Assembly: GCA_017409845.1 (NCBI GenBank)
Contig: JAFQRY010000009.1
Location: 45,715-77,714 of the forward strand
DNA length: 32,000 bases
From: Clostridia bacterium
Lineage (GTDB): Bacteria > Bacillota > Clostridia > Oscillospirales > Acutalibacteraceae
Direction of reading: 5' to 3'
In this document: positions 1 to 32,000 of the stretch, in pieces
How positions within the stretch are numbered: the first letter of the stretch is position 1
How the letters are laid out: the number at the start of each line of letters is the position of its first letter
Made by a program: the position numbers and the translations under genes
The notes under the pieces: model-generated
Seen by the model: only the letters and a program-made list of their open reading frames with translations
Told to the model about the DNA's origin: nothing
The model's database searches: none

Positions 1-810
1 GTAGCCCGTCCAGCCGACAGACCACACGTCATAAACATATTCCATGAAGTTGAGATGCTTTGTAACCTTGTGTGCATCCTTGCCGAATTTTTCCTTGATT
101 TTAACCCAGTGCCAGTCCATGTCAACCGTTGCAACGGTAATGGGGATTTCTTCCTCCTTGAATTTATCCATGAGGTCAAGATATTCATCCTGAGAATAAT
201 CCTTATATCTGCTCCACCAGTTTGAAAGAGCATATCTCGGAATGAGGGGCACCTTGCCCGTAAGCTTATATAAATCGGTTGTTGCACCTATATAATCATA
301 TCCGTAGGCGAAATAGTATTTGTCGCTTCCCTTGTTATCCTTGGGAAGAATTGAGCCGTCGGGCTTTATGGCAAGAGTTTTGCTGTCATCAAGAATTGCA
401 ACACCGTTTTTTGAGCATACACCGTCTGTGAGAGTGATGATGCCTGCGGTGATATCAAGGGTGCGGCATGTGCCCTTAAGGTTGCCTGACTTGTAGTTTT
501 TAACCGTTCTGCCGTCGGCAAGCTCAATGCGGAGCATCTTATTTGATTTTAATGAATAGACGAATTTCGCACCCGAGGTTTTTATTTCGATAATGCCGTT
601 TGAGTCTTTTACTTCAAAATCCGTTTTGCAGAAGTCACGGAACCACACGCTCTGGGTGGGCTCATCACAGAATTTTCCGTCCTTCTGTGTTTCAACACGC
701 AAAAGGCAGGGGGCGATAACGGTGAGTCTTGTTTTACCCTTTGTTATTGTCTGTTTTTCGGGTGCAACAGGTGAGCAGTCGATTCTGAATCTTTTTGAAA
801 AATTATCCAT
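1..810 (-). CDS. Glycoside hydrolase family 31 protein, N-terminal part (gene continues past the left window edge)
   Basis: Absent from the ORF track because it is open at the edge. My minus-strand translation from ATG 810-808 gives MDNFSKRFRIDCSPVAPEKQ...IPRYALSNWWSRYKDYSQDEYLDLMDKFKEEEIPITVATVDMDWHW...GWTGY, typical of the entry into the GH31 catalytic barrel. The start overlaps the upstream MFS stop by 8 nt (ATGGATAA). Confidence 0.75.
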   Translation of the reverse strand, partial: MDNFSKRFRIDCSPVAPEKQTITKGKTRLTVIAPCLLRVETQKDGKFCDEPTQSVWFRDFCKTDFEVKDSNGIIEIKTSGAKFVYSLKSNKMLRIELADGRTVKNYKSGNLKGTCRTLDITAGIITLTDGVCSKNGVAILDDSKTLAIKPDGSILPKDNKGSDKYYFAYGYDYIGATTDLYKLTGKVPLIPRYALSNWWSRYKDYSQDEYLDLMDKFKEEEIPITVATVDMDWHWVKIKEKFGKDAHKVTKHLNFMEYVYDVWSVGWTGY

Positions 811-2062
811 GATAATCTCCCTTCATTTTCTTGAAATAATGCATTGCGAATATGATAACCCCGATGCCGAGAAGGGGATAAATTGCAGTAACAAGCATTC
901 CCGCCTTGAGACCGATTTGCTCGGTCATAAGACCCGTTGATGCTGCAAGCTCTGCAGCAAAGCTGCTTTCGGCAACCTTATCAACAACAATTCCGAGAAG
1001 CTGTGGAGCAACCGAGGCTCCGAGGTCGCCGCTTGATGCCATGAGGGCATATGCCGCAACGCCGATTCCGGGGATATTTTCTTCCATCATAATAAGTGTT
1101 CCGGGCCAGAGCATCGAGGTGAAAAGACCCGTCAATATGCATGCGGCAAAAGCAAAAGCAACATTTGACGAAAGTCCGGTAACGAGGTAGCAGACAGCCG
1201 CACCTGCCATGCCGCAAAGGAGAACTCTCATAATGTTCTTGCCGAATTTCGCATAGGAAATTCTTGCAATGCCGAGGAGAATTGCAAACATTGCCATGCC
1301 GAGGATATCGCCGACGGCTTTGTCAATCTGAAGAGCGTTTTCCATATAGGCTGAAACCCAGTTTGACATTGAGTTTTCCGCACAGCTGCCGAAGAAAATC
1401 GAGGCAACGCATATTGCAAGAGCAAGAGTCCTTCTGCGGGTGCCCTTTGTGCCTTCTCCGTCAGAGGAGCTTTCCTCCATGTCGGGCATGGGTGAAAGCA
1501 TAAACATAATTGCAGCGGAAACGGGAAGAACAGCCCAGAAAATTGTGAGCCACATCCAGTTTTCCGAACCGAAAAATCTGAGGAAAAGGGTGCTGATAAC
1601 AACAACCGTAAAAACGCCGAAGGCATAAAGCGAATGAAGAAGGCTCATATCCTTTTGCGGATTATCCGAAGGAATTGCGGCAATAACGGGGCTGAGAAGC
1701 ACTTCTGAAAGTCCTGCCGAAACAGAGAAAATCACCGTTCCGATAACGAGACCTATGTATGCATACTGCGGAAAAAGCTTTGGAAAAACTGCATAGATGA
1801 GCAGACCTGCCGAGGTTATAAGCGGCATGATTCTGACAACTTTTTTAACATTGAAGTGCTTTGAAAAGACGGTAAAGATGAGGTCAACCGTCATCTGGGT
1901 GCAGAAGTTTGTGAGCACAAGAGTGCCTAGAAGGGTGTATGAAATGCCGTAAATATCCTGAAGTGAAGCAAAAAGGAGGGGCGGCAGACTGAAAACCGAT
2001 GACATGGTGAAATATGCCAGATAGCAGGCAAGCTTTGTGCGTTTGAATTTGTTTGCGATCAT
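803..2062 (-). CDS. MFS-type transporter (about 12 TM), probably a sugar or glycoside importer co-transcribed with GH31
   Basis: 419-aa ORF, hydrophobic throughout with a charged central loop (EESSSDGEGTKGTRRR). GGGAG RBS lies 7 nt before the ATG. Translationally coupled to the downstream GH31 gene. Confidence 0.8.
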   Translation of the reverse strand: MIANKFKRTKLACYLAYFTMSSVFSLPPLLFASLQDIYGISYTLLGTLVLTNFCTQMTVDLIFTVFSKHFNVKKVVRIMPLITSAGLLIYAVFPKLFPQYAYIGLVIGTVIFSVSAGLSEVLLSPVIAAIPSDNPQKDMSLLHSLYAFGVFTVVVISTLFLRFFGSENWMWLTIFWAVLPVSAAIMFMLSPMPDMEESSSDGEGTKGTRRRTLALAICVASIFFGSCAENSMSNWVSAYMENALQIDKAVGDILGMAMFAILLGIARISYAKFGKNIMRVLLCGMAGAAVCYLVTGLSSNVAFAFAACILTGLFTSMLWPGTLIMMEENIPGIGVAAYALMASSGDLGASVAPQLLGIVVDKVAESSFAAELAASTGLMTEQIGLKAGMLVTAIYPLLGIGVIIFAMHYFKKMKGDYHG

Positions 2063-2116
2063 GTGAATCTCCCTAAAGTTTTATTTAAAAATAATTATAA
2101 CATATATTAACATAAA

Positions 2117-2162
2117 GTAAAATACCTCTGCGAAAAAAGAATTGTCTTTTTTCGCAGAGGTA
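2117..2162 (-). terminator. Rho-independent terminator ending the aspS-gatA-gatB operon
   Basis: 16-bp stem acctctgcgaaaaaag / cttttttcgcagaggt (2124-2139 / 2146-2161) just after the gatB stop, followed on the minus strand by TTTT. Confidence 0.75.
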
Positions 2163-2168
2163 TCAATG

Positions 2169-3578
2169 TTATTTATTAAGTTCCTTTTCAAGAAGCTCAC
2201 GGATAACAGCGGGGTCGCCGTTGCCTCTGAGCTCTTTCATAACCGAGCCGAAGAGTGACTGCATTGCTTTGACCTTGCCGCTCTTGTAGTCGGCAACCGC
2301 TTTATCGTTTTCGGCGATAACACGGCGGACTGTGTCAAGAATAAAGCCGTCATCAATCTTTGCGTTGAGGCTGTTTTCTTCACAGTATTTGTCAACATCA
2401 ACATCATCTTCAAATACTGCCGAAAGAACCTTTTTGCCTGCCGCACGGGTGATTTCTCCGCTCTCAACGAGCTCAATGATTCTGCTGAGCTTGTCGGGGC
2501 TGATTTCAAGAGAGGCGAGCTCAAGTCGCTTCATCTGACCCATGCATTCGGTGAGAATCCAGCTTGCAACGGTCTTGGGGCTTCTGCCCGATGCAACAAC
2601 CGCATCAAACATATCCGAAAGCTTTCTGTCGGAAGCGAGAACGGATGCTTCTTTTGCGGCAATGCCCATTTCCTCATAGTAGCCGCTCTTCTCTTCGGAG
2701 GTTGCGGGCATGCTTGCCTTGATTTCTGCAAGCCATTCATCGTCAATAACGATGGGCATGAGGTTGGGGTCGGGGAAATATCTGTAGTCCGCTGCGGTTT
2801 CCTTGTTTCTCATGGGGAAGGTGCGGCGCTTGACATCATCCCAGCGGCGGGTTTCCTGAACAAGCATTTCCGTGTGACGCTCGATTGCATCAACGTGGCG
2901 GACCTTTTCAAACTCGATTGCATCCTTGATTTCGGAGAGCGAGCTCATGTTTTTGATTTCTGAACGGACGCCGAGCTCATCCGAGCCCTCAGGGCGAACG
3001 GAAATATTGACGTCGCATCTCATTGCACCTTCTTCGCATTCGGAAATGCCTGCAAACTGAAGGCTTGATTTAAGCTTCTTGAGATATGCGATAACCTCAT
3101 CCGACGAACGGAAATCGGGTCTGCTGACGATTTCGATAAGAGGAACGCTGGTGCGGTTATAGTCAACGAATGAAGTGTTTGTTGCTTCGTCGTGAACAAG
3201 CTTGCCTGCGTCTTCCTCAACATGAATCTGCTTGATGCCGATTGTTCTGTCGCCAATCTGAACGCTGCCGTCAACGCAGATGGGGTGGAACCACTGAGTT
3301 ATCTGATAAGCACAGGGAAGGTCGGGATAATAATAGCTCTTCTTATCGAAGGTTGTGTACTGGTTGATTTTGCAGTTGAGCATGAAGCCTGCCTTGACTG
3401 CAAGCTCGATTGCGTGTTTGTTGGTTACGGGAAGCATACCGGGCATACCGCTGCAGGCAGGGCATACGCAGTCGTTGGGCTCCTTGGGGCTTGAATGACC
3501 GCCGCAGGAGCAGAAAAGCTTTGAATCGGTGGAAAGTTCAACGTGAGTTTCCAAACCTATAACAAGTTCGTATTTCAT
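2169..3578 (-). CDS. gatB: Asp-tRNA(Asn)/Glu-tRNA(Gln) amidotransferase subunit B
   Basis: 469 aa. N-terminus MKYELVIGLETHVELSTDSKLFCSC plus a YqeY-like tail are classic GatB. Its GGAGGTG RBS lies inside the 3' end of the upstream gatA-like gene, 3 nt from that gene's stop. Confidence 0.95.
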   Translation of the reverse strand: MKYELVIGLETHVELSTDSKLFCSCGGHSSPKEPNDCVCPACSGMPGMLPVTNKHAIELAVKAGFMLNCKINQYTTFDKKSYYYPDLPCAYQITQWFHPICVDGSVQIGDRTIGIKQIHVEEDAGKLVHDEATNTSFVDYNRTSVPLIEIVSRPDFRSSDEVIAYLKKLKSSLQFAGISECEEGAMRCDVNISVRPEGSDELGVRSEIKNMSSLSEIKDAIEFEKVRHVDAIERHTEMLVQETRRWDDVKRRTFPMRNKETAADYRYFPDPNLMPIVIDDEWLAEIKASMPATSEEKSGYYEEMGIAAKEASVLASDRKLSDMFDAVVASGRSPKTVASWILTECMGQMKRLELASLEISPDKLSRIIELVESGEITRAAGKKVLSAVFEDDVDVDKYCEENSLNAKIDDGFILDTVRRVIAENDKAVADYKSGKVKAMQSLFGSVMKELRGNGDPAVIRELLEKELNK

Positions 3579-3581
3579 TAT

Positions 3582-4760
3582 TTACACCTCCACGCTTTTT
3601 GCAATGCTGAGAAGCACGCTTTCTTTATATGAATCGGAAATGAGCTGAACACCCTTTGTTACCATTGCGGGAACGCCCGTGATTGAAGGGATTGCGGTGA
3701 AAAGGCTTTCTTCATAAACCTTTTCAAAAGCATCCGAAGCATCATAGGGAGCGTAGGCTGTCTGTGAGCATGCGGGAGCAAGGATTGCATCATATTCTGC
3801 AAGGATTTCTCTTACCTTATCGCAAACAATGCGGCGGATACGGAGCGATTTATCATAGCATTTTTCGTATTTTGCCTTTGCGAGAACATCCGAACCGTAG
3901 ATGATTGTTGCCTTTGCAAGGAAGCCCATTGATTCGGAGCGGCTCTTTACATAAAGCTCGTCAATGTTTTTGTATTCGGGAGTTCTGTAGCCGTATTTAA
4001 CGCCGTCAAATCTTGAAAGATTGTTGGTGGTTTCGGCTGCCATGAGAATCTGCCATGCGGTCTGTGCCTGAGAAGCAACATCAATTGAAACGGTTTCAAC
4101 CGTTGCACCGATTTTCTTAAGGCTTTCCGCATAAGCATCAATGCTTGCTTTGACTTCTGCACCTGCAGCTTCATAAAGCTCTTTTGCAATGCAGATTTTC
4201 ATTGCGGAAACATCTTCGCTTGTTGAATATTCGTATTTTTCGGCAGGAAGGCTTGTGCCGTCCTTGCTGTCGTGACCTGCAATAACGGTGAGGATTTCCT
4301 TTGCATCCTCTGCGTTTGCTGCGGTAACGCCGATCTGCTCACCCGAGCATGCACAGGCGATAATGCCGTAGCGTGAAACTGTGCCGTAGGTAGGCTTTAT
4401 GAAATCAACGCCCGAAACAGCTGCCGCACGGCGGGGTGCACCGTTGAGGTCAACATTGAGAGCAGCCTTTACTTTGCCCGAGGCAACAAGTGCTGCGGCT
4501 GCACCGACAAGCTTGCCGTTTTCGGTTTCGGGAGCAAAATATGAGGTTTCACCGAGAAGGTCCAGACCGAATTCGCCGACATTTGTTTTGCCTGCGATTT
4601 CATAGTCTGCTTTTTCAAGTCTTTCAACAGCCTCCGCACTGAAAAGGGGCTTGAAATTCTCAAGCATTTTTGAGCCTGCGGTTGCGGGAACGCCTTTAAC
4701 AAGAATTGTATCGTCTGCGGCAATTCTGCCTGCCGCATTAATTTCATTAATATAAATCAT
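3582..4760 (-). CDS. GatA-like amidase-signature protein, shortened, with degenerate catalytic motifs
   Basis: 392 aa against about 485 for typical GatA. Family blocks are retained (KMLENF, KTNVGEF, KPTYGTVSRYG, NNLSRFDGVKYGY). GGSSGGS reads GKLVGAA and DTGGSIR reads DLNGAPR. It occupies the gatA slot between aspS-gatC and gatB. Confidence 0.8.
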   Translation of the reverse strand: MIYINEINAAGRIAADDTILVKGVPATAGSKMLENFKPLFSAEAVERLEKADYEIAGKTNVGEFGLDLLGETSYFAPETENGKLVGAAAALVASGKVKAALNVDLNGAPRRAAAVSGVDFIKPTYGTVSRYGIIACACSGEQIGVTAANAEDAKEILTVIAGHDSKDGTSLPAEKYEYSTSEDVSAMKICIAKELYEAAGAEVKASIDAYAESLKKIGATVETVSIDVASQAQTAWQILMAAETTNNLSRFDGVKYGYRTPEYKNIDELYVKSRSESMGFLAKATIIYGSDVLAKAKYEKCYDKSLRIRRIVCDKVREILAEYDAILAPACSQTAYAPYDASDAFEKVYEESLFTAIPSITGVPAMVTKGVQLISDSYKESVLLSIAKSVEV

Positions 4761-4771
4761 TTATCTGCACC

Positions 4772-6880
4772 TCACTTAACAAGTCTGGGAACCTGCCAGC
4801 TGTCTTCCGTGCTCTGGGGAGCACCTTCAAGCAGGTCTTTGCGGGCAAAGGGCTGATTTCTGCCGTCGTTTCTGAGAACATTTGTCATGGGCATAACATA
4901 AACCATGGCTTCAACATCCGCAGTATCGGTCTTTTCAAGCTTTGCTTCGTTTTTACCCATCATATCAAGGATTTTCTGCATCTTTTTCTTTTCGTCTGCA
5001 TCAAAGCAGAGCTCGTTTACGCTTTCAAGCTCCCTGAGCCAGCCCTCCTTGGTCATTGCACCGCCCTTAGCGGATTTGACGGTTGCGGCAAATGCGGAAT
5101 TATCGCTTTCACTGCCGCCGACCTCAACGCTGCCGCCCTTGCCTCTGATGCTGACATTAGCCTCAAAGAGCTGAAGCTCGGTAACTTCGCCGGGTGCACC
5201 GAGCATCTGATCCTGTGCGGTGCCGTCAAGCGGGAATGCGATAACATCACGGATTGTTTCGGTGTCTGCAAGAAGCATGATGATTCTGTCAACGCCGGGT
5301 GCCATACCTGCATGGGGAGGAGCACCGAACTGGAATGCATTATAGAGTGCACTGAAGCGTCTTTCAACCTCATCCTCGCTGTAGCCTGCAATTTCAAATG
5401 CCTTGCGCATGATTTCGGGGCTGTGGTTTCTTACCGCACCCGAAGCAAGCTCGATGCCGTTACAAACAAGGTCATACTGATATGCAAGAATTTCGCAGGG
5501 ATCCATATTCTCAAGTGCATCAAGACCGCCCTGAGGCATTGAGAACGGATTGTGTGTGAATATAATCTTATCTGTTGTTTCGTCACGCTCATACATGGGG
5601 AAATCAACAACAAAGCAGAATTCAAATGAATCATTCTTTATAAGCTCAAGCTCATTGCCGAGCCATGTGCGGATAACGCCTGCATTCTTATCGGCAACAT
5701 CTGCAATGTTATCGCAGATGAAGAAGATTGTTTCGCCTTCCTTAACGCCTGTGAGCTCAACGATTTCTTTCTTTTCTTCTTCTGTCATAACCTTGCTGAT
5801 GGGGTCATCCTTGAAGCCGTAGTTTGCGGCATCAAGAAGGGTAATATGTGCAAGACCTGCCATCTTTGCCTGCTTTGTTGCGAATGCAAGGGATTTATCA
5901 AAGAACCATCTTTCGTTTTTGCAGGGAGCAACGATTGCTCTGACGAATTTATTCATAAAGGGCTTGAACTGAACCCTCTTGAACATATCGGTAAGGTCGC
6001 AGATGATAAGGGGATTGCGAAGGTCGGGCTTATCCGAGCCGTATTTTGCCATTGCTTCCGCATAAGGAATGCGGCGGAAGGGCGAAGCGGTAACCTTCTT
6101 ATCGGAGAAGGTTCTGAAAATATCGCTTACAACGCTTTCGCAGACCTCAAGGACCTCGTCCTGAGTTGAAAATGCCATTTCAAAGTCGAGCTGATAGAAT
6201 TCGCCGGGTGAACGGTCGGCACGGGCATCCTCGTCTCTGAAGCAGGGAGCAATCTGATAATATTTATCGAAGCCCGAAACCATGAGCAGCTGCTTGAACT
6301 GCTGAGGTGCCTGCGGCAGAGCATAAAACTTGCCGGGATGCTTTCTGCTGGGAACAAGGAAGTCTCTTGCACCCTCGGGAGATGAAGCGGTGAGGATGGG
6401 AGTCTGGATATCAAGGAAGCCTCTTTCTTCCATGAGCTTTCTCATGTGACCGATAACCTTTGAACGAAGAAGAATATTCTTGTGAAGGTCAGGATTTCTC
6501 AGGTCAAGGAATCTGTGCTTGAGGCGGATATTTTCGTTTGTGTCGTTTGAGCCGATTTCAAAGGGAAGGTCACGGCTGCATACACCGAGAACATCGAGCT
6601 TATCGCAAACGAGCTCAACAAGACCTGTTTCGATTTTGGGGTTAACCGTGCTTTCGTCACGCTTGGTTACAACGCCCGAAACAGAAATAACCGTTTCCTT
6701 GCTGATGCCCTTAACGAGATTTTCGTCGTGAACAACAACCTGGGTTACGCCCGTTTCGTCACGCAGGTCAACGAAAAGAACGCCGCCGTGGTCACGGATA
6801 ACGTCAACCCAGCCTGCAAGCTCAACTCTCTGACCGATGTGACTCTCTCTTATTTCGTTACATCTGTGAGTTCTGTACAT
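4772..6880 (-). CDS. aspS: Aspartyl-tRNA synthetase with a C-terminal GatC domain (AspRS-GatC fusion)
   Basis: 702 aa. Bacterial AspRS features run from the OB-fold N-terminus through FRDEDARADR to GAPPHAGMAPGVDRIIMLL...IRDVIAFP, up to about residue 585. A G/S/A linker follows, then a 94-aa GatC-like tail (nt 4775-5056). Confidence 0.9.
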   Translation of the reverse strand: MYRTHRCNEIRESHIGQRVELAGWVDVIRDHGGVLFVDLRDETGVTQVVVHDENLVKGISKETVISVSGVVTKRDESTVNPKIETGLVELVCDKLDVLGVCSRDLPFEIGSNDTNENIRLKHRFLDLRNPDLHKNILLRSKVIGHMRKLMEERGFLDIQTPILTASSPEGARDFLVPSRKHPGKFYALPQAPQQFKQLLMVSGFDKYYQIAPCFRDEDARADRSPGEFYQLDFEMAFSTQDEVLEVCESVVSDIFRTFSDKKVTASPFRRIPYAEAMAKYGSDKPDLRNPLIICDLTDMFKRVQFKPFMNKFVRAIVAPCKNERWFFDKSLAFATKQAKMAGLAHITLLDAANYGFKDDPISKVMTEEEKKEIVELTGVKEGETIFFICDNIADVADKNAGVIRTWLGNELELIKNDSFEFCFVVDFPMYERDETTDKIIFTHNPFSMPQGGLDALENMDPCEILAYQYDLVCNGIELASGAVRNHSPEIMRKAFEIAGYSEDEVERRFSALYNAFQFGAPPHAGMAPGVDRIIMLLADTETIRDVIAFPLDGTAQDQMLGAPGEVTELQLFEANVSIRGKGGSVEVGGSESDNSAFAATVKSAKGGAMTKEGWLRELESVNELCFDADEKKKMQKILDMMGKNEAKLEKTDTADVEAMVYVMPMTNVLRNDGRNQPFARKDLLEGAPQSTEDSWQVPRLVK

Positions 6881-6920
6881 TTTATCATACCTCCGTTTGG
6901 TGGTTTATCTTCTTTACAAT

Positions 6921-6983
6921 TAATAATGAAAAATGAATAATGAATAATGAAAAATTAATGATAGGCTGCGCCTATGACCGATT
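6921..6983 (+). repeat. Interspersed repeat family R1 (AATGAATAAT-rich tract + short hairpin + CCGATT), copy a, inside the aspS 5' UTR
   Basis: taataatgaaaaatgaataatgaataatgaaaaattaatgATAGGCtgcGCCTATgaccgatt matches 22353-22408 (...aataatgaataatgaataattaaggAAGGGCtacGCCCTTgcccgatt). The stem sequence differs between copies but pairing is kept. Confidence 0.6.
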
Positions 6984-6998
6984 TGATATTTTGTAAAA

Positions 6999-7215
6999 AC
7001 AAAAAATCCCGGGAACTTCAGAAATGAAATTCCCGGGACGAGTAATTTAACCCGCGGTGCCACCCGTATTGATACATATAAATATGTATCCGCTTTTAGT
7101 ATTATAATGTGGGGAACCGTTGAAGTGTTGCCGTGCTTACTACTTATCCGAAGTGCACTTTCAGCCCATGATGCACTCTCTCTTTCGGACTTTCCAAAAA
7201 AGCCGAGTCTTCAAA
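6999..7215 (-). promoter_or_regulatory. T-box riboswitch leader of the aspS-gatA-gatB operon (candidate Asn specifier)
   Basis: The minus strand carries the T-box core AATACGGGTGGCACCGCGGG (7049-7070). It is followed by terminator TCCCGGGAAtttcatttctgaagTTCCCGGGA + TTTTTTG (7000-7038). Upstream are an AGAGAG motif and an AGTGCA...TGCACT helix. GGC-AAC-A precedes the helix strand CTTCAA, which pairs with TTGAAG at the 5' end. Confidence 0.85.
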
Positions 7216-7219
7216 TCGC

Positions 7220-7248
7220 ATTATAACAAATTGAAAAAGCCTTGTCAA
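7220..7248 (-). promoter_or_regulatory. Consensus sigma-A promoter driving the T-box leader
   Basis: Minus strand TTGACA (7248-7243), 17 nt spacer, TATAAT (7225-7220). Confidence 0.65.
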
Positions 7249-7335
7249 TCGTCATTATTAAATAAATCTGGTTTTTTTGCAGCACTTGATATGTTATATT
7301 TTTACATTAAAATTATAATGCCGCACACAGCCGGA

Positions 7336-7578
7336 TTATTTTATTTCCTGTTCAAGAGAATTGAATTCATCGGTATCAAAGAACTCTGCAAGAGTGATGC
7401 CGAGACCGTCGCATATTATTTTAATCGTCAGCAGCTTGGGGTTCATGCTTCTGCCGTAAAGGATTGCTTTGAGTGATGAAGGCGGAAGACCGCACATGTT
7501 TGCAAGCCTGTTTATTGTTATATTTCTTTCTCCGCAAAGCTGCAATATGCGGTTTTTAACAGCGGTTACAGTATCCAT
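7336..7578 (-). CDS. XRE-family helix-turn-helix transcriptional regulator
   Basis: 80 aa. ...RILQLCGERNITINRLANMCGLPPSSLKAIL... is a typical HTH_XRE (Cro/C1) fold. Confidence 0.8.
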   Translation of the reverse strand: MDTVTAVKNRILQLCGERNITINRLANMCGLPPSSLKAILYGRSMNPKLLTIKIICDGLGITLAEFFDTDEFNSLEQEIK

Positions 7579-7696
7579 AATTCCACATCCGTAATAAGTG
7601 TTTTATTATAGAATATGAAATTCTGATTGAAATTATAGGCGATGCGTGATACCATATAGGCGACACATTGCCCATAAAATGAAAGGACGATAAAAA

Positions 7697-7897
7697 ATGA
7701 ATAATTTGAAAAAACTCAGAGCCGAAAAAAATATTTCCCAGGCAGCTTTATGCGAGGAGCTGAAAAAATTCAACTGTTTTATTGAACGCTCGGCATATTC
7801 CAAATTTGAAACAGGGAGCAGAGAAATGGGTGCAGGAATTCTCACGGTATTTGCTGATTATTTCGGCGTAACGGTTGATTATATTCTTGGCAGATAA
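7697..7897 (+). CDS. XRE-family helix-turn-helix transcriptional regulator
   Basis: 66 aa. MNNLKKLRAEKNISQAALCEEL...SAYSKFETGSREM. Divergent from the 7336-7578 gene. Confidence 0.8.
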   Translation: MNNLKKLRAEKNISQAALCEELKKFNCFIERSAYSKFETGSREMGAGILTVFADYFGVTVDYILGR

Positions 7898-7913
7898 ACT
7901 TCTTCAATTCCTG

Positions 7914-7942
7914 TTTACAAATTGCCATTATTATATTATAAT
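7914..7942 (+). promoter_or_regulatory. Sigma-A-type promoter for the DUF2804-like gene
   Basis: TTTACA (7914-7919), 17 nt spacer, TATAAT (7937-7942). Confidence 0.5.
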
Positions 7943-7978
7943 ACCATTAATAAAAATATATGCATGGAGGGAATAATA

Positions 7979-9070
7979 ATGACAACCGAAAGAACCTATG
8001 TGCCTTTCAATAAATGGAAGGAAAAATCAAAGCAGATTGAGTATACCGAACCCACTCCTCTGCTTTCACCCGACGGAACTCTTCTTGCAAAGGGCTGGGC
8101 AAGACGCAATGTTTTTGAATATAACCGTGACTATGTAAAATCGGGCATTATGAGCCGCAAGGAATGGGATTTTTATCAGATCTGCAACGGCAAGCTCATG
8201 GTGCAGATAAACTTTGCCAACATCCATGTCGGCGGCTTTGTGGGTGCAAAGATTGTTGATATTGAAAAAGGTGTTACAATTGTTGACACCATTCAGTATT
8301 TCCTCGGCACAAACAAGCATGTTCCTCCCGCAAAGGGCGATGTTCCCAACAGATATAAAGACAAGGTCGGCAAGGCTGAATTCGACTTTGACACCAAAGA
8401 AACCTCAAGAAGACTCTGGTATAAAATGGATTTCAAGGGCACTCCCGTTGAATGTGATTTCACCATGGATATCATGCCGGGTCTTGAAAATATTACAACC
8501 GTTCTTCCTTTTGACGAGAGCGACAAGAAATATTTCATGACAACAAAGCAGATGTGCATGCCCTGCGAAGGAACCTTCAAAGTCGGCGGCGATACATATG
8601 TTTTCTCAAAGGCGGATTCCTTCTGTACTCTCGACTGGGGCAGAACAAACACCGTTCATAAGATGGTATGGTACTGGGGTGCGGGCTCATCATATGTAAA
8701 GGGTCCCGACGGAAAGGATCATCTTTTCGGATTTGAAATCACCTGGGCAATCGGTAACGAATCCAATGCAACCGAAACCTGCCTTTTCTATGACGGAAAA
8801 GCTCATAAATTCGGTGCGGTTGATGTTGAAACCTTCCCGAAGCCCGATAAATATATGGAGCCGTGGAAATTCATTTCAGAGGACGGCAGATTCAACATGA
8901 CCATGAAGCCCTTCTATGATTATCACACCGACCTCGACCTCAAGGTTGGCAGAATGCACACTCATCAGGTTCACGGTCTGTGGAGCGGTGATGTCACACT
9001 CGATGACGGCACAAAGCTCGAAATCAAAGATATGTACGCCTTCTGCGAATATGTTGAAAACAGATGGTAA
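7979..9070 (+). CDS. Conserved hypothetical protein, DUF2804-like
   Basis: Start moved to ATG 7979, which follows GGAGGG by 8 nt; the track start at 7922 lies inside the promoter. MTTERTYVPFNK...PLLSPDGTLLAKGWARRNVFEYNRDYVKSGIMSRKEWDFYQI... resembles the DUF2804 family from memory. The family name is tentative. Confidence 0.6.
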   Translation: MTTERTYVPFNKWKEKSKQIEYTEPTPLLSPDGTLLAKGWARRNVFEYNRDYVKSGIMSRKEWDFYQICNGKLMVQINFANIHVGGFVGAKIVDIEKGVTIVDTIQYFLGTNKHVPPAKGDVPNRYKDKVGKAEFDFDTKETSRRLWYKMDFKGTPVECDFTMDIMPGLENITTVLPFDESDKKYFMTTKQMCMPCEGTFKVGGDTYVFSKADSFCTLDWGRTNTVHKMVWYWGAGSSYVKGPDGKDHLFGFEITWAIGNESNATETCLFYDGKAHKFGAVDVETFPKPDKYMEPWKFISEDGRFNMTMKPFYDYHTDLDLKVGRMHTHQVHGLWSGDVTLDDGTKLEIKDMYAFCEYVENRW

Positions 9071-9085
9071 GTGATTAATTAATAA

Positions 9086-9119
9086 CCCCCGTGATTTTCA
9101 TTCTCGAAAATCACGGGGG
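9086..9119. terminator. Bidirectional terminator between convergent genes
   Basis: 13-bp stem cccccgtgatttt / aaaatcacggggg with flanking A/T runs. Confidence 0.75.
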
Positions 9120-9127
9120 ACTTTTCA

Positions 9128-10780
9128 TCAGCAGCAATAGCTTCTCTTTATTTTGTTTGAACCCGTTTTTGCAAAGGGGGTTTCACGGATAACAACCGAT
9201 GAAACCTGCTTGTATGAGGGAAGAGCCTTGCATTCCTCGCGGATTGCATTGAGGAGAGTGTCCGCATCTACGGGCTCGTTGAGGAAAACCTCTGCTTTAA
9301 GAGCTGTTTCATTGCCCTTTTCGTCAACAACGCCGCTGACGATAACCTCTGCAACAGCATCAATATTCTGGATATAGCTTTCGATTTCTTCGGGATAAAT
9401 GTTTTTGCCGTTGCTGAGAACGATGATATTCTTCTTTCTGCCCGAAATAACAAGCTGGTCATCATCGGTAATTCTGCCGAAGTCGCCCGTGTGGAACCAG
9501 CCGTCAACGATAACCTCTGCGGTGAGCTCGGGCTGATTGTAATAGCCGAGCATAACCGTGGAGCTCTTTACGCAGATTTCGCCGATGCCTTCTTCATTGG
9601 GATTTTCGATTCTCCATTCAAGGCAGGGAAGTCTGATGCCTGCGGTGCGGATATCATTATAATCATCATGGTTGCAGCAAACGAGGGGCGAGCATTCGGT
9701 GATTCCGTAGCCGTTGACGAGGGTGATGCCGATGTTATCGAAGAATTCGCCGACCTCGGGGCGGATGGGCGCACCGCCGCAGACTATCTTGATAAGATTT
9801 CCGCCGAACATATCGTGAAGGAACGAGAAAATTTCCCTTCTCTTGTCAACTCCCTGCTGACGGAGTGCACCGCTCTTTGCAACAAGACCTTCAAACATCT
9901 CGCTCATGCCCTTTGCGGCAAGATCACGGATGATTCTTGTGTAAAACATCTCCGCAATTGCAGGAACGATATAAATATAATCGGGCTTATAAATCTGCAG
10001 ATTTTTGAGAATTGCAGGCAGAGCCTCATTTATGCAGAGTGTTGAATGATGATGGAACGATACAAGGATATCAACAATGCTTTCGTATGTGTGGTTATAG
10101 GGAAGAACGGAAAGACCGCAGGAATAGATGGTTGAAACCTGAAGTCCGTAATAGATGCAGGAAACGATATTTTTCTCCGAGAGCATAACGCCCTTTGCCA
10201 TTCCCGTTGTGCCTGAGGTATAAACAAGCATTTTCATATCGTCGGGCTCGTTTTTGCAGGCAAGGTATTCAGTTTTGTCAAGCTTTTCGCCTTCGGCAAG
10301 AACAGAACGGAACGAAACAAATTCGCCGTCATTTTCCGTGCGGTCAAAGCCGATGAAAAGCTTTGCATGCTTCAGCTCGCTGCGGCGTGATCTGAGAAGA
10401 GCCTCAAATCTTTCTTCGTAAAATACAACCTCGCTTTCGCTGTCGTTGAGAAGATAAATGATATCGTTTTCGGGCAGCTCCTTATCGAGGGGAACGAATG
10501 CACCGCTGCTGCGAAGAGAGGTAAAATAAGAAATAATCCATTCAATGCAGTTTCTGCCGATGCAGGCAGTGCGTGTGTTTTTATATCCGTTTGCGGCAAG
10601 GTATGCTCCGAGTGAGCAGACAACATCAAAGAATTCTTTGAATGTATATGATCTGATTTCTTCTCCCTCTTTATATCTGTATGCGATTCCCGCGGGAACT
10701 TCGCTGATTGCCTGATTAATCATATCAGCAATGCTGCTGATGGGGGATACTTCGTAAAGTCTGATGTCGGGTTTTGCCAT
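9128..10780 (-). CDS. AMP-dependent synthetase/ligase (long-chain fatty acid-CoA ligase-like)
   Basis: 550 aa. AMP-binding motif LVYTSGTTGMAKGVMLS, GYGITE, TGDFGRITDDDQLVISGRKKNIIVLSNGKNIYPEEIE. Confidence 0.85.
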   Translation of the reverse strand: MAKPDIRLYEVSPISSIADMINQAISEVPAGIAYRYKEGEEIRSYTFKEFFDVVCSLGAYLAANGYKNTRTACIGRNCIEWIISYFTSLRSSGAFVPLDKELPENDIIYLLNDSESEVVFYEERFEALLRSRRSELKHAKLFIGFDRTENDGEFVSFRSVLAEGEKLDKTEYLACKNEPDDMKMLVYTSGTTGMAKGVMLSEKNIVSCIYYGLQVSTIYSCGLSVLPYNHTYESIVDILVSFHHHSTLCINEALPAILKNLQIYKPDYIYIVPAIAEMFYTRIIRDLAAKGMSEMFEGLVAKSGALRQQGVDKRREIFSFLHDMFGGNLIKIVCGGAPIRPEVGEFFDNIGITLVNGYGITECSPLVCCNHDDYNDIRTAGIRLPCLEWRIENPNEEGIGEICVKSSTVMLGYYNQPELTAEVIVDGWFHTGDFGRITDDDQLVISGRKKNIIVLSNGKNIYPEEIESYIQNIDAVAEVIVSGVVDEKGNETALKAEVFLNEPVDADTLLNAIREECKALPSYKQVSSVVIRETPFAKTGSNKIKRSYCC

Positions 10781-10966
10781 AATGTCACCTTCCGTGTAGT
10801 ATTTAATTCCGCGTCACAAAAAGCCGGTTTTGTAACGTCGGTTCAACAATACCCAAGATATCATTTTTACCAGTAAAAGTCACCCTACTGGCTCAAAAAT
10901 CGGCTCTATCAACCGTAAAATGCCACTCTACCCTGAGTAGAAACCTAAGAATATCAACGGTTTCGC

Positions 10967-10995
10967 TTGATTTTTCGCATATGATGTGTTATAAT
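10967..10995 (+). promoter_or_regulatory. Sigma-A-type promoter (extended -10) for the membrane XRE gene
   Basis: TTGATT (10967-10972), 17 nt spacer, TGtTATAAT (-10 at 10990-10995). The track's ATG at 10981 falls between the -35 and -10 boxes. Confidence 0.55.
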
Positions 10996-11028
10996 CCGTG
11001 TATTGTATTCCGGGAGGAGGTTTTACCC

Positions 11029-11673
11029 GTGACGGAAGAAAAGCTCAGAGAAAATATTGCAAAAAACATTGCTTCTCTGCGAAAGGAAAAAGGAATGACT
11101 CAGGCGGAACTTGCCGAGGCTCTCAACTATTCGGATAAGTCTGTTTCAAAGTGGGAGCGGGGAGACGGAATACCCGACATACTTGTTATCCATAAAATTG
11201 CAGAGCTTTTCGGAGTTACTCTCAACGATATAATCAGCGAAGAAATTGTTGTTAAAAAGAAGGGCGAAAAGCCGCACCTGACAAACCGCATCATCATTCC
11301 TCTGCTCAGCGTCGGTCTTGTTTTTCTTGTTTTCTCTCTTGTCTTTGCGGTTATGACGATTTTTGAATTCGGTCCGACAAGACCCTGGCTTGTTTTTATT
11401 ATGGCAATTCCCGTTGCATGCATACCGCTGATTGTTTTTGCCTCAATCTGGTGGGAAATTCCTCAGAGATTTGTGTGCGTAACGGCACTTGTGTGGTCAA
11501 TCGTGCTTTTCCTCGGGCTTGCATTCGGCAGCGAAAAAATAGTGTCGCTCGTAATTACGGCAGCCATTTTTCAGGTGCTTGTAATCCTGTGGTTTATCAT
11601 GCGTTACCGCTCAAAAAAGAGAAAAGAAAAGCAGCAGAAAATAAGTGAAGATAATAAAGGTGAAGATAAATGA
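11029..11673 (+). CDS. Membrane-anchored XRE-family HTH protein (N-terminal HTH + about 4 TM helices)
   Basis: GTG start at 11029 lies 8 nt after GGGAGGAGG. HTH segment is LRKEKGMTQAELAEALNYSDKSVSKWERG, followed by four hydrophobic segments and a KKRKEKQQK tail. The stop overlaps the next start (ATGA). Confidence 0.75.
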   Translation: MTEEKLRENIAKNIASLRKEKGMTQAELAEALNYSDKSVSKWERGDGIPDILVIHKIAELFGVTLNDIISEEIVVKKKGEKPHLTNRIIIPLLSVGLVFLVFSLVFAVMTIFEFGPTRPWLVFIMAIPVACIPLIVFASIWWEIPQRFVCVTALVWSIVLFLGLAFGSEKIVSLVITAAIFQVLVILWFIMRYRSKKRKEKQQKISEDNKGEDK

Positions 11674-13349
11674 AGCATGATTTTATAAGTATTCCCGACC
11701 GCAGCCGTTTCGGCTCGGCAAAATGGGAAATTGCAAAAAACGCATCAACTGAATTTGTGCCTCTTTCGGTTGCGGATATGGAATTCCCAACCGCAAAGCC
11801 GATAGTTGATGACATAAAAAAGCTTGCAGATGAAGCGATTCTCGGCTACACAAATCCTACGGAAGAATATTATGATGCCGTTGCTTCATGGATGAAACGC
11901 CGCCATGATTTTGAAATCAAAAAAGAATGGCTTCTCCAGACTCCGGGCATCATAAATGCTCTTTCAATGCTTATCGAAGCCGTAACCGCACCCGGCGACG
12001 GCGTTATCGTTATGCCGCCCGTTTATTATCCGTTTGATATGACGATAATCGCAACGGGAAGAAAGAGTGTTTTCTGTCCGCTCATCAATAATGACGGCAG
12101 ATATGAAATTGATTATGCTCTGCTTGAAGAAAAGGCGAAGGAGCAAAAAAATACCGCCATTCTTTTCTGCAATCCTCATAACCCCGTCGGAAGGGTGTGG
12201 AGCCGTGAGGAGCTTGAAAAGACGGCGGAAATCTGCTGCAAAAATAATGTTTTTATCATTGATGATGAAATCCATAACGACCTTATCATGCCCGGATATG
12301 AGCATACCGTTATGGCAAATGTAAATGAAGAAACCAAAAATAATATTGCGGTCTGCACCGCACCGAGCAAAACCTTCAATCTTGCGGGCGTTCAGTGCTC
12401 AAATATCATCATTCCCAACGATGAAATCAGAGCAAAGGCAATGATACGCAACAAGATGAATATGCAGATGCATCTCAACGTTTTTGCCTATACAATCTGC
12501 ACCTCGGCATATAACAAATGTGAGGACTGGCTTGATGAGCTTATCGGAGTTATTGCCGGAAATGCAAAATGCGTTGAGGATTTCATGGCAAAAAACCTTC
12601 CCGAAATCAGGGTTTATCCGCTTGAGGGAACTTATCTTCAGTGGCTCGATGTGAGTGCACTCGGCATGACCCACCTTGAAGTGCGTGAAATGCTTGAGGA
12701 TGCAAATATTTATCTTGATAACGGCGAAATGTTCGGCGAACTCGGCAGAGGATATCAGAGAATCAATCTTGCCTGTGCGAGGTCAACGGTTGAAAGGATG
12801 CTTGAACGCTTTAAGAATGCCGTTGAAAAAGCAAGAGCGAAGGATAATGGATACCGTAAGGCTCTTGAAATCGGTGACAGCTTTGAAGAAATAAACGCTG
12901 AGAAGAAAACTCTCGTTGTTTTCGGCAGAAAAGCGGAATGCAGTCTGACCGTAAGCATGCTTGAAGAGCTGAAAGAAAAATATGCGGACCTTGCAGCTGC
13001 AGGGTTTGATGTTAAATTCATCGTTCCTTCGGCGAAGCCCGAGGGTGAATATCCTTTTGAGATTATCGCAGACTCCGAAGCAAGGCTTTATAAGAAATAT
13101 AATGTTTTCGAGGCGGACAGTGCGGTTTATGCCGTTGCGGGCGACAGACTTTTTGAAGAAAAAGTCGGATCGGATCAGACAAAAATCATGGAATCGGGGG
13201 TTTTTGCTCCTGCCGATGAAAACGAATTCAGACCGCTTCAGCTCTTTGCGTTTGTCGGTGTTGACGAAAATAAAAAGGTTATTTATTCTTATTATTCAAA
13301 AACAATCGGAGATTTTCCCGATATTGACGGAATTGTTCAAAGCTTATAA
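11670..13349 (+). CDS. PatB/MalY-type PLP-dependent C-S lyase (class I/II aminotransferase fold) with an extra 165-aa C-terminal thioredoxin-fold-like domain
   Basis: 559 aa against about 390 for PatB/MalY. N-terminal part: DRSRFGSAKWE...LFCNPHNPVGRVWSREEL...IIDDEIHNDL...SKTFNLAGVQCS...YQRINLACARS. The tail from nt 12852 follows the beta-Cys-alpha-beta pattern of AhpC/TSA-like proteins. Confidence 0.8.
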   Translation: MKHDFISIPDRSRFGSAKWEIAKNASTEFVPLSVADMEFPTAKPIVDDIKKLADEAILGYTNPTEEYYDAVASWMKRRHDFEIKKEWLLQTPGIINALSMLIEAVTAPGDGVIVMPPVYYPFDMTIIATGRKSVFCPLINNDGRYEIDYALLEEKAKEQKNTAILFCNPHNPVGRVWSREELEKTAEICCKNNVFIIDDEIHNDLIMPGYEHTVMANVNEETKNNIAVCTAPSKTFNLAGVQCSNIIIPNDEIRAKAMIRNKMNMQMHLNVFAYTICTSAYNKCEDWLDELIGVIAGNAKCVEDFMAKNLPEIRVYPLEGTYLQWLDVSALGMTHLEVREMLEDANIYLDNGEMFGELGRGYQRINLACARSTVERMLERFKNAVEKARAKDNGYRKALEIGDSFEEINAEKKTLVVFGRKAECSLTVSMLEELKEKYADLAAAGFDVKFIVPSAKPEGEYPFEIIADSEARLYKKYNVFEADSAVYAVAGDRLFEEKVGSDQTKIMESGVFAPADENEFRPLQLFAFVGVDENKKVIYSYYSKTIGDFPDIDGIVQSL

Positions 13350-14266
13350 TAAATATCCGCAACGGTGAATGCTGAGCCGTGATAGCAGATATCAAGAGAA
13401 ATATAAAAATATTTTCCGCTGAGCGTTTTTTCGGGATATTCACGCAGAATCCCGTCGGCAAAAATCAGTTTTTTCTTGCTTGCCTGATACTCGTTGAGAT
13501 AAAGATCCTGATTTTCGTAGTCCTGAACGGCGTAAATCCAGATATGATATTTTTCGGGTGTCGGGAATTCGGATAAATCAAGCTGATTGATAAGGCTTAT
13601 AAGGTCGCTCATCGGAATTCCTTCAACGGGGTCAATGTTTTTTCTCATTTCATTGACAGAGCAATAACGGCTTGAATTATCAAGAAGAGTGTCTACATAA
13701 AAATTTCTGCCGTTTCTGCAGGTGCCGTCCAGATGAAAATCGCTTGTGTTTTTGTTTTCGTCAAGAAAAACCCATCCATCGGAAATAATCAGCTCACCGT
13801 CTGCCTTCGGACGCTGCTTTATGTAGCCGTCAATGTTGTGAAGCACCGTCAGCAAATCATTGCTGTAGCATTCGATTTCATTATAGATAACGCCGTTAAA
13901 AACGCCGTTTGCAAGCAGTGCAAAATATCCTGACGATATTACGGAAATAATCAGGGCAATCGCAATGATTGCTCTGTATTTTTTTTTGCTTCTGCGGTTG
14001 GTTTTTATCTGCTCAACAATCTGTTTTTCGCTCGCCTCGGCTATATCCTCGGGCGGAATGCGTCTGCATTCCAAAAGCTCGTTTATGCTGATGCCGAGAG
14101 CCCGTGCAAGCTTTTCAAGAGTTTCTATATCGGGATAATTTTTTGCGGTTTCCCATCGGCTGACCGCCTTATCCGTAACATCAAGCATCTGAGCAAGCTC
14201 TTTCTGAGTAAGTCCCTTTTCCTTGCGGAGAGTGCAGATGAAATTTCCGAAATCGTTGATGTTCAT
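13337..14266 (-). CDS. Membrane-anchored XRE-family HTH protein (HTH + 1 TM + about 190-aa extracytoplasmic domain)
   Basis: 309 aa. HTH segment is LRKEKGLTQKELAQMLDVTDKAVSRWETAKNYPDIETLEKLARALGISINELL. A basic stretch RRSKKKYR is followed by TM helix AIIAIALIISVISSGYFALL, then a soluble domain. Confidence 0.75.
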   Translation of the reverse strand: MNINDFGNFICTLRKEKGLTQKELAQMLDVTDKAVSRWETAKNYPDIETLEKLARALGISINELLECRRIPPEDIAEASEKQIVEQIKTNRRSKKKYRAIIAIALIISVISSGYFALLANGVFNGVIYNEIECYSNDLLTVLHNIDGYIKQRPKADGELIISDGWVFLDENKNTSDFHLDGTCRNGRNFYVDTLLDNSSRYCSVNEMRKNIDPVEGIPMSDLISLINQLDLSEFPTPEKYHIWIYAVQDYENQDLYLNEYQASKKKLIFADGILREYPEKTLSGKYFYISLDICYHGSAFTVADIYYKL

Positions 14267-14556
14267 TTTACCGCTCCTTTCGGGATGATTATAGCTTATT
14301 GACGAAAAAAAGTCACTCTATAAAATATAGAATCGCTGTTGAAAAAGTGATATGTGTTATCTCGGTGGATTCACGGGTGACGGACTCATGCAGGTTTTCG
14401 GAATATGGTGCGAAGAAACGGATTCTCTTCCCGAAGGCATGAAAAAATCAGCTTCCTTCTGCGGCAAGGGTAAGGCATACTATGCCGCATTCAGAAATGG
14501 CGGTGATTTTGCTGATGATTTCTGTGATATTCTGATTAAAGAAAACGTAATAAAAA

Positions 14557-14595
14557 CAAAAGGGATTTTTGGTTTGTGCCAAAAATCCCTTTTGT
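14557..14595. terminator. Hairpin terminator downstream of the DHHW gene
   Basis: Stem aaagggattttt / aaaaatcccttt (14559-14570 / 14581-14592) with flanking A/T runs, abutting the stop at 14596. Confidence 0.65.
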
Positions 14596-15702
14596 TTATT
14601 TTAAAATATTACTTTGATTGAGAATGAGCGTGTTATAAATGAAAAGAACGTCGCAATCCGTGAAGTCAACATATTCGCCGAGAATCTGCGGTGAGATGTA
14701 GCGGATGTCAACAACGGTTATTTTGCTGTAGCCATCGAGCATGAGCGGAACGAGCGACGAGCCGAATGAATCCCTGAAAACGACAAGCTCTCTTTTTTCT
14801 TCTGCAAGCGGATTTTCAATTGTCAGGAAAGCTGCCGCACCTGAAAGATAGATTTCGTATTTGTCATAGCCCGAAAGCTTTGACATATCGTAAACACCCT
14901 GCATTGTTTTGTTTGTTTCAAGGTTAAAAACCTTTGCACCGTCTGTGACGGGGGATTTGAGAGCAATTATTTCGTCGCTCATTTTTCCGAGTGCAAGCCT
15001 CGGAGCATAAACGCCTTCAAAATCAGAAATCTTCTGTGCAGTGTAATCGCTGAAGGGTTTTGATTTAAAGCCCATTTTTTTGCTCAGCCGGTCAATGACC
15101 TTGCCGAGATTTTCCTGCTTCCAATGGGAATCCGTTGTGTAATAATCATCGGCACCAAGGCAGTCAAAAATATCAATATATTCCATATTTTTGATTTCCG
15201 AATGATAAATCTCAAGCATTCTGCCGTAATCAATAGAGGGAAAACCGTTCTTTTCGGCAAGATAATAATTCTTGTCGGGCACAACGGAATAATAAACCCT
15301 TGCGTTTTTGCCTTTGATATATTTTTCAAAGATTGAATTGAATTTAGCGGCGGCATTCTTAACCGAATTTTCACTCAGCACCGACTGAAACTCAGAAATG
15401 TGTCCGTCGGCAAGATAAACCTTGCTGTTGTCGGTCTGACGGAGAAGCTTCATTCGGATTGCGGCGTTGATTGTGCGGAAGCCGTCACGCATGGGGAACT
15501 GGTCTGTCAGATATTTTTCAAAGCCGTCAAAAAAGCTTTTATCCATAACGGATTCAACCGATGCTTCGGGCAGCTGCTGTGCCTTGCGTCTTTCGGAAAC
15601 AAGAATTTCAACGGGTTCTCTTAAAATGCAGGCAGCACCGAGGGTGAGAATGAATGCCGAAAAAATTATTATGCATGCAATGTTGCGTATTTTTTTACCC
15701 AT
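14596..15702 (-). CDS. DHHW/AlgJ-AlgX-like (SGNH-like) extracytoplasmic O-acyltransferase partner protein
   Basis: 368 aa. N-terminal signal anchor (IACIIIFSAFILTLGAACIL). The motif YYTTDSHW is characteristic of AlgJ/PatB/DHHW proteins. The gene sits immediately downstream of an MBOAT gene. Confidence 0.75.
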   Translation of the reverse strand: MGKKIRNIACIIIFSAFILTLGAACILREPVEILVSERRKAQQLPEASVESVMDKSFFDGFEKYLTDQFPMRDGFRTINAAIRMKLLRQTDNSKVYLADGHISEFQSVLSENSVKNAAAKFNSIFEKYIKGKNARVYYSVVPDKNYYLAEKNGFPSIDYGRMLEIYHSEIKNMEYIDIFDCLGADDYYTTDSHWKQENLGKVIDRLSKKMGFKSKPFSDYTAQKISDFEGVYAPRLALGKMSDEIIALKSPVTDGAKVFNLETNKTMQGVYDMSKLSGYDKYEIYLSGAAAFLTIENPLAEEKRELVVFRDSFGSSLVPLMLDGYSKITVVDIRYISPQILGEYVDFTDCDVLFIYNTLILNQSNILK

Positions 15703-15713
15703 TCCGACACCTC

Positions 15714-17111
15714 CTAAAATCTGAAATACAGGAACGGATTATATGAGCCGTCAATGAGATATGCGGTAACTGCAACAAGAAGTGCAAGGATTACTGCGGG
15801 CTGAGCGAGGTTGCATATTTTTTCGCCCGCTTTTGTTGAATCCAGCTTCTCCGCTGCAATTTTAACTGCGGGAGTTGCACCGATTATGCCGATTATAAAC
15901 AGAACGGCATAGCTTCTCAGATAATAAAGCGTTGCTTCGGTGCAGAGGGGATAAGCCGATGTGAACATACCCTTGAAATCATTTGCGATTCCTTCAACGC
16001 CGTTTGCGTTGAATATAACAAAGCCGATAAGAACGGCAAATATAAGATAAATATGACTGATTGCAGACGGAGCTTTTTCCTTGATTTTCTTCGGAATACT
16101 TTTTTCAATCAGCAGAAGTGCGGCAAAATAAAGACCCCAGATGATGAAGGTCCAGTCTGCACCGTGCCAGAATCCCGTGAGAAACCATACAGTCAGAATA
16201 TTAAAGAAAAATCTCGGGGTTTTAACACGGTTGCCGCCCATGGGAATATAAACATAATCCCTGAACCAGCTTCCGAGCGAGATATGCCATCTTCTCCAGA
16301 ATTCCGTAACGGATTTTGAAATATAAGGATGGCGGAAATTTTCGGGGAACTTAAAGCCGAACATGCTGCCGAGGCCTATTGCCATATCGCTGTAGCCCGA
16401 GAAATCAAAATAAACCTGCAGGGAATACGCAACGGCATAAATCCAGAAAAAGAGGGTTGATTTTTCGTCGGTTTCTCTGAAAATTTCACAGAAGCTGCCG
16501 AAGGAGTTTGCGAGAAGAACCTTTTTACCGAGACCGACGGCAAAACGCCTTATGCCGTATGCAAAGCCGTCAATGGTGTGAGTTCTTGAGCGGAGGTCAC
16601 GCTCAATATCCGTATAGCGGACTATCGGACCTGCAACAAGCTGCGGAAAGAGTGACACATAAAGTGCAAGATTAATCGGATTCTTCTGTGCAGGTACGTC
16701 TTTTCTGTAAACGTCAATATTATAGCTGATTGACTGGAAGGTGAAAAAGCTGATGCCGATTGGCAGAGCGATTCCGAGAAGACCGATTTCTGTGTTGAAA
16801 ACGGAATTTGTTACAGAGATAAAAAAGTCCGTATATTTAAAATAAATAAGTGCCGAAAGATTCAGAAGAACCGATGCCCAGAGCAGAATCAGCCGTTTTT
16901 TACCCTCGGCTTTTTCGGTTAGAAGTCCGAAAATGTAGCTGACGGTTATAACCGCAAGCATGAGCACGAGATATTTCGGCTCTCCGTAGAAATAGAAGAA
17001 AAGGCTTGCCGCCAGAAGCCACAGGTTTTTGCCTTTCGAGGGCAGCAAATAATAGACTGCCATCACAATCGGCAGAAACGCAAATAAAAATGTCAGACTT
17101 GAGAAAAGCAC
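15714..17111 (-). CDS. MBOAT-family membrane O-acyltransferase (AlgI/DltB/PatA-like)
   Basis: 465 aa polytopic protein. Signature FWRRWHISLGSWFRDYVYIPMGGNR and FLTGFWHGA. Confidence 0.9.
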   Translation of the reverse strand: MLFSSLTFLFAFLPIVMAVYYLLPSKGKNLWLLAASLFFYFYGEPKYLVLMLAVITVSYIFGLLTEKAEGKKRLILLWASVLLNLSALIYFKYTDFFISVTNSVFNTEIGLLGIALPIGISFFTFQSISYNIDVYRKDVPAQKNPINLALYVSLFPQLVAGPIVRYTDIERDLRSRTHTIDGFAYGIRRFAVGLGKKVLLANSFGSFCEIFRETDEKSTLFFWIYAVAYSLQVYFDFSGYSDMAIGLGSMFGFKFPENFRHPYISKSVTEFWRRWHISLGSWFRDYVYIPMGGNRVKTPRFFFNILTVWFLTGFWHGADWTFIIWGLYFAALLLIEKSIPKKIKEKAPSAISHIYLIFAVLIGFVIFNANGVEGIANDFKGMFTSAYPLCTEATLYYLRSYAVLFIIGIIGATPAVKIAAEKLDSTKAGEKICNLAQPAVILALLVAVTAYLIDGSYNPFLYFRF

Positions 17112-17212
17112 CGGCAGTCTCCTTTCTGTTTATACTTTTATTAAAAGTTAACAGTGAATAGTTTCGGAAGGGCTTTGACCTTACCCGAAGGTATATAAAT
17201 AATTCTGTGTGG

Positions 17213-17240
17213 GTAGGGGCGGATATTATCCGCCCGAATG
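17213..17240 (+). repeat. REP-like palindromic element with a GTAG head, copy 1
   Basis: GTAGGGGCGGATattATCCGCCCgaatg. Same architecture as 17254-17282, 22545-22569 and 24270-24299 (minus). Confidence 0.6.
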
Positions 17241-17253
17241 AATCGTCAAGACT

Positions 17254-17282
17254 GTAGGGGCGATTCACGAATCGCCCGAATG
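17254..17282 (+). repeat. REP-like palindromic element with a GTAG head, copy 2 (direct repeat of copy 1, 41 bp apart)
   Basis: GTAGGGGCGATTcacGAATCGCCCgaatg. The stem sequence differs from copy 1 but pairing is preserved. Confidence 0.6.
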
Positions 17283-17346
17283 CTTACGCATTCATCAATC
17301 CTCAGTCTCACTACGCTCGACAGCTCCTTTTCAAAGGAGCCAAGGG

Positions 17347-17400
17347 GCAAGCAATATTATATAAAAACCGGAGCGAAGTGACCCTTAATTACGCATTAAC
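17347..17400 (-). repeat. Interspersed repeat family R2, inverted copy
   Basis: The reverse complement gttaatgcgtaattaagggtcacttcgctccggtttttatataatattgcttg aligns with 22422-22473 (tcgtaatgagtaattaagggtcgctttgctctgattttttataataatgcttg). Confidence 0.55.
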
Positions 17401-17430
17401 TTTGCTTGTTTGCTGATAAAAGTTCGGTTT

Positions 17431-17464
17431 AAAAAGCACCGAAGCCGAAACTCCGGTGCTTTTG
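17431..17464 (-). terminator. Rho-independent terminator of the lipoprotein gene
   Basis: Minus strand AAAAGCACCGGAGtttcggCTTCGGTGCTTTTT, 9 nt after the stop. Confidence 0.8.
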
Positions 17465-17472
17465 ATGCTTAA

Positions 17473-18126
17473 TTAACCGAGAATGATTTCTTCGCCTTCG
17501 CCGGGCATTGCTGCGGGTGTGTCCATGCCGTCTTCAGCGGGGAATTCTTCACCGTAGGGAATTTCTTCCTGAACCTCGCCTGCCTTGGTGAGAGGAGCAC
17601 TTGCAGCACCGTTTGCAACAATGTTGAATGCATTATAAACATCGTCAACAATATTTTCTGCAGCCATGACCATCATAATTGTGTTGCCGCAGTTTGTAAC
17701 AAGAACCTTTTCAGCTGCAACGCAGATCCACTTTCTGTAGTTGACGCCTTCAAGGATTTCGTTTTTGAGTGCCTCAACATCTGCACCCTCTTTAGCTTTT
17801 ACAAGGCACATTGAGTATGCGATCGAACCGATCATGGGCTCTGAGTAAACAGCTCTTTCGATTGAGTCTGTTGAGGAAACGCCGATGAATGAGCCTGCAA
17901 CTTCAATGTCTGCAAGGTCGATTTCCATGGGATCCATGAGCATCATTTCGAGGGTTGTTGCGTTTGAATAAATCTGAGCTGTGATTTCTTCGAGAGTGCC
18001 TGTGAGCTCAACTGCGGGAGCCTGAGTTATTGTTTCTCCCGAATCGGGAGTTTCACCGTTGCCGCCGCATGCTGCGAAAGCAAACACCATTGAAAGTGCA
18101 AGCAAAATACAAATAATCTTCTTCAT
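17473..18126 (-). CDS. Secreted lipoprotein (DUF4358-like, function unknown)
   Basis: 217 aa. Signal peptide with lipobox MKKIICILLALSMVFAFAAC-GG. The DUF4358 assignment is from memory of the family pattern and is tentative. Confidence 0.7.
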   Translation of the reverse strand: MKKIICILLALSMVFAFAACGGNGETPDSGETITQAPAVELTGTLEEITAQIYSNATTLEMMLMDPMEIDLADIEVAGSFIGVSSTDSIERAVYSEPMIGSIAYSMCLVKAKEGADVEALKNEILEGVNYRKWICVAAEKVLVTNCGNTIMMVMAAENIVDDVYNAFNIVANGAASAPLTKAGEVQEEIPYGEEFPAEDGMDTPAAMPGEGEEIILG

Positions 18127-18168
18127 TTGATTAATCTCCTTTATATTTTATTTTTGCCATACTATGCG

Positions 18169-18197
18169 ATTATATCAGCAAAAAGATTTTTTGGCAA
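18169..18197 (-). promoter_or_regulatory. Sigma-A-type promoter for the lipoprotein gene
   Basis: Minus strand TTGCCA (18197-18192), 17 nt spacer, TATAAT (18174-18169). Confidence 0.55.
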
Positions 18198-18241
18198 GTG
18201 ATTTATATTAATTATCGGTTAAATATATGTGAATGACTGAA

Positions 18242-19252
18242 TCAAAGCTCAATTTTAACAAAGGCAACATTGAGTCTTTCGTATGTATAAGCAATGTAAA
18301 GGGATCCGTTGCGGTATTCTATTGCGGGATAGGAAAATTCGCTGTCAATTTTTTCTTCTTCAAGAACGAGTGCGGTTTCCCATGTGATACCGTTGTCGGT
18401 TGATTTCTGAAGCGTGAGCGGAGAGCGCTCGCCCCAGTTTTCGCCGACGGGATTTGAAAGAAGCCAGAGTGCACCGTCGGGAGTTCTGACAACATCAAGA
18501 CCGCTGTTGTTGTTGAGAAGGCTCGTTTCATATGCCTGACACCAGGTTTCGCCGTAATCCTCGGAGTCGCTTCTGTATGCCTTGCCCACGGCTGTTCTTG
18601 TGAGCATGTGAACCTTGCCGGGTGCGGACTCCCAGAGAGTGGGCTGAATCATGGGAATGAGGTTTGATGTGTAATGATTAAGACTGTTGAGGATGGGTGC
18701 GGTCTGCTCGGTTTTGATTTTTGCACCCTTTTTCCAGGTCAGACCGTCATCAAAGGAGGTGTCAACAAAGCAGTTCCAGCCTCTGTTTTCGCTCGATGCG
18801 GGAGCAAGAATTCTGCCGTCGGAGAGACGGATACACTTATTTTTAACGGGACCTCTGCCGCCGCTTCTGTCGCCTGCAACAAGCTCACGGGGAGAGTCAA
18901 AGCTTCTTCCGTTATCCTTTGAAACACAGAAGAAGGTACGCCATAAAGAAATTCCCTTTCCTACCTTGAAATAGAGAACAACCTCTCCGTTTTCACGAAG
19001 AAAAAGAACGGGATTCCAGTGGGGGATGCGGCTGTTATAGGTTATTGCTTCGGGCTTGCTCCAGCCGTTTTCATCTCTGCGTGCATACCAGATGTCAACA
19101 TCCTTTTTTCCCTCCTTTGTGCCTCCGAACCAGGCAGAAATAACGCTGCCGTCGGGCAGAGGAAGAACAGTTGATGCGTGGCAGTTTGCGGTGGGAAGAG
19201 GATTGCATACAAATTCTTTTATAATTTTCATATCGTTCACCTTATAATTCAA
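18242..19252 (-). CDS. BNR/Asp-box repeat protein, sialidase (GH33)-like beta-propeller, no signal peptide
   Basis: 336 aa with four Asp-box motifs: SKDNGRSF, SFDDGLTW, SEDYGETW, STDNGITW. Confidence 0.75.
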   Translation of the reverse strand: MNYKVNDMKIIKEFVCNPLPTANCHASTVLPLPDGSVISAWFGGTKEGKKDVDIWYARRDENGWSKPEAITYNSRIPHWNPVLFLRENGEVVLYFKVGKGISLWRTFFCVSKDNGRSFDSPRELVAGDRSGGRGPVKNKCIRLSDGRILAPASSENRGWNCFVDTSFDDGLTWKKGAKIKTEQTAPILNSLNHYTSNLIPMIQPTLWESAPGKVHMLTRTAVGKAYRSDSEDYGETWCQAYETSLLNNNSGLDVVRTPDGALWLLSNPVGENWGERSPLTLQKSTDNGITWETALVLEEEKIDSEFSYPAIEYRNGSLYIAYTYERLNVAFVKIEL

Positions 19253-19460
19253 ATTCTGAGGGATCGGCTTTTTCTATCATAAGCGGTTTTTTAGGTCTGC
19301 GCTTGAGCGGGTCATAGGAATATTTCATGCATTTTCCGTCGGTGGCAACAATTCCTTTTTTTATGCAGAGAACAGACTGCTCATCGGGAGAAAGCCTGCC
19401 GTGAACGCAATGCTCACACATCGGCGGATATTTTTTCTTTTCAAAAAGCTTTTTTCTCAT
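19242..19460 (-). CDS. Small basic four-cysteine protein (possible zinc ribbon), function unknown
   Basis: 72 aa, MRKKLFEKKKYPPMCEHCVHGRLSPDEQSVLCIKKGIVATDGKCMKY.... GGAAAGG RBS. The 3' end overlaps the BNR gene start by 11 nt. Confidence 0.5.
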   Translation of the reverse strand: MRKKLFEKKKYPPMCEHCVHGRLSPDEQSVLCIKKGIVATDGKCMKYSYDPLKRRPKKPLMIEKADPSEFEL

Positions 19461-19478
19461 CTTTCAACAACCTTTCCT

Positions 19479-19757
19479 TAGAGTGGCGAGAGTGATCCGA
19501 ACTATGTTTTTTATCGGATGATTTCTGCCTTCTCGTCGTTAAAATACTCGCAAATCCGTCAAGGATTTGCTCCGTTTTGTGCCTTGATAAGCCAAAAATC
19601 CTCTCGATAAAAAATCTTCGACCTGAAAGCGAAGGATTTTAAAATGGTTTTTGGCGGTTGAGGGTGCAGGAAGGCTGACGCCTTTCAATCCCGAAACGCC
19701 AAAAAGCGTTGAAAAGACTCGCTTTAAGGCATAGTTCGGATTGCTCCCGTCACTCTA
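19479..19757 (+). repeat. About 279-bp TIR-bounded structured repeat (MITE-like), copy D
   Basis: Ends tAGAGTGGCGAGAGTGATCCGAACTATG ... CATAGTTCGGATTGCTCCCGTCACTCTa form imperfect terminal inverted repeats of about 27 bp. The whole element aligns with the reverse complement of 24856-25133. No ORF. Confidence 0.7.
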
Positions 19758-19762
19758 AAATA

Positions 19763-20809
19763 TTAGCATAGTTTTTTGCTATTATCAAGGTCTAATATCA
19801 GAAGAACGCAAAGAAACATCAGCGAAATTGCTGCGGGAGCGGAGAAGGACCACAGCTGAATGTTTTCCGAAACCGAAATCATAACCTGCTTTTCAACGGG
19901 ATGAATGCAAAGAATCAGTCGGCAAACAACAAAAGCCAGAGCAGAATGCAGAAGTCTGAAAAGAAAAAAAGAGGAAATGCGGATTCCGATATCCTTTGCC
20001 AGAGAAAAAATCTGCAGGTGAACGCATAATCCGCCGAAGGCACACACGGCGGCTATAGCGGGCAGTGAAACCTTACCCGTTGCCGAGGCACAGCCGCTTG
20101 TGACTTCGAGAATGCATGCGGCGGCAAGCGAAGCATGATTATTTCCGATAATTCTGCTCATAACCGAGCTTATTCCCGAAAAAAAGCACACAAAGCCGCA
20201 GCAGCTCAGCATTGCGGAGGCTGAAGATTGAACGCTGCCGACCAGAGCGGAGGAAAAGCTTATACTTACGGTCTTTGATTTTATCCGTTTTTCTTCGCTG
20301 TCATGCAAAAAACGGGTGAAGCAGCCTGTGAGTACCGAAGAAACACAAACGGAAAGAAGCAGAATTTTTCCTGCTTCCCTTGATCCCAGAAGAGCATTGC
20401 CTACGGCGTTAACGGAAAATCCGACTCCCGGACTGATGCAGAAAAGAATTAGCCTGCGTGCCTGAGAGCGGCTGATTGTTCCCGATTCATAAAGCGATTT
20501 TGCGGCAGAGACTCCAGAAAGATATCCGCCGAGCTGGCTGAGAATTATTGCGGGAAGACAGCTGCCGTCAAGGCCGAAAAGCCGTTTTGTCAGCGGCAGG
20601 GAGAGCTTTTGAATTTTGTGTGGAAGCCTTCCCGACCCAGCAAGAGAGGATGCCGCAAGAAACGGAAAAAGTGACGGAATAACAACTTCCGCACAGTTTG
20701 AAAGTCCTGCGGAAAAGCCTGAGGAAAATTCCTCCGAAAACAGAAAAATCAGAACGAAAAATGCAATTCCCGATAAAAAAATAAAAACTCTGTTTCTCAT
20801 AGTCTGCAC
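19763..20809 (-). CDS. ylbJ: YlbJ-like sporulation integral membrane protein (nucleoside-recognition/Gate domain family)
   Basis: 348 aa polytopic protein. AGLSNCAEVVIPSLFPFLAASSLA and GGYLSGVSAAKSLYESGTISRSQARRLILFCISPG align by eye with B. subtilis YlbJ (EGLSMWWEVVFPSLLPFFILSELL; SGNPAGAKLTARLRQENKISRVEAERLASFTNSSNP). Confidence 0.65.
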   Translation of the reverse strand: MQTMRNRVFIFLSGIAFFVLIFLFSEEFSSGFSAGLSNCAEVVIPSLFPFLAASSLAGSGRLPHKIQKLSLPLTKRLFGLDGSCLPAIILSQLGGYLSGVSAAKSLYESGTISRSQARRLILFCISPGVGFSVNAVGNALLGSREAGKILLLSVCVSSVLTGCFTRFLHDSEEKRIKSKTVSISFSSALVGSVQSSASAMLSCCGFVCFFSGISSVMSRIIGNNHASLAAACILEVTSGCASATGKVSLPAIAAVCAFGGLCVHLQIFSLAKDIGIRISSFFLFRLLHSALAFVVCRLILCIHPVEKQVMISVSENIQLWSFSAPAAISLMFLCVLLILDLDNSKKLC

Positions 20810-20873
20810 CTCGGTTAATTCTATGTATTTTTGAACGGGTCAATTCATAGAATTCTAAAAAGGGGAGTGCGTT

Positions 20874-21170
20874 ATGAAAAACAGAAAGAGAAACGGCACA
20901 AGAGCCGAAAGCATAATTGATTCGATAACCGGCATCCTTGATTTGCCTCAGGATGCAGTGTCAGGCTATGCACATATCGAAATAAGCGGCAACCGCGAAG
21001 CGATAATCGAAGGCTGTCAGGGTGTGCTTGAATATAACGATAATCTGATCGCCCTCAATACGGGCAGACTTACCGTGAGAATCTGCGGCTGCGGGCTGAC
21101 AATAATATCAATGCAGAACGGTCAGGCGATAATAAGGGGCACGATAACGGGCGTGGATTATTGCAATTAG
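20874..21170 (+). CDS. yqfC: Sporulation protein YqfC
   Basis: 98 aa. ITGILDLPQDAVSGYAHIEISGNREAIIEGCQGVLEYNDNLIALNTGRLTVRICG...IRGTITGVDY matches the YqfC family pattern. Followed by yqfD. Confidence 0.85.
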   Translation: MKNRKRNGTRAESIIDSITGILDLPQDAVSGYAHIEISGNREAIIEGCQGVLEYNDNLIALNTGRLTVRICGCGLTIISMQNGQAIIRGTITGVDYCN

Positions 21171-21179
21171 GAGATTATT

Positions 21180-22355
21180 ATGCTTGTTCTGAAATTTCTG
21201 AGATTTCTTTCGGGATATGTCAGCCTGATTGCTGAAGGCGGTTTTCCCGAAAGGTTTATCAACCTCTGCAGGCTCAGGGGAATTCTTCTGTGGGAGTTGC
21301 GATGCAAAGACGGAGTTATCACCGCCTGCATGGGAAGAAAGGATTATCTTAAAATCAGACCCGTCGCCAAAAAATCGGGAATGAGGGTCAGAATAAAGAA
21401 AAAGAGCGGTCTGCCTTTCTTTCTTGACCGTCACAGCAGAAGAATAGGGGTTGTTATCGGCATATGCTTTTGCGTTGCGTCGCTCAGCATTCTTTCAACA
21501 AGAATCTGGAGCATTGATGTGAGCGGCAACATCTGCGTACCGAGCGAAGAAATACTTGAAGTCTTTGAAGAGCTCGGAGTCAGAAAAGGTGCGGCAGCAG
21601 ATAAAATCAACATTTCTGCCGTTGAAAATTCCGCTCTGATAAAATTGAGCGACATTGCGTGGCTCAATGTCAATATCAGCGGAAGTGCGGCAATGATTGA
21701 GGTGCGTGAGAGAGGTGCTGCCGATGAAAAAGACGAAGACGATACTCCCTCGGATATCGTGGCTGCCCGTGACGGCCAGATTGTTATTCTCCGCCCGTTC
21801 AACGGCACTCAGGAGCAGAAAATCGGAAATCCCGTGCTTAAAGGTGACCTGCTTATAAGCGGAATTGAAGAAAACAAGGATCTGACGGTCAGCTTCTGCA
21901 GGGCGAAGGGTTATGTTGCGGCAAGAACAAACCGAAAAATCGGCGTGTCGAGGAGCAGGGAAATCAAGGCGGAAATGCCTGTCGGCACAAAGAAAAGCTA
22001 TATTGTTGATTTCCTTGATTTTTCAATACCGCTCGGAAAAATATCCGATGCCGCATACAGAGAAAAAAGGCAGCTGCGGATTAACGGAGTTACCCTGCCG
22101 TTCGGCTTTACGGAATGCACCGAAACCCGATATGCGGAAAAAACGCTCAGACTCACACAAGAGCAGGCAAAAATGCTTGCCATGCTCGAATTTTATGAGA
22201 AATGCACGGAGGAATTCCGCGGACTCAAGGTAGAAAAGCACGAAATATCGTTTGCACAGGATGAAAAGGGCTGTTCGGTCGGCGGAAATTTTGTTTGCAT
22301 CGAAAATATCGGTGAAGAAAGAAAAATGCAGATAGAGGAAACCCTTTTTAAATGA
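21180..22355 (+). CDS. yqfD: Sporulation protein YqfD (stage IV-type)
   Basis: 391 aa. N-terminus LSGYVSLIAEGGFPERFINLCRLRGILLWEL, a single TM, and C-terminal domain as in YqfD. Confidence 0.85.
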   Translation: MLVLKFLRFLSGYVSLIAEGGFPERFINLCRLRGILLWELRCKDGVITACMGRKDYLKIRPVAKKSGMRVRIKKKSGLPFFLDRHSRRIGVVIGICFCVASLSILSTRIWSIDVSGNICVPSEEILEVFEELGVRKGAAADKINISAVENSALIKLSDIAWLNVNISGSAAMIEVRERGAADEKDEDDTPSDIVAARDGQIVILRPFNGTQEQKIGNPVLKGDLLISGIEENKDLTVSFCRAKGYVAARTNRKIGVSRSREIKAEMPVGTKKSYIVDFLDFSIPLGKISDAAYREKRQLRINGVTLPFGFTECTETRYAEKTLRLTQEQAKMLAMLEFYEKCTEEFRGLKVEKHEISFAQDEKGCSVGGNFVCIENIGEERKMQIEETLFK

Positions 22356-22408
22356 AAAATTAATAATGAATAATGAATAATTAAGGAAGGGCTACGCCCT
22401 TGCCCGAT
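22353..22408 (+). repeat. Interspersed repeat family R1, copy b (overlaps the yqfD stop codon)
   Basis: tgaaaaattaataatgaataatgaataattaaggAAGGGCtacGCCCTTgcccgatt. See copy a at 6921-6983. Confidence 0.6.
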
Positions 22409-22421
22409 TACATAATAAAAT

Positions 22422-22473
22422 TCGTAATGAGTAATTAAGGGTCGCTTTGCTCTGATTTTTTATAATAATGCTT
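22422..22473 (+). repeat. Interspersed repeat family R2, direct copy
   Basis: tcgtaatgagtaattaagggtcgctttgctctgattttttataataatgcttg. See the inverted copy at 17347-17400. Confidence 0.55.
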
Positions 22474-22544
22474 GATTACTGCGACCCGTCGCACCGTCAG
22501 ATTCGGAAAGAAAAAATATTGAACAAATGATAAATATTTTGTGC

Positions 22545-22575
22545 GTAGGGCGGGGGCTTGCTCCCGCCGTTTTTT
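22545..22575 (+). terminator. GTAG-headed REP-like hairpin with a T-run, probable terminator of yqfC-yqfD
   Basis: GTAGGGCGGGGGcttgCTCCCGCCgTTTTTT. Confidence 0.6.
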
Positions 22576-22579
22576 ATTG

Positions 22580-22629
22580 TTGACAATATCGAATATCGAT
22601 AATATAATATATATGTCGATATTCGATAT
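22580..22629 (+). promoter_or_regulatory. padR promoter embraced by a perfect 14-bp inverted repeat (candidate PadR operator)
   Basis: TTGACA (22580-22585), 17 nt spacer, TATAAT (22603-22608). ATATCGAATATCGA (22586-22599) and its exact reverse complement TCGATATTCGATAT (22616-22629) flank the -10 box. Confidence 0.7.
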
Positions 22630-22644
22630 AAGGGCGGTGTTGTT

Positions 22645-22953
22645 TTGCCAAGATTAAAATTTCAAACATTGACCGAGCAGATGTTTTATATTTTGTTGTG
22701 TCTTAAAGAGGAGTGTTGCGGAATTGATATTATGGATAAAGTTTCGCAGATGACAGACGGCAGAGTAAAAGTTGGCTCGGGTACACTTTATAATCTGCTT
22801 GAACAGTTTTTGGGTTCAGGGATTATTATTCAGACAAAAGCAGAGGGTAGACGACGCAATTATGTTTTGTCGGAAAAAGGAAAAGTTGTGCTCAGATGCG
22901 AATATGAGCGTCTATGCACTCAGGCAGAGGATTACCGAAAAATGTTTTTGTGA
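22645..22953 (+). CDS. PadR-family transcriptional regulator
   Basis: 102 aa, TTG start. LTEQMFYILLCLKEECCGIDIMDKVSQMTDGRVKVGSGTLYNLLEQFLGSGIIIQ is a winged-helix PadR pattern. Confidence 0.85.
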   Translation: MPRLKFQTLTEQMFYILLCLKEECCGIDIMDKVSQMTDGRVKVGSGTLYNLLEQFLGSGIIIQTKAEGRRRNYVLSEKGKVVLRCEYERLCTQAEDYRKMFL

Positions 22954-22967
22954 AAGGGGTTAAAGTT

Positions 22968-23831
22968 ATGTCTAAAGAAAAAAGCTTTAAGACTTTTCGT
23001 GAAGATTTTGCTTATTATGACCGTACGGGCATGCAGGAATTTTTAGAGCAAAAAGCTTCTGAAGGATGGAAACTTGTCAAAAAGCAATTTCCGGCTGAAT
23101 GGGAATTTATACGAGTTGAACCACAAAACCTTCACTATGCGATAACTTATTTGCCGCAGATTTCAAACGAGGACAGTTTTTTGCTTTCAGAAAATAAAAA
23201 AGAATATCTTGAACTTTGTGCGGCATCGGGTTGGCAATTTGTTTGTGCATATAAGAATATGGTTATCTTTCTGAATGAGAAAGAAAACCCGTTGCCTCTT
23301 GAAACCGATCCTGAGGTTGAACTGGCATCAATCCATAAATCCGTTTTAAAACACAGCCTGCCCAAAACGATTTTAGCTTTCGCTTTATTTACCACAATGT
23401 TTTTTTATCTGTCGTTTTCTGATACGGTTTCAAAAGGCAATGAAATTTTGTTGGCTGTTTTTGCTGTTCTTTCAATTTATACTGTTATGGATTTTTGCGG
23501 TTACCTTCGCTGGCACAAAAAAGCAATCGCAGCAGCGGCAACAGGTGAATTCAGCAGAACAAACACTACTGATAAGCTTCTTTCTTCTTTGTTTGCAGCT
23601 GTTGTTATTCTGATCACGGCAGTTGTTATTGTTAAATCAATCGTGACAAACAATTGGGTAACACTTATAGTGATGGCTCTTATTGTTGTTGCGATGGTTT
23701 TAGATGGATTTTTAAACAAGCTGAAAAATAAAATCGAGTGTGGTTGGGAAAAGAATTTGTTTAAGTTTGTTTCGGTTCTGATTTATCTTGCGGCGATAGC
23801 GTGCGGAAATTATATTTTTGATTTGTTCTGA
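22968..23831 (+). CDS. DUF2812-like membrane protein (usual partner of PadR regulators)
   Basis: Start moved to ATG 22968, after AAAGGGG. N-terminal YYDRTGMQEFLEQKASEGWKL is followed by several TM helices. The PadR-DUF2812 pairing is a common arrangement. Confidence 0.7.
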   Translation: MSKEKSFKTFREDFAYYDRTGMQEFLEQKASEGWKLVKKQFPAEWEFIRVEPQNLHYAITYLPQISNEDSFLLSENKKEYLELCAASGWQFVCAYKNMVIFLNEKENPLPLETDPEVELASIHKSVLKHSLPKTILAFALFTTMFFYLSFSDTVSKGNEILLAVFAVLSIYTVMDFCGYLRWHKKAIAAAATGEFSRTNTTDKLLSSLFAAVVILITAVVIVKSIVTNNWVTLIVMALIVVAMVLDGFLNKLKNKIECGWEKNLFKFVSVLIYLAAIACGNYIFDLF

Positions 23832-23922
23832 TATTAAAACTGAAGATAAAAAATATAAACCTCCTTGTAAAACGGTGTTACCAGATACAAGGAGGTCATC
23901 TATATACTTTAAGAAACTATGC

Positions 23923-23953
23923 AAAAAAACGGCGGCTTGAATTAAGCCGCCGT
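23923..23953. terminator. Bidirectional terminator hairpin
   Basis: aaaaaaACGGCGGCTTgaattAAGCCGCCGT, abutting the stop of the XRE gene at 23953. Confidence 0.7.
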
Positions 23954-24165
23954 CAGTTATCTTTTAATCCTAAAATATAATCTGTTGATGTGTTGTAAAG
24001 CTTTGCAAGAGCAATAAGAATATCCGAAGGTATATCGCGCAAGCCGCGTTCATATCGGTTGTATTGAGGCTGCTTCATGGAAAGATATTCAGCAACCTGA
24101 GCCTGTGTAAGGTCATGGTCTTCACGCAAGTCACGGATTCTTTTGTAGTATGCCAATAACCTCAC
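23953..24165 (-). CDS. XRE-family helix-turn-helix transcriptional regulator
   Basis: 70 aa, GTG start. IRDLREDHDLTQAQVAEYLSMKQPQYNRYERGLRDIPSDILIALAKLYNTSTDYILG. Confidence 0.75.
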   Translation of the reverse strand: MRLLAYYKRIRDLREDHDLTQAQVAEYLSMKQPQYNRYERGLRDIPSDILIALAKLYNTSTDYILGLKDN

Positions 24166-24269
24166 CGCCTTTTATTACTGTTTGGTTATTGATATTTTAC
24201 CATTTGTACTATAAAATTATTCTTATTAATAACCATACGGTTATAAATGTCCGCTATGACATGCAGCAT

Positions 24270-24299
24270 AAAAAACGGGCGACCAACGGTCGCCCCTAC
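24270..24299 (-). terminator. GTAG-headed REP-like hairpin with a T-run, probable terminator of queT
   Basis: Minus strand GTAGGGGCGACCgttgGTCGCCCgTTTTTT, 18 nt after the queT stop. Confidence 0.65.
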
Positions 24300-24316
24300 G
24301 ATTGTTTTTATTGATT

Positions 24317-24823
24317 TTACTTGAATATCTTCGTTTTTTTCAATGCGTGATAAATCGGAATGCCGCCTGCAAGGCAAACAACGAGCTCGCCTGCTCCGAC
24401 TTCAAGGGCTGCAACGGCAAAAGCCGCGAGGTTCGCTTCGTTTGTCGGCATAAGAAGCGTGATTTCAGCTCCGACGATGAGTGCGTTGAAAATTACGGGC
24501 ATGACTATCGAGAGCAGCGGAAGCTCTTTGATTTTTATGTTTCTCAGCTTACGGGCAAAAAGTGCCGCAAGAAGGGTTGCAAGTGATCCGAAAACGATAT
24601 CCCATGCTCCGAAAGGGCTCGAAAGGTTGCCGATAATGCATCCGATTGTGAGACCCGGGATTGCTGCGGGTGTGAAGAGTGAAAGAACGGTCAAGGCTTC
24701 CGAAAAGCGGAACTGAATCGGTCCGTAAGCGATGCCGAGTCCTGCACTCAGATAGGTTGCCGCGGCATAAACTGCCGCAATCAACGCTCCGTGAACGAGG
24801 TTGATAATTTTTTTGTTATTCAT
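24317..24823 (-). CDS. queT: QueT-family ECF-type S component (queuosine precursor transporter)
   Basis: Start moved to ATG 24823 (MNNKKIINLVHG...), after AAAAAGGAG. Blocks GPIQFRFSEALTVL, WDIVFGSLATLLAALF and GELVVCLAGGIPIYHAL match the QueT family as I remember it. The track's longer ORF would start inside repeat copy E. Confidence 0.65.
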   Translation of the reverse strand: MNNKKIINLVHGALIAAVYAAATYLSAGLGIAYGPIQFRFSEALTVLSLFTPAAIPGLTIGCIIGNLSSPFGAWDIVFGSLATLLAALFARKLRNIKIKELPLLSIVMPVIFNALIVGAEITLLMPTNEANLAAFAVAALEVGAGELVVCLAGGIPIYHALKKTKIFK

Positions 24824-24855
24824 TTTATGCTCCTTTTTGCTGCCGTGCAGCGCCA

Positions 24856-25133
24856 TAGGGTGATAGGAACAATCTAAACTATGCCCAAAAGCTAATCTTT
24901 TCATTGCTTTTCGGTGTCTCGGGTATGAAAGGCGTCAGCCTTCCTGCACCCTCACCATCCAAAAATCATTCGAAAATCTTCAGCTTTCGGGTCAAAGATT
25001 TTTTATCGAGAAGATTTTTGGCAATTCAAGGCACAAAACGGAGCAAATCCTTGACGGATTTGCGAGTATTTTAACGAAGAAGTGACGAAAATAATCCGAT
25101 AAAAAACACAGTTTGGATTGTTCCTGTCACCCC
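24856..25133 (-). repeat. About 278-bp TIR-bounded structured repeat (MITE-like), copy E, inverted relative to copy D
   Basis: The reverse complement aligns end to end with 19479-19757. Long identical blocks include CGTTAAAATACTCGCAAATCCGTCAAGGATTTGCTCCGTTTTGTGCCTTGA and GAGGGTGCAGGAAGGCTGACGCCTTTCA. Its own ends are inverted repeats (tagggtgataggaacaatctaaactatg / cacagtttggattgttcctgtcacccc). Confidence 0.7.
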
Positions 25134-25203
25134 GGTTTTGTTTGACACCGAGCAGGTGTCCGTCAGGAAGGTTTCGAACTGACGATTTTATGCTCTGTCT
25201 GTA

Positions 25204-25989
25204 TCAAAGATATTCCGCAAGTGCTTTGAGGTTTTCAACTGCAACGCTTGCTCTGATATCTGAATTTGCATATTCTTCGGGAGATGTAACGCCGCTGTAA
25301 ACAAGGGCACAGGGGATGCCGTGATTCATGCCGATGGCAATATCGGTTGCAAGTCTGTCGCCGACAAAGGCAAGCTCCTCACGCTCACAGCCGAGCATTT
25401 CGGTAATATAATCAACGGTTGCAGTCATGGGCTTGCCGAGCACAACGGGTCTTTTGCCCGTCGATGCGGCGAAAAGCTCAATCATAGAGCCGGTATCGGG
25501 CATGTAGCCGTCGGCAGTCGGGCAGTTGAGGTCGGGATGAGTTGCAAGATAAATTGCTCCCTTGTCAATATATTTAACAGCATCCCACATTTTCTGATAT
25601 GTGAGAGTGGTGTCGAATCCGAGCACAACGATATCGGGGTCAGCATCAACAAGATTGATGCCCGCAGCCTTGAAATCGCCCGTGAGTCTTTCGTTACCGA
25701 GAAGAAAAACCTTCTTGCCTGCATAATTGCGGTTAAGATAATCAGCGGCAACATGTGAGGAAATGATAACTCTCTTTTCGTCAACGGGGAAGCCCATTTT
25801 TTCGAGCTTTGCTCTGCAGACCTCAACATTATTTGAAGAATTGTTGGTGAAAAAATAAAAATCTCTGCCGCTTTCCTTAACTTTTTCAATAAAATCCTTG
25901 GAACCGTCAATAATATTTCCGTCAAGATAGAAGGTTCCGTCCATATCAATGATAAAATATTTTGTTTTTGCAAATATCGGACTGCTCAT
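25204..25989 (-). CDS. HAD-superfamily subfamily IIA phosphatase (NagD/YutF-like)
   Basis: 261 aa. FIIDMDGTFY, FFTNNSS, LGKP, FVGDRLATDI motifs. Confidence 0.85.
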   Translation of the reverse strand: MSSPIFAKTKYFIIDMDGTFYLDGNIIDGSKDFIEKVKESGRDFYFFTNNSSNNVEVCRAKLEKMGFPVDEKRVIISSHVAADYLNRNYAGKKVFLLGNERLTGDFKAAGINLVDADPDIVVLGFDTTLTYQKMWDAVKYIDKGAIYLATHPDLNCPTADGYMPDTGSMIELFAASTGKRPVVLGKPMTATVDYITEMLGCEREELAFVGDRLATDIAIGMNHGIPCALVYSGVTSPEEYANSDIRASVAVENLKALAEYL

Positions 25990-26098
25990 ATGATTAACTC
26001 CTTAGCTGATATTCAAAAGTGTGACTTTTTGGAACATTTTTTAATTGTCGGTTGAAACGGCGGTATAATTGTTTCAGTTTATTACGGAAGGTGATTTT

Positions 26099-26509
26099 GT
26101 GGGCGATTTTTTATCTCCCGAGCGCAGCTTGCTTGGTGAAATACTTCACGATTTCAGAAAAGAAAACGGATATACACAAAAAGAAATATCCGATTATCTC
26201 GGCGTTGACCGTTCGACTTATGCAAAATACGAGTCAAACCGAAAGCCCGAGCTTGATATTATTATTCAGCTTGCCGCATTTTACGGAGTTTCGGTTGACG
26301 GATTTCTCGGCGATTACCGTGACAAAACGGTCAGCGGAAAAAATGTTGAGCCGTTTTCAAAGGTTTCCTCTCCCGAAAGCGGTGAAAACGGAAGCTGCCT
26401 TTCACTTGAGGAGCTCAGACTTCTCAATCTTTTCAGAAAAAGCATCCGTAAAAATGAAATCATCAGCTTCGCACGCAGGATTGCATCTGAAGACAGCGAT
26501 TCCAAATAA
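26099..26509 (+). CDS. XRE-family helix-turn-helix protein with a C-terminal extension
   Basis: GTG 26099 follows GGAAGGTG; the track's TTG start at 26069 overlaps a TATAAT box. LHDFRKENGYTQKEISDYLGVDRSTYAKYESNRKPELDIIIQLAAFYGVSVDGFLG. Confidence 0.7.
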   Translation: MGDFLSPERSLLGEILHDFRKENGYTQKEISDYLGVDRSTYAKYESNRKPELDIIIQLAAFYGVSVDGFLGDYRDKTVSGKNVEPFSKVSSPESGENGSCLSLEELRLLNLFRKSIRKNEIISFARRIASEDSDSK

Positions 26510-26525
26510 TAAAAACCGACAAATA

Positions 26526-26553
26526 CCCTCTGTCATTGACAGAGGGCTTTTTT
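26526..26553. terminator. Bidirectional terminator between convergent genes
   Basis: CCCTCTGTCAtTGACAGAGGG followed by cTTTTTTg. Confidence 0.8.
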
Positions 26554-26557
26554 GTTA

Positions 26558-27352
26558 TTATTCTTCAATTACGGGGATATCTGCAGTCTGCACGGGAGGC
26601 TCGATTTTGCCTGTTACGTTTCTGATGTTGCTGCGTGCACCCTGAATTTCAGCAAGGCTTGTTGAAATTGCTTCGTCTGCTGTTTTCATTATATCCTCGA
26701 TGAAGTCACCTGCAGCAATTCTGATTTCGGCAGACCACTTGTTTGCCTTGTCGATTGCTTCATCCGAACGGCGTCTTGCATCCTCGATGGTTCTTTCAGC
26801 CTGCTCTGTTGCGGCGGTGACAATGTTTTCTGCCTGAGCCTTTGCACCTGCAAGAGTGGATGCTGCTTCTTCCTGAGCAGCAACGGTGATTGCTTCGGCA
26901 GTAGCCTTTGACTGAATAACGATTTCGCTGCTGTCAACCATGGCTGCAGCCTCAAGCTGTGCGTTGGCACGGATGATTTTTGCATCCTCGTTTGCAGTAT
27001 TGATAATCTGCTTTGCCTGAGCTTCAGCCTCAGCAACCTTATTCTTTGAATAATCTTCAGTTTTGAGAACAAGGGCACGGACCTTGTCTTCTGCGGTTGA
27101 AATAAGAGCTCTTGACTTTTCCTGAGCACCCGTTACGGCGTTGACAGCCTCATCCTTGGCTTTGATGAGGATGTTGTTTCTGTCGGCAACGATAGCTCTT
27201 GCCTGGGTGATTTCGTTGGGAAGGTTGAGTCTGATATCCTCAATCGCAGTTCTGATAGCGGCGGCATCAACACCGATTTTGCTTGAAAGGGGAACCTTGG
27301 TGCCTGCCTCAAGTATATCTTCAATCTGGTCAAGTAAATTTTCAATATTCAT
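26558..27352 (-). CDS. Ala/Glu-rich coiled-coil protein (ATPase-subunit-b/H-like annotation class), function unknown
   Basis: 264-aa low-complexity helical protein (AEAEAQAKQIINTANEDAKIIRANAQLEAAA...). The start overlaps the coaD stop by 4 nt, so it is co-transcribed with rsmD-coaD. Confidence 0.5.
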   Translation of the reverse strand: MNIENLLDQIEDILEAGTKVPLSSKIGVDAAAIRTAIEDIRLNLPNEITQARAIVADRNNILIKAKDEAVNAVTGAQEKSRALISTAEDKVRALVLKTEDYSKNKVAEAEAQAKQIINTANEDAKIIRANAQLEAAAMVDSSEIVIQSKATAEAITVAAQEEAASTLAGAKAQAENIVTAATEQAERTIEDARRRSDEAIDKANKWSAEIRIAAGDFIEDIMKTADEAISTSLAEIQGARSNIRNVTGKIEPPVQTADIPVIEE

Positions 27353-27849
27353 TTTGAAAACCTGTTCCTTTCTTTTATTCGTCTGATTATATCTTCACAT
27401 ATTCCGGCAGGGACAAATTCGCTTATATCTCCGCCGAACTCACAAACCTGTTTTACTACGCTTGAAGAGAGATACATATTCTCTGCGTTTGCCGTGAGGA
27501 ATACCGTTTCAAGCTCGGGGTTGAGCTTTTTATTGGTCAGTGCCTGCTGGAATTCATATTCAAAATCCGAAACCGCACGAAGACCCTTGACAACGGCACA
27601 TGCACCCTTTTCCTTTGCGTATTCCGCAAGAAGTCCGCAATGCATTTCAATTTCAACATTGTCAATATCGCTCAGACTGCGTTTGAGAAGCTCAACTCTT
27701 TCTTCAACAGTGAATAAGCCTTCACTTTTGCTGCGGTTGATCATAACGCAGACGATGACCTTGTCAAAAAGCTTTGCCGCACGGTGAATAATGTCGATAT
27801 GACCGATGGTAACGGGGTCAAAGCTGCCCGGACAAATAGCCGTTTTCAT
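27349..27849 (-). CDS. coaD: Phosphopantetheine adenylyltransferase
   Basis: 166 aa. AICPGSFDPVTIGHIDII..., typical length and motifs. Confidence 0.95.
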   Translation of the reverse strand: MKTAICPGSFDPVTIGHIDIIHRAAKLFDKVIVCVMINRSKSEGLFTVEERVELLKRSLSDIDNVEIEMHCGLLAEYAKEKGACAVVKGLRAVSDFEYEFQQALTNKKLNPELETVFLTANAENMYLSSSVVKQVCEFGGDISEFVPAGICEDIIRRIKERNRFSK

Positions 27850-27853
27850 TGAA

Positions 27854-28390
27854 TCAGTCCTTCCGATAAACGGTTACGGCCGTTTTGCTGTATTTATATT
27901 CTCTGTATTTTTTCAGACCGCCGATTTCATCCTCAAGCTCTTCCCTGAAGGGATGCTCGCAGATAACAACACCGCCTTCGGCAATGCTTGCATCAATTTT
28001 TGAGAGAGCCTTCTGAAGAAGCCCTGTTTCATAGGGCGGGTCGAGAAAAGCGATGTCAAAAATCTGGTTGGTCATGGTGAGAAATGCGATTGAATCCGTC
28101 TGTGCTACGGTTGCAAGGGAATCGAGCTTTGTTTTCGCAAGATTCTCTTTTATGATTTTGACAGCATTTTTATCGGCATCAACAAAAACCGCATTTTTTG
28201 CACCTCTGCTGAGAGCCTCTATTCCGAGCTGACCCGAGCCTGCAAACAAATCAAGAATTCTGCGTCCTTCAATTTCAAACTGAATCGCACTGAAAACAGC
28301 TTCCTTAACTTTGTCGGATGTGGGTCTTGTGTTATCGCCTTCAAGAGTTCTGAGTGTCATTCCTCTTGCACTGCCTGTAATTACTCTCAT
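27854..28390 (-). CDS. rsmD: 16S rRNA (guanine966-N2)-methyltransferase
   Basis: 178 aa. MRVITGSARG...LDLFAGSGQLGIEALSRGA...FLDPPY. Confidence 0.9.
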   Translation of the reverse strand: MRVITGSARGMTLRTLEGDNTRPTSDKVKEAVFSAIQFEIEGRRILDLFAGSGQLGIEALSRGAKNAVFVDADKNAVKIIKENLAKTKLDSLATVAQTDSIAFLTMTNQIFDIAFLDPPYETGLLQKALSKIDASIAEGGVVICEHPFREELEDEIGGLKKYREYKYSKTAVTVYRKD

Positions 28391-28506
28391 TTGCTGTCCT
28401 CCGCAGATATACTTTCAGATAAAGTATCACTTTATTATCGCACTAAATATGATTAAATGTCAAGATAAAATGTTAATATAAGGTAAAAAAGTTGTAAAAT
28501 CAATTG

Positions 28507-30348
28507 TTACCCGTCTGTATTTTTGCCGTGAAAAGCCTCAAAAACCGCCTTTGCGGCATTTTTATTCATGCCCCTGACTGCCGCAAGCTCTTCTTCGGAT
28601 GCTTCCGAAACGGCTTTCACCGTTTTGAAATGCTTTAAAAGAGCCTTGCATCGGCTTTCTCCTATGCCTTCGATTGAAGTGAGAGTTGACGAAAGAGCTG
28701 ATTTCTTTCTGCGGCTTCTGTGATATTCGATTGCATAGCGGTGGACCTCCTCCTGAATGGTTGAAACAAGGGTGAATGCCGCACGCTTTGATGTGAGTGA
28801 AAGCTCATCTCCCGAGAGTGCGATTGCTCTTGTTTTGTGGTGAGAATCCTTTACCATGCCGAAAAGGGGAATATCAAGACCGTATTTTTCGAGCACGGGC
28901 TTTACCGCATTGACCTGACCGCTTCCGCCGTCAAGCAGGATAAGGTCGGGCAGTCTGCCGAAGCCCTCGCCGCTGTCTTTTTCCTCAAAGTAGCGAAGGA
29001 TTCTGCGTTCGATAACCTCTGCCATTGAAGCATAGTCATCCTGACCCGAAAAGCCCTTGATTGCAAAGCGTCTGTAAGATTTTTTATAAGGCATACCGCC
29101 CTTGAAAACCACCATGCCTGCAACATTTTCGCTGCCTGCGGTGTGCGAAATATCATAGGATTCGATGAATTCGGGAGGAGCCTTCAGACCGAGCAGAGTG
29201 CCGAGTTCATCAAGTGCGGCGGTGGATTTTCCTGTTTTGCCGAGATAGATTCCGAGCTTCTGTGCTGCATTTGAACGGCACATTTCCATGAGGGAGTGCT
29301 GCTCTCCTCTTTGAGGAATAACGATGCTGACCTTTCTTTTTGCAAGCGACGAAAGCCATTCACAGAGCACTCCGCTGTCGGCAACCTCGCCGTCAATTGC
29401 GATTCTTCTCGGTACAAAATCCCTTATTGAATAATAGCTTCTTATCAGCTCATGCCGTGCCCCGGGCATATCCTCGGGCAGGTCGATGATGAAATGCTCG
29501 GTGTCATAAAGCCGTGCATCCCTGAAGCGGATGACGGAAAGACATGCCTTTGTTTCCGAGCATACCACGGCAAAAACATCCTGCTCCTCAACCGAAGCGG
29601 CAACAACCTTCTGCTTTTCCGTTACTTTTTTTATGGCGTTGATTTTATCCCTGATTTTTGCAGCTTTCTCAAATTCAAGATTTTCAGAGGCTTCAAGCAT
29701 TTTTGCGGTCAGGTCATCAACCGCTTTTCCCGAGCCGTTGATAATGAAATCCAATGCACGGTCAACCGCCTCTGAATGCTCTGCCTCGCTCATTTTACCT
29801 GCACACGGAGCGGCACACTGACCGATAAAAAAATTAAGGCAGGGTCGGCTTTTGTTGAAATCCCTCGGAAAAACCTTTGTGCATTGAGGAAGAAGAAAAA
29901 TCTTTTTCGCAGTGTCGATTGCATTTGTTATACCGTAGGAATTTGTATAAGGTCCGATATATTCCGCACCGTCGTCGAGCCTTTGCTTGACTGCGGTGAA
30001 ATTTTTCCAGCCGTTTTTTGTTACTTTTATATAGTGATAACCCTTGTCATCTTTAAGAAGGATGTTGTATTTCGGGCTGTGCTGCTTTATTAACGAGCAT
30101 TCAAGAATGAGAGCCTCGAATTCGCTGTCGCAGAGAATATAGTCGAAATCCTCAACGTTTTCAACCATTCTGCGTACCTTGATCCACATGACGTTCTGTG
30201 AACCGAAATAGGAGCTGACACGGTTTTTGAGTGCCTTTGCCTTGCCGACATAGATTATTTCACCCTTTTTGTTTTTCATAAGATAAACACCGGGAGTCAG
30301 CGGAAGCGACATTGATTTTTTTCGCAGATATGGAATTCTTTCGTTCAT
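28507..30348 (-). CDS. uvrC: Excinuclease ABC subunit C
   Basis: Start moved to ATG 30348 (MNERIPYLRKK...), after GAGGTGAAAAGA. GIY-YIG domain (PGVYLMKNKKGEIIYVGKAKALKNRVSSY), endonuclease domain and C-terminal (HhH)2. Confidence 0.95.
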   Translation of the reverse strand: MNERIPYLRKKSMSLPLTPGVYLMKNKKGEIIYVGKAKALKNRVSSYFGSQNVMWIKVRRMVENVEDFDYILCDSEFEALILECSLIKQHSPKYNILLKDDKGYHYIKVTKNGWKNFTAVKQRLDDGAEYIGPYTNSYGITNAIDTAKKIFLLPQCTKVFPRDFNKSRPCLNFFIGQCAAPCAGKMSEAEHSEAVDRALDFIINGSGKAVDDLTAKMLEASENLEFEKAAKIRDKINAIKKVTEKQKVVAASVEEQDVFAVVCSETKACLSVIRFRDARLYDTEHFIIDLPEDMPGARHELIRSYYSIRDFVPRRIAIDGEVADSGVLCEWLSSLAKRKVSIVIPQRGEQHSLMEMCRSNAAQKLGIYLGKTGKSTAALDELGTLLGLKAPPEFIESYDISHTAGSENVAGMVVFKGGMPYKKSYRRFAIKGFSGQDDYASMAEVIERRILRYFEEKDSGEGFGRLPDLILLDGGSGQVNAVKPVLEKYGLDIPLFGMVKDSHHKTRAIALSGDELSLTSKRAAFTLVSTIQEEVHRYAIEYHRSRRKKSALSSTLTSIEGIGESRCKALLKHFKTVKAVSEASEEELAAVRGMNKNAAKAVFEAFHGKNTDG

Positions 30349-30384
30349 TCTTTTCACCTCGTTTGCAGCTGAATTGATATTTAT

Positions 30385-30413
30385 ATTATATACTTTAAAA
30401 TTGTTTTTCGCAA
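30385..30413 (-). promoter_or_regulatory. Sigma-A-type promoter for uvrC
   Basis: Minus strand TTGCGA (30413-30408), 17 nt spacer, TATAAT (30390-30385). Confidence 0.5.
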
Positions 30414-30428
30414 TAGTGAAAATTTCTC

Positions 30429-30457
30429 TTGACAATCGGTGAATATTCTGTTAAAAT
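30429..30457 (+). promoter_or_regulatory. Sigma-A-type promoter for rpsF-ssb-rpsR
   Basis: TTGACA (30429-30434), 17 nt spacer, TAAAAT (30452-30457). Back to back with the uvrC promoter. Confidence 0.6.
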
Positions 30458-30551
30458 AAAAAACCGCTGTGAAAAGACAGCAGGATTAATCGAATTTTTA
30501 TCCTTGCCACGGATGCACCGTGGCCAAAGACCAGAAGGAGGTGCTTTAAGA
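30458..30551 (+). promoter_or_regulatory. Structured 5' UTR of rpsF (candidate S6:S18 autoregulatory leader)
   Basis: Two hairpins, GCTGTgaaaagACAGC (about 30466-30483) and GCCACGGatgcaCCGTGGC (30506-30524). The second ends 12 nt before the GGAGG RBS. Confidence 0.35.
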
Positions 30552-30842
30552 ATGTCAGCAAACATCAGCTATGAGACAATGATGGTTTTTTCAGTTGCCA
30601 ACGGCGAAGAAGCTGTTCAGCCTCTCATGGAGAAATTCAAGGCTATGATCGAAGCTAACGGCACTCTTGAGAGCGTTGACGAATGGGGCAAGCGCAAGCT
30701 CGCATACCTCATCAACGACGAAGCAGAGGGTTACTACGTTCTCTTCAATTATCAGGCAACACCTGAATTTCCCGCAGAGCTTGACCGTGTTGTAAAGATT
30801 ACAGACGGTGTGCTTCGTTCACTCATTGTCAAGAAGAACTAA
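30552..30842 (+). CDS. rpsF: 30S ribosomal protein S6
   Basis: Start at ATG 30552 after GGAGGTG. ...YETMMVF......EKFKAMIEANGTLESVDEWGKRKLAYLINDEAEGYYVLFNY. Confidence 0.95.
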   Translation: MSANISYETMMVFSVANGEEAVQPLMEKFKAMIEANGTLESVDEWGKRKLAYLINDEAEGYYVLFNYQATPEFPAELDRVVKITDGVLRSLIVKKN

Positions 30843-30854
30843 GGAGGTCGCAAA

Positions 30855-31298
30855 ATGTTAAACAATGCCGTTGTAATGGGCAGACTTGTTGCAGACCCCG
30901 AGCTTCGCACTACAGGAAGCGGAATTTCCGTATTATCCTTCACGGTTGCCGTTGACAGAGGCTTTGTCCGTCAGGGCGAAGAGCGTCAGGCAGACTTCAT
31001 TGATATCATTGCATGGAGACAGACTGCTGAGTTTATCAGCAAATATTTCCGCAAGGGCTCAATGATTGCTGTTCAGGGTCGCATCCAGACCAGAACCTAT
31101 GAAGACAGAAACGGAAACAAGAGAAAGGCTGTTGAAATAGTTGCAGATAATGTAAGCTTCTGCGGCTCCAAGTCAGAAAGCGGAACAAATGCTTTCTCGA
31201 GAGATGACAGCTATGCAAATGCTCAGCCCGCACCCTCATATTCGACTGCGGACGAGGGCGATTTCAAGGAAATTCCCGAAGACGATCTCCCGTTCTGA
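30855..31298 (+). CDS. ssb: Single-stranded DNA-binding protein
   Basis: 147 aa. MLNNAVVMGRLVADPELR OB fold and acidic C-terminal tip DDLPF. Confidence 0.95.
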   Translation: MLNNAVVMGRLVADPELRTTGSGISVLSFTVAVDRGFVRQGEERQADFIDIIAWRQTAEFISKYFRKGSMIAVQGRIQTRTYEDRNGNKRKAVEIVADNVSFCGSKSESGTNAFSRDDSYANAQPAPSYSTADEGDFKEIPEDDLPF

Positions 31299-31335
31299 GA
31301 TCGCATAAACTGAAACTGAAAAGGAGGTTAATACC

Positions 31336-31581
31336 ATGGCTTACGACAAAAGCGAAAGAAGACCCAACAAGAAGGGTCGCAGAAAGGTTTGTGCTTTCTG
31401 TGTAGATAAGGTTGAATGCATCGACTACAAGGATGTAAACAGACTCAACAAGTTCACTTCAGACAGAGCAAAGATTCTTCCCCGCCGTGTTACCGGAACT
31501 TGCGCTAAGCATCAGCGTGAGCTGACAACCGCTATCAAGCGTGCACGTCAGATTGCTCTTCTTCCCTACACAAGTGACTGA
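31336..31581 (+). CDS. rpsR: 30S ribosomal protein S18
   Basis: 81 aa. KKVCAFC...[50 protein letters not shown]. Confidence 0.95.
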
Positions 31582-31585
31582 TTAT

Positions 31586-31623
31586 AAAAAAACGCTCCGT
31601 ACCTTCGGGTACGGAGTTTTTTC
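31586..31623. terminator. Bidirectional terminator shared by rpsR (+) and the small-peptide array (-)
   Basis: aaaaaaCGCTCCGTACCttcgGGTACGGAGttttttc. Confidence 0.85.
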
Positions 31624-31652
31624 TTTGTAAGCGGTGATATTGAATTTTAAAA

Positions 31653-31730
31653 TCAGAATACTCTGCAGATGATTGCCACTGCCATTACCGCTGCCACGCA
31701 AATGATTGCTGTTGTTGCTACTGTTACCAT
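31653..31730 (-). CDS. 25-aa hydrophobic peptide, copy 1 (MVTVATTAIICVAAVMAVAIICRVF)
   Basis: Below the ORF-track cutoff; hand-translated. GAGGAGG lies 8 nt upstream of the ATG. Single predicted TM helix. Confidence 0.55.
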   Translation of the reverse strand: MVTVATTAIICVAAVMAVAIICRVF

Positions 31731-31758
31731 TCTTATATCCTCCTCGTTTTTCTTTTAA

Positions 31759-31836
31759 TCAGAATGTTCTGCAGATGATTGCCACTGCCATTACTGCTGC
31801 CACACAAATGATTGCTGTTGTTGCTACTGTTACCAT
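31759..31836 (-). CDS. 25-aa hydrophobic peptide, copy 2 (MVTVATTAIICVAAVMAVAIICRTF)
   Basis: Hand-translated, same RBS. Differs from copy 1 by two synonymous changes (tgc/tgt, gcg/gca) and one V-to-T codon. Confidence 0.55.
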   Translation of the reverse strand: MVTVATTAIICVAAVMAVAIICRTF

Positions 31837-31865
31837 TCTTATATCCTCCTCGTTTTTCTTTTTAA

Positions 31866-31943
31866 TCAGAATGTTCTGCAGATGATTGCCACTGCTGCTA
31901 CGACTGCTACGCAAATGATTGATGTTGTTACTACTGTTACCAT
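31866..31943 (-). CDS. 25-aa hydrophobic peptide, copy 3 (MVTVVTTSIICVAVVAAVAIICRTF)
   Basis: Hand-translated. GAGGT lies 7 nt upstream. Substitutions relative to copies 1 and 2 are all small or hydrophobic (A5V, A8S, A14V, M16A), plus synonymous changes. Confidence 0.5.
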   Translation of the reverse strand: MVTVVTTSIICVAVVAAVAIICRTF

Positions 31944-32000
31944 TTTCTCTACCTCATTTTCAAAGTTTATTTGTTTCAGGTGGTGTTCCCTGTTGACATC

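Follow-up and report, generated by a model that had tools for sequence, protein, structure and literature searches.

Can a GatA-derived protein that has lost the catalytic residues of the amidase-signature family still serve in tRNA-dependent asparagine synthesis, and where would the amide nitrogen come from if it did? GatCAB is a standard two-site enzyme, in which ammonia released by a glutaminase travels along a tunnel of 30 angstrom before it reaches the remote synthetase site. The question is raised by a gene, referred to below as gatA', in a stretch of clostridial DNA that was analysed over its whole length of 32,000 nucleotides (the window). The gene and the codons that matter here are as follows:

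3582..4760, reverse strand: GatA', a GatA-derived subunit without the Ser-cisSer-Lys triad (392 aa; Pfam, NCBIfam, alignments, AF2)
4425..4520, reverse strand: residues 81-112 of GatA' with the degenerate GGSSGG and GSDTGGS motifs; translation NGKLVGAAAALVASGKVKAALNVDLNGAPRRA
4713-4715, 4509-4511 and 4437-4439, reverse strand: codons of Asp16, Leu84 and Ala108, respectively (codon check)
3906-3908 and 3705-3707, reverse strand: codons of Thr285 and Ser352, respectively (codon check)

The predicted protein matches the Pfam Amidase family (PF01425) with 178.9 bits, compared with a gathering score of 27. Its 259.2 bits against the gatA equivalog (TIGR00132) are below the cutoff of 481.1, but GatA is still the top-scoring family; the NCBI product name is 'hypothetical protein'. 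According to the alignments, GatA' falls short of canonical GatA by about 90 aa: the N-terminus lacks about 62 residues, the region of the GGSSGG loop 7-8, and a C-terminal loop 10. The original prediction, which had been made from the letters of the DNA, was thus right in placing most of the shortening at the N-terminus. The ORF has no room for an upstream extension because its ATG lies only 11 nt past the aspS-gatC stop codon. At the other end, 3 nt separate the gatA' stop codon from the start of gatB, and this gap, together with the same gene order in 59 related loci, bears out the assignment of the gene to the gatA slot and its coupling to gatB.

Three independent alignments place GatA' in an identical register: phmmer against GatA chains of known structure (T. 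maritima 3al0_A and S. aureus 2df4_A), MAFFT with 21 canonical GatA sequences out of related operons, and an HMM made from 52 canonical GatA representatives. In all three, GKLVGA occupies the GGSSGG column and NVDLNGA the GSDTGGS column. Therefore, cis-Ser154 (S. aureus numbering) is replaced by Leu84 and the nucleophile Ser178 by Ala108. Both replacements had been proposed from a hand alignment, the former as Leu/Val at residues 84-85, and this alignment was not shifted, as none of the three alignments restores either serine. The catalytic lysine, however, had been thought to persist as K22, and here the earlier reading was mistaken. In every alignment the column of Lys79 (motif IKDN) is taken by Asp16 (AADDT), and K22 follows six residues later in a non-catalytic column. 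With Asp16 in this column beside Leu84 and Ala108, the whole triad is gone. The Gly/Ser-rich signature GGSS[GS]GS has become GKLVGAA and is preceded immediately by a 7-residue deletion, and the same is found in 59 of 59 related loci. Moreover, S. aureus GatA binds glutamine through Tyr309, Arg358, and Asp425 (10.1101/733030; PMC4027206), which correspond to Trp236, Thr285, and Ser352 in GatA' (the roles of the catalytic and glutamine-binding residues of GatA are treated in PMC2330236, PMC4027206, and 10.1101/733030). The former Arg358 and Asp425 columns are variable within the dead-GatA family. As far as the sequence goes, the absence of the triad, the signature loop, and the glutamine-binding Arg and Asp agrees with the glutaminase-dead scaffold envisaged at the outset, and supports the view of GatA' as a catalytically inactive, structurally kept descendant of GatA.

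The AF2 model of GatA' (pLDDT 94) has as its top Foldseek matches the GatA chains of GatCAB and transamidosome structures (TM 0.91-0.93), and it also matches other amidase-signature enzymes. Related loci were gathered among GTDB species-level genomes with a 6-sequence alignment as query. All species-level loci with the short form of GatA (at least 59) share the same losses, the triad is absent from at least 59 of the best 150 representatives at 50% identity, and intact 392-aa ORFs occur in more than 120 clusters at an identity of at least 88%. The dN/dS ratios are 0.10-0.19 for gatA', 0.01-0.08 for gatB, and 0.06-0.10 for aspS; gatA' is under purifying selection and has evolved about twice as fast as its neighbour genes. 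Dead and canonical GatA have 54 positions in common, including KPTYGxVSR and SRxDGxKxG, and around what used to be the active site the dead family shows newly gained, invariant polar residues (Asp16, Asn106, Arg111, and Trp236). The fixation of these residues goes beyond mere decay and could reflect a new ligand-binding or catalytic function instead of a passive scaffold.

The putative partners of GatA' are encoded on either side of its gene:

4772..6880, reverse strand: bacterial-type AspRS with a C-terminal GatC domain (702 aa; Pfam, NCBIfam)
4796-5002, reverse strand: GatC domain, roughly residues 627-695 of AspRS-GatC (Pfam GatC 32 bits, gathering score 23)
2169..3578, reverse strand: GatB (469 aa, full length; NCBIfam, invariant residues, structure alignment)

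AspRS-GatC contains the Pfam domains tRNA-synt_2, tRNA_anti-codon, GAD, and GatC, and it scores 743 bits against the NCBIfam aspS equivalog. The GatC domain at the C-terminus of AspRS confirms the fusion that had been recognized in the original prediction; relatives have either this fusion or separate aspS and gatC genes. GatB lies above three NCBIfam equivalog cutoffs (NF004012 / TIGR00133 tested; 561 vs 338 and 498 vs 315 bits) and aligns over its full length with GatB chains of known structure (3al0_B). Its cradle-domain and YqeY motifs are conserved, and 103 residues, including E10, H12, E14, E121, E122, D123, E149, N191, and S193, are invariant across the canonical and dead-operon GatB. 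The window also encodes UvrC.

Upstream of aspS-gatC and downstream of gatB, the following control elements were identified:

7220..7248, reverse strand: sigma-70-type promoter (TTGACA, 17 nt, TATAAT, TG extension; 12/12 consensus matches, pattern scan)
7031..7225, reverse strand: T-box leader (RF00230, 52.3 bits, E 1.3e-10)
7127-7129, reverse strand: T-box specifier codon AAC (Asn; T-box architecture and cross-locus conservation)
7053-7065, reverse strand: T-box motif GGGUGGCACCGCG (sequence match, coordinates checked)
7006..7039, reverse strand: T-box terminator hairpin and T-run (15-bp stem, then TTTTTTGTTTT)
2121..2164, reverse strand: intrinsic terminator at the operon end (20-bp stem, T-rich tail)

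The promoter is located directly upstream of the T-box leader, and the leader's terminator hairpin shares sequence with the 3' half of the T-box element. The second terminator begins 5 nt past the gatB stop codon and closes the three-gene operon. The RF00230 score is below the gathering score of 93 and was obtained in E-value mode with the 551-nt leader stretch alone; a search of the whole window at Rfam gathering thresholds gave no match. In the predicted fold of the leader, AACA is unpaired and immediately 5' of the closing helix UUGAAG/CUUCAA. The specifier AAC-A (7126-7129) lies in the internal loop of Stem I, at its 3' end, and the codon is followed by a purine as expected of a T-box. The minimum free energy fold of Stem I is not significantly stabler than shuffles (z = -0.9), and the specifier call is based on T-box architecture and conservation across loci instead of fold energy: among the leaders of related loci, AAC plus purine is kept in 26/27 of type A and 14/14 of type B (40/41 over the two sequence types). 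The order aspS, gatC (fused or separate), gatA', gatB is identical in 59/59 dead-GatA loci, and in the window as in all of these loci the gene between gatC and gatB belongs to one operon with them. A non-canonical role of the complex, which the original prediction had offered as an alternative, is less likely because an Asn-specific T-box is conserved in front of the operon.

With moderate confidence, we regard GatA' as a glutaminase-dead scaffold in a working Asn-transamidosome that consists of AspRS-GatC, GatA', and GatB and receives its nitrogen from elsewhere, most likely as free ammonia. The three proteins would form a complex, and their genes would be expressed when uncharged tRNA-Asn builds up and causes readthrough of the Asn T-box. 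AspRS would load Asp onto tRNA-Asn, and GatB would phosphorylate and then amidate the tRNA-bound Asp to form Asn-tRNA-Asn, so that transamidation would still be carried out despite the dead GatA. Hydrolysis of glutamine by GatA' would be excluded as the source of the amide nitrogen; with the catalytic machinery of GatA gone, these Clostridia would have to obtain the ammonia for the essential synthesis of Asn-tRNA by another route. Ammonia and ammonium are abundant in the rumen and hindgut. GatB most likely would take its nitrogen from free ammonia or ammonium; the way in may lead through the remodelled pocket at the former active site and on through the old tunnel between GatA and GatB. An asparaginase-family enzyme encoded next to the operon may supplement or replace this supply in many relatives. 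Amidotransferases of the GatCAB type in which the glutaminase is bypassed carry out transamidation with 20 mM NH4Cl, and disturbing the GatA site raised the NH4Cl-dependent transamidation (PMC4027206). Genes for a canonical GatCAB, asnS, asnA, and asnB were absent from the 32-kb window and a further 10 kb downstream of gatB.

Compared with GatCAB and the Asn-transamidosomes (S. aureus 2df4, T. thermophilus 3kfu, P. aeruginosa 4wj3), the locus agrees in its three components and in gene order, GatA' keeps the GatA fold, GatB is orthodox, and AspRS likewise is physically connected with the amidotransferase, in this case by a covalent link via GatC. The locus differs in its GatA', which is shorter and lacks the triad, the GGSSGG loop, and the glutamine-binding Arg and Asp; judged from these absences, the glutamine-to-ammonia half-reaction should be impossible in GatA'. 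Clostridium acetobutylicum possesses an aspS-gatCAB operon under a tRNA-Asn-responsive T-box (Saad et al., 2012, J Biol Chem 287:20382, via PMC4206432). As summarized in the latter source, the AspRS gene of this operon is followed by gatC, gatA, and gatB behind the T-box, as here. Operons of this type encode an archaeal-type ND-AspRS of about 445 aa and an intact 490-aa GatA. In contrast, the AspRS of the operons studied here is bacterial and often fused to GatC, and GatA is dead. The C. acetobutylicum-type layout with a canonical GatA also occurs in Lachnospiraceae loci (L059-L080). Ammonia-dependent counterparts of glutamine-dependent amidotransferases exist, such as the NAD synthetase NadE, and AsnA as opposed to AsnB. 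The logic would be the same as proposed here, with a glutaminase half that is dispensable in ammonia-rich niches. However, NadE and AsnA simply lack the glutaminase domain, whereas the operons described here would keep it as a folded, selected, and inactive subunit.

Free ammonia is not the only conceivable donor, and we see a modest chance that a separate amidohydrolase next to GatA' and GatB, namely a divergent asparaginase-family protein of 330-400 aa, provides ammonia from Asn or Gln in the way GatD does for GatE. This protein could also turn free Asn into Asp and NH3, which both are substrates of the pathway. In the archaeal GatDE system, the GatB-type kinase/amidase GatE is fed by an asparaginase-family ammonia generator and not by an amidase-signature GatA (PMC2330236). 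Similarly, in many relatives the operon is accompanied by an asparaginase-family gene, and this linkage suggests that the donor may be generated by an enzyme rather than be free ammonia. Of the 59 GTDB loci with a dead-GatA operon, 14 have the gene no more than 3.5 kb from the operon; among the 37 loci flanked by at least 3 kb of sequence on each side, the number is 10, and these loci cover clades with fused and with unfused aspS and gatC. In six loci (L010, L052, L039, L027, L014, L022) it lies directly 3' of gatB on the same strand with a gap of 0-60 nt, and it also directly follows gatB in L085 and L090. Four of four family members, picked only by the amount of surrounding sequence, adjoin a dead-GatA operon, and the gene was found in none of the 21 canonical Lachnospiraceae loci. 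The protein retains the TGGTIC and HGTDT motifs, and an Asn-degrading enzyme induced under Asn starvation would make sense solely for donor or salvage purposes.

However, neither the 32-kb window nor the next 10 kb downstream of gatB yielded this gene. It also occurs upstream of operons with canonical GatA (L114, L141) and as a solitary gene on many gut contigs (L097-L108, L119-L144, L169), which contradicts an exclusive link to dead-GatA operons. Where it resides upstream of the operon it is outside T-box control; no T-box was detected upstream of the one stand-alone gene tested (L169), and for none of the asparaginase-like genes examined was a T-box of its own found. In addition, the canonical catalytic Lys column of the Thr-Lys-Asp triad is not conserved, and the protein falls far below the NCBIfam cutoffs for GatD (84-94 bits vs 310-324) and for type I asparaginases. 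It consists of the asparaginase core only, without the N-terminal domain of GatD, and among the matches of its predicted fold the GatD chain 2d6f_A ranks 40th (TM 0.68), no nearer than type I (AnsA-type) asparaginases. The label 'GatD-like' was rejected on the grounds of the failed cutoffs and the fold. The dead-GatA operons further differ from GatDE in that GatE is absent, GatA' is still present, and the link to the asparaginase is not universal. A comparison of NCBI accession ranges, which is blurred by identical proteins that share accessions, showed no MAG common to the GatA' and asparaginase-like clusters, and the 99%-identical P0002 yielded no contig that links it to an asparaginase-like gene or a canonical gatCAB.

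Both proteins might also act together in an undescribed hybrid system, an unlikely but not far-fetched arrangement, in which GatA' would be purely a conduit and scaffold with a re-engineered, conserved polar pocket (Asp16, Asn106, Arg111), and a dedicated asparaginase-family enzyme would deliver ammonia and recycle Asn. Such a hybrid would combine GatCAB with a docked bacterial counterpart of the archaeal GatD, and free Asn would be converted to Asp and NH3 that are reused for synthesis on the tRNA.

It is improbable that this GatB, or a second one, has its real partner in a canonical GatA from another part of the genome, with GatA' as a regulatory or competing subunit comparable to Tse8. The GatA-like Tse8 of Pseudomonas aeruginosa binds GatB and GatC with no need for amidase activity, an example of their non-catalytic engagement by a GatA-like protein (10.1101/733030). 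The AtzE-AtzG complex, the title of an entry (6c62) among the Foldseek matches, combines the GatA-like AtzE with a GatC-like partner. Like GatA', Tse8 and AtzE are GatA-derived proteins outside the canonical glutaminase function, but unlike GatA' they keep the catalytic triad and do not occupy the gatA slot of an aspS-gatC-gatB operon. Several gatCAB sets are mentioned for some Clostridia in a source that cites Saad et al., 2012 (PMC4206432), and our search for a canonical gatA covered the window and 10 kb downstream of gatB. On the other hand, GatA' holds the gatA slot in tight coupling to gatB in 59 of 59 loci, none of which has a second gatA beside the operon; GatC is encoded next to, or in one gene with, the AspRS of its own operon; and a fixed operon of three or four genes, kept under purifying selection for long, suits a stoichiometric subunit.

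Even less probable is that GatA' still is an enzyme, which would use a new catalytic set (Asp16, Asp17, Asp104, Asn106, Arg110, Arg111) and some amide donor. These six residues are 97-100% conserved in the dead family, several of them differ from canonical GatA, and an acidic residue (Asp or Glu) occupies the Lys position also in more distant members. However, no nucleophile is conserved, as position 108 can be A, S, T, Y, C, E, K, or others across the family, the oxyanion/signature loop is deleted, and we know of no amidase-signature enzyme that works without the Ser-cisSer-Lys triad. Finally, a decaying pseudogene or annotation artefact in an operon that no longer transamidates, which would fit the 'hypothetical protein' annotation and the score far under the gatA equivalog cutoff, is hardly tenable and is refuted, also in the form of a pseudogene absent from relatives that the original prediction had considered, by the dN/dS of gatA', its intact ORFs and conservation across the clade (with at least 59 clusters at 50% identity and 59 species-level loci), the high-confidence predicted fold, the intact GatB, and the retained structure of a regulated operon.

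A full-text literature search, with some relevant subscription papers outside its reach, brought up no account of a GatA without the triad, nor of a GatB that is paired with an asparaginase in bacteria. If GatA' is the inactive scaffold that we favour, a large clade would represent a natural experiment, in which the tunnel-bearing subunit is retained while its chemistry is deleted, and the scaffold or tunnel role of GatA would be separable from catalysis. In a sizeable group of Clostridia that abound in rumen and hindgut, Asn-tRNA would then be built with nitrogen that does not stem from GatA-bound glutamine. This raises the questions of whether the GatCAB tunnel uses free ammonium in vivo, whether GatB needs GatA structurally, and whether a bacterial GatB can be paired with an asparaginase-type donor as in archaea. 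The finding also has consequences for annotation: GatA' proteins are called 'hypothetical protein' now or would be mislabelled as amidases, and pathway reconstructions would wrongly infer that GatCAB is absent or operates normally. The clade with the dead GatA comprises rumen and hindgut Clostridia of the Acutalibacteraceae, Oscillospiraceae, and relatives, and the record titles name ruminant, horse, and human gut as well as anaerobic digesters as sources of the genomes.

The loss of catalytic residues in GatA', the 392-aa GatA-derived protein of the window, is real, clade-wide and more severe than first stated. Positions 4425-4520 (-) code for its residues 81-112. The protein was compared with canonical GatA, the catalytic form with an intact Ser-cisSer-Lys triad, in three independent alignments: phmmer against GatA chains from solved structures (T. 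maritima, S. aureus), MAFFT with 21 canonical GatA sequences of related operons, and an HMM from 52 canonical GatA representatives. All three placed the residues identically:

[quoted passage not shown]
Ser154 (first S of GGSSGG), cis-Ser: Leu84
Ser178 (GSDTGGS), nucleophile: Ala108
Lys79 (IKDN), catalytic Lys: Asp16
Tyr309, Gln binding: Trp236
Arg358, Gln binding: Thr285
Asp425, Gln binding: Ser352

In S. aureus GatA, it is Ser178 to which glutamine is covalently bound in the reaction intermediate (PMC2330236); the roles of the Gln-binding residues follow 10.1101/733030, and the yeast equivalents are D418 and R334 (PMC4027206). Leu84 and Ala108, found with all three methods including the profile HMM, bear out the original prediction that both triad serines are lost. 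The lysine had been regarded as kept (K22), but the residue aligned with Lys79 is Asp16, and K22 follows six residues later in a non-catalytic column. The lysine is therefore lost as well, and the entire triad is gone. According to the MAFFT and HMM alignments, GatA' also lacks about 62 residues at the N-terminus, 7 residues immediately before the degenerate signature loop and a 10-residue loop close to the C-terminus. With triad, signature loop and Gln-binding residues all missing, the earlier reading of GatA' as a "dead" scaffold is supported and, judging from the sequence, the known route of glutamine hydrolysis is closed to GatA'.

GatA' is encoded in a single compact transcription unit on the minus strand, from 7248 to 2121:

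7220-7248 (-), perfect sigma-70-type promoter, with a leader of ~195 nt downstream
7031-7225 (-), T-box leader (RF00230; 52 bits, E 1.3e-10, under the Rfam gathering score)
7126-7129 (-), specifier AAC (Asn; codon 7127-7129) followed by A, assigned by T-box architecture
4772-6880 (-), aspS-gatC, 702 aa, bacterial-type AspRS with a C-terminal GatC domain (Pfam, NCBIfam)
3582-4760 (-), gatA', 392 aa, starting 11 nt past the aspS-gatC stop codon
2169-3578 (-), gatB, 469 aa, starting 3 nt past the gatA' stop codon
2121-2164 (-), terminator hairpin, 20 bp

GatB is orthodox (561 bits against an NCBIfam cutoff of 338). GatA' belongs to the Amidase family (Pfam), and GatA is its top NCBIfam match, although the 259 bits fall short of the cutoff (481). 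The AspRS-GatC protein scores 434 bits with NF009460 (PRK12820, "bifunctional AspRS/GatC"; cutoff 1379), where the AspRS part alone aligns, and its membership of that family is ruled out. The remaining window is ordinary Clostridia chromosome (YqfD, UvrC, QueT, HTH regulators, an MFS transporter), and no further gat, asn, asparaginase or tRNA genes were found elsewhere in it.

Because of its low score the T-box is invisible to a standard scan. The leader holds the GGGUGGCACCGCG box and a terminator hairpin, and the AAC specifier lies directly 5' of the helix closing Stem I. AAC plus purine is kept by 26 of the 27 leaders that share the window's type and by all 14 leaders of a second, very different sequence type from the unfused clade, relatives with separate aspS and gatC. 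This conserved Asn specifier indicates that the operon is switched on by uncharged tRNA-Asn. The same tRNA-Asn T-box logic is reported for the C. acetobutylicum aspS-gatCAB operon (Saad et al. 2012, via PMC4206432). Both the Asn T-box and the operon layout are shared with canonical-GatA loci, which speaks for a complex that continues to produce Asn-tRNA-Asn rather than serving some unrelated purpose. A weak IS605-orfB-I RNA match at 6889-7045 (+), overlapping the T-box terminator hairpin, was judged a chance hit (18 bits, E 0.12).

A pseudogene or one-off, which the original prediction had named as a possible refutation, is ruled out by clade-wide intact ORFs, purifying selection and a confident fold. 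Over 120 clusters (≥88% identity) contain intact 392-aa ORFs; they come from Clostridia MAGs and are labelled "hypothetical protein" by NCBI. When the best 150 matches in a 50%-identity cluster library were classed by triad state, 48 representatives lacked all three residues, 11 more lacked Lys and cis-Ser, and 68 had the canonical triad. A scan of GTDB species representatives found the short form at 59 loci, with record titles naming Acutalibacteraceae, Oscillospiraceae, Christensenellaceae, Ca. Flemingiibacterium and Ca. Copromorpha and, for most loci, ruminant, horse or human gut or digesters. In all 59 an Asp stands in place of the Lys and the loop is deleted, while position 108 varies. 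The gatA' gene is under purifying selection (dN/dS 0.10-0.19 against its closest relatives), roughly twofold looser than that on gatB (0.01-0.08) and aspS (0.06-0.10). Its AlphaFold2 model has a mean pLDDT of 94, and the top PDB matches are GatA chains of GatCAB/transamidosome structures (TMq 0.91-0.93).

Dead and canonical GatA share 54 conserved positions, including KPTYGxVSR and SRxDGxKxG. Around the old pocket the dead family has newly fixed Asp16 (100%), Asn106 (97%), Arg111 (100%) and Trp236 (98%); such gains suggest that this pocket has come under a new constraint and has not simply decayed. Gly140/Glu141, Gly168 and Asn246 were also gained, 97-100% conserved and unlike canonical GatA. 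Four near-full-length GatA-like cluster representatives of 470-493 aa (P0182, P0169, P0202, P0246) have substituted triads (e.g., K to A, GGASGG, GGAVRQP) in otherwise canonical motifs and may represent independent catalytic losses outside the short clade.

Gene order is invariant in the dead-GatA loci (aspS, gatC, gatA', gatB). GatC is fused to AspRS in the window's clade (proteins of ~690-740 aa), whereas a deeper clade has separate aspS (576-600 aa) and gatC (93 aa). GatA accordingly died before the two proteins were fused, and this fusion appears to be independent and to have arisen inside the dead-GatA clade. Across dead-operon and canonical GatB, 103 residues are invariant, including the beta-1 E-x-H-x-E motif, the HxEEDAGK motif, E149, N191 and S193, which we equate with putative counterparts of the ATP- and Mg-binding residues of yeast and bacterial GatB (PMC4027206). 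In one MAG (L088, 3066-4484) gatB is split into two ORFs of 214 and 242 aa, probably by a frameshift or assembly error.

Functionally, the operon resembles a GatCAB-type Asn-transamidosome under T-box control. By descent and fold GatA' lies in the amidase-signature/GatA lineage, but it fails the enzyme-defining features (triad, signature loop, Gln-binding residues, equivalog cutoff). Lachnospiraceae loci retrieved for comparison (L059-L080) have the same layout, but with canonical GatA and an archaeal-type ND-AspRS. Tse8 and AtzE are likewise GatA-derived with unusual roles, yet they keep their triads. In ammonia-dependent kin of glutamine amidotransferases the glutaminase part is usually missing altogether, not kept as an inactive subunit. 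In the part of the full-text literature that was covered, neither a GatA without the triad nor a bacterial GatB paired with an asparaginase is described. GatA' is a variant of a known system and of high interest for the tRNA-dependent amidotransferase field.

Two nitrogen sources remain, free ammonia or a partner enzyme. Free ammonia, the most likely and our preferred source, would replace glutamine-derived NH3 in transamidation by GatA'/GatB. Amidotransferases of the GatCAB family transamidate with 20 mM NH4Cl once the glutaminase is bypassed, and a destabilised GatA site even led to higher NH4Cl-dependent activity (PMC4027206). The habitats of dead-GatA organisms are ammonia-rich, and polar residues under the old active site are conserved, among them Asp17, Asp104, Arg110, Ser129 and Arg130.

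The most interesting alternative is that NH3 is supplied to GatA'-GatB by a divergent asparaginase-family protein (330-400 aa, PF00710), found by clustering neighbour genes, for example:

L010, 8577-9701
L052, 8642-9697
L039, 8605-9597
L085, 8001-9077
L006, 2414-3526 (-)

The gene lies within 3.5 kb of the dead-GatA operon in 14 of the 59 loci, in both clades. It directly follows gatB on the same strand in at least eight loci, and all four members chosen solely for long contigs adjoined a dead-GatA operon. An asparaginase in an operon induced by Asn starvation would make sense if it supplied NH3, plus Asp. However, the gene also occurs upstream of canonical-GatA operons (L114, L141), is solitary on many gut contigs and lacks a T-box of its own, and it was not found in the window or in a further 10 kb downstream of gatB. 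The protein keeps TGGTIC and HGTDT and scores ~100 bits with the type I asparaginase model and ~90 bits with the GatD model, both far under cutoff, but the usual catalytic Lys column is not conserved and the predicted fold is no nearer to GatD than to ordinary type I asparaginases.

Two further neighbours were seen at dead-GatA loci. Directly upstream of the T-box/AspRS-GatC operon of L090, positions 1651-3000 encode a non-discriminating AspRS of archaeal type (432 bits with NF003483, cutoff 353), so that two AspRS types stand side by side in one genome. An AlaXM-like trans-editing protein (tRNA-synt_2c, tRNA_SAD, DHHA1; 385 aa), encoded at about seven loci downstream of gatB or of the asparaginase-like gene (e.g., L007 3063-3622, L088 9049-10206), could be an editing factor of the pathway, or a coincidence.

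Follow-up and report, generated by a model that had tools for sequence, protein, structure and literature searches.

A conserved fusion of aspartyl-tRNA synthetase with GatC, beside a triad-less GatA homolog, in ruminant-gut Acutalibacteraceae

Transamidosomes are a textbook case of substrate channelling, shielding the genetic code from mischarged tRNA. Those that make Asn-tRNA(Asn) have been described in Thermus thermophilus (3KFU), Pseudomonas aeruginosa (4WJ3) and Helicobacter pylori. Here we analyze an operon encoding the same enzymes, presumably with the same channelling of Asp-tRNA(Asn), in a 32,000-nt stretch of clostridial DNA (hereafter, the window). Its aspartyl-tRNA synthetase (AspRS) is of the GAD-containing bacterial type, as in the P. 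aeruginosa and H. pylori transamidosomes. The P. aeruginosa complex is a 2:2:2 assembly (bioRxiv 10.1101/733030), and an AspRS dimer with two amidotransferase modules, the assembly expected here, would have the same 2:2 protein ratio.

The operon, which like every feature given window coordinates below lies on the minus strand, is predicted to comprise a promoter, a T-box(Asn) leader, aspS::gatC, a triad-less gatA, gatB and a terminator. It would be equivalent to four cistrons and belongs to uncultured ruminant-gut Acutalibacteraceae (Clostridia). Known transamidosomes depend on tRNA, and those of the bacterial type are dynamic, whereas here AspRS and GatC form one polypeptide, so that their association is not tRNA-dependent. 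In a further contrast to the known complexes, the GatA encoded here has no glutaminase site.

The AspRS-GatC fusion

A single open reading frame of 702 aa (aspS::gatC, 4772..6880) encodes a complete AspRS of the bacterial type, joined by 23 linker residues to a full-length GatC. This agrees with an earlier note on this DNA, which had claimed such a fusion: the frame, linker and tail are as it described them, and profiles for both enzymes match. Across the full protein, Pfam likewise places tRNA_anti-codon at residues 19-96, tRNA-synt_2 at 115-551, GAD at 311-397 and GatC (PF02686) at 627-695.

The AspRS part (5126..6880, residues 1-585) scores 743 bits against NCBIfam aspS NF001750 (cut-off 443) and 604 bits against TIGR00459. 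PF00152, PF01336 and PF02938 all exceed their gathering scores, identifying the class II core, the OB-fold anticodon-binding domain and the GAD insertion. Four solved Asp/Asn (non-discriminating) ligases rank first for the anticodon-binding domain, with which they have the motifs RDHGGV.F.DLRD and NP in common. Based on this motif similarity and on context (the Asn T-box and the fused GatC), the AspRS moiety is probably non-discriminating.

The GatC domain, with its stop codon, occupies 4772..5056 (residues 609-702). That the tail is a GatC was borne out by profile searches: PF02686 matches the tail alone at 36.7 bits (E 4.7e-9) and the whole fusion protein at 32.1 bits, against a gathering score of 23, while TIGR00135 gatC gives 36.8-41.4 bits, under its stricter equivalog cut-off of 47.1. 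The nearest free-standing GatCs (93 aa; P0245, P0248 and others), although no more than 57% identical, align with it end to end from Met609, so the tail represents the whole former gatC. Unfused relatives carry gatC at exactly the position of the tail, directly upstream of gatA-gatB. The lack of a free-standing gatC, also claimed earlier, holds within the 32-kb window, where tblastn found no further gatC-, gatA- or asparaginase-like sequence. As had been pointed out, the genes retain the order C-A-B, with the gatA-like gene (3582..4760) and gatB (2169..3578) directly after the fusion. GatC is required for GatA folding and GatB binding (PMC2330236).

A survey of related genomes recovered the same fusion ORF, at 698-704 aa, in 80 GTDB species of ruminant-gut Acutalibacteraceae, with an invariant operon gene order. 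The stop or frameshift that might have been hidden near the junction is not there: the frame is open at 80/80 species-level loci. Every part of the operon is under purifying selection, with dN/dS values of ~0.07 for the AspRS part, ~0.36 for the linker and ~0.16 for the GatC domain. Comparative sequence analysis thus confirms the AspRS-GatC fusion as genuine and conserved. A second fusion lineage has a different linker, and fusion appears to have arisen at least twice. Searching 1.84 billion representatives with the GatC tail retrieved unfused relatives of 93 aa together with pieces of divergent fusions, with no full-length fusions among the matches. The latter are probably hidden under ordinary AspRS cluster representatives, so fused and free forms cannot be counted from this search. 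A literature search on AspRS-GatC fusion, PRK12820 or bifunctional aspartyl-tRNA synthetase found no paper. Public annotation of the fusion reads plain 'aspartate--tRNA ligase'.

The linker (5057..5125, residues 586-608, GKGGSVEVGGSESDNSAFAATVKSAKGGA) begins where AspRS ends in unfused relatives. There the C-termini read ...ANISIRE (L085, L122) or ...ANIRIRD (L086) before the stop codon, and at the ancestral stop position the window reads ...ANVSIR-GKGG. Because the junction coincides with these AspRS ends, the linker corresponds to the former aspS-gatC intergenic spacer, and the fusion would have originated when the aspS stop codon was lost and translation continued through this short spacer. 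Linker length varies by at most 3 residues, and a motif, S.F...V.SAK, is conserved.

An in-frame ATG (5056-5054) preceded by AAGGGCGG had been proposed to allow some free GatC to be made. Both elements are present in the window, but the start is kept in only 23/80 species; the other 57 have no start codon at this position, and 55 of these 57 have no alternative start nearby. We therefore rejected free GatC from an internal start as a general feature; it is not a conserved product. Instead, AAGGGCGG, at the 3' end of the linker, reads as a fossil gatC ribosome-binding site, and the ATG as a fossil of the old gatC start.

Operon partners and control

The gatA gene of this operon (3582..4760) encodes a 392-aa GatA homolog that is missing ~62 residues at the N-terminus and has neither the Ser-cisSer-Lys triad nor the residues that bind glutamine. 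It matches Amidase PF01425 at 179 bits and TIGR00132 at 259 bits (below the cut-off of 481, with the match starting at profile position 63), and solved GatAs with an E-value of 4e-61. Ser178 is the nucleophile of Staphylococcus aureus GatA (PMC2330236), and Y309, R358 and D425 bind glutamine (bioRxiv 10.1101/733030). Aligned to the S. aureus protein, the homolog carries K79D, S154L, S178A, Y309W, R358T and D425S. Across 72 species, K79 is replaced by D in 72/72, S154 by L in 61/72 (and is never S) and S178 by A in 62/72, while Y309 has become W in 72/72, R358 T in 71/72 and D425 S in 69/72. At candidate ammonia-tunnel positions (S. aureus numbering), T175 is changed to L and D211 to E, and R200 is kept.

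With the nucleophile, the cis-Ser, the Lys and both ligands of the glutamine alpha-group replaced, this GatA should be unable to hydrolyze glutamine, and we infer that it is a non-catalytic scaffold subunit. The same active-site loss is found in nine relatives from other lineages (L085-L089, L093, L094, L101, L122), and the dead GatA appears to predate the fusion. An AlphaFold2 model, built from an alignment at ≥88% identity, reached a pLDDT of only 33 and was discarded. Public records list the protein as 'hypothetical protein'. The earlier note had envisaged a hard-wired equivalent of the Thermus transamidosome, and on this point it does not stand: since the GatA partner is without triad and glutamine-binding residues in 72 species, the hard-wired complex cannot work Thermus-style on glutamine.

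The kinase/transamidase subunit, GatB (2169..3578), is apparently intact. It scores 561 bits against NF004012 (cut-off 338), matches Thermotoga maritima GatB with an E-value of 1e-114 and keeps the catalytic-cradle motifs of that protein, including GLETHVEL, HVEEDAGKL and IEIVSRPD.

Upstream of the fusion lies a sigma-70-type promoter (7220..7248; TTGACA, 17 nt, TATAAT, with an extended -10 TG and a 12/12 consensus match), whose two hexamers are kept in related leaders. It is followed by a T-box leader RNA (7031..7225), assigned from Rfam RF00230, core and specifier conservation, and covariation. At gathering thresholds, Rfam returned nothing in the window; the T-box emerged only in E-value mode, at 52.3 bits (E 1e-10), with the full model covered and the score below the gathering score of 93. 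The T-box core, GGGUGGCACCGCG (7065-7053), occurs in 75/76 related leaders, and its UGGC bulge (7062-7059), predicted to pair with a G73-CCA acceptor end, in 75/75. Compensatory changes occur at 15/39 predicted leader pairs, and those in the terminator stem fall at alignment columns 265/287 and 270-272/280-282. The intrinsic terminator of the leader (7006..7039) has a 15-bp stem and a T-run, and its 5' arm overlaps the antiterminator, so that the two structures exclude each other; a second intrinsic terminator (2121..2164; 20-bp stem, then a T-run) ends the operon.

The Stem I specifier is AAC (Asn; 7129-7127), followed by the purine A7126 and the helix strand CUUC (7125-7122). AAC-A-CUUC is found in 64/64 parsable leaders, and AAC plus a purine in all parsed leaders and outgroups. 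A T-box with an Asn specifier also occurs in unfused and in canonical relatives. The Asn specifier strongly backs a dedicated role of the operon in Asn-tRNA(Asn) synthesis. We also considered ACA/ACG (Thr) as the specifier and rejected it, as the next base is C rather than a purine and the regulated genes point to Asn. Firmicute tRNA(Thr) has A73 or U73, and the UGGC bulge would pair with neither.

Proposed mechanism and its alternatives

We think it probable, on balance, that the operon encodes an Asn-starvation-induced, covalently tethered transamidosome whose amidotransferase works without GatA-made ammonia, on free ammonia or another donor. By the logic of the T-box family, uncharged tRNA(Asn) would bind the leader through the AAC specifier and UGGC acceptor pairing and block termination. 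The AspRS moiety, probably non-discriminating, would aspartylate tRNA(Asn). GatC, attached to AspRS, would nucleate the assembly of the triad-less GatA and GatB, giving two amidotransferase modules per AspRS dimer, and Asp-tRNA(Asn) would be passed to GatB without release, to be phosphorylated and then amidated to Asn-tRNA(Asn). As this GatA cannot hydrolyze glutamine, a source of ammonia other than the classical GatA site is required, most likely free NH3/NH4+. Both are abundant in the rumen and hindgut, and amidotransferases of this type accept free ammonia in vitro. The yeast amidotransferase, for instance, runs on 20 mM NH4Cl when the glutaminase is bypassed (PMC4027206).

The covalent tether between AspRS and amidotransferase suggested in the earlier note remains the natural reading of the fusion, and an N-terminal extension of GatC is tolerated in yeast GatF (PMC4027206). 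A rationale for the tether is the low stability and dynamic nature of transamidosomes of the bacterial, GAD-containing type (PMC3367201; PMC9499178). Loss of the GatA active site needs real compensation, since replacement of GatA by the glutamine-inactive Tse8 in P. aeruginosa lowers Asn-tRNA and is toxic (bioRxiv 10.1101/733030).

Such compensation could come from the same tethered complex drawing its ammonia from a dedicated, adjoining amidohydrolase of the asparaginase/GatD family, which would stand in for the GatA glutaminase and make the system a bacterial parallel to archaeal GatDE. In many relatives, a divergent gene of the type I asparaginase/GatD-like kind adjoins the operon, in four arrangements. 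It lies upstream at 19/72 clade loci (18 divergently transcribed, with L063 on the same strand); in L101, L104 and L122 it follows gatB on the same strand at a distance of 70-112 nt, and 13/16 metagenomic homologs of its product (≥39% identity) adjoin the operon. The proteins keep the TGGTI and HGTDT threonine motifs, and their family profile aligns full-length with both solved GatD structures. However, the Lys of the Thr-Lys-Asp catalytic set was not confirmed among them, they have no GatD N-terminal domain, and their scores are far under the cut-offs (~95 bits for type I asparaginase, cut-off 260; ~80 bits for GatD, cut-off 310). Neither the window (25 kb upstream and 2 kb downstream of the operon) nor the 10 kb downstream in L001/L002 has the gene, and the closest relatives, L005-L030, lack it too. 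The gene also sits beside the operon where GatA is entirely canonical (L099 and L112), so the association did not evolve as a substitute for a dead GatA; the neighbor may simply be a gene of Asn/Asp metabolism. We regard an amidohydrolase donor as unlikely. Still less probable is a glutaminase supplied by a canonical GatA or gatCAB encoded elsewhere, with the triad-less GatA as an alternative, regulatory or assembly-only paralog and the complex glutamine-dependent in vivo. Clostridia often have several gatCAB copies, as in Clostridium acetobutylicum according to the account of Saad et al. (2012) given in PMC4206432. Yet every lineage has the triad-less GatA, under purifying selection, at the gatA position of the operon, and the clade of this protein is old and diverse (~60% identity across lineages). 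The operon's only GatC is, moreover, fused to AspRS, so that a GatA from elsewhere would face competition from the co-translated one.

It is very improbable that the amidotransferase part has become vestigial, so that the protein would work as an AspRS alone, its tail a relic, while gatA turns into a pseudogene. Consistent with decay, the triad-less GatA is the fastest-evolving product of the operon (62-94% identity, vs. 80-98% for the fusion) and passes as a hypothetical protein in public records. But dN/dS is ~0.14 for this GatA, about as low as for the GatC domain, across 72 species its ORF keeps its length and many motifs do not vary, GatB is fully intact, and T-box(Asn) control would be senseless for a plain AspRS. 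A pseudogene reading of gatA was rejected on the purifying selection and the conserved ORF. As for the fusion being a sequencing or assembly artefact that masks a stop or frameshift, we give this practically no credence: nothing was found in its favor, and it is refuted by the comparative data, with the frame uninterrupted not only in all 80 species-level genomes but also in protein clusters of independent assemblies, more than 120 in all, and with a different linker in the second lineage. The picture of a tethered, ammonia-using complex may change if the genome encodes, elsewhere, an AsnRS, a further AspRS, a canonical gatCAB or a partner of the asparaginase-like kind.

As a covalent AspRS-GatC found in nature, the fusion would provide structural and kinetic studies with a stable particle and allow the importance of channelling to be tested directly, and the stability problem would have been solved by fusion at least twice in evolution. 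The lost active site of GatA, in a conserved and selected subunit, is more surprising than the fusion, and implies that the amide nitrogen of Asn-tRNA(Asn) arrives by a route independent of glutamine. Through such a route, translation in bacteria that abound in the rumen and hindgut would be tied directly to ammonia from the environment, or else to a new donor subunit. As a more speculative and rather doubtful extension, a whole clade of gut Clostridia may have abandoned the GatA glutaminase in its tRNA-dependent asparagine synthesis. GatA would there be a pseudoenzyme scaffold, ammonia would come from the asparaginase/GatD-like protein or straight from the ammonia-rich gut, and the synthetase would be welded to GatC in at least two lineages as a single-particle, tRNA-independent transamidosome. 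The locus also illustrates an annotation gap, since the fusion is filed as a tRNA ligase and the triad-less GatA as hypothetical.

Comparison with known systems

The AspRS/GatC architecture is already catalogued for another lineage, as NCBIfam NF009460/PRK12820, which has the same order (AspRS, then GatC) in ~720 aa. The fusion in the window scores only 434.7 bits against this model, below the cut-off of 1379, and it is profile positions 26-617 of 723 (the AspRS part) that align. The two fusions appear to have arisen independently.

In the aspS2-gatCAB operon of C. acetobutylicum, the genes are reportedly separate and GatA catalytic, in contrast to the fused AspRS-GatC and triad-less GatA found here. 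Both operons place AspRS and amidotransferase, for tRNA-dependent Asn synthesis, under a tRNA(Asn)-responsive T-box, as the C. acetobutylicum work is summarized in PMC4206432 (Saad et al., 2012, JBC). Yeast mitochondrial GatFAB contains a GatC, GatF, whose large N-terminal extension does not prevent its assembly with GatA and GatB; there, however, the extension is a scaffolding peptide rather than a synthetase, and GatA is active (PMC4027206).

Archaeal GatDE obtains its ammonia from a subunit of the asparaginase family instead of the amidase family, and an asparaginase/GatD-like gene adjoins the operon in many relatives of the window. The window itself has no such gene, the neighbors lack the GatD N-terminal domain, and GatB is kept instead of GatE. 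Tse8 of P. aeruginosa, like the GatA described here, is GatA-like and glutamine-inactive, and takes the GatA position via GatB and GatC (bioRxiv 10.1101/733030). But Tse8 is a toxin that has the triad and poisons the complex, whereas the GatA of this operon is a resident, conserved subunit that has lost it. Finally, Deinococcus radiodurans GlnRS-YqeY (PMC1865053) and Mycobacterium smegmatis gatC-gatA (PMC7541841) also link a synthetase or GatC covalently to the amidation machinery. These fusions involve other partners, and neither couples a synthetase with an amidotransferase subunit, as the AspRS-GatC fusion does.

The AspRS-GatC protein and its conservation

As the earlier note stated, the minus-strand ORF 4772..6880 encodes 702 aa, and its translation and the Pfam and NCBIfam domains agree on an AspRS followed by a GatC-like tail. 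Pfam recognizes an OB-fold anticodon-binding domain (residues 19-96), a class II core (115-551), a GAD insertion (311-397), and GatC (PF02686; 627-695, 32.1 bits for the full-length protein), and residues 1-579 are aspartate--tRNA ligase by NF001750 (743 bits vs a cut-off of 443). Searched against the GatC family, the 94-aa tail alone scores 36.7 bits against PF02686 (E 4.7e-9; gathering score 23); the fusion does not reach TIGR00135, the strict gatC equivalog (36.8-41.4 vs a cut-off of 47.1), and the tail's alignment with the solved S. aureus and Aquifex GatC is weak but colinear. Searching 1.84 billion representative proteins with the tail recovers free-standing 93-aa GatCs that share up to 57% identity with it. 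Because they match it from its residue 1 (Met609) through its end, the tail represents an entire former gatC. The suggested absence of a free-standing gatC is borne out across the 32-kb window, which holds no second gatC or gatA and no asparaginase-like sequence. In the public records of two proteins (P0121 and P0008), the fusion is labelled plain "aspartate--tRNA ligase" and the product of the next gene, a GatA homolog here called GatA*, "hypothetical protein"; both the GatC domain and the amidotransferase context are missing from database annotation.

More than 120 cluster representatives of the full-length fusion, from independent assemblies and at 87-98% identity, are all 699-703 aa long, with the GatC domain in every one. 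A single scan of species-representative genomes returned 159 relatives, the best 80 of which, all MAGs classed as Acutalibacteraceae or "Clostridia", come from the guts of goats, deer, buffalo, sheep, and cattle. Each of the 80 matches residues 1-702 at 80-99% identity and has an unbroken 698-704-aa ORF (80/80), and every locus of adequate length keeps the order fusion, gatA-like, gatB, and with it the C-A-B order noted earlier. To judge from these genomes, the fusion is real and fixed. AspRS shows a pairwise Nei-Gojobori dN/dS of ~0.07, the gatA-like gene ~0.14, the GatC domain ~0.16, and the linker ~0.36; these values are rough since dS is saturated.

An internal ATG had also been proposed as a source of free GatC. 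This codon, at residue 609, is kept in 23 of 80 species, with a Shine-Dalgarno-like motif in 21 of them. In the remaining 57 species the position is occupied by K, E, Q, A, V (encoded by GTT or GTC rather than GTG), S, G, T, or I, and 55 of these lack any other start codon served by a ribosome-binding site within residues 599-620. The ATG thus stands but its generality does not: because so few species have it or a substitute, free GatC is not a conserved product. The fossil start could still fire in the window's sub-clade.

GatA* and the origin of the fusion

The fusion is followed by the gene for GatA*, a 392-aa amidase-family protein (3582..4760, minus strand), and then by a normal GatB (2169..3578) that scores above its equivalog cut-off and has intact catalytic motifs. 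GatA* aligns with solved GatAs over ~355 residues (phmmer, E 4e-61), starting only at GatA residue 63, and misses the NCBIfam gatA equivalog (259 vs a cut-off of 481). In S. aureus numbering, catalytic Lys79 is Asp, cis-Ser154 is Leu (GGSSGGS to GKLVGAA), and the nucleophile Ser178 is Ala (GGSIRQ to NGAPRR). Across 72 species, position 79 is D in all 72, position 154 is L in 61 and S in none, and position 178 is A in 62. Of the glutamine ligands, Y309 has become W, R358 T, and D425 S (for the roles of catalytic and glutamine-binding residues, see PMC2330236; bioRxiv 10.1101/733030). With these substitutions, GatA* is predicted not to be a glutaminase. KPTYGTVSRYG, NLSRFDGVKYG, GKTNVGEFGLDL, and many further motifs are invariant in the 72 species. 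Asp16 for Lys79, Asp67 for Gly130, and Asn106 for Gly176 are invariant replacements, which suggests a pocket remodelled and selected rather than simply decayed. Ser178 is retained, without Lys79 and Ser154, in two related loci (L087, L101) and two species with the window's type of fusion. An AlphaFold2 model of GatA* (pLDDT 33) was too low in confidence for use.

The gene contexts of the relatives form a graded series from canonical to fused. The canonical state (L099, L112) combines a T-box, an aspS of 585-588 aa, gatB, a GatA with intact triad, and a gatC that is both free and canonical. In other loci (L085, L086, L094, L122) aspS and gatC are separate, and GatA* is short and triad-less as in the window. 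Fusion type 1 is the window's clade; type 2 (L087, L088, L089, L093, L101) has an unrelated linker (...QQLEDVHLLGNGSALAQR...GKRSTFSNAQQLNQ...) and GatA* too, and the fragment P0272 may represent a third linker type. In NJ trees of GatB and GatA* (T. maritima root; no support values), the unfused L085 and L086 group with type 1, and type 2 falls outside that group or forms a trichotomy. From the series and the trees together, we infer that GatA degeneration is older than the fusions and that AspRS-GatC fusion arose at least twice.

Unfused AspRSs end in ...ANISIRE* (L085, L122) or ...ANIRIRD* (L086), where the window reads on as ...ANVSIR-GKGG..., and the window codons for AKGGA-M are similar to the ribosome-binding site of L086 gatC (GAAAGGGAGTGTCAGC-ATG). 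For both reasons, the linker is the translated former aspS-gatC spacer. In L085 this spacer (6800-7000, 200 nt) holds a terminator-like hairpin and a TATAAT-like box, and transcription there may be split between aspS, which follows the T-box, and gatC-gatA*-gatB.

Operon control and the asparaginase-like neighbour

On the minus strand, a promoter with a perfect extended -10 (7248..7220) lies upstream of a full-length T-box leader (7031..7225) that is closed by a terminator hairpin and T-run (7039..7006); a second terminator (2164..2121) marks the operon end. Rfam at gathering thresholds gave no match in the window, and the T-box surfaced only in a permissive scan (52.3 bits, E 1e-10). Its core, GGGUGGCACCGCG, is kept in 75 of 76 related leaders, and the acceptor-pairing bulge is UGGC in 75/75, pairing with discriminator G. 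On its 3' side, the specifier loop reads AAC-A-CUUC in all 64 pattern-parsable leaders, the base before it varying, and RNAalifold on 31 diverse leaders finds 15 base pairs with compensatory changes (Stem I distal helix, Stem III, terminator). The codon, purine, and CUUC strand pairing with upstream GAAG follow the arrangement of the B. subtilis glyQS leader. Since outgroup leaders read AAC-G, the conserved unit is "AAC + purine". From specifier, bulge, and covariation, we infer that uncharged tRNA(Asn) switches the operon on. The leaders of the canonical loci (L099:5631-5863; L112:7291-7524) also have AAC-G, and their bulge is UGGU within an altered core (GGGUGGUAUCGCG), which points to a tRNA(Asn) carrying discriminator A or to another pairing. 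In the interval from the T-box terminator to the ribosome-binding site of aspS::gatC (6886-6985, minus strand), the window's leader has ~75 extra nt where the aligned relatives show a gap. This A+T-rich stretch contains several TTCATTA repeats and the small hairpin ATAGGCGCAGCCTAT (6975-6961).

A divergent asparaginase-family gene (PF00710) is a recurrent operon neighbour in at least five arrangements, although it was not found in the window or its closest relatives. It lies downstream on the opposite strand (L086, 4136-5233(-); L087) or the same strand (L088, 3339-4418(+)), on the same strand 70-112 nt past gatB (L101, 6001-7065(+); L104; L122), convergent with gatB (L094, L095), or upstream of the T-box in the operon's own orientation (L089, 6001-7077(+), to L093; L099; L100; L112; L063). 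It is upstream in 19 of 72 type-1 loci and divergently transcribed in 18 of the 19 (one example of the gene is L069:4569-5603(-)). Among the 16 metagenomic homologs closest to it, 13 adjoin the operon. Against type I asparaginase the protein scores ~95 bits and against GatD ~80 bits, in each case far under the cut-off, and it retains the TGGTI and HGTDT motifs; its family profile aligns over its full length with both solved GatD structures. Because it also stands beside the canonical-GatA operon (L099, L112), it cannot have arisen as a GatA replacement. Its presence may nevertheless have allowed the GatA glutaminase to be lost, and a less probable, more novel reading has this protein deliver the ammonia. 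The type-1 locus L059 has a remoter paralog, ~30% identical to the family, 1.2 kb past gatB (11886-12866(+)). Just upstream of the operon promoter, the window has two small XRE-type HTH genes in divergent orientation and a DUF2804 gene (7336-7578(-), 7697-7897(+), 7922-9070(+)), whose place is filled by the asparaginase-like gene in many relatives.

Proposed mechanism and known systems

The T-box (Asn), fused GatC, and intact GatB together indicate a function in Asn-tRNA(Asn) synthesis. The top four matches of the AspRS anticodon-binding domain are the four solved Asp/Asn ligases (M. tuberculosis, M. smegmatis, H. pylori, P. aeruginosa), with which it has RDHGGV.F.DLRD and NP motifs in common; this supports, without proving, a non-discriminating AspRS. 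GatA folding and the GatA-GatB complex need GatC (PMC2330236), and yeast GatF shows that a long extension at the N-terminus of GatC is compatible with assembly (PMC4027206), so an AspRS dimer should bear two GatA*-GatB modules via its attached GatC. Bacterial-type transamidosomes are dynamic, with AspRS-GatCAB contact chiefly via tRNA (PMC3367201; PMC9499178). A covalent tether would make this contact no longer reliant on tRNA.

As GatA* presumably cannot make ammonia, the donor would lie elsewhere. The rumen and hindgut are rich in ammonia, and free ammonia is the most likely donor. A GatCAB-family amidotransferase with its glutaminase bypassed is sustained by 20 mM NH4Cl (PMC4027206). Tse8, a GatA look-alike inactive on glutamine, lowers output in the P. 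aeruginosa complex and is toxic (bioRxiv 10.1101/733030), so a dead GatA* would require real compensation. Glutaminase activity is attributed to mycobacterial non-discriminating AspRS (Chew et al., 2020, FEBS Lett, as cited in PMC8406222, ref. 32). If general, it would make the synthetase moiety a possible ammonia source where GatA is dead.

Neither the pathway nor the transamidosome concept nor T-box(Asn) control is new. AspRS-GatC architecture is already catalogued (NF009460/PRK12820), but the window protein fails that model, its match being confined to the AspRS part, and no paper on an AspRS-GatC fusion of any kind turned up in the literature searched. What appears novel is the combination of a covalent AspRS-GatC link that recurs, a triad-less GatA that is conserved and under selection across a broad clade, and an asparaginase/GatD-like neighbour. 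The control logic is the same as that reported, in the citing article, for the T-box-controlled aspS2-gatCAB operon of C. acetobutylicum (Saad et al., 2012, cited in PMC4206432). The complex proposed here would have the protein stoichiometry of the 2:2:2 P. aeruginosa transamidosome (bioRxiv 10.1101/733030).

Follow-up and report, generated by a model that had tools for sequence, protein, structure and literature searches.

The pneumococcal repeat RUP is 107 bp long, and its terminal inverted repeats (TIRs) match those of IS630-Spn1. More generally, IS630/Tc1-mariner-type chemistry is recognised by the duplication of a TA dinucleotide at elements that have long terminal repeats. RUP has been described as a Firmicute MITE that inserts at TA, lies between genes, is non-coding with stops in all frames and has recently been mobile, and it is thought to be mobilised by IS630-Spn1 (PMC2229807). 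The Correia or NEMIS elements of Neisseria (CREE) are non-coding as well; they have TIRs of 24-26 bp and carry TA at both termini as a target duplication (PMC2229807). They occur in full-length and internally deleted size classes, lie near genes and are co-transcribed; a long-stem fold has been proposed to serve as an RNase III substrate, and a partner transposase is not known (PMC2229807). Judged by architecture, these two families are the closest described counterparts of the repeat reported here, and membership of the repeat in either of them is not claimed.

The window, that is, the whole stretch of 32,000 nucleotides of Clostridia bacterium DNA that was analysed, contains two such repeats, referred to as copies D and E. 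Both are very probably copies of a 277-bp non-autonomous DNA transposon (MITE) native to Acutalibacteraceae gut bacteria. TIRs, a TA duplication, small dispersed copies without coding capacity and presence/absence polymorphism are the features by which a MITE is defined, and all of them are found here. The family is real and undescribed, and the kind of element, a MITE, is already known. A literature search returned no description of MITEs in Oscillospirales (Oscillospiraceae), which are abundant in animal guts.

A repeat search of the window recovered inverted arms at 19495-19757 and 24856-25118 (263 nt, 84% complementary, 5098 nt apart) and also the TIR of copy D (19478-19525 versus 19711-19758), and the exact ends of the element were set with a profile of 15 copies. 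The element proper is 277 bp in both copies, which are 84% identical and inverted with respect to each other, so that repeat search and profile agree with the two full-length inverted copies first proposed from the letters of the window. Copy D with its flanking TA/TA occupies 19479-19757 on the minus strand (element proper 19480-19756), the strand of the downstream 72-aa gene, so that it shows the common "sense" arrangement. Copy E, at 24856-25134 on the plus strand (element proper 24857-25133), belongs to a subfamily other than that of D and has the rare arrangement, antisense to queT. Copy D is flanked by T19479/A19480 and T19756/A19757, hence by TA on both sides, and copy E by TA at 24856-24857 and, on the opposite side, by CG in place of TA at 25133-25134; the two-sided and one-sided TA flanks had been read correctly.

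TIRs of about 27 bp, another feature of the earlier description, are present in both copies. In D, the left TIR, AGAGTGGCGAGAGTGATCCGAACTATG (19480-19506), is one arm of the stem called P1 below, and the right TIR, CATAGTTCGGATTGCTCCCGTCACTCT (19730-19756), is the opposite arm; in E, the queT-proximal arm is located at 24857-24883 and the far arm at 25107-25133. The near-invariant core of D (19538-19584) is composed of GTTAAAATACTC, an 8-bp hairpin, GCAAATCC-N5-GGATTTGC (19550-19570), and then TCCGTTTTGTGCC. Its counterpart in E lies at 25029-25075, with the hairpin at 25043-25063. The internal hairpins listed from the sequence are present in the copies, this one being an example.

Both copies were said to end within 35 nt of the next start codon, and both do. 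Only 19 nt separate the end of copy D from the start of a 72-aa Cys-rich ORF (19242-19460, minus strand), whose ribosome-binding site (RBS), GGAAAGG, follows directly after the copy. Copy E lies 30 nt upstream of the start of queT (24317-24826, minus strand, ATG at 24826), inside the conserved queT leader; the product is a QueT transporter (PF06177, E 1.4e-44). The Cys-rich ORF belongs to no Pfam family, and a Pfam search with the gene at 19763-20809, named ylbJ in the earlier description, gave no match. The neighbouring genes encode a BNR-repeat protein, the sporulation proteins YabP/YqfC and YqfD, PadR, a DUF2812 protein, QueT and a HAD hydrolase.

The genome to which the window belongs (2.53 Mb in 35 contigs) contains only two full copies, along with one truncated copy of 85 nt (C18:28905-28965) that likewise abuts an RBS and a start codon. 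In the same genus, 17 of 36 sampled genomes gave matches, with a maximum of 11 per genome; weaker matches of about 75% identity were found in three other families of the order. At least 120 stretches contain an exact 33-nt core pattern; nearly all of them are from MAGs labelled Acutalibacteraceae, Ca. Fimenecus or Clostridia. These stretches come from animal and human guts, and among the matches listed many lie at contig ends; the element thus breaks MAG assemblies. The phage and plasmid collections that were searched contained no copy.

From these loci, 92 unique full-length copies with sharp ends and unrelated flanks were gathered, and an alignment of 84 copies served for the analysis of fold, reading frames and conservation. 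The TIR arms of about 27 bp are present in all 84 aligned copies. TA is found on both sides of 60 of the 92 copies, and most of the remaining copies are one base off. In one genome (G061), ten TIR pairs lie exactly 273 nt apart, and this uniform spacing, together with ends that are mostly identical, points to a recent burst. The terminal-repeat matches of that genome are all either such 273-nt pairs or short deletion derivatives (one of 156 nt and two of 52 nt) that retain both termini and the TA flanks. Overall, the deletion size classes are 156 and 52-53 bp. Partial matches such as locus L054 were considered as possible ends of a longer element and rejected, since they are internal deletions. 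No frame is consistently open among the 84 copies, most of which have several stops in all six frames, and no conserved small ORF was found in them. In Rfam (15), no gathering-score match was obtained in the window, and none within either copy at E values up to 10.

Comparison of orthologous loci shows the element both present and absent at the same places. Ten insertions in other species have orthologous sites in the genome of the window; where the intergenic DNA aligns, this genome lacks the element and has a single TA instead, as in cacct-TA-aaac for the copy between aroF and tyrA and caccc-TA-taaa for another copy. The site of copy D is uninterrupted in two relatives (G004 and G024), and relatives with an empty site keep the RBS and the start of the 72-aa ORF. 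In the closest relative, G066, a 53-nt mini-derivative (TAGAGTGAAA…TTTCACTCTA) sits at exactly the same TA. The site of copy E is uninterrupted in all five closest relatives, G066 (90% identity) included, in which the empty target reads GCGCC-TT-TA-GTTTTG. From this pattern, occupied or empty at D and empty in five relatives at E, it follows that copy D is the older insertion, in the usual sense orientation, and that copy E is a young, lineage-specific and rare antisense insertion that splits the conserved queT leader. A preQ1 riboswitch was considered for that leader and dismissed, as Rfam calls none in the relatives with an empty site.

These observations also settle two expectations of the sequence-only reading. 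It had allowed for an ancient conserved leader, in which case only two copies would exist and relatives would carry them at the same places; what was found is 92 dispersed copies and empty sites in relatives. Its proposal of a MITE/Correia-like mobile family is borne out by the dispersed copies, by the two-sided TA of 60 among the 92 and by empty sites that include those of both window copies. Its further suggestion, that the inverted pair could invert the segment from 19.5 to 25.1 kb, found no support: in G066, the flanking sites of D and E lie on one contig, where they are collinear and share the same orientation.

RNAalifold, applied to the 84 copies, predicts three long-range stems. P1 is the stem of the terminal repeats, in which 19 of 19 pairs are kept, 18 of them with compensatory changes; P2 joins alignment columns 29-40 to columns 132-143; and P3 joins columns 151-180 to columns 233-261 and is capped by the invariant 8-bp hairpin. 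Counted over the whole fold, pairing is kept in 96.6% of cells, and both partners have changed in 40 of 63 pairs. The pairs obtain a covariation score of 0.324, compared with 0.08-0.11 when the partners are slid by 1-3 columns, and it is reached by none of 500 shuffles, a figure that is not a probability because the copies are interrelated. At columns 159/252, CG, AU, GC and UA pairs all occur. Such variety of pair types at single positions, together with the slid controls, makes the covariation convincing despite the kinship of the copies. The local CCAAAAA/TTTTTGG helices and the stem that they enclose, which are paired in 76-90% of cells with almost no compensatory change, were rejected as part of the conserved fold, since unlike P2 and P3 they hardly co-vary. 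On the predicted pairs of the sense strand, G·U exceeds A·C (254 versus 65), a count for which the structure had itself been derived from the sense strand. In 78 of the 84 copies, by contrast, it is the opposite strand that folds with the lower free energy, so that the two measures favour different strands.

Conservation is distributed in the way the sequence-only reading had described from the two copies, with a centre better conserved than the ends. The core has the highest mean column identity (0.93) and the TIRs the lowest (0.81-0.82), and GAGTATTTTAAC and the stem of the core hairpin are invariant or nearly so in the 84 copies. The core module, with its compensated stem, recurs in more distant subfamilies and in an element that has other ends and measures about 110 bp. 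In classical MITEs, the terminal repeats are the best conserved part because they are the binding sites of the transposase. The combination of variable, co-varying terminal repeats with an invariant core fits a mechanism that reads structure better than a DDE transposase that reads sequence.

The placement of the copies next to genes is equally distinctive. In about 65 of the 92, a start codon lies 0-30 nt beyond the same end of the element (the left end in the plus-strand view of copy D), with the gene reading away from it, and the stop codon of the upstream gene lies at a distance of 0 to more than 150 nt. A strict count, with ORFs of at least 100 aa, start codons within 45 nt and loci of at least 5 kb, gave 40 sense copies, 2 antisense copies, 2 copies with a start at either end and 24 without an adjacent start. 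As a null, 18% of the intergenic TA dinucleotides of the window's own genome have a predicted start 3-32 nt downstream when both orientations are counted, which corresponds to about 9%, as a rough estimate, for one given orientation.

In the sense orientation, the downstream flank has the consensus TA-A-G-G, which is the start of the host Shine-Dalgarno sequence, and the upstream flank has little signal beyond T-TA. Empty sites keep the Shine-Dalgarno, and hence it belongs to the host. The target (TAAGGTGA, TAGGGTGA) resembles the termini of the element itself, TA|AAGGTGAAC and TA|AGGGTGACG (TA|AGGTGA and TA|GGGTGA), and some copies lie directly against the end of another copy (loci L104, L095 and L096). 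Several operons are split by the element, namely clpP|clpX, rny|ymdB, lepB|ylqF and aroF|tyrA. The genes downstream are functionally unrelated housekeeping genes and include clpX, ymdB, ylqF, tyrA, rpmE, pnuC, cca, udk and genes for a GH2 enzyme and a hydrogenase-like protein; given this variety, the element is not a dedicated regulator.

A symmetric cut-and-paste element is expected in either orientation, and the 40:2 bias calls for an additional cause. Local GC skew splits only 25:15 with respect to the orientation of the element. Orientation tracks the gene far better than it tracks the skew, which speaks against a purely replication-linked mechanism, and such an origin of the bias was rejected. 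A promoter in the element was excluded as the cause, as no conserved pair of sigma-70 -35 and -10 boxes points toward the downstream gene; the sole conserved -10-like hexamer, TAAAAT, is part of the invariant core and is found on the opposite strand, with a poor -35. Terminator asymmetry was set aside too: the core hairpin was scored as weakly terminator-like in both directions in a scan of the window, and no convincing terminator was found in either orientation, the local hairpin with its U-run reaching only -2 to -5 kcal/mol. Among the youngest copies, defined by near-identical siblings (n=10), 4 are sense, 1 is antisense and 5 lie elsewhere, compared with 57 sense among 82 older copies, a difference that is not significant. 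Although the numbers are small, they suggest a preference at the moment of insertion, perhaps sharpened by selection.

The search for a mobilising enzyme covered several transposase types. The IS630-type domain DDE_3 (PF13358) gave no match in the window's own genome and 60 relatives, with control genomes scoring as they should. In five element-rich genomes, nothing exceeded the family cut-offs for DDE_Tnp_1, DDE_Tnp_1_2 and rve. No DDE_3, DDE_Tnp_1, DDE_Tnp_1_2, IS30 or rve domain was found anywhere in the genome of the window, so that the earlier statement of no transposase in the window extends, for these domains, to the whole genome. IS30 transposases, found in a few genomes, do not track the element, and IS30 was rejected as a parent because its ends are unrelated to those of the element. 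No unpaired, orphan terminal repeat was seen in 1.09 Mb of fetched loci. A parent insertion sequence with matching TIRs, which had been proposed as something to look for, was found in none of the MAGs searched; since MAGs often lose insertion sequences, a missing transposase is weak evidence. Enzymes of another type are present: four RayT-like genes, paralogues whose products are about 170 aa long and have HUH and YxxxNP motifs, lie on other contigs of the same genome, and genomes G001 and G061 have IS200-type Y1_Tnp genes. The flanks of the four RayT-like genes contain no copy of the element, and no connection between the Y1 genes and the element emerged.

The element inserts at TA and duplicates this dinucleotide; very probably the TIRs of about 27 bp are the ends that are cut, and an enzyme supplied in trans would move it. 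Insertion appears to favour strongly those TA sites that a Shine-Dalgarno sequence follows at once (TA|AGG…), a target that looks like the termini of the element, and most copies accordingly come to lie in operons or 5' leaders, with a start codon 0-30 nt further on. There the element would presumably be transcribed together with the downstream gene. The fold is presumably under selection, either for an element that is harmless or useful in mRNA or by a mobilising machinery that reads the fold. In the mRNA, it could act as an RNase III substrate or as a structural insulator beside the RBS; the 27-bp P1 helix next to an RBS would make a natural substrate of RNase III, as has been proposed for Correia/NEMIS (PMC2229807). 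A bolder version of this scheme, which we consider possible but unlikely, is that the element is a mobile, structured 5'-leader module in which the fold matters and the sequence of the TIRs does not. A structure-reading enzyme, or a host factor that binds the core, would insert it in a fixed orientation at Shine-Dalgarno-like TA|AGG sites, and the RNA fold would act on the downstream cistron through RNase III processing, through uncoupling from the upstream gene or through stabilisation of the mRNA.

The other readings have to explain the same fold, flanks and orientation. Movement of a REPIN-like element as single-stranded DNA, by an HUH (Y1) enzyme of the RayT/IS200 type that reads the folded strand, would have the invariant hairpin and its conserved flank GAGTATTTTAAC recognised, and TA would be a cleavage or target motif and not a true duplication. 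Covariation in all three stems, an invariant hairpin core and variable ends are what hairpin-reading HUH enzymes select; Y1_Tnp genes exist in the window's own genome (the four RayT-like ones) and in G001 and G061, a DDE transposase was not found, and the bias in orientation is suggestive of an asymmetric mechanism specific to one strand. The long TIRs, the TA on both sides and the single TA at empty sites are nevertheless at odds with it, as the hairpins of REPINs and IS200/IS605 elements are subterminal and their insertion leaves no duplication. The RayT-like genes are not flanked by the element, and genome G031, which is 83% complete, has eight element matches and no Y1_Tnp match. Moreover, IS200/IS605 elements follow the replication fork, whereas orientation here follows the gene (40:2) and not the GC skew (25:15). 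Taken together, these points make the reading improbable.

The MITE reading also has to be held against a plainer account, in which the element is an ordinary MITE whose placement and orientation arise from purifying selection only and whose fold is a by-product of its palindromic origin. Compact genomes have few sites that tolerate insertions, the youngest copies are less concentrated at RBSs than the older ones (4 of 10 versus 57 of 82), and copy E is both young and antisense. Even the youngest copies, however, stay above the approximately 9% expected for one orientation, the compensatory changes in the interior stems P2 and P3 go beyond what a palindromic origin alone would leave, and no asymmetry of terminators or promoters was found that would make one orientation harmful; we rate this account as quite improbable. 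A structured non-coding RNA had been offered as an alternative at the outset, and in one respect it is partly right, as the fold is indeed kept with compensatory changes; the genes downstream, however, have unrelated functions, which rules out a dedicated regulator, and Rfam gives no match. On a further reading, the element would be a dedicated cis-regulatory leader RNA (riboswitch or attenuator) kept in place, with D as the leader of the Cys-protein gene and E as its paralogue in front of queT. The sense position immediately upstream of RBSs and the conserved multi-stem fold with covariation agree with such a leader, but the downstream genes are functionally unrelated, the orthologous sites of close relatives have no element, copy E runs antisense to queT, both deletion derivatives and TA duplications occur, and Rfam yields no match. 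For practical purposes, the riboswitch or leader is refuted by the empty sites and by the diversity of the genes downstream, and hardly any credence is left to it.

A mobile element of this kind has practical consequences. It widens the intergenic gaps of conserved operons such as clpP-clpX, rny-ymdB and aroF-tyrA, and there is a risk of taking it for a riboswitch or a leader RNA. It also raises the questions of how a symmetric, TA-duplicating element comes to show a 40:2 bias and adjacency to the RBS, and why constraint is stronger on its interior fold than on its ends. Action of the fold on mRNA would make the family a natural collection of portable inter-cistronic RNA modules, and reading of the fold by an enzyme would indicate an undescribed mobilisation route for such elements. 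Should the leader-module reading prove true, the family would represent an RBS-targeting mobile element kept for its RNA-level effect on operon expression.

The likeness to the REPIN/RAYT system consists of palindromic repeats, a hairpin kept by compensatory change and RayT-like genes in the window's own genome. REPINs are shorter, have neither a TA duplication nor long TIRs, and usually flank a RAYT gene. With its TA duplication, its long TIRs and no copy beside the RayT-like genes, the 277-bp element was not assigned to them. BOX of Streptococcus pneumoniae and ERIC of enterobacteria lie between genes and are transcribed with their neighbours, and both are modular repeats with a high degree of structure; BOX has no TIRs or target duplications, and ERIC has short terminal repeats only. 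For neither do we know of placement in a single orientation directly before RBSs. The reuse of the core module in shorter elements with other ends nonetheless recalls the modular build of boxA, boxB and boxC.

RUP shares with the 277-bp element a Firmicute host, insertion at TA, the lack of coding capacity, an intergenic location and signs of recent mobility. Unlike for RUP, no insertion sequence with matching ends was found and DDE_3 was detected in none of the 61 related genomes, so that an IS630/Tc1-mariner-derived (RUP-like) origin found no support, the TA duplication being the only feature that fits. In comparison with the Correia elements, the element is about twice as long (277 bp versus 107-155 bp) and resides in Gram-positive gut Clostridia. 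It is set apart from them by its three-way fold, by a near-invariant core combined with variable TIRs, by the 40:2 orientation bias and by its position next to the Shine-Dalgarno sequence; to our knowledge, neither the orientation bias nor the Shine-Dalgarno-adjacent placement has been described for Correia elements. Co-transcription with neighbouring genes, which is part of the reviewed picture of Correia/NEMIS, is probable for the 277-bp element. The likeness between the two is one of architecture only, and it extends to long TIRs, TA duplication, deletion size classes, the lack of a known partner transposase, proximity to genes and a long stem.

A third copy of the 277-bp element is found in the window's own genome (G000), on contig C18 at positions 28900-28977, where 5' truncation has left roughly its final 85 nt. 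In the sense arrangement usual for the family, this copy adjoins an RBS and a start codon (on the other strand, …TAAAGGAGAAATAATATG). A related genome, G007, carries on its contig C20 a distinct inverted-repeat element of about 110 bp (positions 1455-1590 of the fetched locus L045) whose ends read TCTTAAAAAGGATA…, and which contains the core of the 277-bp element, i.e., GTTAAAAA(T)GCTCG followed by a hairpin and …TTTTTGCCTTG. Because the same core occurs here between different ends, it is suggested to be a portable module common to different repeat families.

Four paralogous RayT-like genes (Y1/HUH, PF01797) lie outside the window in its own genome, G000 (C4:32799-33326, C9:99556-100065, C17:7068-7583, and C9:48241-48624). 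They encode proteins of about 130-175 aa with the motifs MPNHIH and YIxxNP, and each is bordered on both sides by housekeeping genes; no repeat of the 277-bp family was found in their flanks.

The window also holds short interspersed repeats (6925-6988 with 22351-22414, and 17363-17398 with 22425-22460). These hairpin-bearing units, rich in AATGAATAAT, are 83-86% similar to one another and unrelated to the 277-bp element. At the window end, a 106-nt unit is present in three tandem copies (31651-31969; 100%, 96%, and 76% identity). For the 348-aa minus-strand ORF at 19763-20809, which the sequence-only reading had called ylbJ, Pfam returned no family at E values up to 0.001.

The minus-strand queT leader (24827-24856 and 25134-25200) is conserved in five related species and contains a hairpin, GUCAG-UUCGAAACCUUC-CUGAC, followed by a second hairpin and then the A-rich tail AAACAAAACUAAAGG. 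Copy E of the element is inserted between AAAAC and UAAAGG, and the leader is therefore split. Rfam made no call in this leader, including in the relatives in which it is uninterrupted. Among preQ1-regulated genes, queT is a typical example, and the layout of its leader loosely recalls that of a preQ1-I riboswitch.

Follow-up and report, generated by a model that had tools for sequence, protein, structure and literature searches.

The right end of the window (the whole 32,000-nt stretch of DNA that was analysed) carries a tandem array of three minus-strand ORFs of 25 codons, each with an SD sequence and an ATG start, that ends at a terminator common to rpsR. The array is a self-contained, stand-alone operon. 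It very probably represents an autonomous polycistronic micro-operon with a conserved promoter, a short unstructured mRNA, and one to four peptides of single-transmembrane length, with the copy number changing by unequal crossing-over. The mini-ORFs are real and look translated, and their products are probably membrane-active, single-pass membrane peptides. Judging by sequence comparison, they belong to an unannotated family that is so far found only in one group of rumen and gut Clostridia.

The same three ORFs, with exactly the peptides quoted in a preliminary description of this DNA, were recovered on the minus strand at the claimed spacing of 106 to 107 bp. Mini-ORF 1 (31866 to 31943, minus strand; MVTVVTTSIICVAVVAAVAIICRTF, 25 aa) and mini-ORF 3 (31653 to 31730, minus strand; MVTVATTAIICVAAVMAVAIICRVF) were identified by reading and translating the ORFs, and mini-ORF 2 (31759 to 31836, minus strand; MVTVATTAIICVAAVMAVAIICRTF) was recognised as a hybrid copy by comparison of the copies. 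The starts are spaced by 107 and 106 nt, the 106-nt repeat unit consists of a 78-nt ORF and a 28-nt SD spacer, and Tandem Repeats Finder reported for the window a period of 106, 2.8 copies, 92% matches, and a score of 497. The SD of ORF 1 is GAGGT at 31955-31951, 7 nt from the ATG. The spacers between ORF 1 and ORF 2 (31837 to 31865, minus strand) and between ORF 2 and ORF 3 (31731 to 31758, minus strand) each hold the SD GAGGAGG (31851-31845 and 31745-31739, respectively) 8 nt from the ATG, in agreement with the ribosome-binding sites described at 7 to 8 nt. The bidirectional terminator claimed for the end of the array was located at 31594 to 31617 as an intrinsic terminator for both the mini-ORF operon (minus) and rpsR (plus), the downstream neighbour, which is convergent with the array. 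ORF 1 starts 200 nt from the stop of jag, and the stops of ORF 3 and rpsR are 71 nt apart. Read from beyond the window edge, the order is jag with its own terminator, the promoter region, a 5' UTR of ~65 nt, the ORFs, and the terminator. Co-transcription of the mini-ORFs is suggested by the single promoter, the single terminator, and the 28-nt spacers. No gene is called at this place in most contigs, and in the others the ORF is wrongly extended upstream, which bears out the remark that the peptides are invisible to standard ORF callers.

Reading frame, SD, and ATG start are kept in 22 of 22 sense ORFs from ~10 lineages, and since the architecture recurs in every copy, the array is not a chance arrangement. 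Loss of the frame in relatives had been named as grounds for giving up the peptides; the frame is kept. Length differences among the family ORFs are whole codons, and frame +1 is closed by stops. Selection on the peptide, as had been proposed, is only weakly indicated by the window alone, where the paralogues give a dN/dS of 0.3-1.0, and becomes convincing with the orthologues and the wider family. The family dN/dS is ~0.35-0.39, and ORF 1 differs from its orthologue in the two-copy strains by three synonymous and no non-synonymous changes, with a dS within the range of the neighbouring genes. The sense mini-ORFs have a peculiar, host-atypical usage of A-ending codons, and their synonymous sites are constrained towards A.

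Two blocks in the promoter and leader are the most conserved parts of the module. The leader core GATGTCAACAGGGAACACCACC at the start of the 5' UTR (31979 to 32000, minus strand, truncated by the window edge) was recognised by cross-lineage conservation and is invariant or nearly so in 10 sequences from ~8 lineages; it occurs once in the window, with zero occurrences expected by chance. The variable part of the 5' UTR (31944 to 31978, minus strand), delimited by alignment, includes the SD of ORF 1, of which the GAGG is invariant in the leader alignment. As anticipated in the preliminary description, the promoter lies beyond the right window edge. The rest of the predicted promoter was found just outside the window (L009 10734-10668) and comprises the GTCAAAAATTACA element(s), the -35 zone ACAAA, and the -10 TATTAT. 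Across lineages, the -10 consensus is TAYYAT, the -35 ACAAA is weak, and the A/T-rich GTCAAAAATTACA upstream is often duplicated 21 bp further upstream, with the distal repeat missing in L112 and L115; the assignment as a promoter is based on consensus and conservation. Mean pairwise identity is 0.96 for GTCAAAAATTACA and 0.90 for the block of -10 and core, compared with 0.64-0.79 for the ORF codon positions and 0.55 for the remaining UTR. No conserved RNA structure was found in the 5' UTR using the leader alignment, which places the conservation of the leader in its primary sequence. A conserved 5' hairpin was rejected (three weak pairs without compensatory change or covariation), as was a coding leader: in L113, the leader frame is not that of the peptide and runs into a stop. 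The long upstream frames in database proteins are an ascertainment artefact, since copies lacking such a frame go uncalled. LytTR, Spo0A, CodY, LexA, and sporulation sigma factors gave no convincing fit to the conserved boxes in a comparison by eye with their consensus sequences. Lineages with the distal repeat have another possible upstream promoter, ATTACA-17-TACATT.

Extending past position 32000 and searching for homologues, as had been proposed, brought in jag and the promoter upstream and a family with variable copy number. Homologous modules with one to four ORFs were found in ~10 lineages of related Acutalibacteraceae in several genomic contexts. They are ~0.3-0.55 kb long, begin 10-50 nt from the terminator of the preceding gene, and have the same order of promoter, leader, ORF(s), and terminator. 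The module stands behind jag in the window, L113/L114, and L161, immediately downstream of yidC-jag in three lineages, and in unrelated contexts in L108, L112, and L115-L118; L110 has two complete modules in tandem. An earlier caveat was that the repeat could be part of the 3' UTR of an upstream gene; for jag this does not hold, as jag ends at a terminator of its own and the module is also found where jag is not its neighbour. All members known so far belong to one related clade, in which the kinases adjoining the modules of L108 and L113 are 77% identical, so the different contexts may reflect rearrangement and loss rather than mobility. No partner genes travelling with the module were found, and a kinase partnership was dropped as independent evidence, the 77% identical orthologues counting as one event.

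Within the species, the copy number is two or three. ORF 2 is missing in the two-copy strains, and its body resembles ORF 3 and its tail ORF 1, as would be expected of the product of an unequal crossing-over between ORF 1 and ORF 3. In the two-copy strains, both IIC motifs of ORF 3 are IVC by double-nucleotide changes. The closest sister species (Jag 96% identical) lacks the module entirely and still has the same hairpin 3' of rpsR, the intergenic region measuring ~0.07 kb without and 0.56 kb with the module. Among 80 jag loci in species-representative genomes, no array was found downstream of jag, and the closest locus was a clean absence. A protein search with the concatenated peptides gave one match only, in the same species. 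The pattern I-[IV]-C, eight R/Y-type codons, I-[IV]-C-R-x-F-stop matched viral and JGI metagenome contigs at chance level only, the leader 15-mer gave 42 chance matches in viral contigs and no module, and the whole module had no blastn match in phage and plasmid collections.

The family peptides are 21-27 aa long, with one of 34, and have a GRAVY of 1.7-2.8, a hydrophobic moment of 0.05-0.16, 0-2 charges, and an uncharged run of 21-25 residues. Charge first appears at position 23, if at all, and Asp and Glu are absent. Most members end in R-x-F, RPRHF, or RPCPF (tails in relatives are RPF, RPRHF, RPCPF, RPRPF, RACA, or none), and four lack the polar tail (L108 ORF 2; L118 ORFs 1, 2, and 4). 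The two Cys and the C-terminal C-R-x-F, described earlier as invariant, are so within the species and not in relatives, where the tail varies; across the family, 6 of 15 members have Ala in place of Cys11, 4 of 15 have Ala or Phe in place of Cys22, and several have no Cys at all; this argues against RiPP or redox roles. A single helical face of small residues, considered for the Cys/Ala exchange, was rejected (no 100-degree periodicity, P = 0.66). Searches of NCBIfam, Pfam, PADLOC, and PHROGs at E up to 10 gave, noise aside, no match to described toxin families (Ibs, Ldr/Fst, Hok, TisB, ShoB, TxpA, and others), and a literature search for the peptide strings returned nothing.

In the proposed mechanism, the promoter (TAYYAT -10, weak ACAAA -35, and upstream GTCAAAAATTACA) would drive a short unstructured mRNA from which one to four paralogous peptides would be made, each with a strong SD. 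Each peptide consists of one uninterrupted hydrophobic stretch of ~22 residues, usually closed by Arg and 2-4 further residues; such a stretch is long enough to span the membrane once and too hydrophobic for solubility. Copy number would shift by unequal crossing-over. We tentatively favour a reading in which the peptides stay in the membrane of the producer as membrane-active, toxin- or holin-like products, gated at the promoter by a DNA-binding regulator and not by a cis-antisense RNA. A hypothetical sequence-specific regulator would bind the two hyper-conserved blocks near -47 and +1, and the tandem copies would tune the dose. The variation between two and three copies in the species, and the lack of the module in the sister species, speak for an accessory or toxin-like turnover. 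On the other side, the strong exposed SDs and the kept extra copies suggest that high-level synthesis is tolerated, and a benign membrane component of high abundance would suit this no less well. For the hypothetical regulator, no candidate gene accompanies the module. Alternatively, the conserved +1..+20 block could act at the RNA level, as the pairing site of a trans-acting sRNA from another locus.

The findings add an unannotated family of ~25-aa membrane peptides, clearly constrained at the level of translation, to the poorly studied rumen and gut Clostridia. Tandem tiny hydrophobic ORFs should not be equated automatically with a type I toxin-antitoxin array. The present one has a polycistronic layout and an open mRNA, and its conservation peaks in the promoter and not in an antisense RNA. 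The compact module with its sharply conserved DNA boxes is easy to test and offers a search handle for members that gene callers miss. It is quite improbable, as a bolder proposal, that this is a new type of micro-operon, with membrane-active micropeptides switched purely by a dedicated regulator at GTCAAAAATTACA and CAGATGTCAACAGG, no RNA antitoxin, and functional A-ending codons. If true, uncultured rumen Clostridia would have in it a transcription-gated equivalent of type I toxins, or a proteolipid that permeabilises membranes in a programmed way, and the A-ending codons might tie translation to a particular tRNA pool or keep the mRNA free of U-tracts.

Among the alternatives, a benign small membrane protein that would modulate or stabilise a larger membrane protein by binding to its transmembrane part is somewhat unlikely. 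Small proteins of the MgrB, AcrZ, and KdpF type are models for such partner modulation. Strong, constitutive-looking translation signals, the tolerated multi-copy state, and purifying selection would suit this role, and the candidate partners are a Zn-ribbon Ser/Thr kinase with LRR_5 repeats, whose orthologous gene adjoins the module in two lineages (L108 and L113), or the YidC insertase encoded upstream in the three lineages with yidC-jag. However, the kinase adjacency is one shared-synteny event that is missing from the window species, L112, and L115, the jag adjacency is not general either, no helical face of conserved small residues emerged from the residue volumes, and accessory subunits are usually single-copy, not diversified into two to four paralogues. 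Stand-alone small membrane proteins such as YohP or those like YpdK (enterobacteria, Bacillus) are likewise usually single-copy. They resemble the present peptides in having one transmembrane helix, fewer than 30 aa, no known partner, and in being found only by targeted sORF searches, whereas this family has polycistronic, diversifying paralogues, a hyper-conserved promoter, and A-ending codons. [quoted passage not shown] The peptides are tiny, extremely hydrophobic, and Ibs-like, and are under 70 aa with a predicted transmembrane segment, as in the toxin criterion of Fozo et al. 2010 (PMC2887945). Like ibs/sib and ldr/rdl of E. coli, they are very short (Ibs, 18-19 aa), lie in tandem in one intergenic region, are missed by annotation, and vary in copy number between strains (PMC2887945). 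In those systems, however, repeats of several hundred nt each have a toxin promoter and a fully antisense sRNA gene, whereas the 106-nt unit here has no room for sense and antisense promoters of its own, all copies depend on one promoter, the mRNA is unstructured, and the sequences are not similar. The tandem duplication, the polymorphic presence or absence between strains and species, and the conserved block of 22 nt that opens the 5' UTR, as a possible sRNA pairing site, recall zorO-orzO, tisB-istR, and shoB-ohsC, where an intergenic island is precisely absent in close relatives and a short stretch of the 5' UTR is conserved (for zorO/orzO, 0.3 kb versus 1.2 kb of intergenic DNA; PMC2887945). 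Unlike these, the module has no visible divergent sRNA gene upstream, its ~65-nt 5' UTR is unstructured, and the complements of the 5' block and of the mini-ORF mRNA were both absent within ~42 kb. The earlier observation that no convincing plus-strand antisense promoter is present holds. A weak plus-strand promoter-like site, TTGTAA-17-TAAAAT at 31625-31653, matches at 9 of 12 positions, which is at chance frequency, the equivalent region in other lineages is just 20-30 nt and different, and no antisense promoter-like site recurs between lineages. The mRNA is no more structured than shuffled sequences (MFE z-scores of +0.63 for sense and -0.50 for antisense), with the SDs exposed in open loops. 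At 200 nt and 71 nt, the flanking genes are closer than the Fozo criteria allow (at least 400 and 250 nt), no toxin family matched in NCBIfam or Pfam, and no Rfam antitoxin RNA or other Rfam family matched. Lacking a recurrent antisense promoter, a structured mRNA, per-repeat promoters, and partner genes, the locus does not support a classical type I array. The stretches with which a trans-encoded antitoxin could pair are GAUGUCAACAGGGAACACCACC and the SD/start regions.

Export of the peptides, as SHP-like pheromone precursors, PSM-like surfactants or cytolysins, or leaderless bacteriocins leaving through an ABC exporter, is improbable. The layout of several unannotated ORFs of ~20-25 aa, each with its own RBS and without a signal peptide, is that of psm-alpha of Staphylococcus aureus, in which four ORFs of ~20-22 aa, each preceded by an RBS, share one transcript and a dedicated activator acts by binding to the promoter (PMC6428751). 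PSMs, in contrast, are amphipathic, soluble, exported by the Pmt ABC transporter, and AgrA-dependent, whereas the peptides here are of transmembrane type and non-amphipathic (moment 0.05-0.16, 0-2 charged residues, so almost uncharged), would be insoluble outside the membrane, and have no exporter or agr-like genes linked to them in the window. Their size is close to that of SHP precursors (PMC7564271); as in Rgg/SHP systems, hydrophobic ORFs of ~22-25 aa are missed by gene callers, and some members end in ...AIIFG or ...AIIF, similar to ...IIVIVVG. Unlike SHP1358 (MGKKQILLTLLLVVFEGIIVIVVG), however, they have neither the basic N-terminus (Lys) nor the acidic residue before the mature part, and where SHP genes adjoin rgg, the neighbours here are jag and rpsR or unrelated genes. 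The diversified paralogues, the two upstream direct repeats 21 bp apart, and the ABC_tran, ABC2_membrane, and LytTR regulator genes 3-5 kb downstream in L108 would fit export, but no rgg/RRNPP regulator, exporter, immunity, or LytTR gene was found in the window or in most relatives, and the distal repeat is missing in L112 and L115. Very improbable is a locus that is not a peptide gene at all, that is, a structured or repetitive RNA, a jag 3' UTR, an attenuator leader, or an opposite-strand gene. All mini-ORF codons are R-Y-N, which leaves the opposite strand open as well and with genome-typical T-ending codons, the synonymous sites are constrained towards A, and Rfam Thr_leader gave a weak match (23.7 bits, E = 0.046). 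Yet 5 of 10 lineages have no antisense ORF at all and no such ORF has an SD, compared with 22 of 22 sense ORFs with SD and ATG, and an opposite-strand gene was therefore dropped. There is no structure signal or alternative fold, the Thr_leader match is far below the 55-bit threshold and falls on the terminator, jag ends at its own terminator, and with rpsR convergent there is nothing to attenuate. A RiPP precursor using the two Cys, or the modified-peptide precursor named in the preliminary description, is the least probable. The multiple precursor-like copies and the two Cys, invariant within the species, would agree with it, but their lack of conservation across the family largely refutes it, there is no leader/core organisation, and the module comes with no radical-SAM, Lan, YcaO, peptidase, or exporter gene, with no maturase or exporter nearby in the window or in most relatives.

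The minus strand of positions 31000-32000 in the window was read directly and searched for repeats. Three ATG-start ORFs of exactly 25 codons each lie on the minus strand at 31943-31866 (mini-ORF 1), 31836-31759 (mini-ORF 2), and 31730-31653 (mini-ORF 3), and Tandem Repeats Finder returned a single array at 31651-31944 with a period of 106, 2.8 copies, 92% matches, and a score of 497. The ribosome-binding motif (SD) is GAGGT, 7 nt before the ATG, for ORF 1 and GAGGAGG, 8 nt before the ATG, for ORFs 2 and 3. A bidirectional terminator at 31594-31617 (both strands), a 9-10-bp G+C-rich hairpin with T-runs on either side, ends both the array and the convergent rpsR. The ORFs, their peptides, SDs, and terminator were thus borne out as given in the preliminary description.

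The locus was extended using contigs whose SSB and RpsR are identical to those of the window. The host belongs to the Acutalibacteraceae (Clostridia), is uncultured, and comes from the ruminant gut. Past the window edge, the minus strand carries rpmH-rnpA-yidD-yidC-jag, with dnaA approximately 3 kb further. The jag gene has its own intrinsic terminator (10799-10775 in L009, a same-species contig), followed by approximately 170 nt of A/T-rich DNA before the array. Within the species, three copies were found in the window, L003, L004, L007, L009, and L012, and two copies in L011, L013, and L014, all in frame. In the three-copy arrays, the middle copy combines a copy-3 body with a copy-1 tail, as would fit a product of unequal crossing-over in a two-copy array. 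In L015, the closest species-representative genome (Jag 96% identical), the whole promoter and array segment is missing; L015 4838-4925 compared with L009 10247-10807 gives a clean presence/absence polymorphism of approximately 0.5 kb. The jag terminator of L015 is a different hairpin, followed within approximately 30 nt by the same rpsR terminator as in the window species. In two further contigs, L008 and L010 (10247 onwards), RpsR is identical, yet the genes downstream of rpsR are quite different (LRR_5 proteins in one, a GDSL lipase and an M50 peptidase in the other). Within this group, the region 3' of rpsR, close to the replication origin, is a hotspot of rearrangement.

The 25-mer gave almost nothing in standard protein resources. 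An exhaustive profile search was run over 1.8 billion representative proteins, and the contigs of the matches were then fetched (L-numbers). The matches were ORFs wrongly extended upstream by gene callers and ending in clear homologues, and the fetched contigs carry modules in about 10 lineages. The common anatomy is a conserved promoter/leader, then 1-4 ORFs that each have a separate SD, and finally an intrinsic terminator; the ORFs have 21-27 codons (one has 34), with spacers of 24-33 nt. Three ORFs lie behind jag in L113/L114 and two behind jag in L161; L117 and L108-L111 have two, L116, L115, and L112 one each, and L118 four that are more divergent. L110 holds two complete modules in tandem, with a second complete promoter/leader (1135-1227) directly after ORF 2 and no terminator between, so whole modules, not ORFs alone, can duplicate in tandem. 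In L114, the third ORF (632-707) runs off the contig end and carries a Lys within its hydrophobic segment (…AAVMKIAII…), which could reflect either decay of this copy or a sequencing variant. Flanks vary, including jag, an IS66 tnpB remnant, a melibiase gene, LRR-type genes, and a Zn-ribbon Ser/Thr kinase gene. The kinase gene is downstream of the module in L108 and L113; since the two kinases are orthologues with 77% identity, this adjacency represents one shared-synteny event, and the genomes that carry the known members are all fairly close relatives. The L108 module (237-819) lies between the tnpB remnant, which immediately precedes it, and a downstream signalling cluster (1578-10196) comprising the Zn-ribbon kinase with its LRR_5 repeats, an ABC-2 transporter, a LytTR response regulator, two FHA proteins, a second kinase, and a PP2C phosphatase. 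IMG/VR viral contigs, GenBank phages, PLSDB plasmids, and JGI metagenome contigs yielded no module, and all members known to date belong to a single clade of uncultured Clostridia. The module is a real, new, and unannotated family, and its layout does not qualify as a type I toxin-antitoxin, PSM, SHP, or RiPP system as these are defined.

Across all lineages, 22/22 sense ORFs begin with ATG and carry a correctly spaced SD-like motif; ORF lengths differ by whole codons, and stop codons occur in frame +1. For 15 distinct ORFs, dN/dS in the peptide frame was 0.35-0.39. Copy 1 of three-copy and two-copy strains differs by three synonymous and no non-synonymous changes, with dS at 0.16 (range of neighbouring genes, 0.02-0.23). 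Every codon is R-Y-N, so one opposite-strand frame is automatically open and hydrophobic; an antisense gene was rejected, antisense ORFs being absent in 5/10 lineages, never preceded by an SD, and variable in start and length. A coding upstream leader was also rejected, as the frame in the L113 leader is interrupted and out of register with the peptide. Given the SD and ATG in all sense ORFs, the whole-codon lengths, the dN/dS, and the inconsistent antisense ORFs, translation of the minus-strand 25-mers is well supported, and a non-coding repeat is highly improbable. In the window ORFs, GTT was used for 0/18 Val codons versus 0.67 genome-wide, ACA for 11/11 Thr, and GCA for 15/16 Ala. In eight other lineages, A was the third base in 0.60 of Val, 0.89 of Thr, and 0.88 of Ala codons, against 0.13-0.54 in neighbouring genes. 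This excess of A-ending codons over host genes holds in every lineage (window 31653-31943; L108, L112, L113, L115-L118, L161) and indicates that synonymous sites are constrained, so dN/dS probably underestimates the selection acting on the peptide.

The promoter/leader is the most conserved part of the module. The alignment had 10 sequences, and identities were computed on 8 lineages with one sequence per lineage. Mean pairwise identity was 0.96 for the GTCAAAAATTACA element, 0.90 for the block TAYYAT-N-CAGATGTCAACAGGGAACACC, 0.55 for the remainder of the 5' UTR, and 0.70, 0.79, and 0.64 for ORF 1 codon positions 1, 2, and 3. In the hexamer TAYYAT, A2 and T6 are kept in all lineages, with a conserved ACAAA 17 nt upstream; judged by consensus, the pair resembles a putative sigma-A-type promoter whose -35 is weak. 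Just outside the right edge of the window, the 12-nt TCAAAAATTACA is present as two identical direct copies 21 bp apart (L009 10734-10723 and 10713-10702, minus strand); the proximal one ends 28 nt ahead of the -10-like TATTAT. All lineages keep the proximal copy of the A/T-rich element unchanged, and most aligned lineages have a second copy 21 bp upstream (missing in L112 and L115, imperfect in L108 and L117). A further TCAA box, the third, is TCAACAGG, located 53 nt downstream from the proximal TCAAAAATTACA copy and facing the same side of the helix. In the conserved segment that directly follows the -10, no conserved secondary structure was seen, no Rfam family was found at threshold, and the whole transcript folded no better than shuffled sequence (z = +0.63), with the SDs exposed. 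The simplest reading is that the promoter/leader is recognized by a putative sequence-specific DNA-binding regulator. Alternatively, a trans-acting RNA might pair with the initial 20 nt of the mRNA; in approximately 42 kb of sequence from the species, nothing complementary to these 20 nt occurs.

The module is very probably an autonomous single-promoter polycistronic operon, in which one promoter would drive an mRNA for 1-4 paralogous single-pass membrane peptides and unequal crossing-over would alter copy number and so vary dosage. Family peptides have a GRAVY of 1.7-2.8, a hydrophobic moment of 0.05-0.16, and 0-2 charged residues; charges first appear at Arg23, if at all, leaving an uncharged run of 21-25 residues. 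These values describe one membrane-spanning helix essentially without a soluble part. A helical face lined by small residues was looked for among family members and rejected. Met1, Thr7, Val15, Ala19, and Ile20 are invariant in 15 members. The cysteines, earlier described as invariant, are so within the species but not in the family, where Cys11 is Ala in 6/15 and Cys22 is Ala or Phe in 4/15; these replacements make disulfide, metal, or thioether roles unlikely, and a RiPP precursor is likewise very improbable. We tentatively favor peptides that would remain in the membrane of the producer and act there as membrane-active, toxin-like, or holin-like agents, with synthesis gated at the promoter. 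The leading rival, in which the peptides harmlessly modulate a larger membrane protein, is rather unlikely.

Features for recognising type I toxin-antitoxin loci were defined by Fozo et al. (PMC2887945), and the module resembles such arrays in size, hydrophobicity, tandem occurrence, and strain-specific presence. However, its repeat is only 106 nt, whereas each of theirs is a complete toxin-plus-sRNA unit; antisense RNA is expected at type I loci, but the antisense strand of the module has no recurrent promoter-like site; their mRNA is expected to be structured, but that of the module is unstructured; and they are isolated from flanking genes, whereas the module distances are 200 and 71 nt. 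The peptides matched no described toxin family. The type I array, one of the options in the preliminary description, is therefore not supported, and a type I toxin with a putative trans RNA encoded elsewhere is unlikely. The layout is closer to the psm-alpha operon, where several tiny ORFs share one transcript and the promoter is activator-bound (PMC6428751), but the peptides of the module lack amphipathicity and have no linked exporter. From SHP pheromones (PMC7564271) the peptides are set apart by their charge pattern and by the rgg neighbour that is obligatory for SHP genes. An exported peptide is quite improbable.

Elsewhere in the window, a 702-aa aspartyl-tRNA synthetase ORF (4772-6880, minus strand) with a C-terminal GatC domain (Pfam GatC, residues 627-695) lies directly upstream of gatA and gatB (3582-4760 and 2169-3578), forming what appears to be an AspRS-GatC fusion in a cluster of transamidation genes. 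At 14596-17111 (minus strand), a DHHW-family protein adjoins an MBOAT membrane O-acyltransferase, and the pair looks like a putative cell-envelope O-acylation system.
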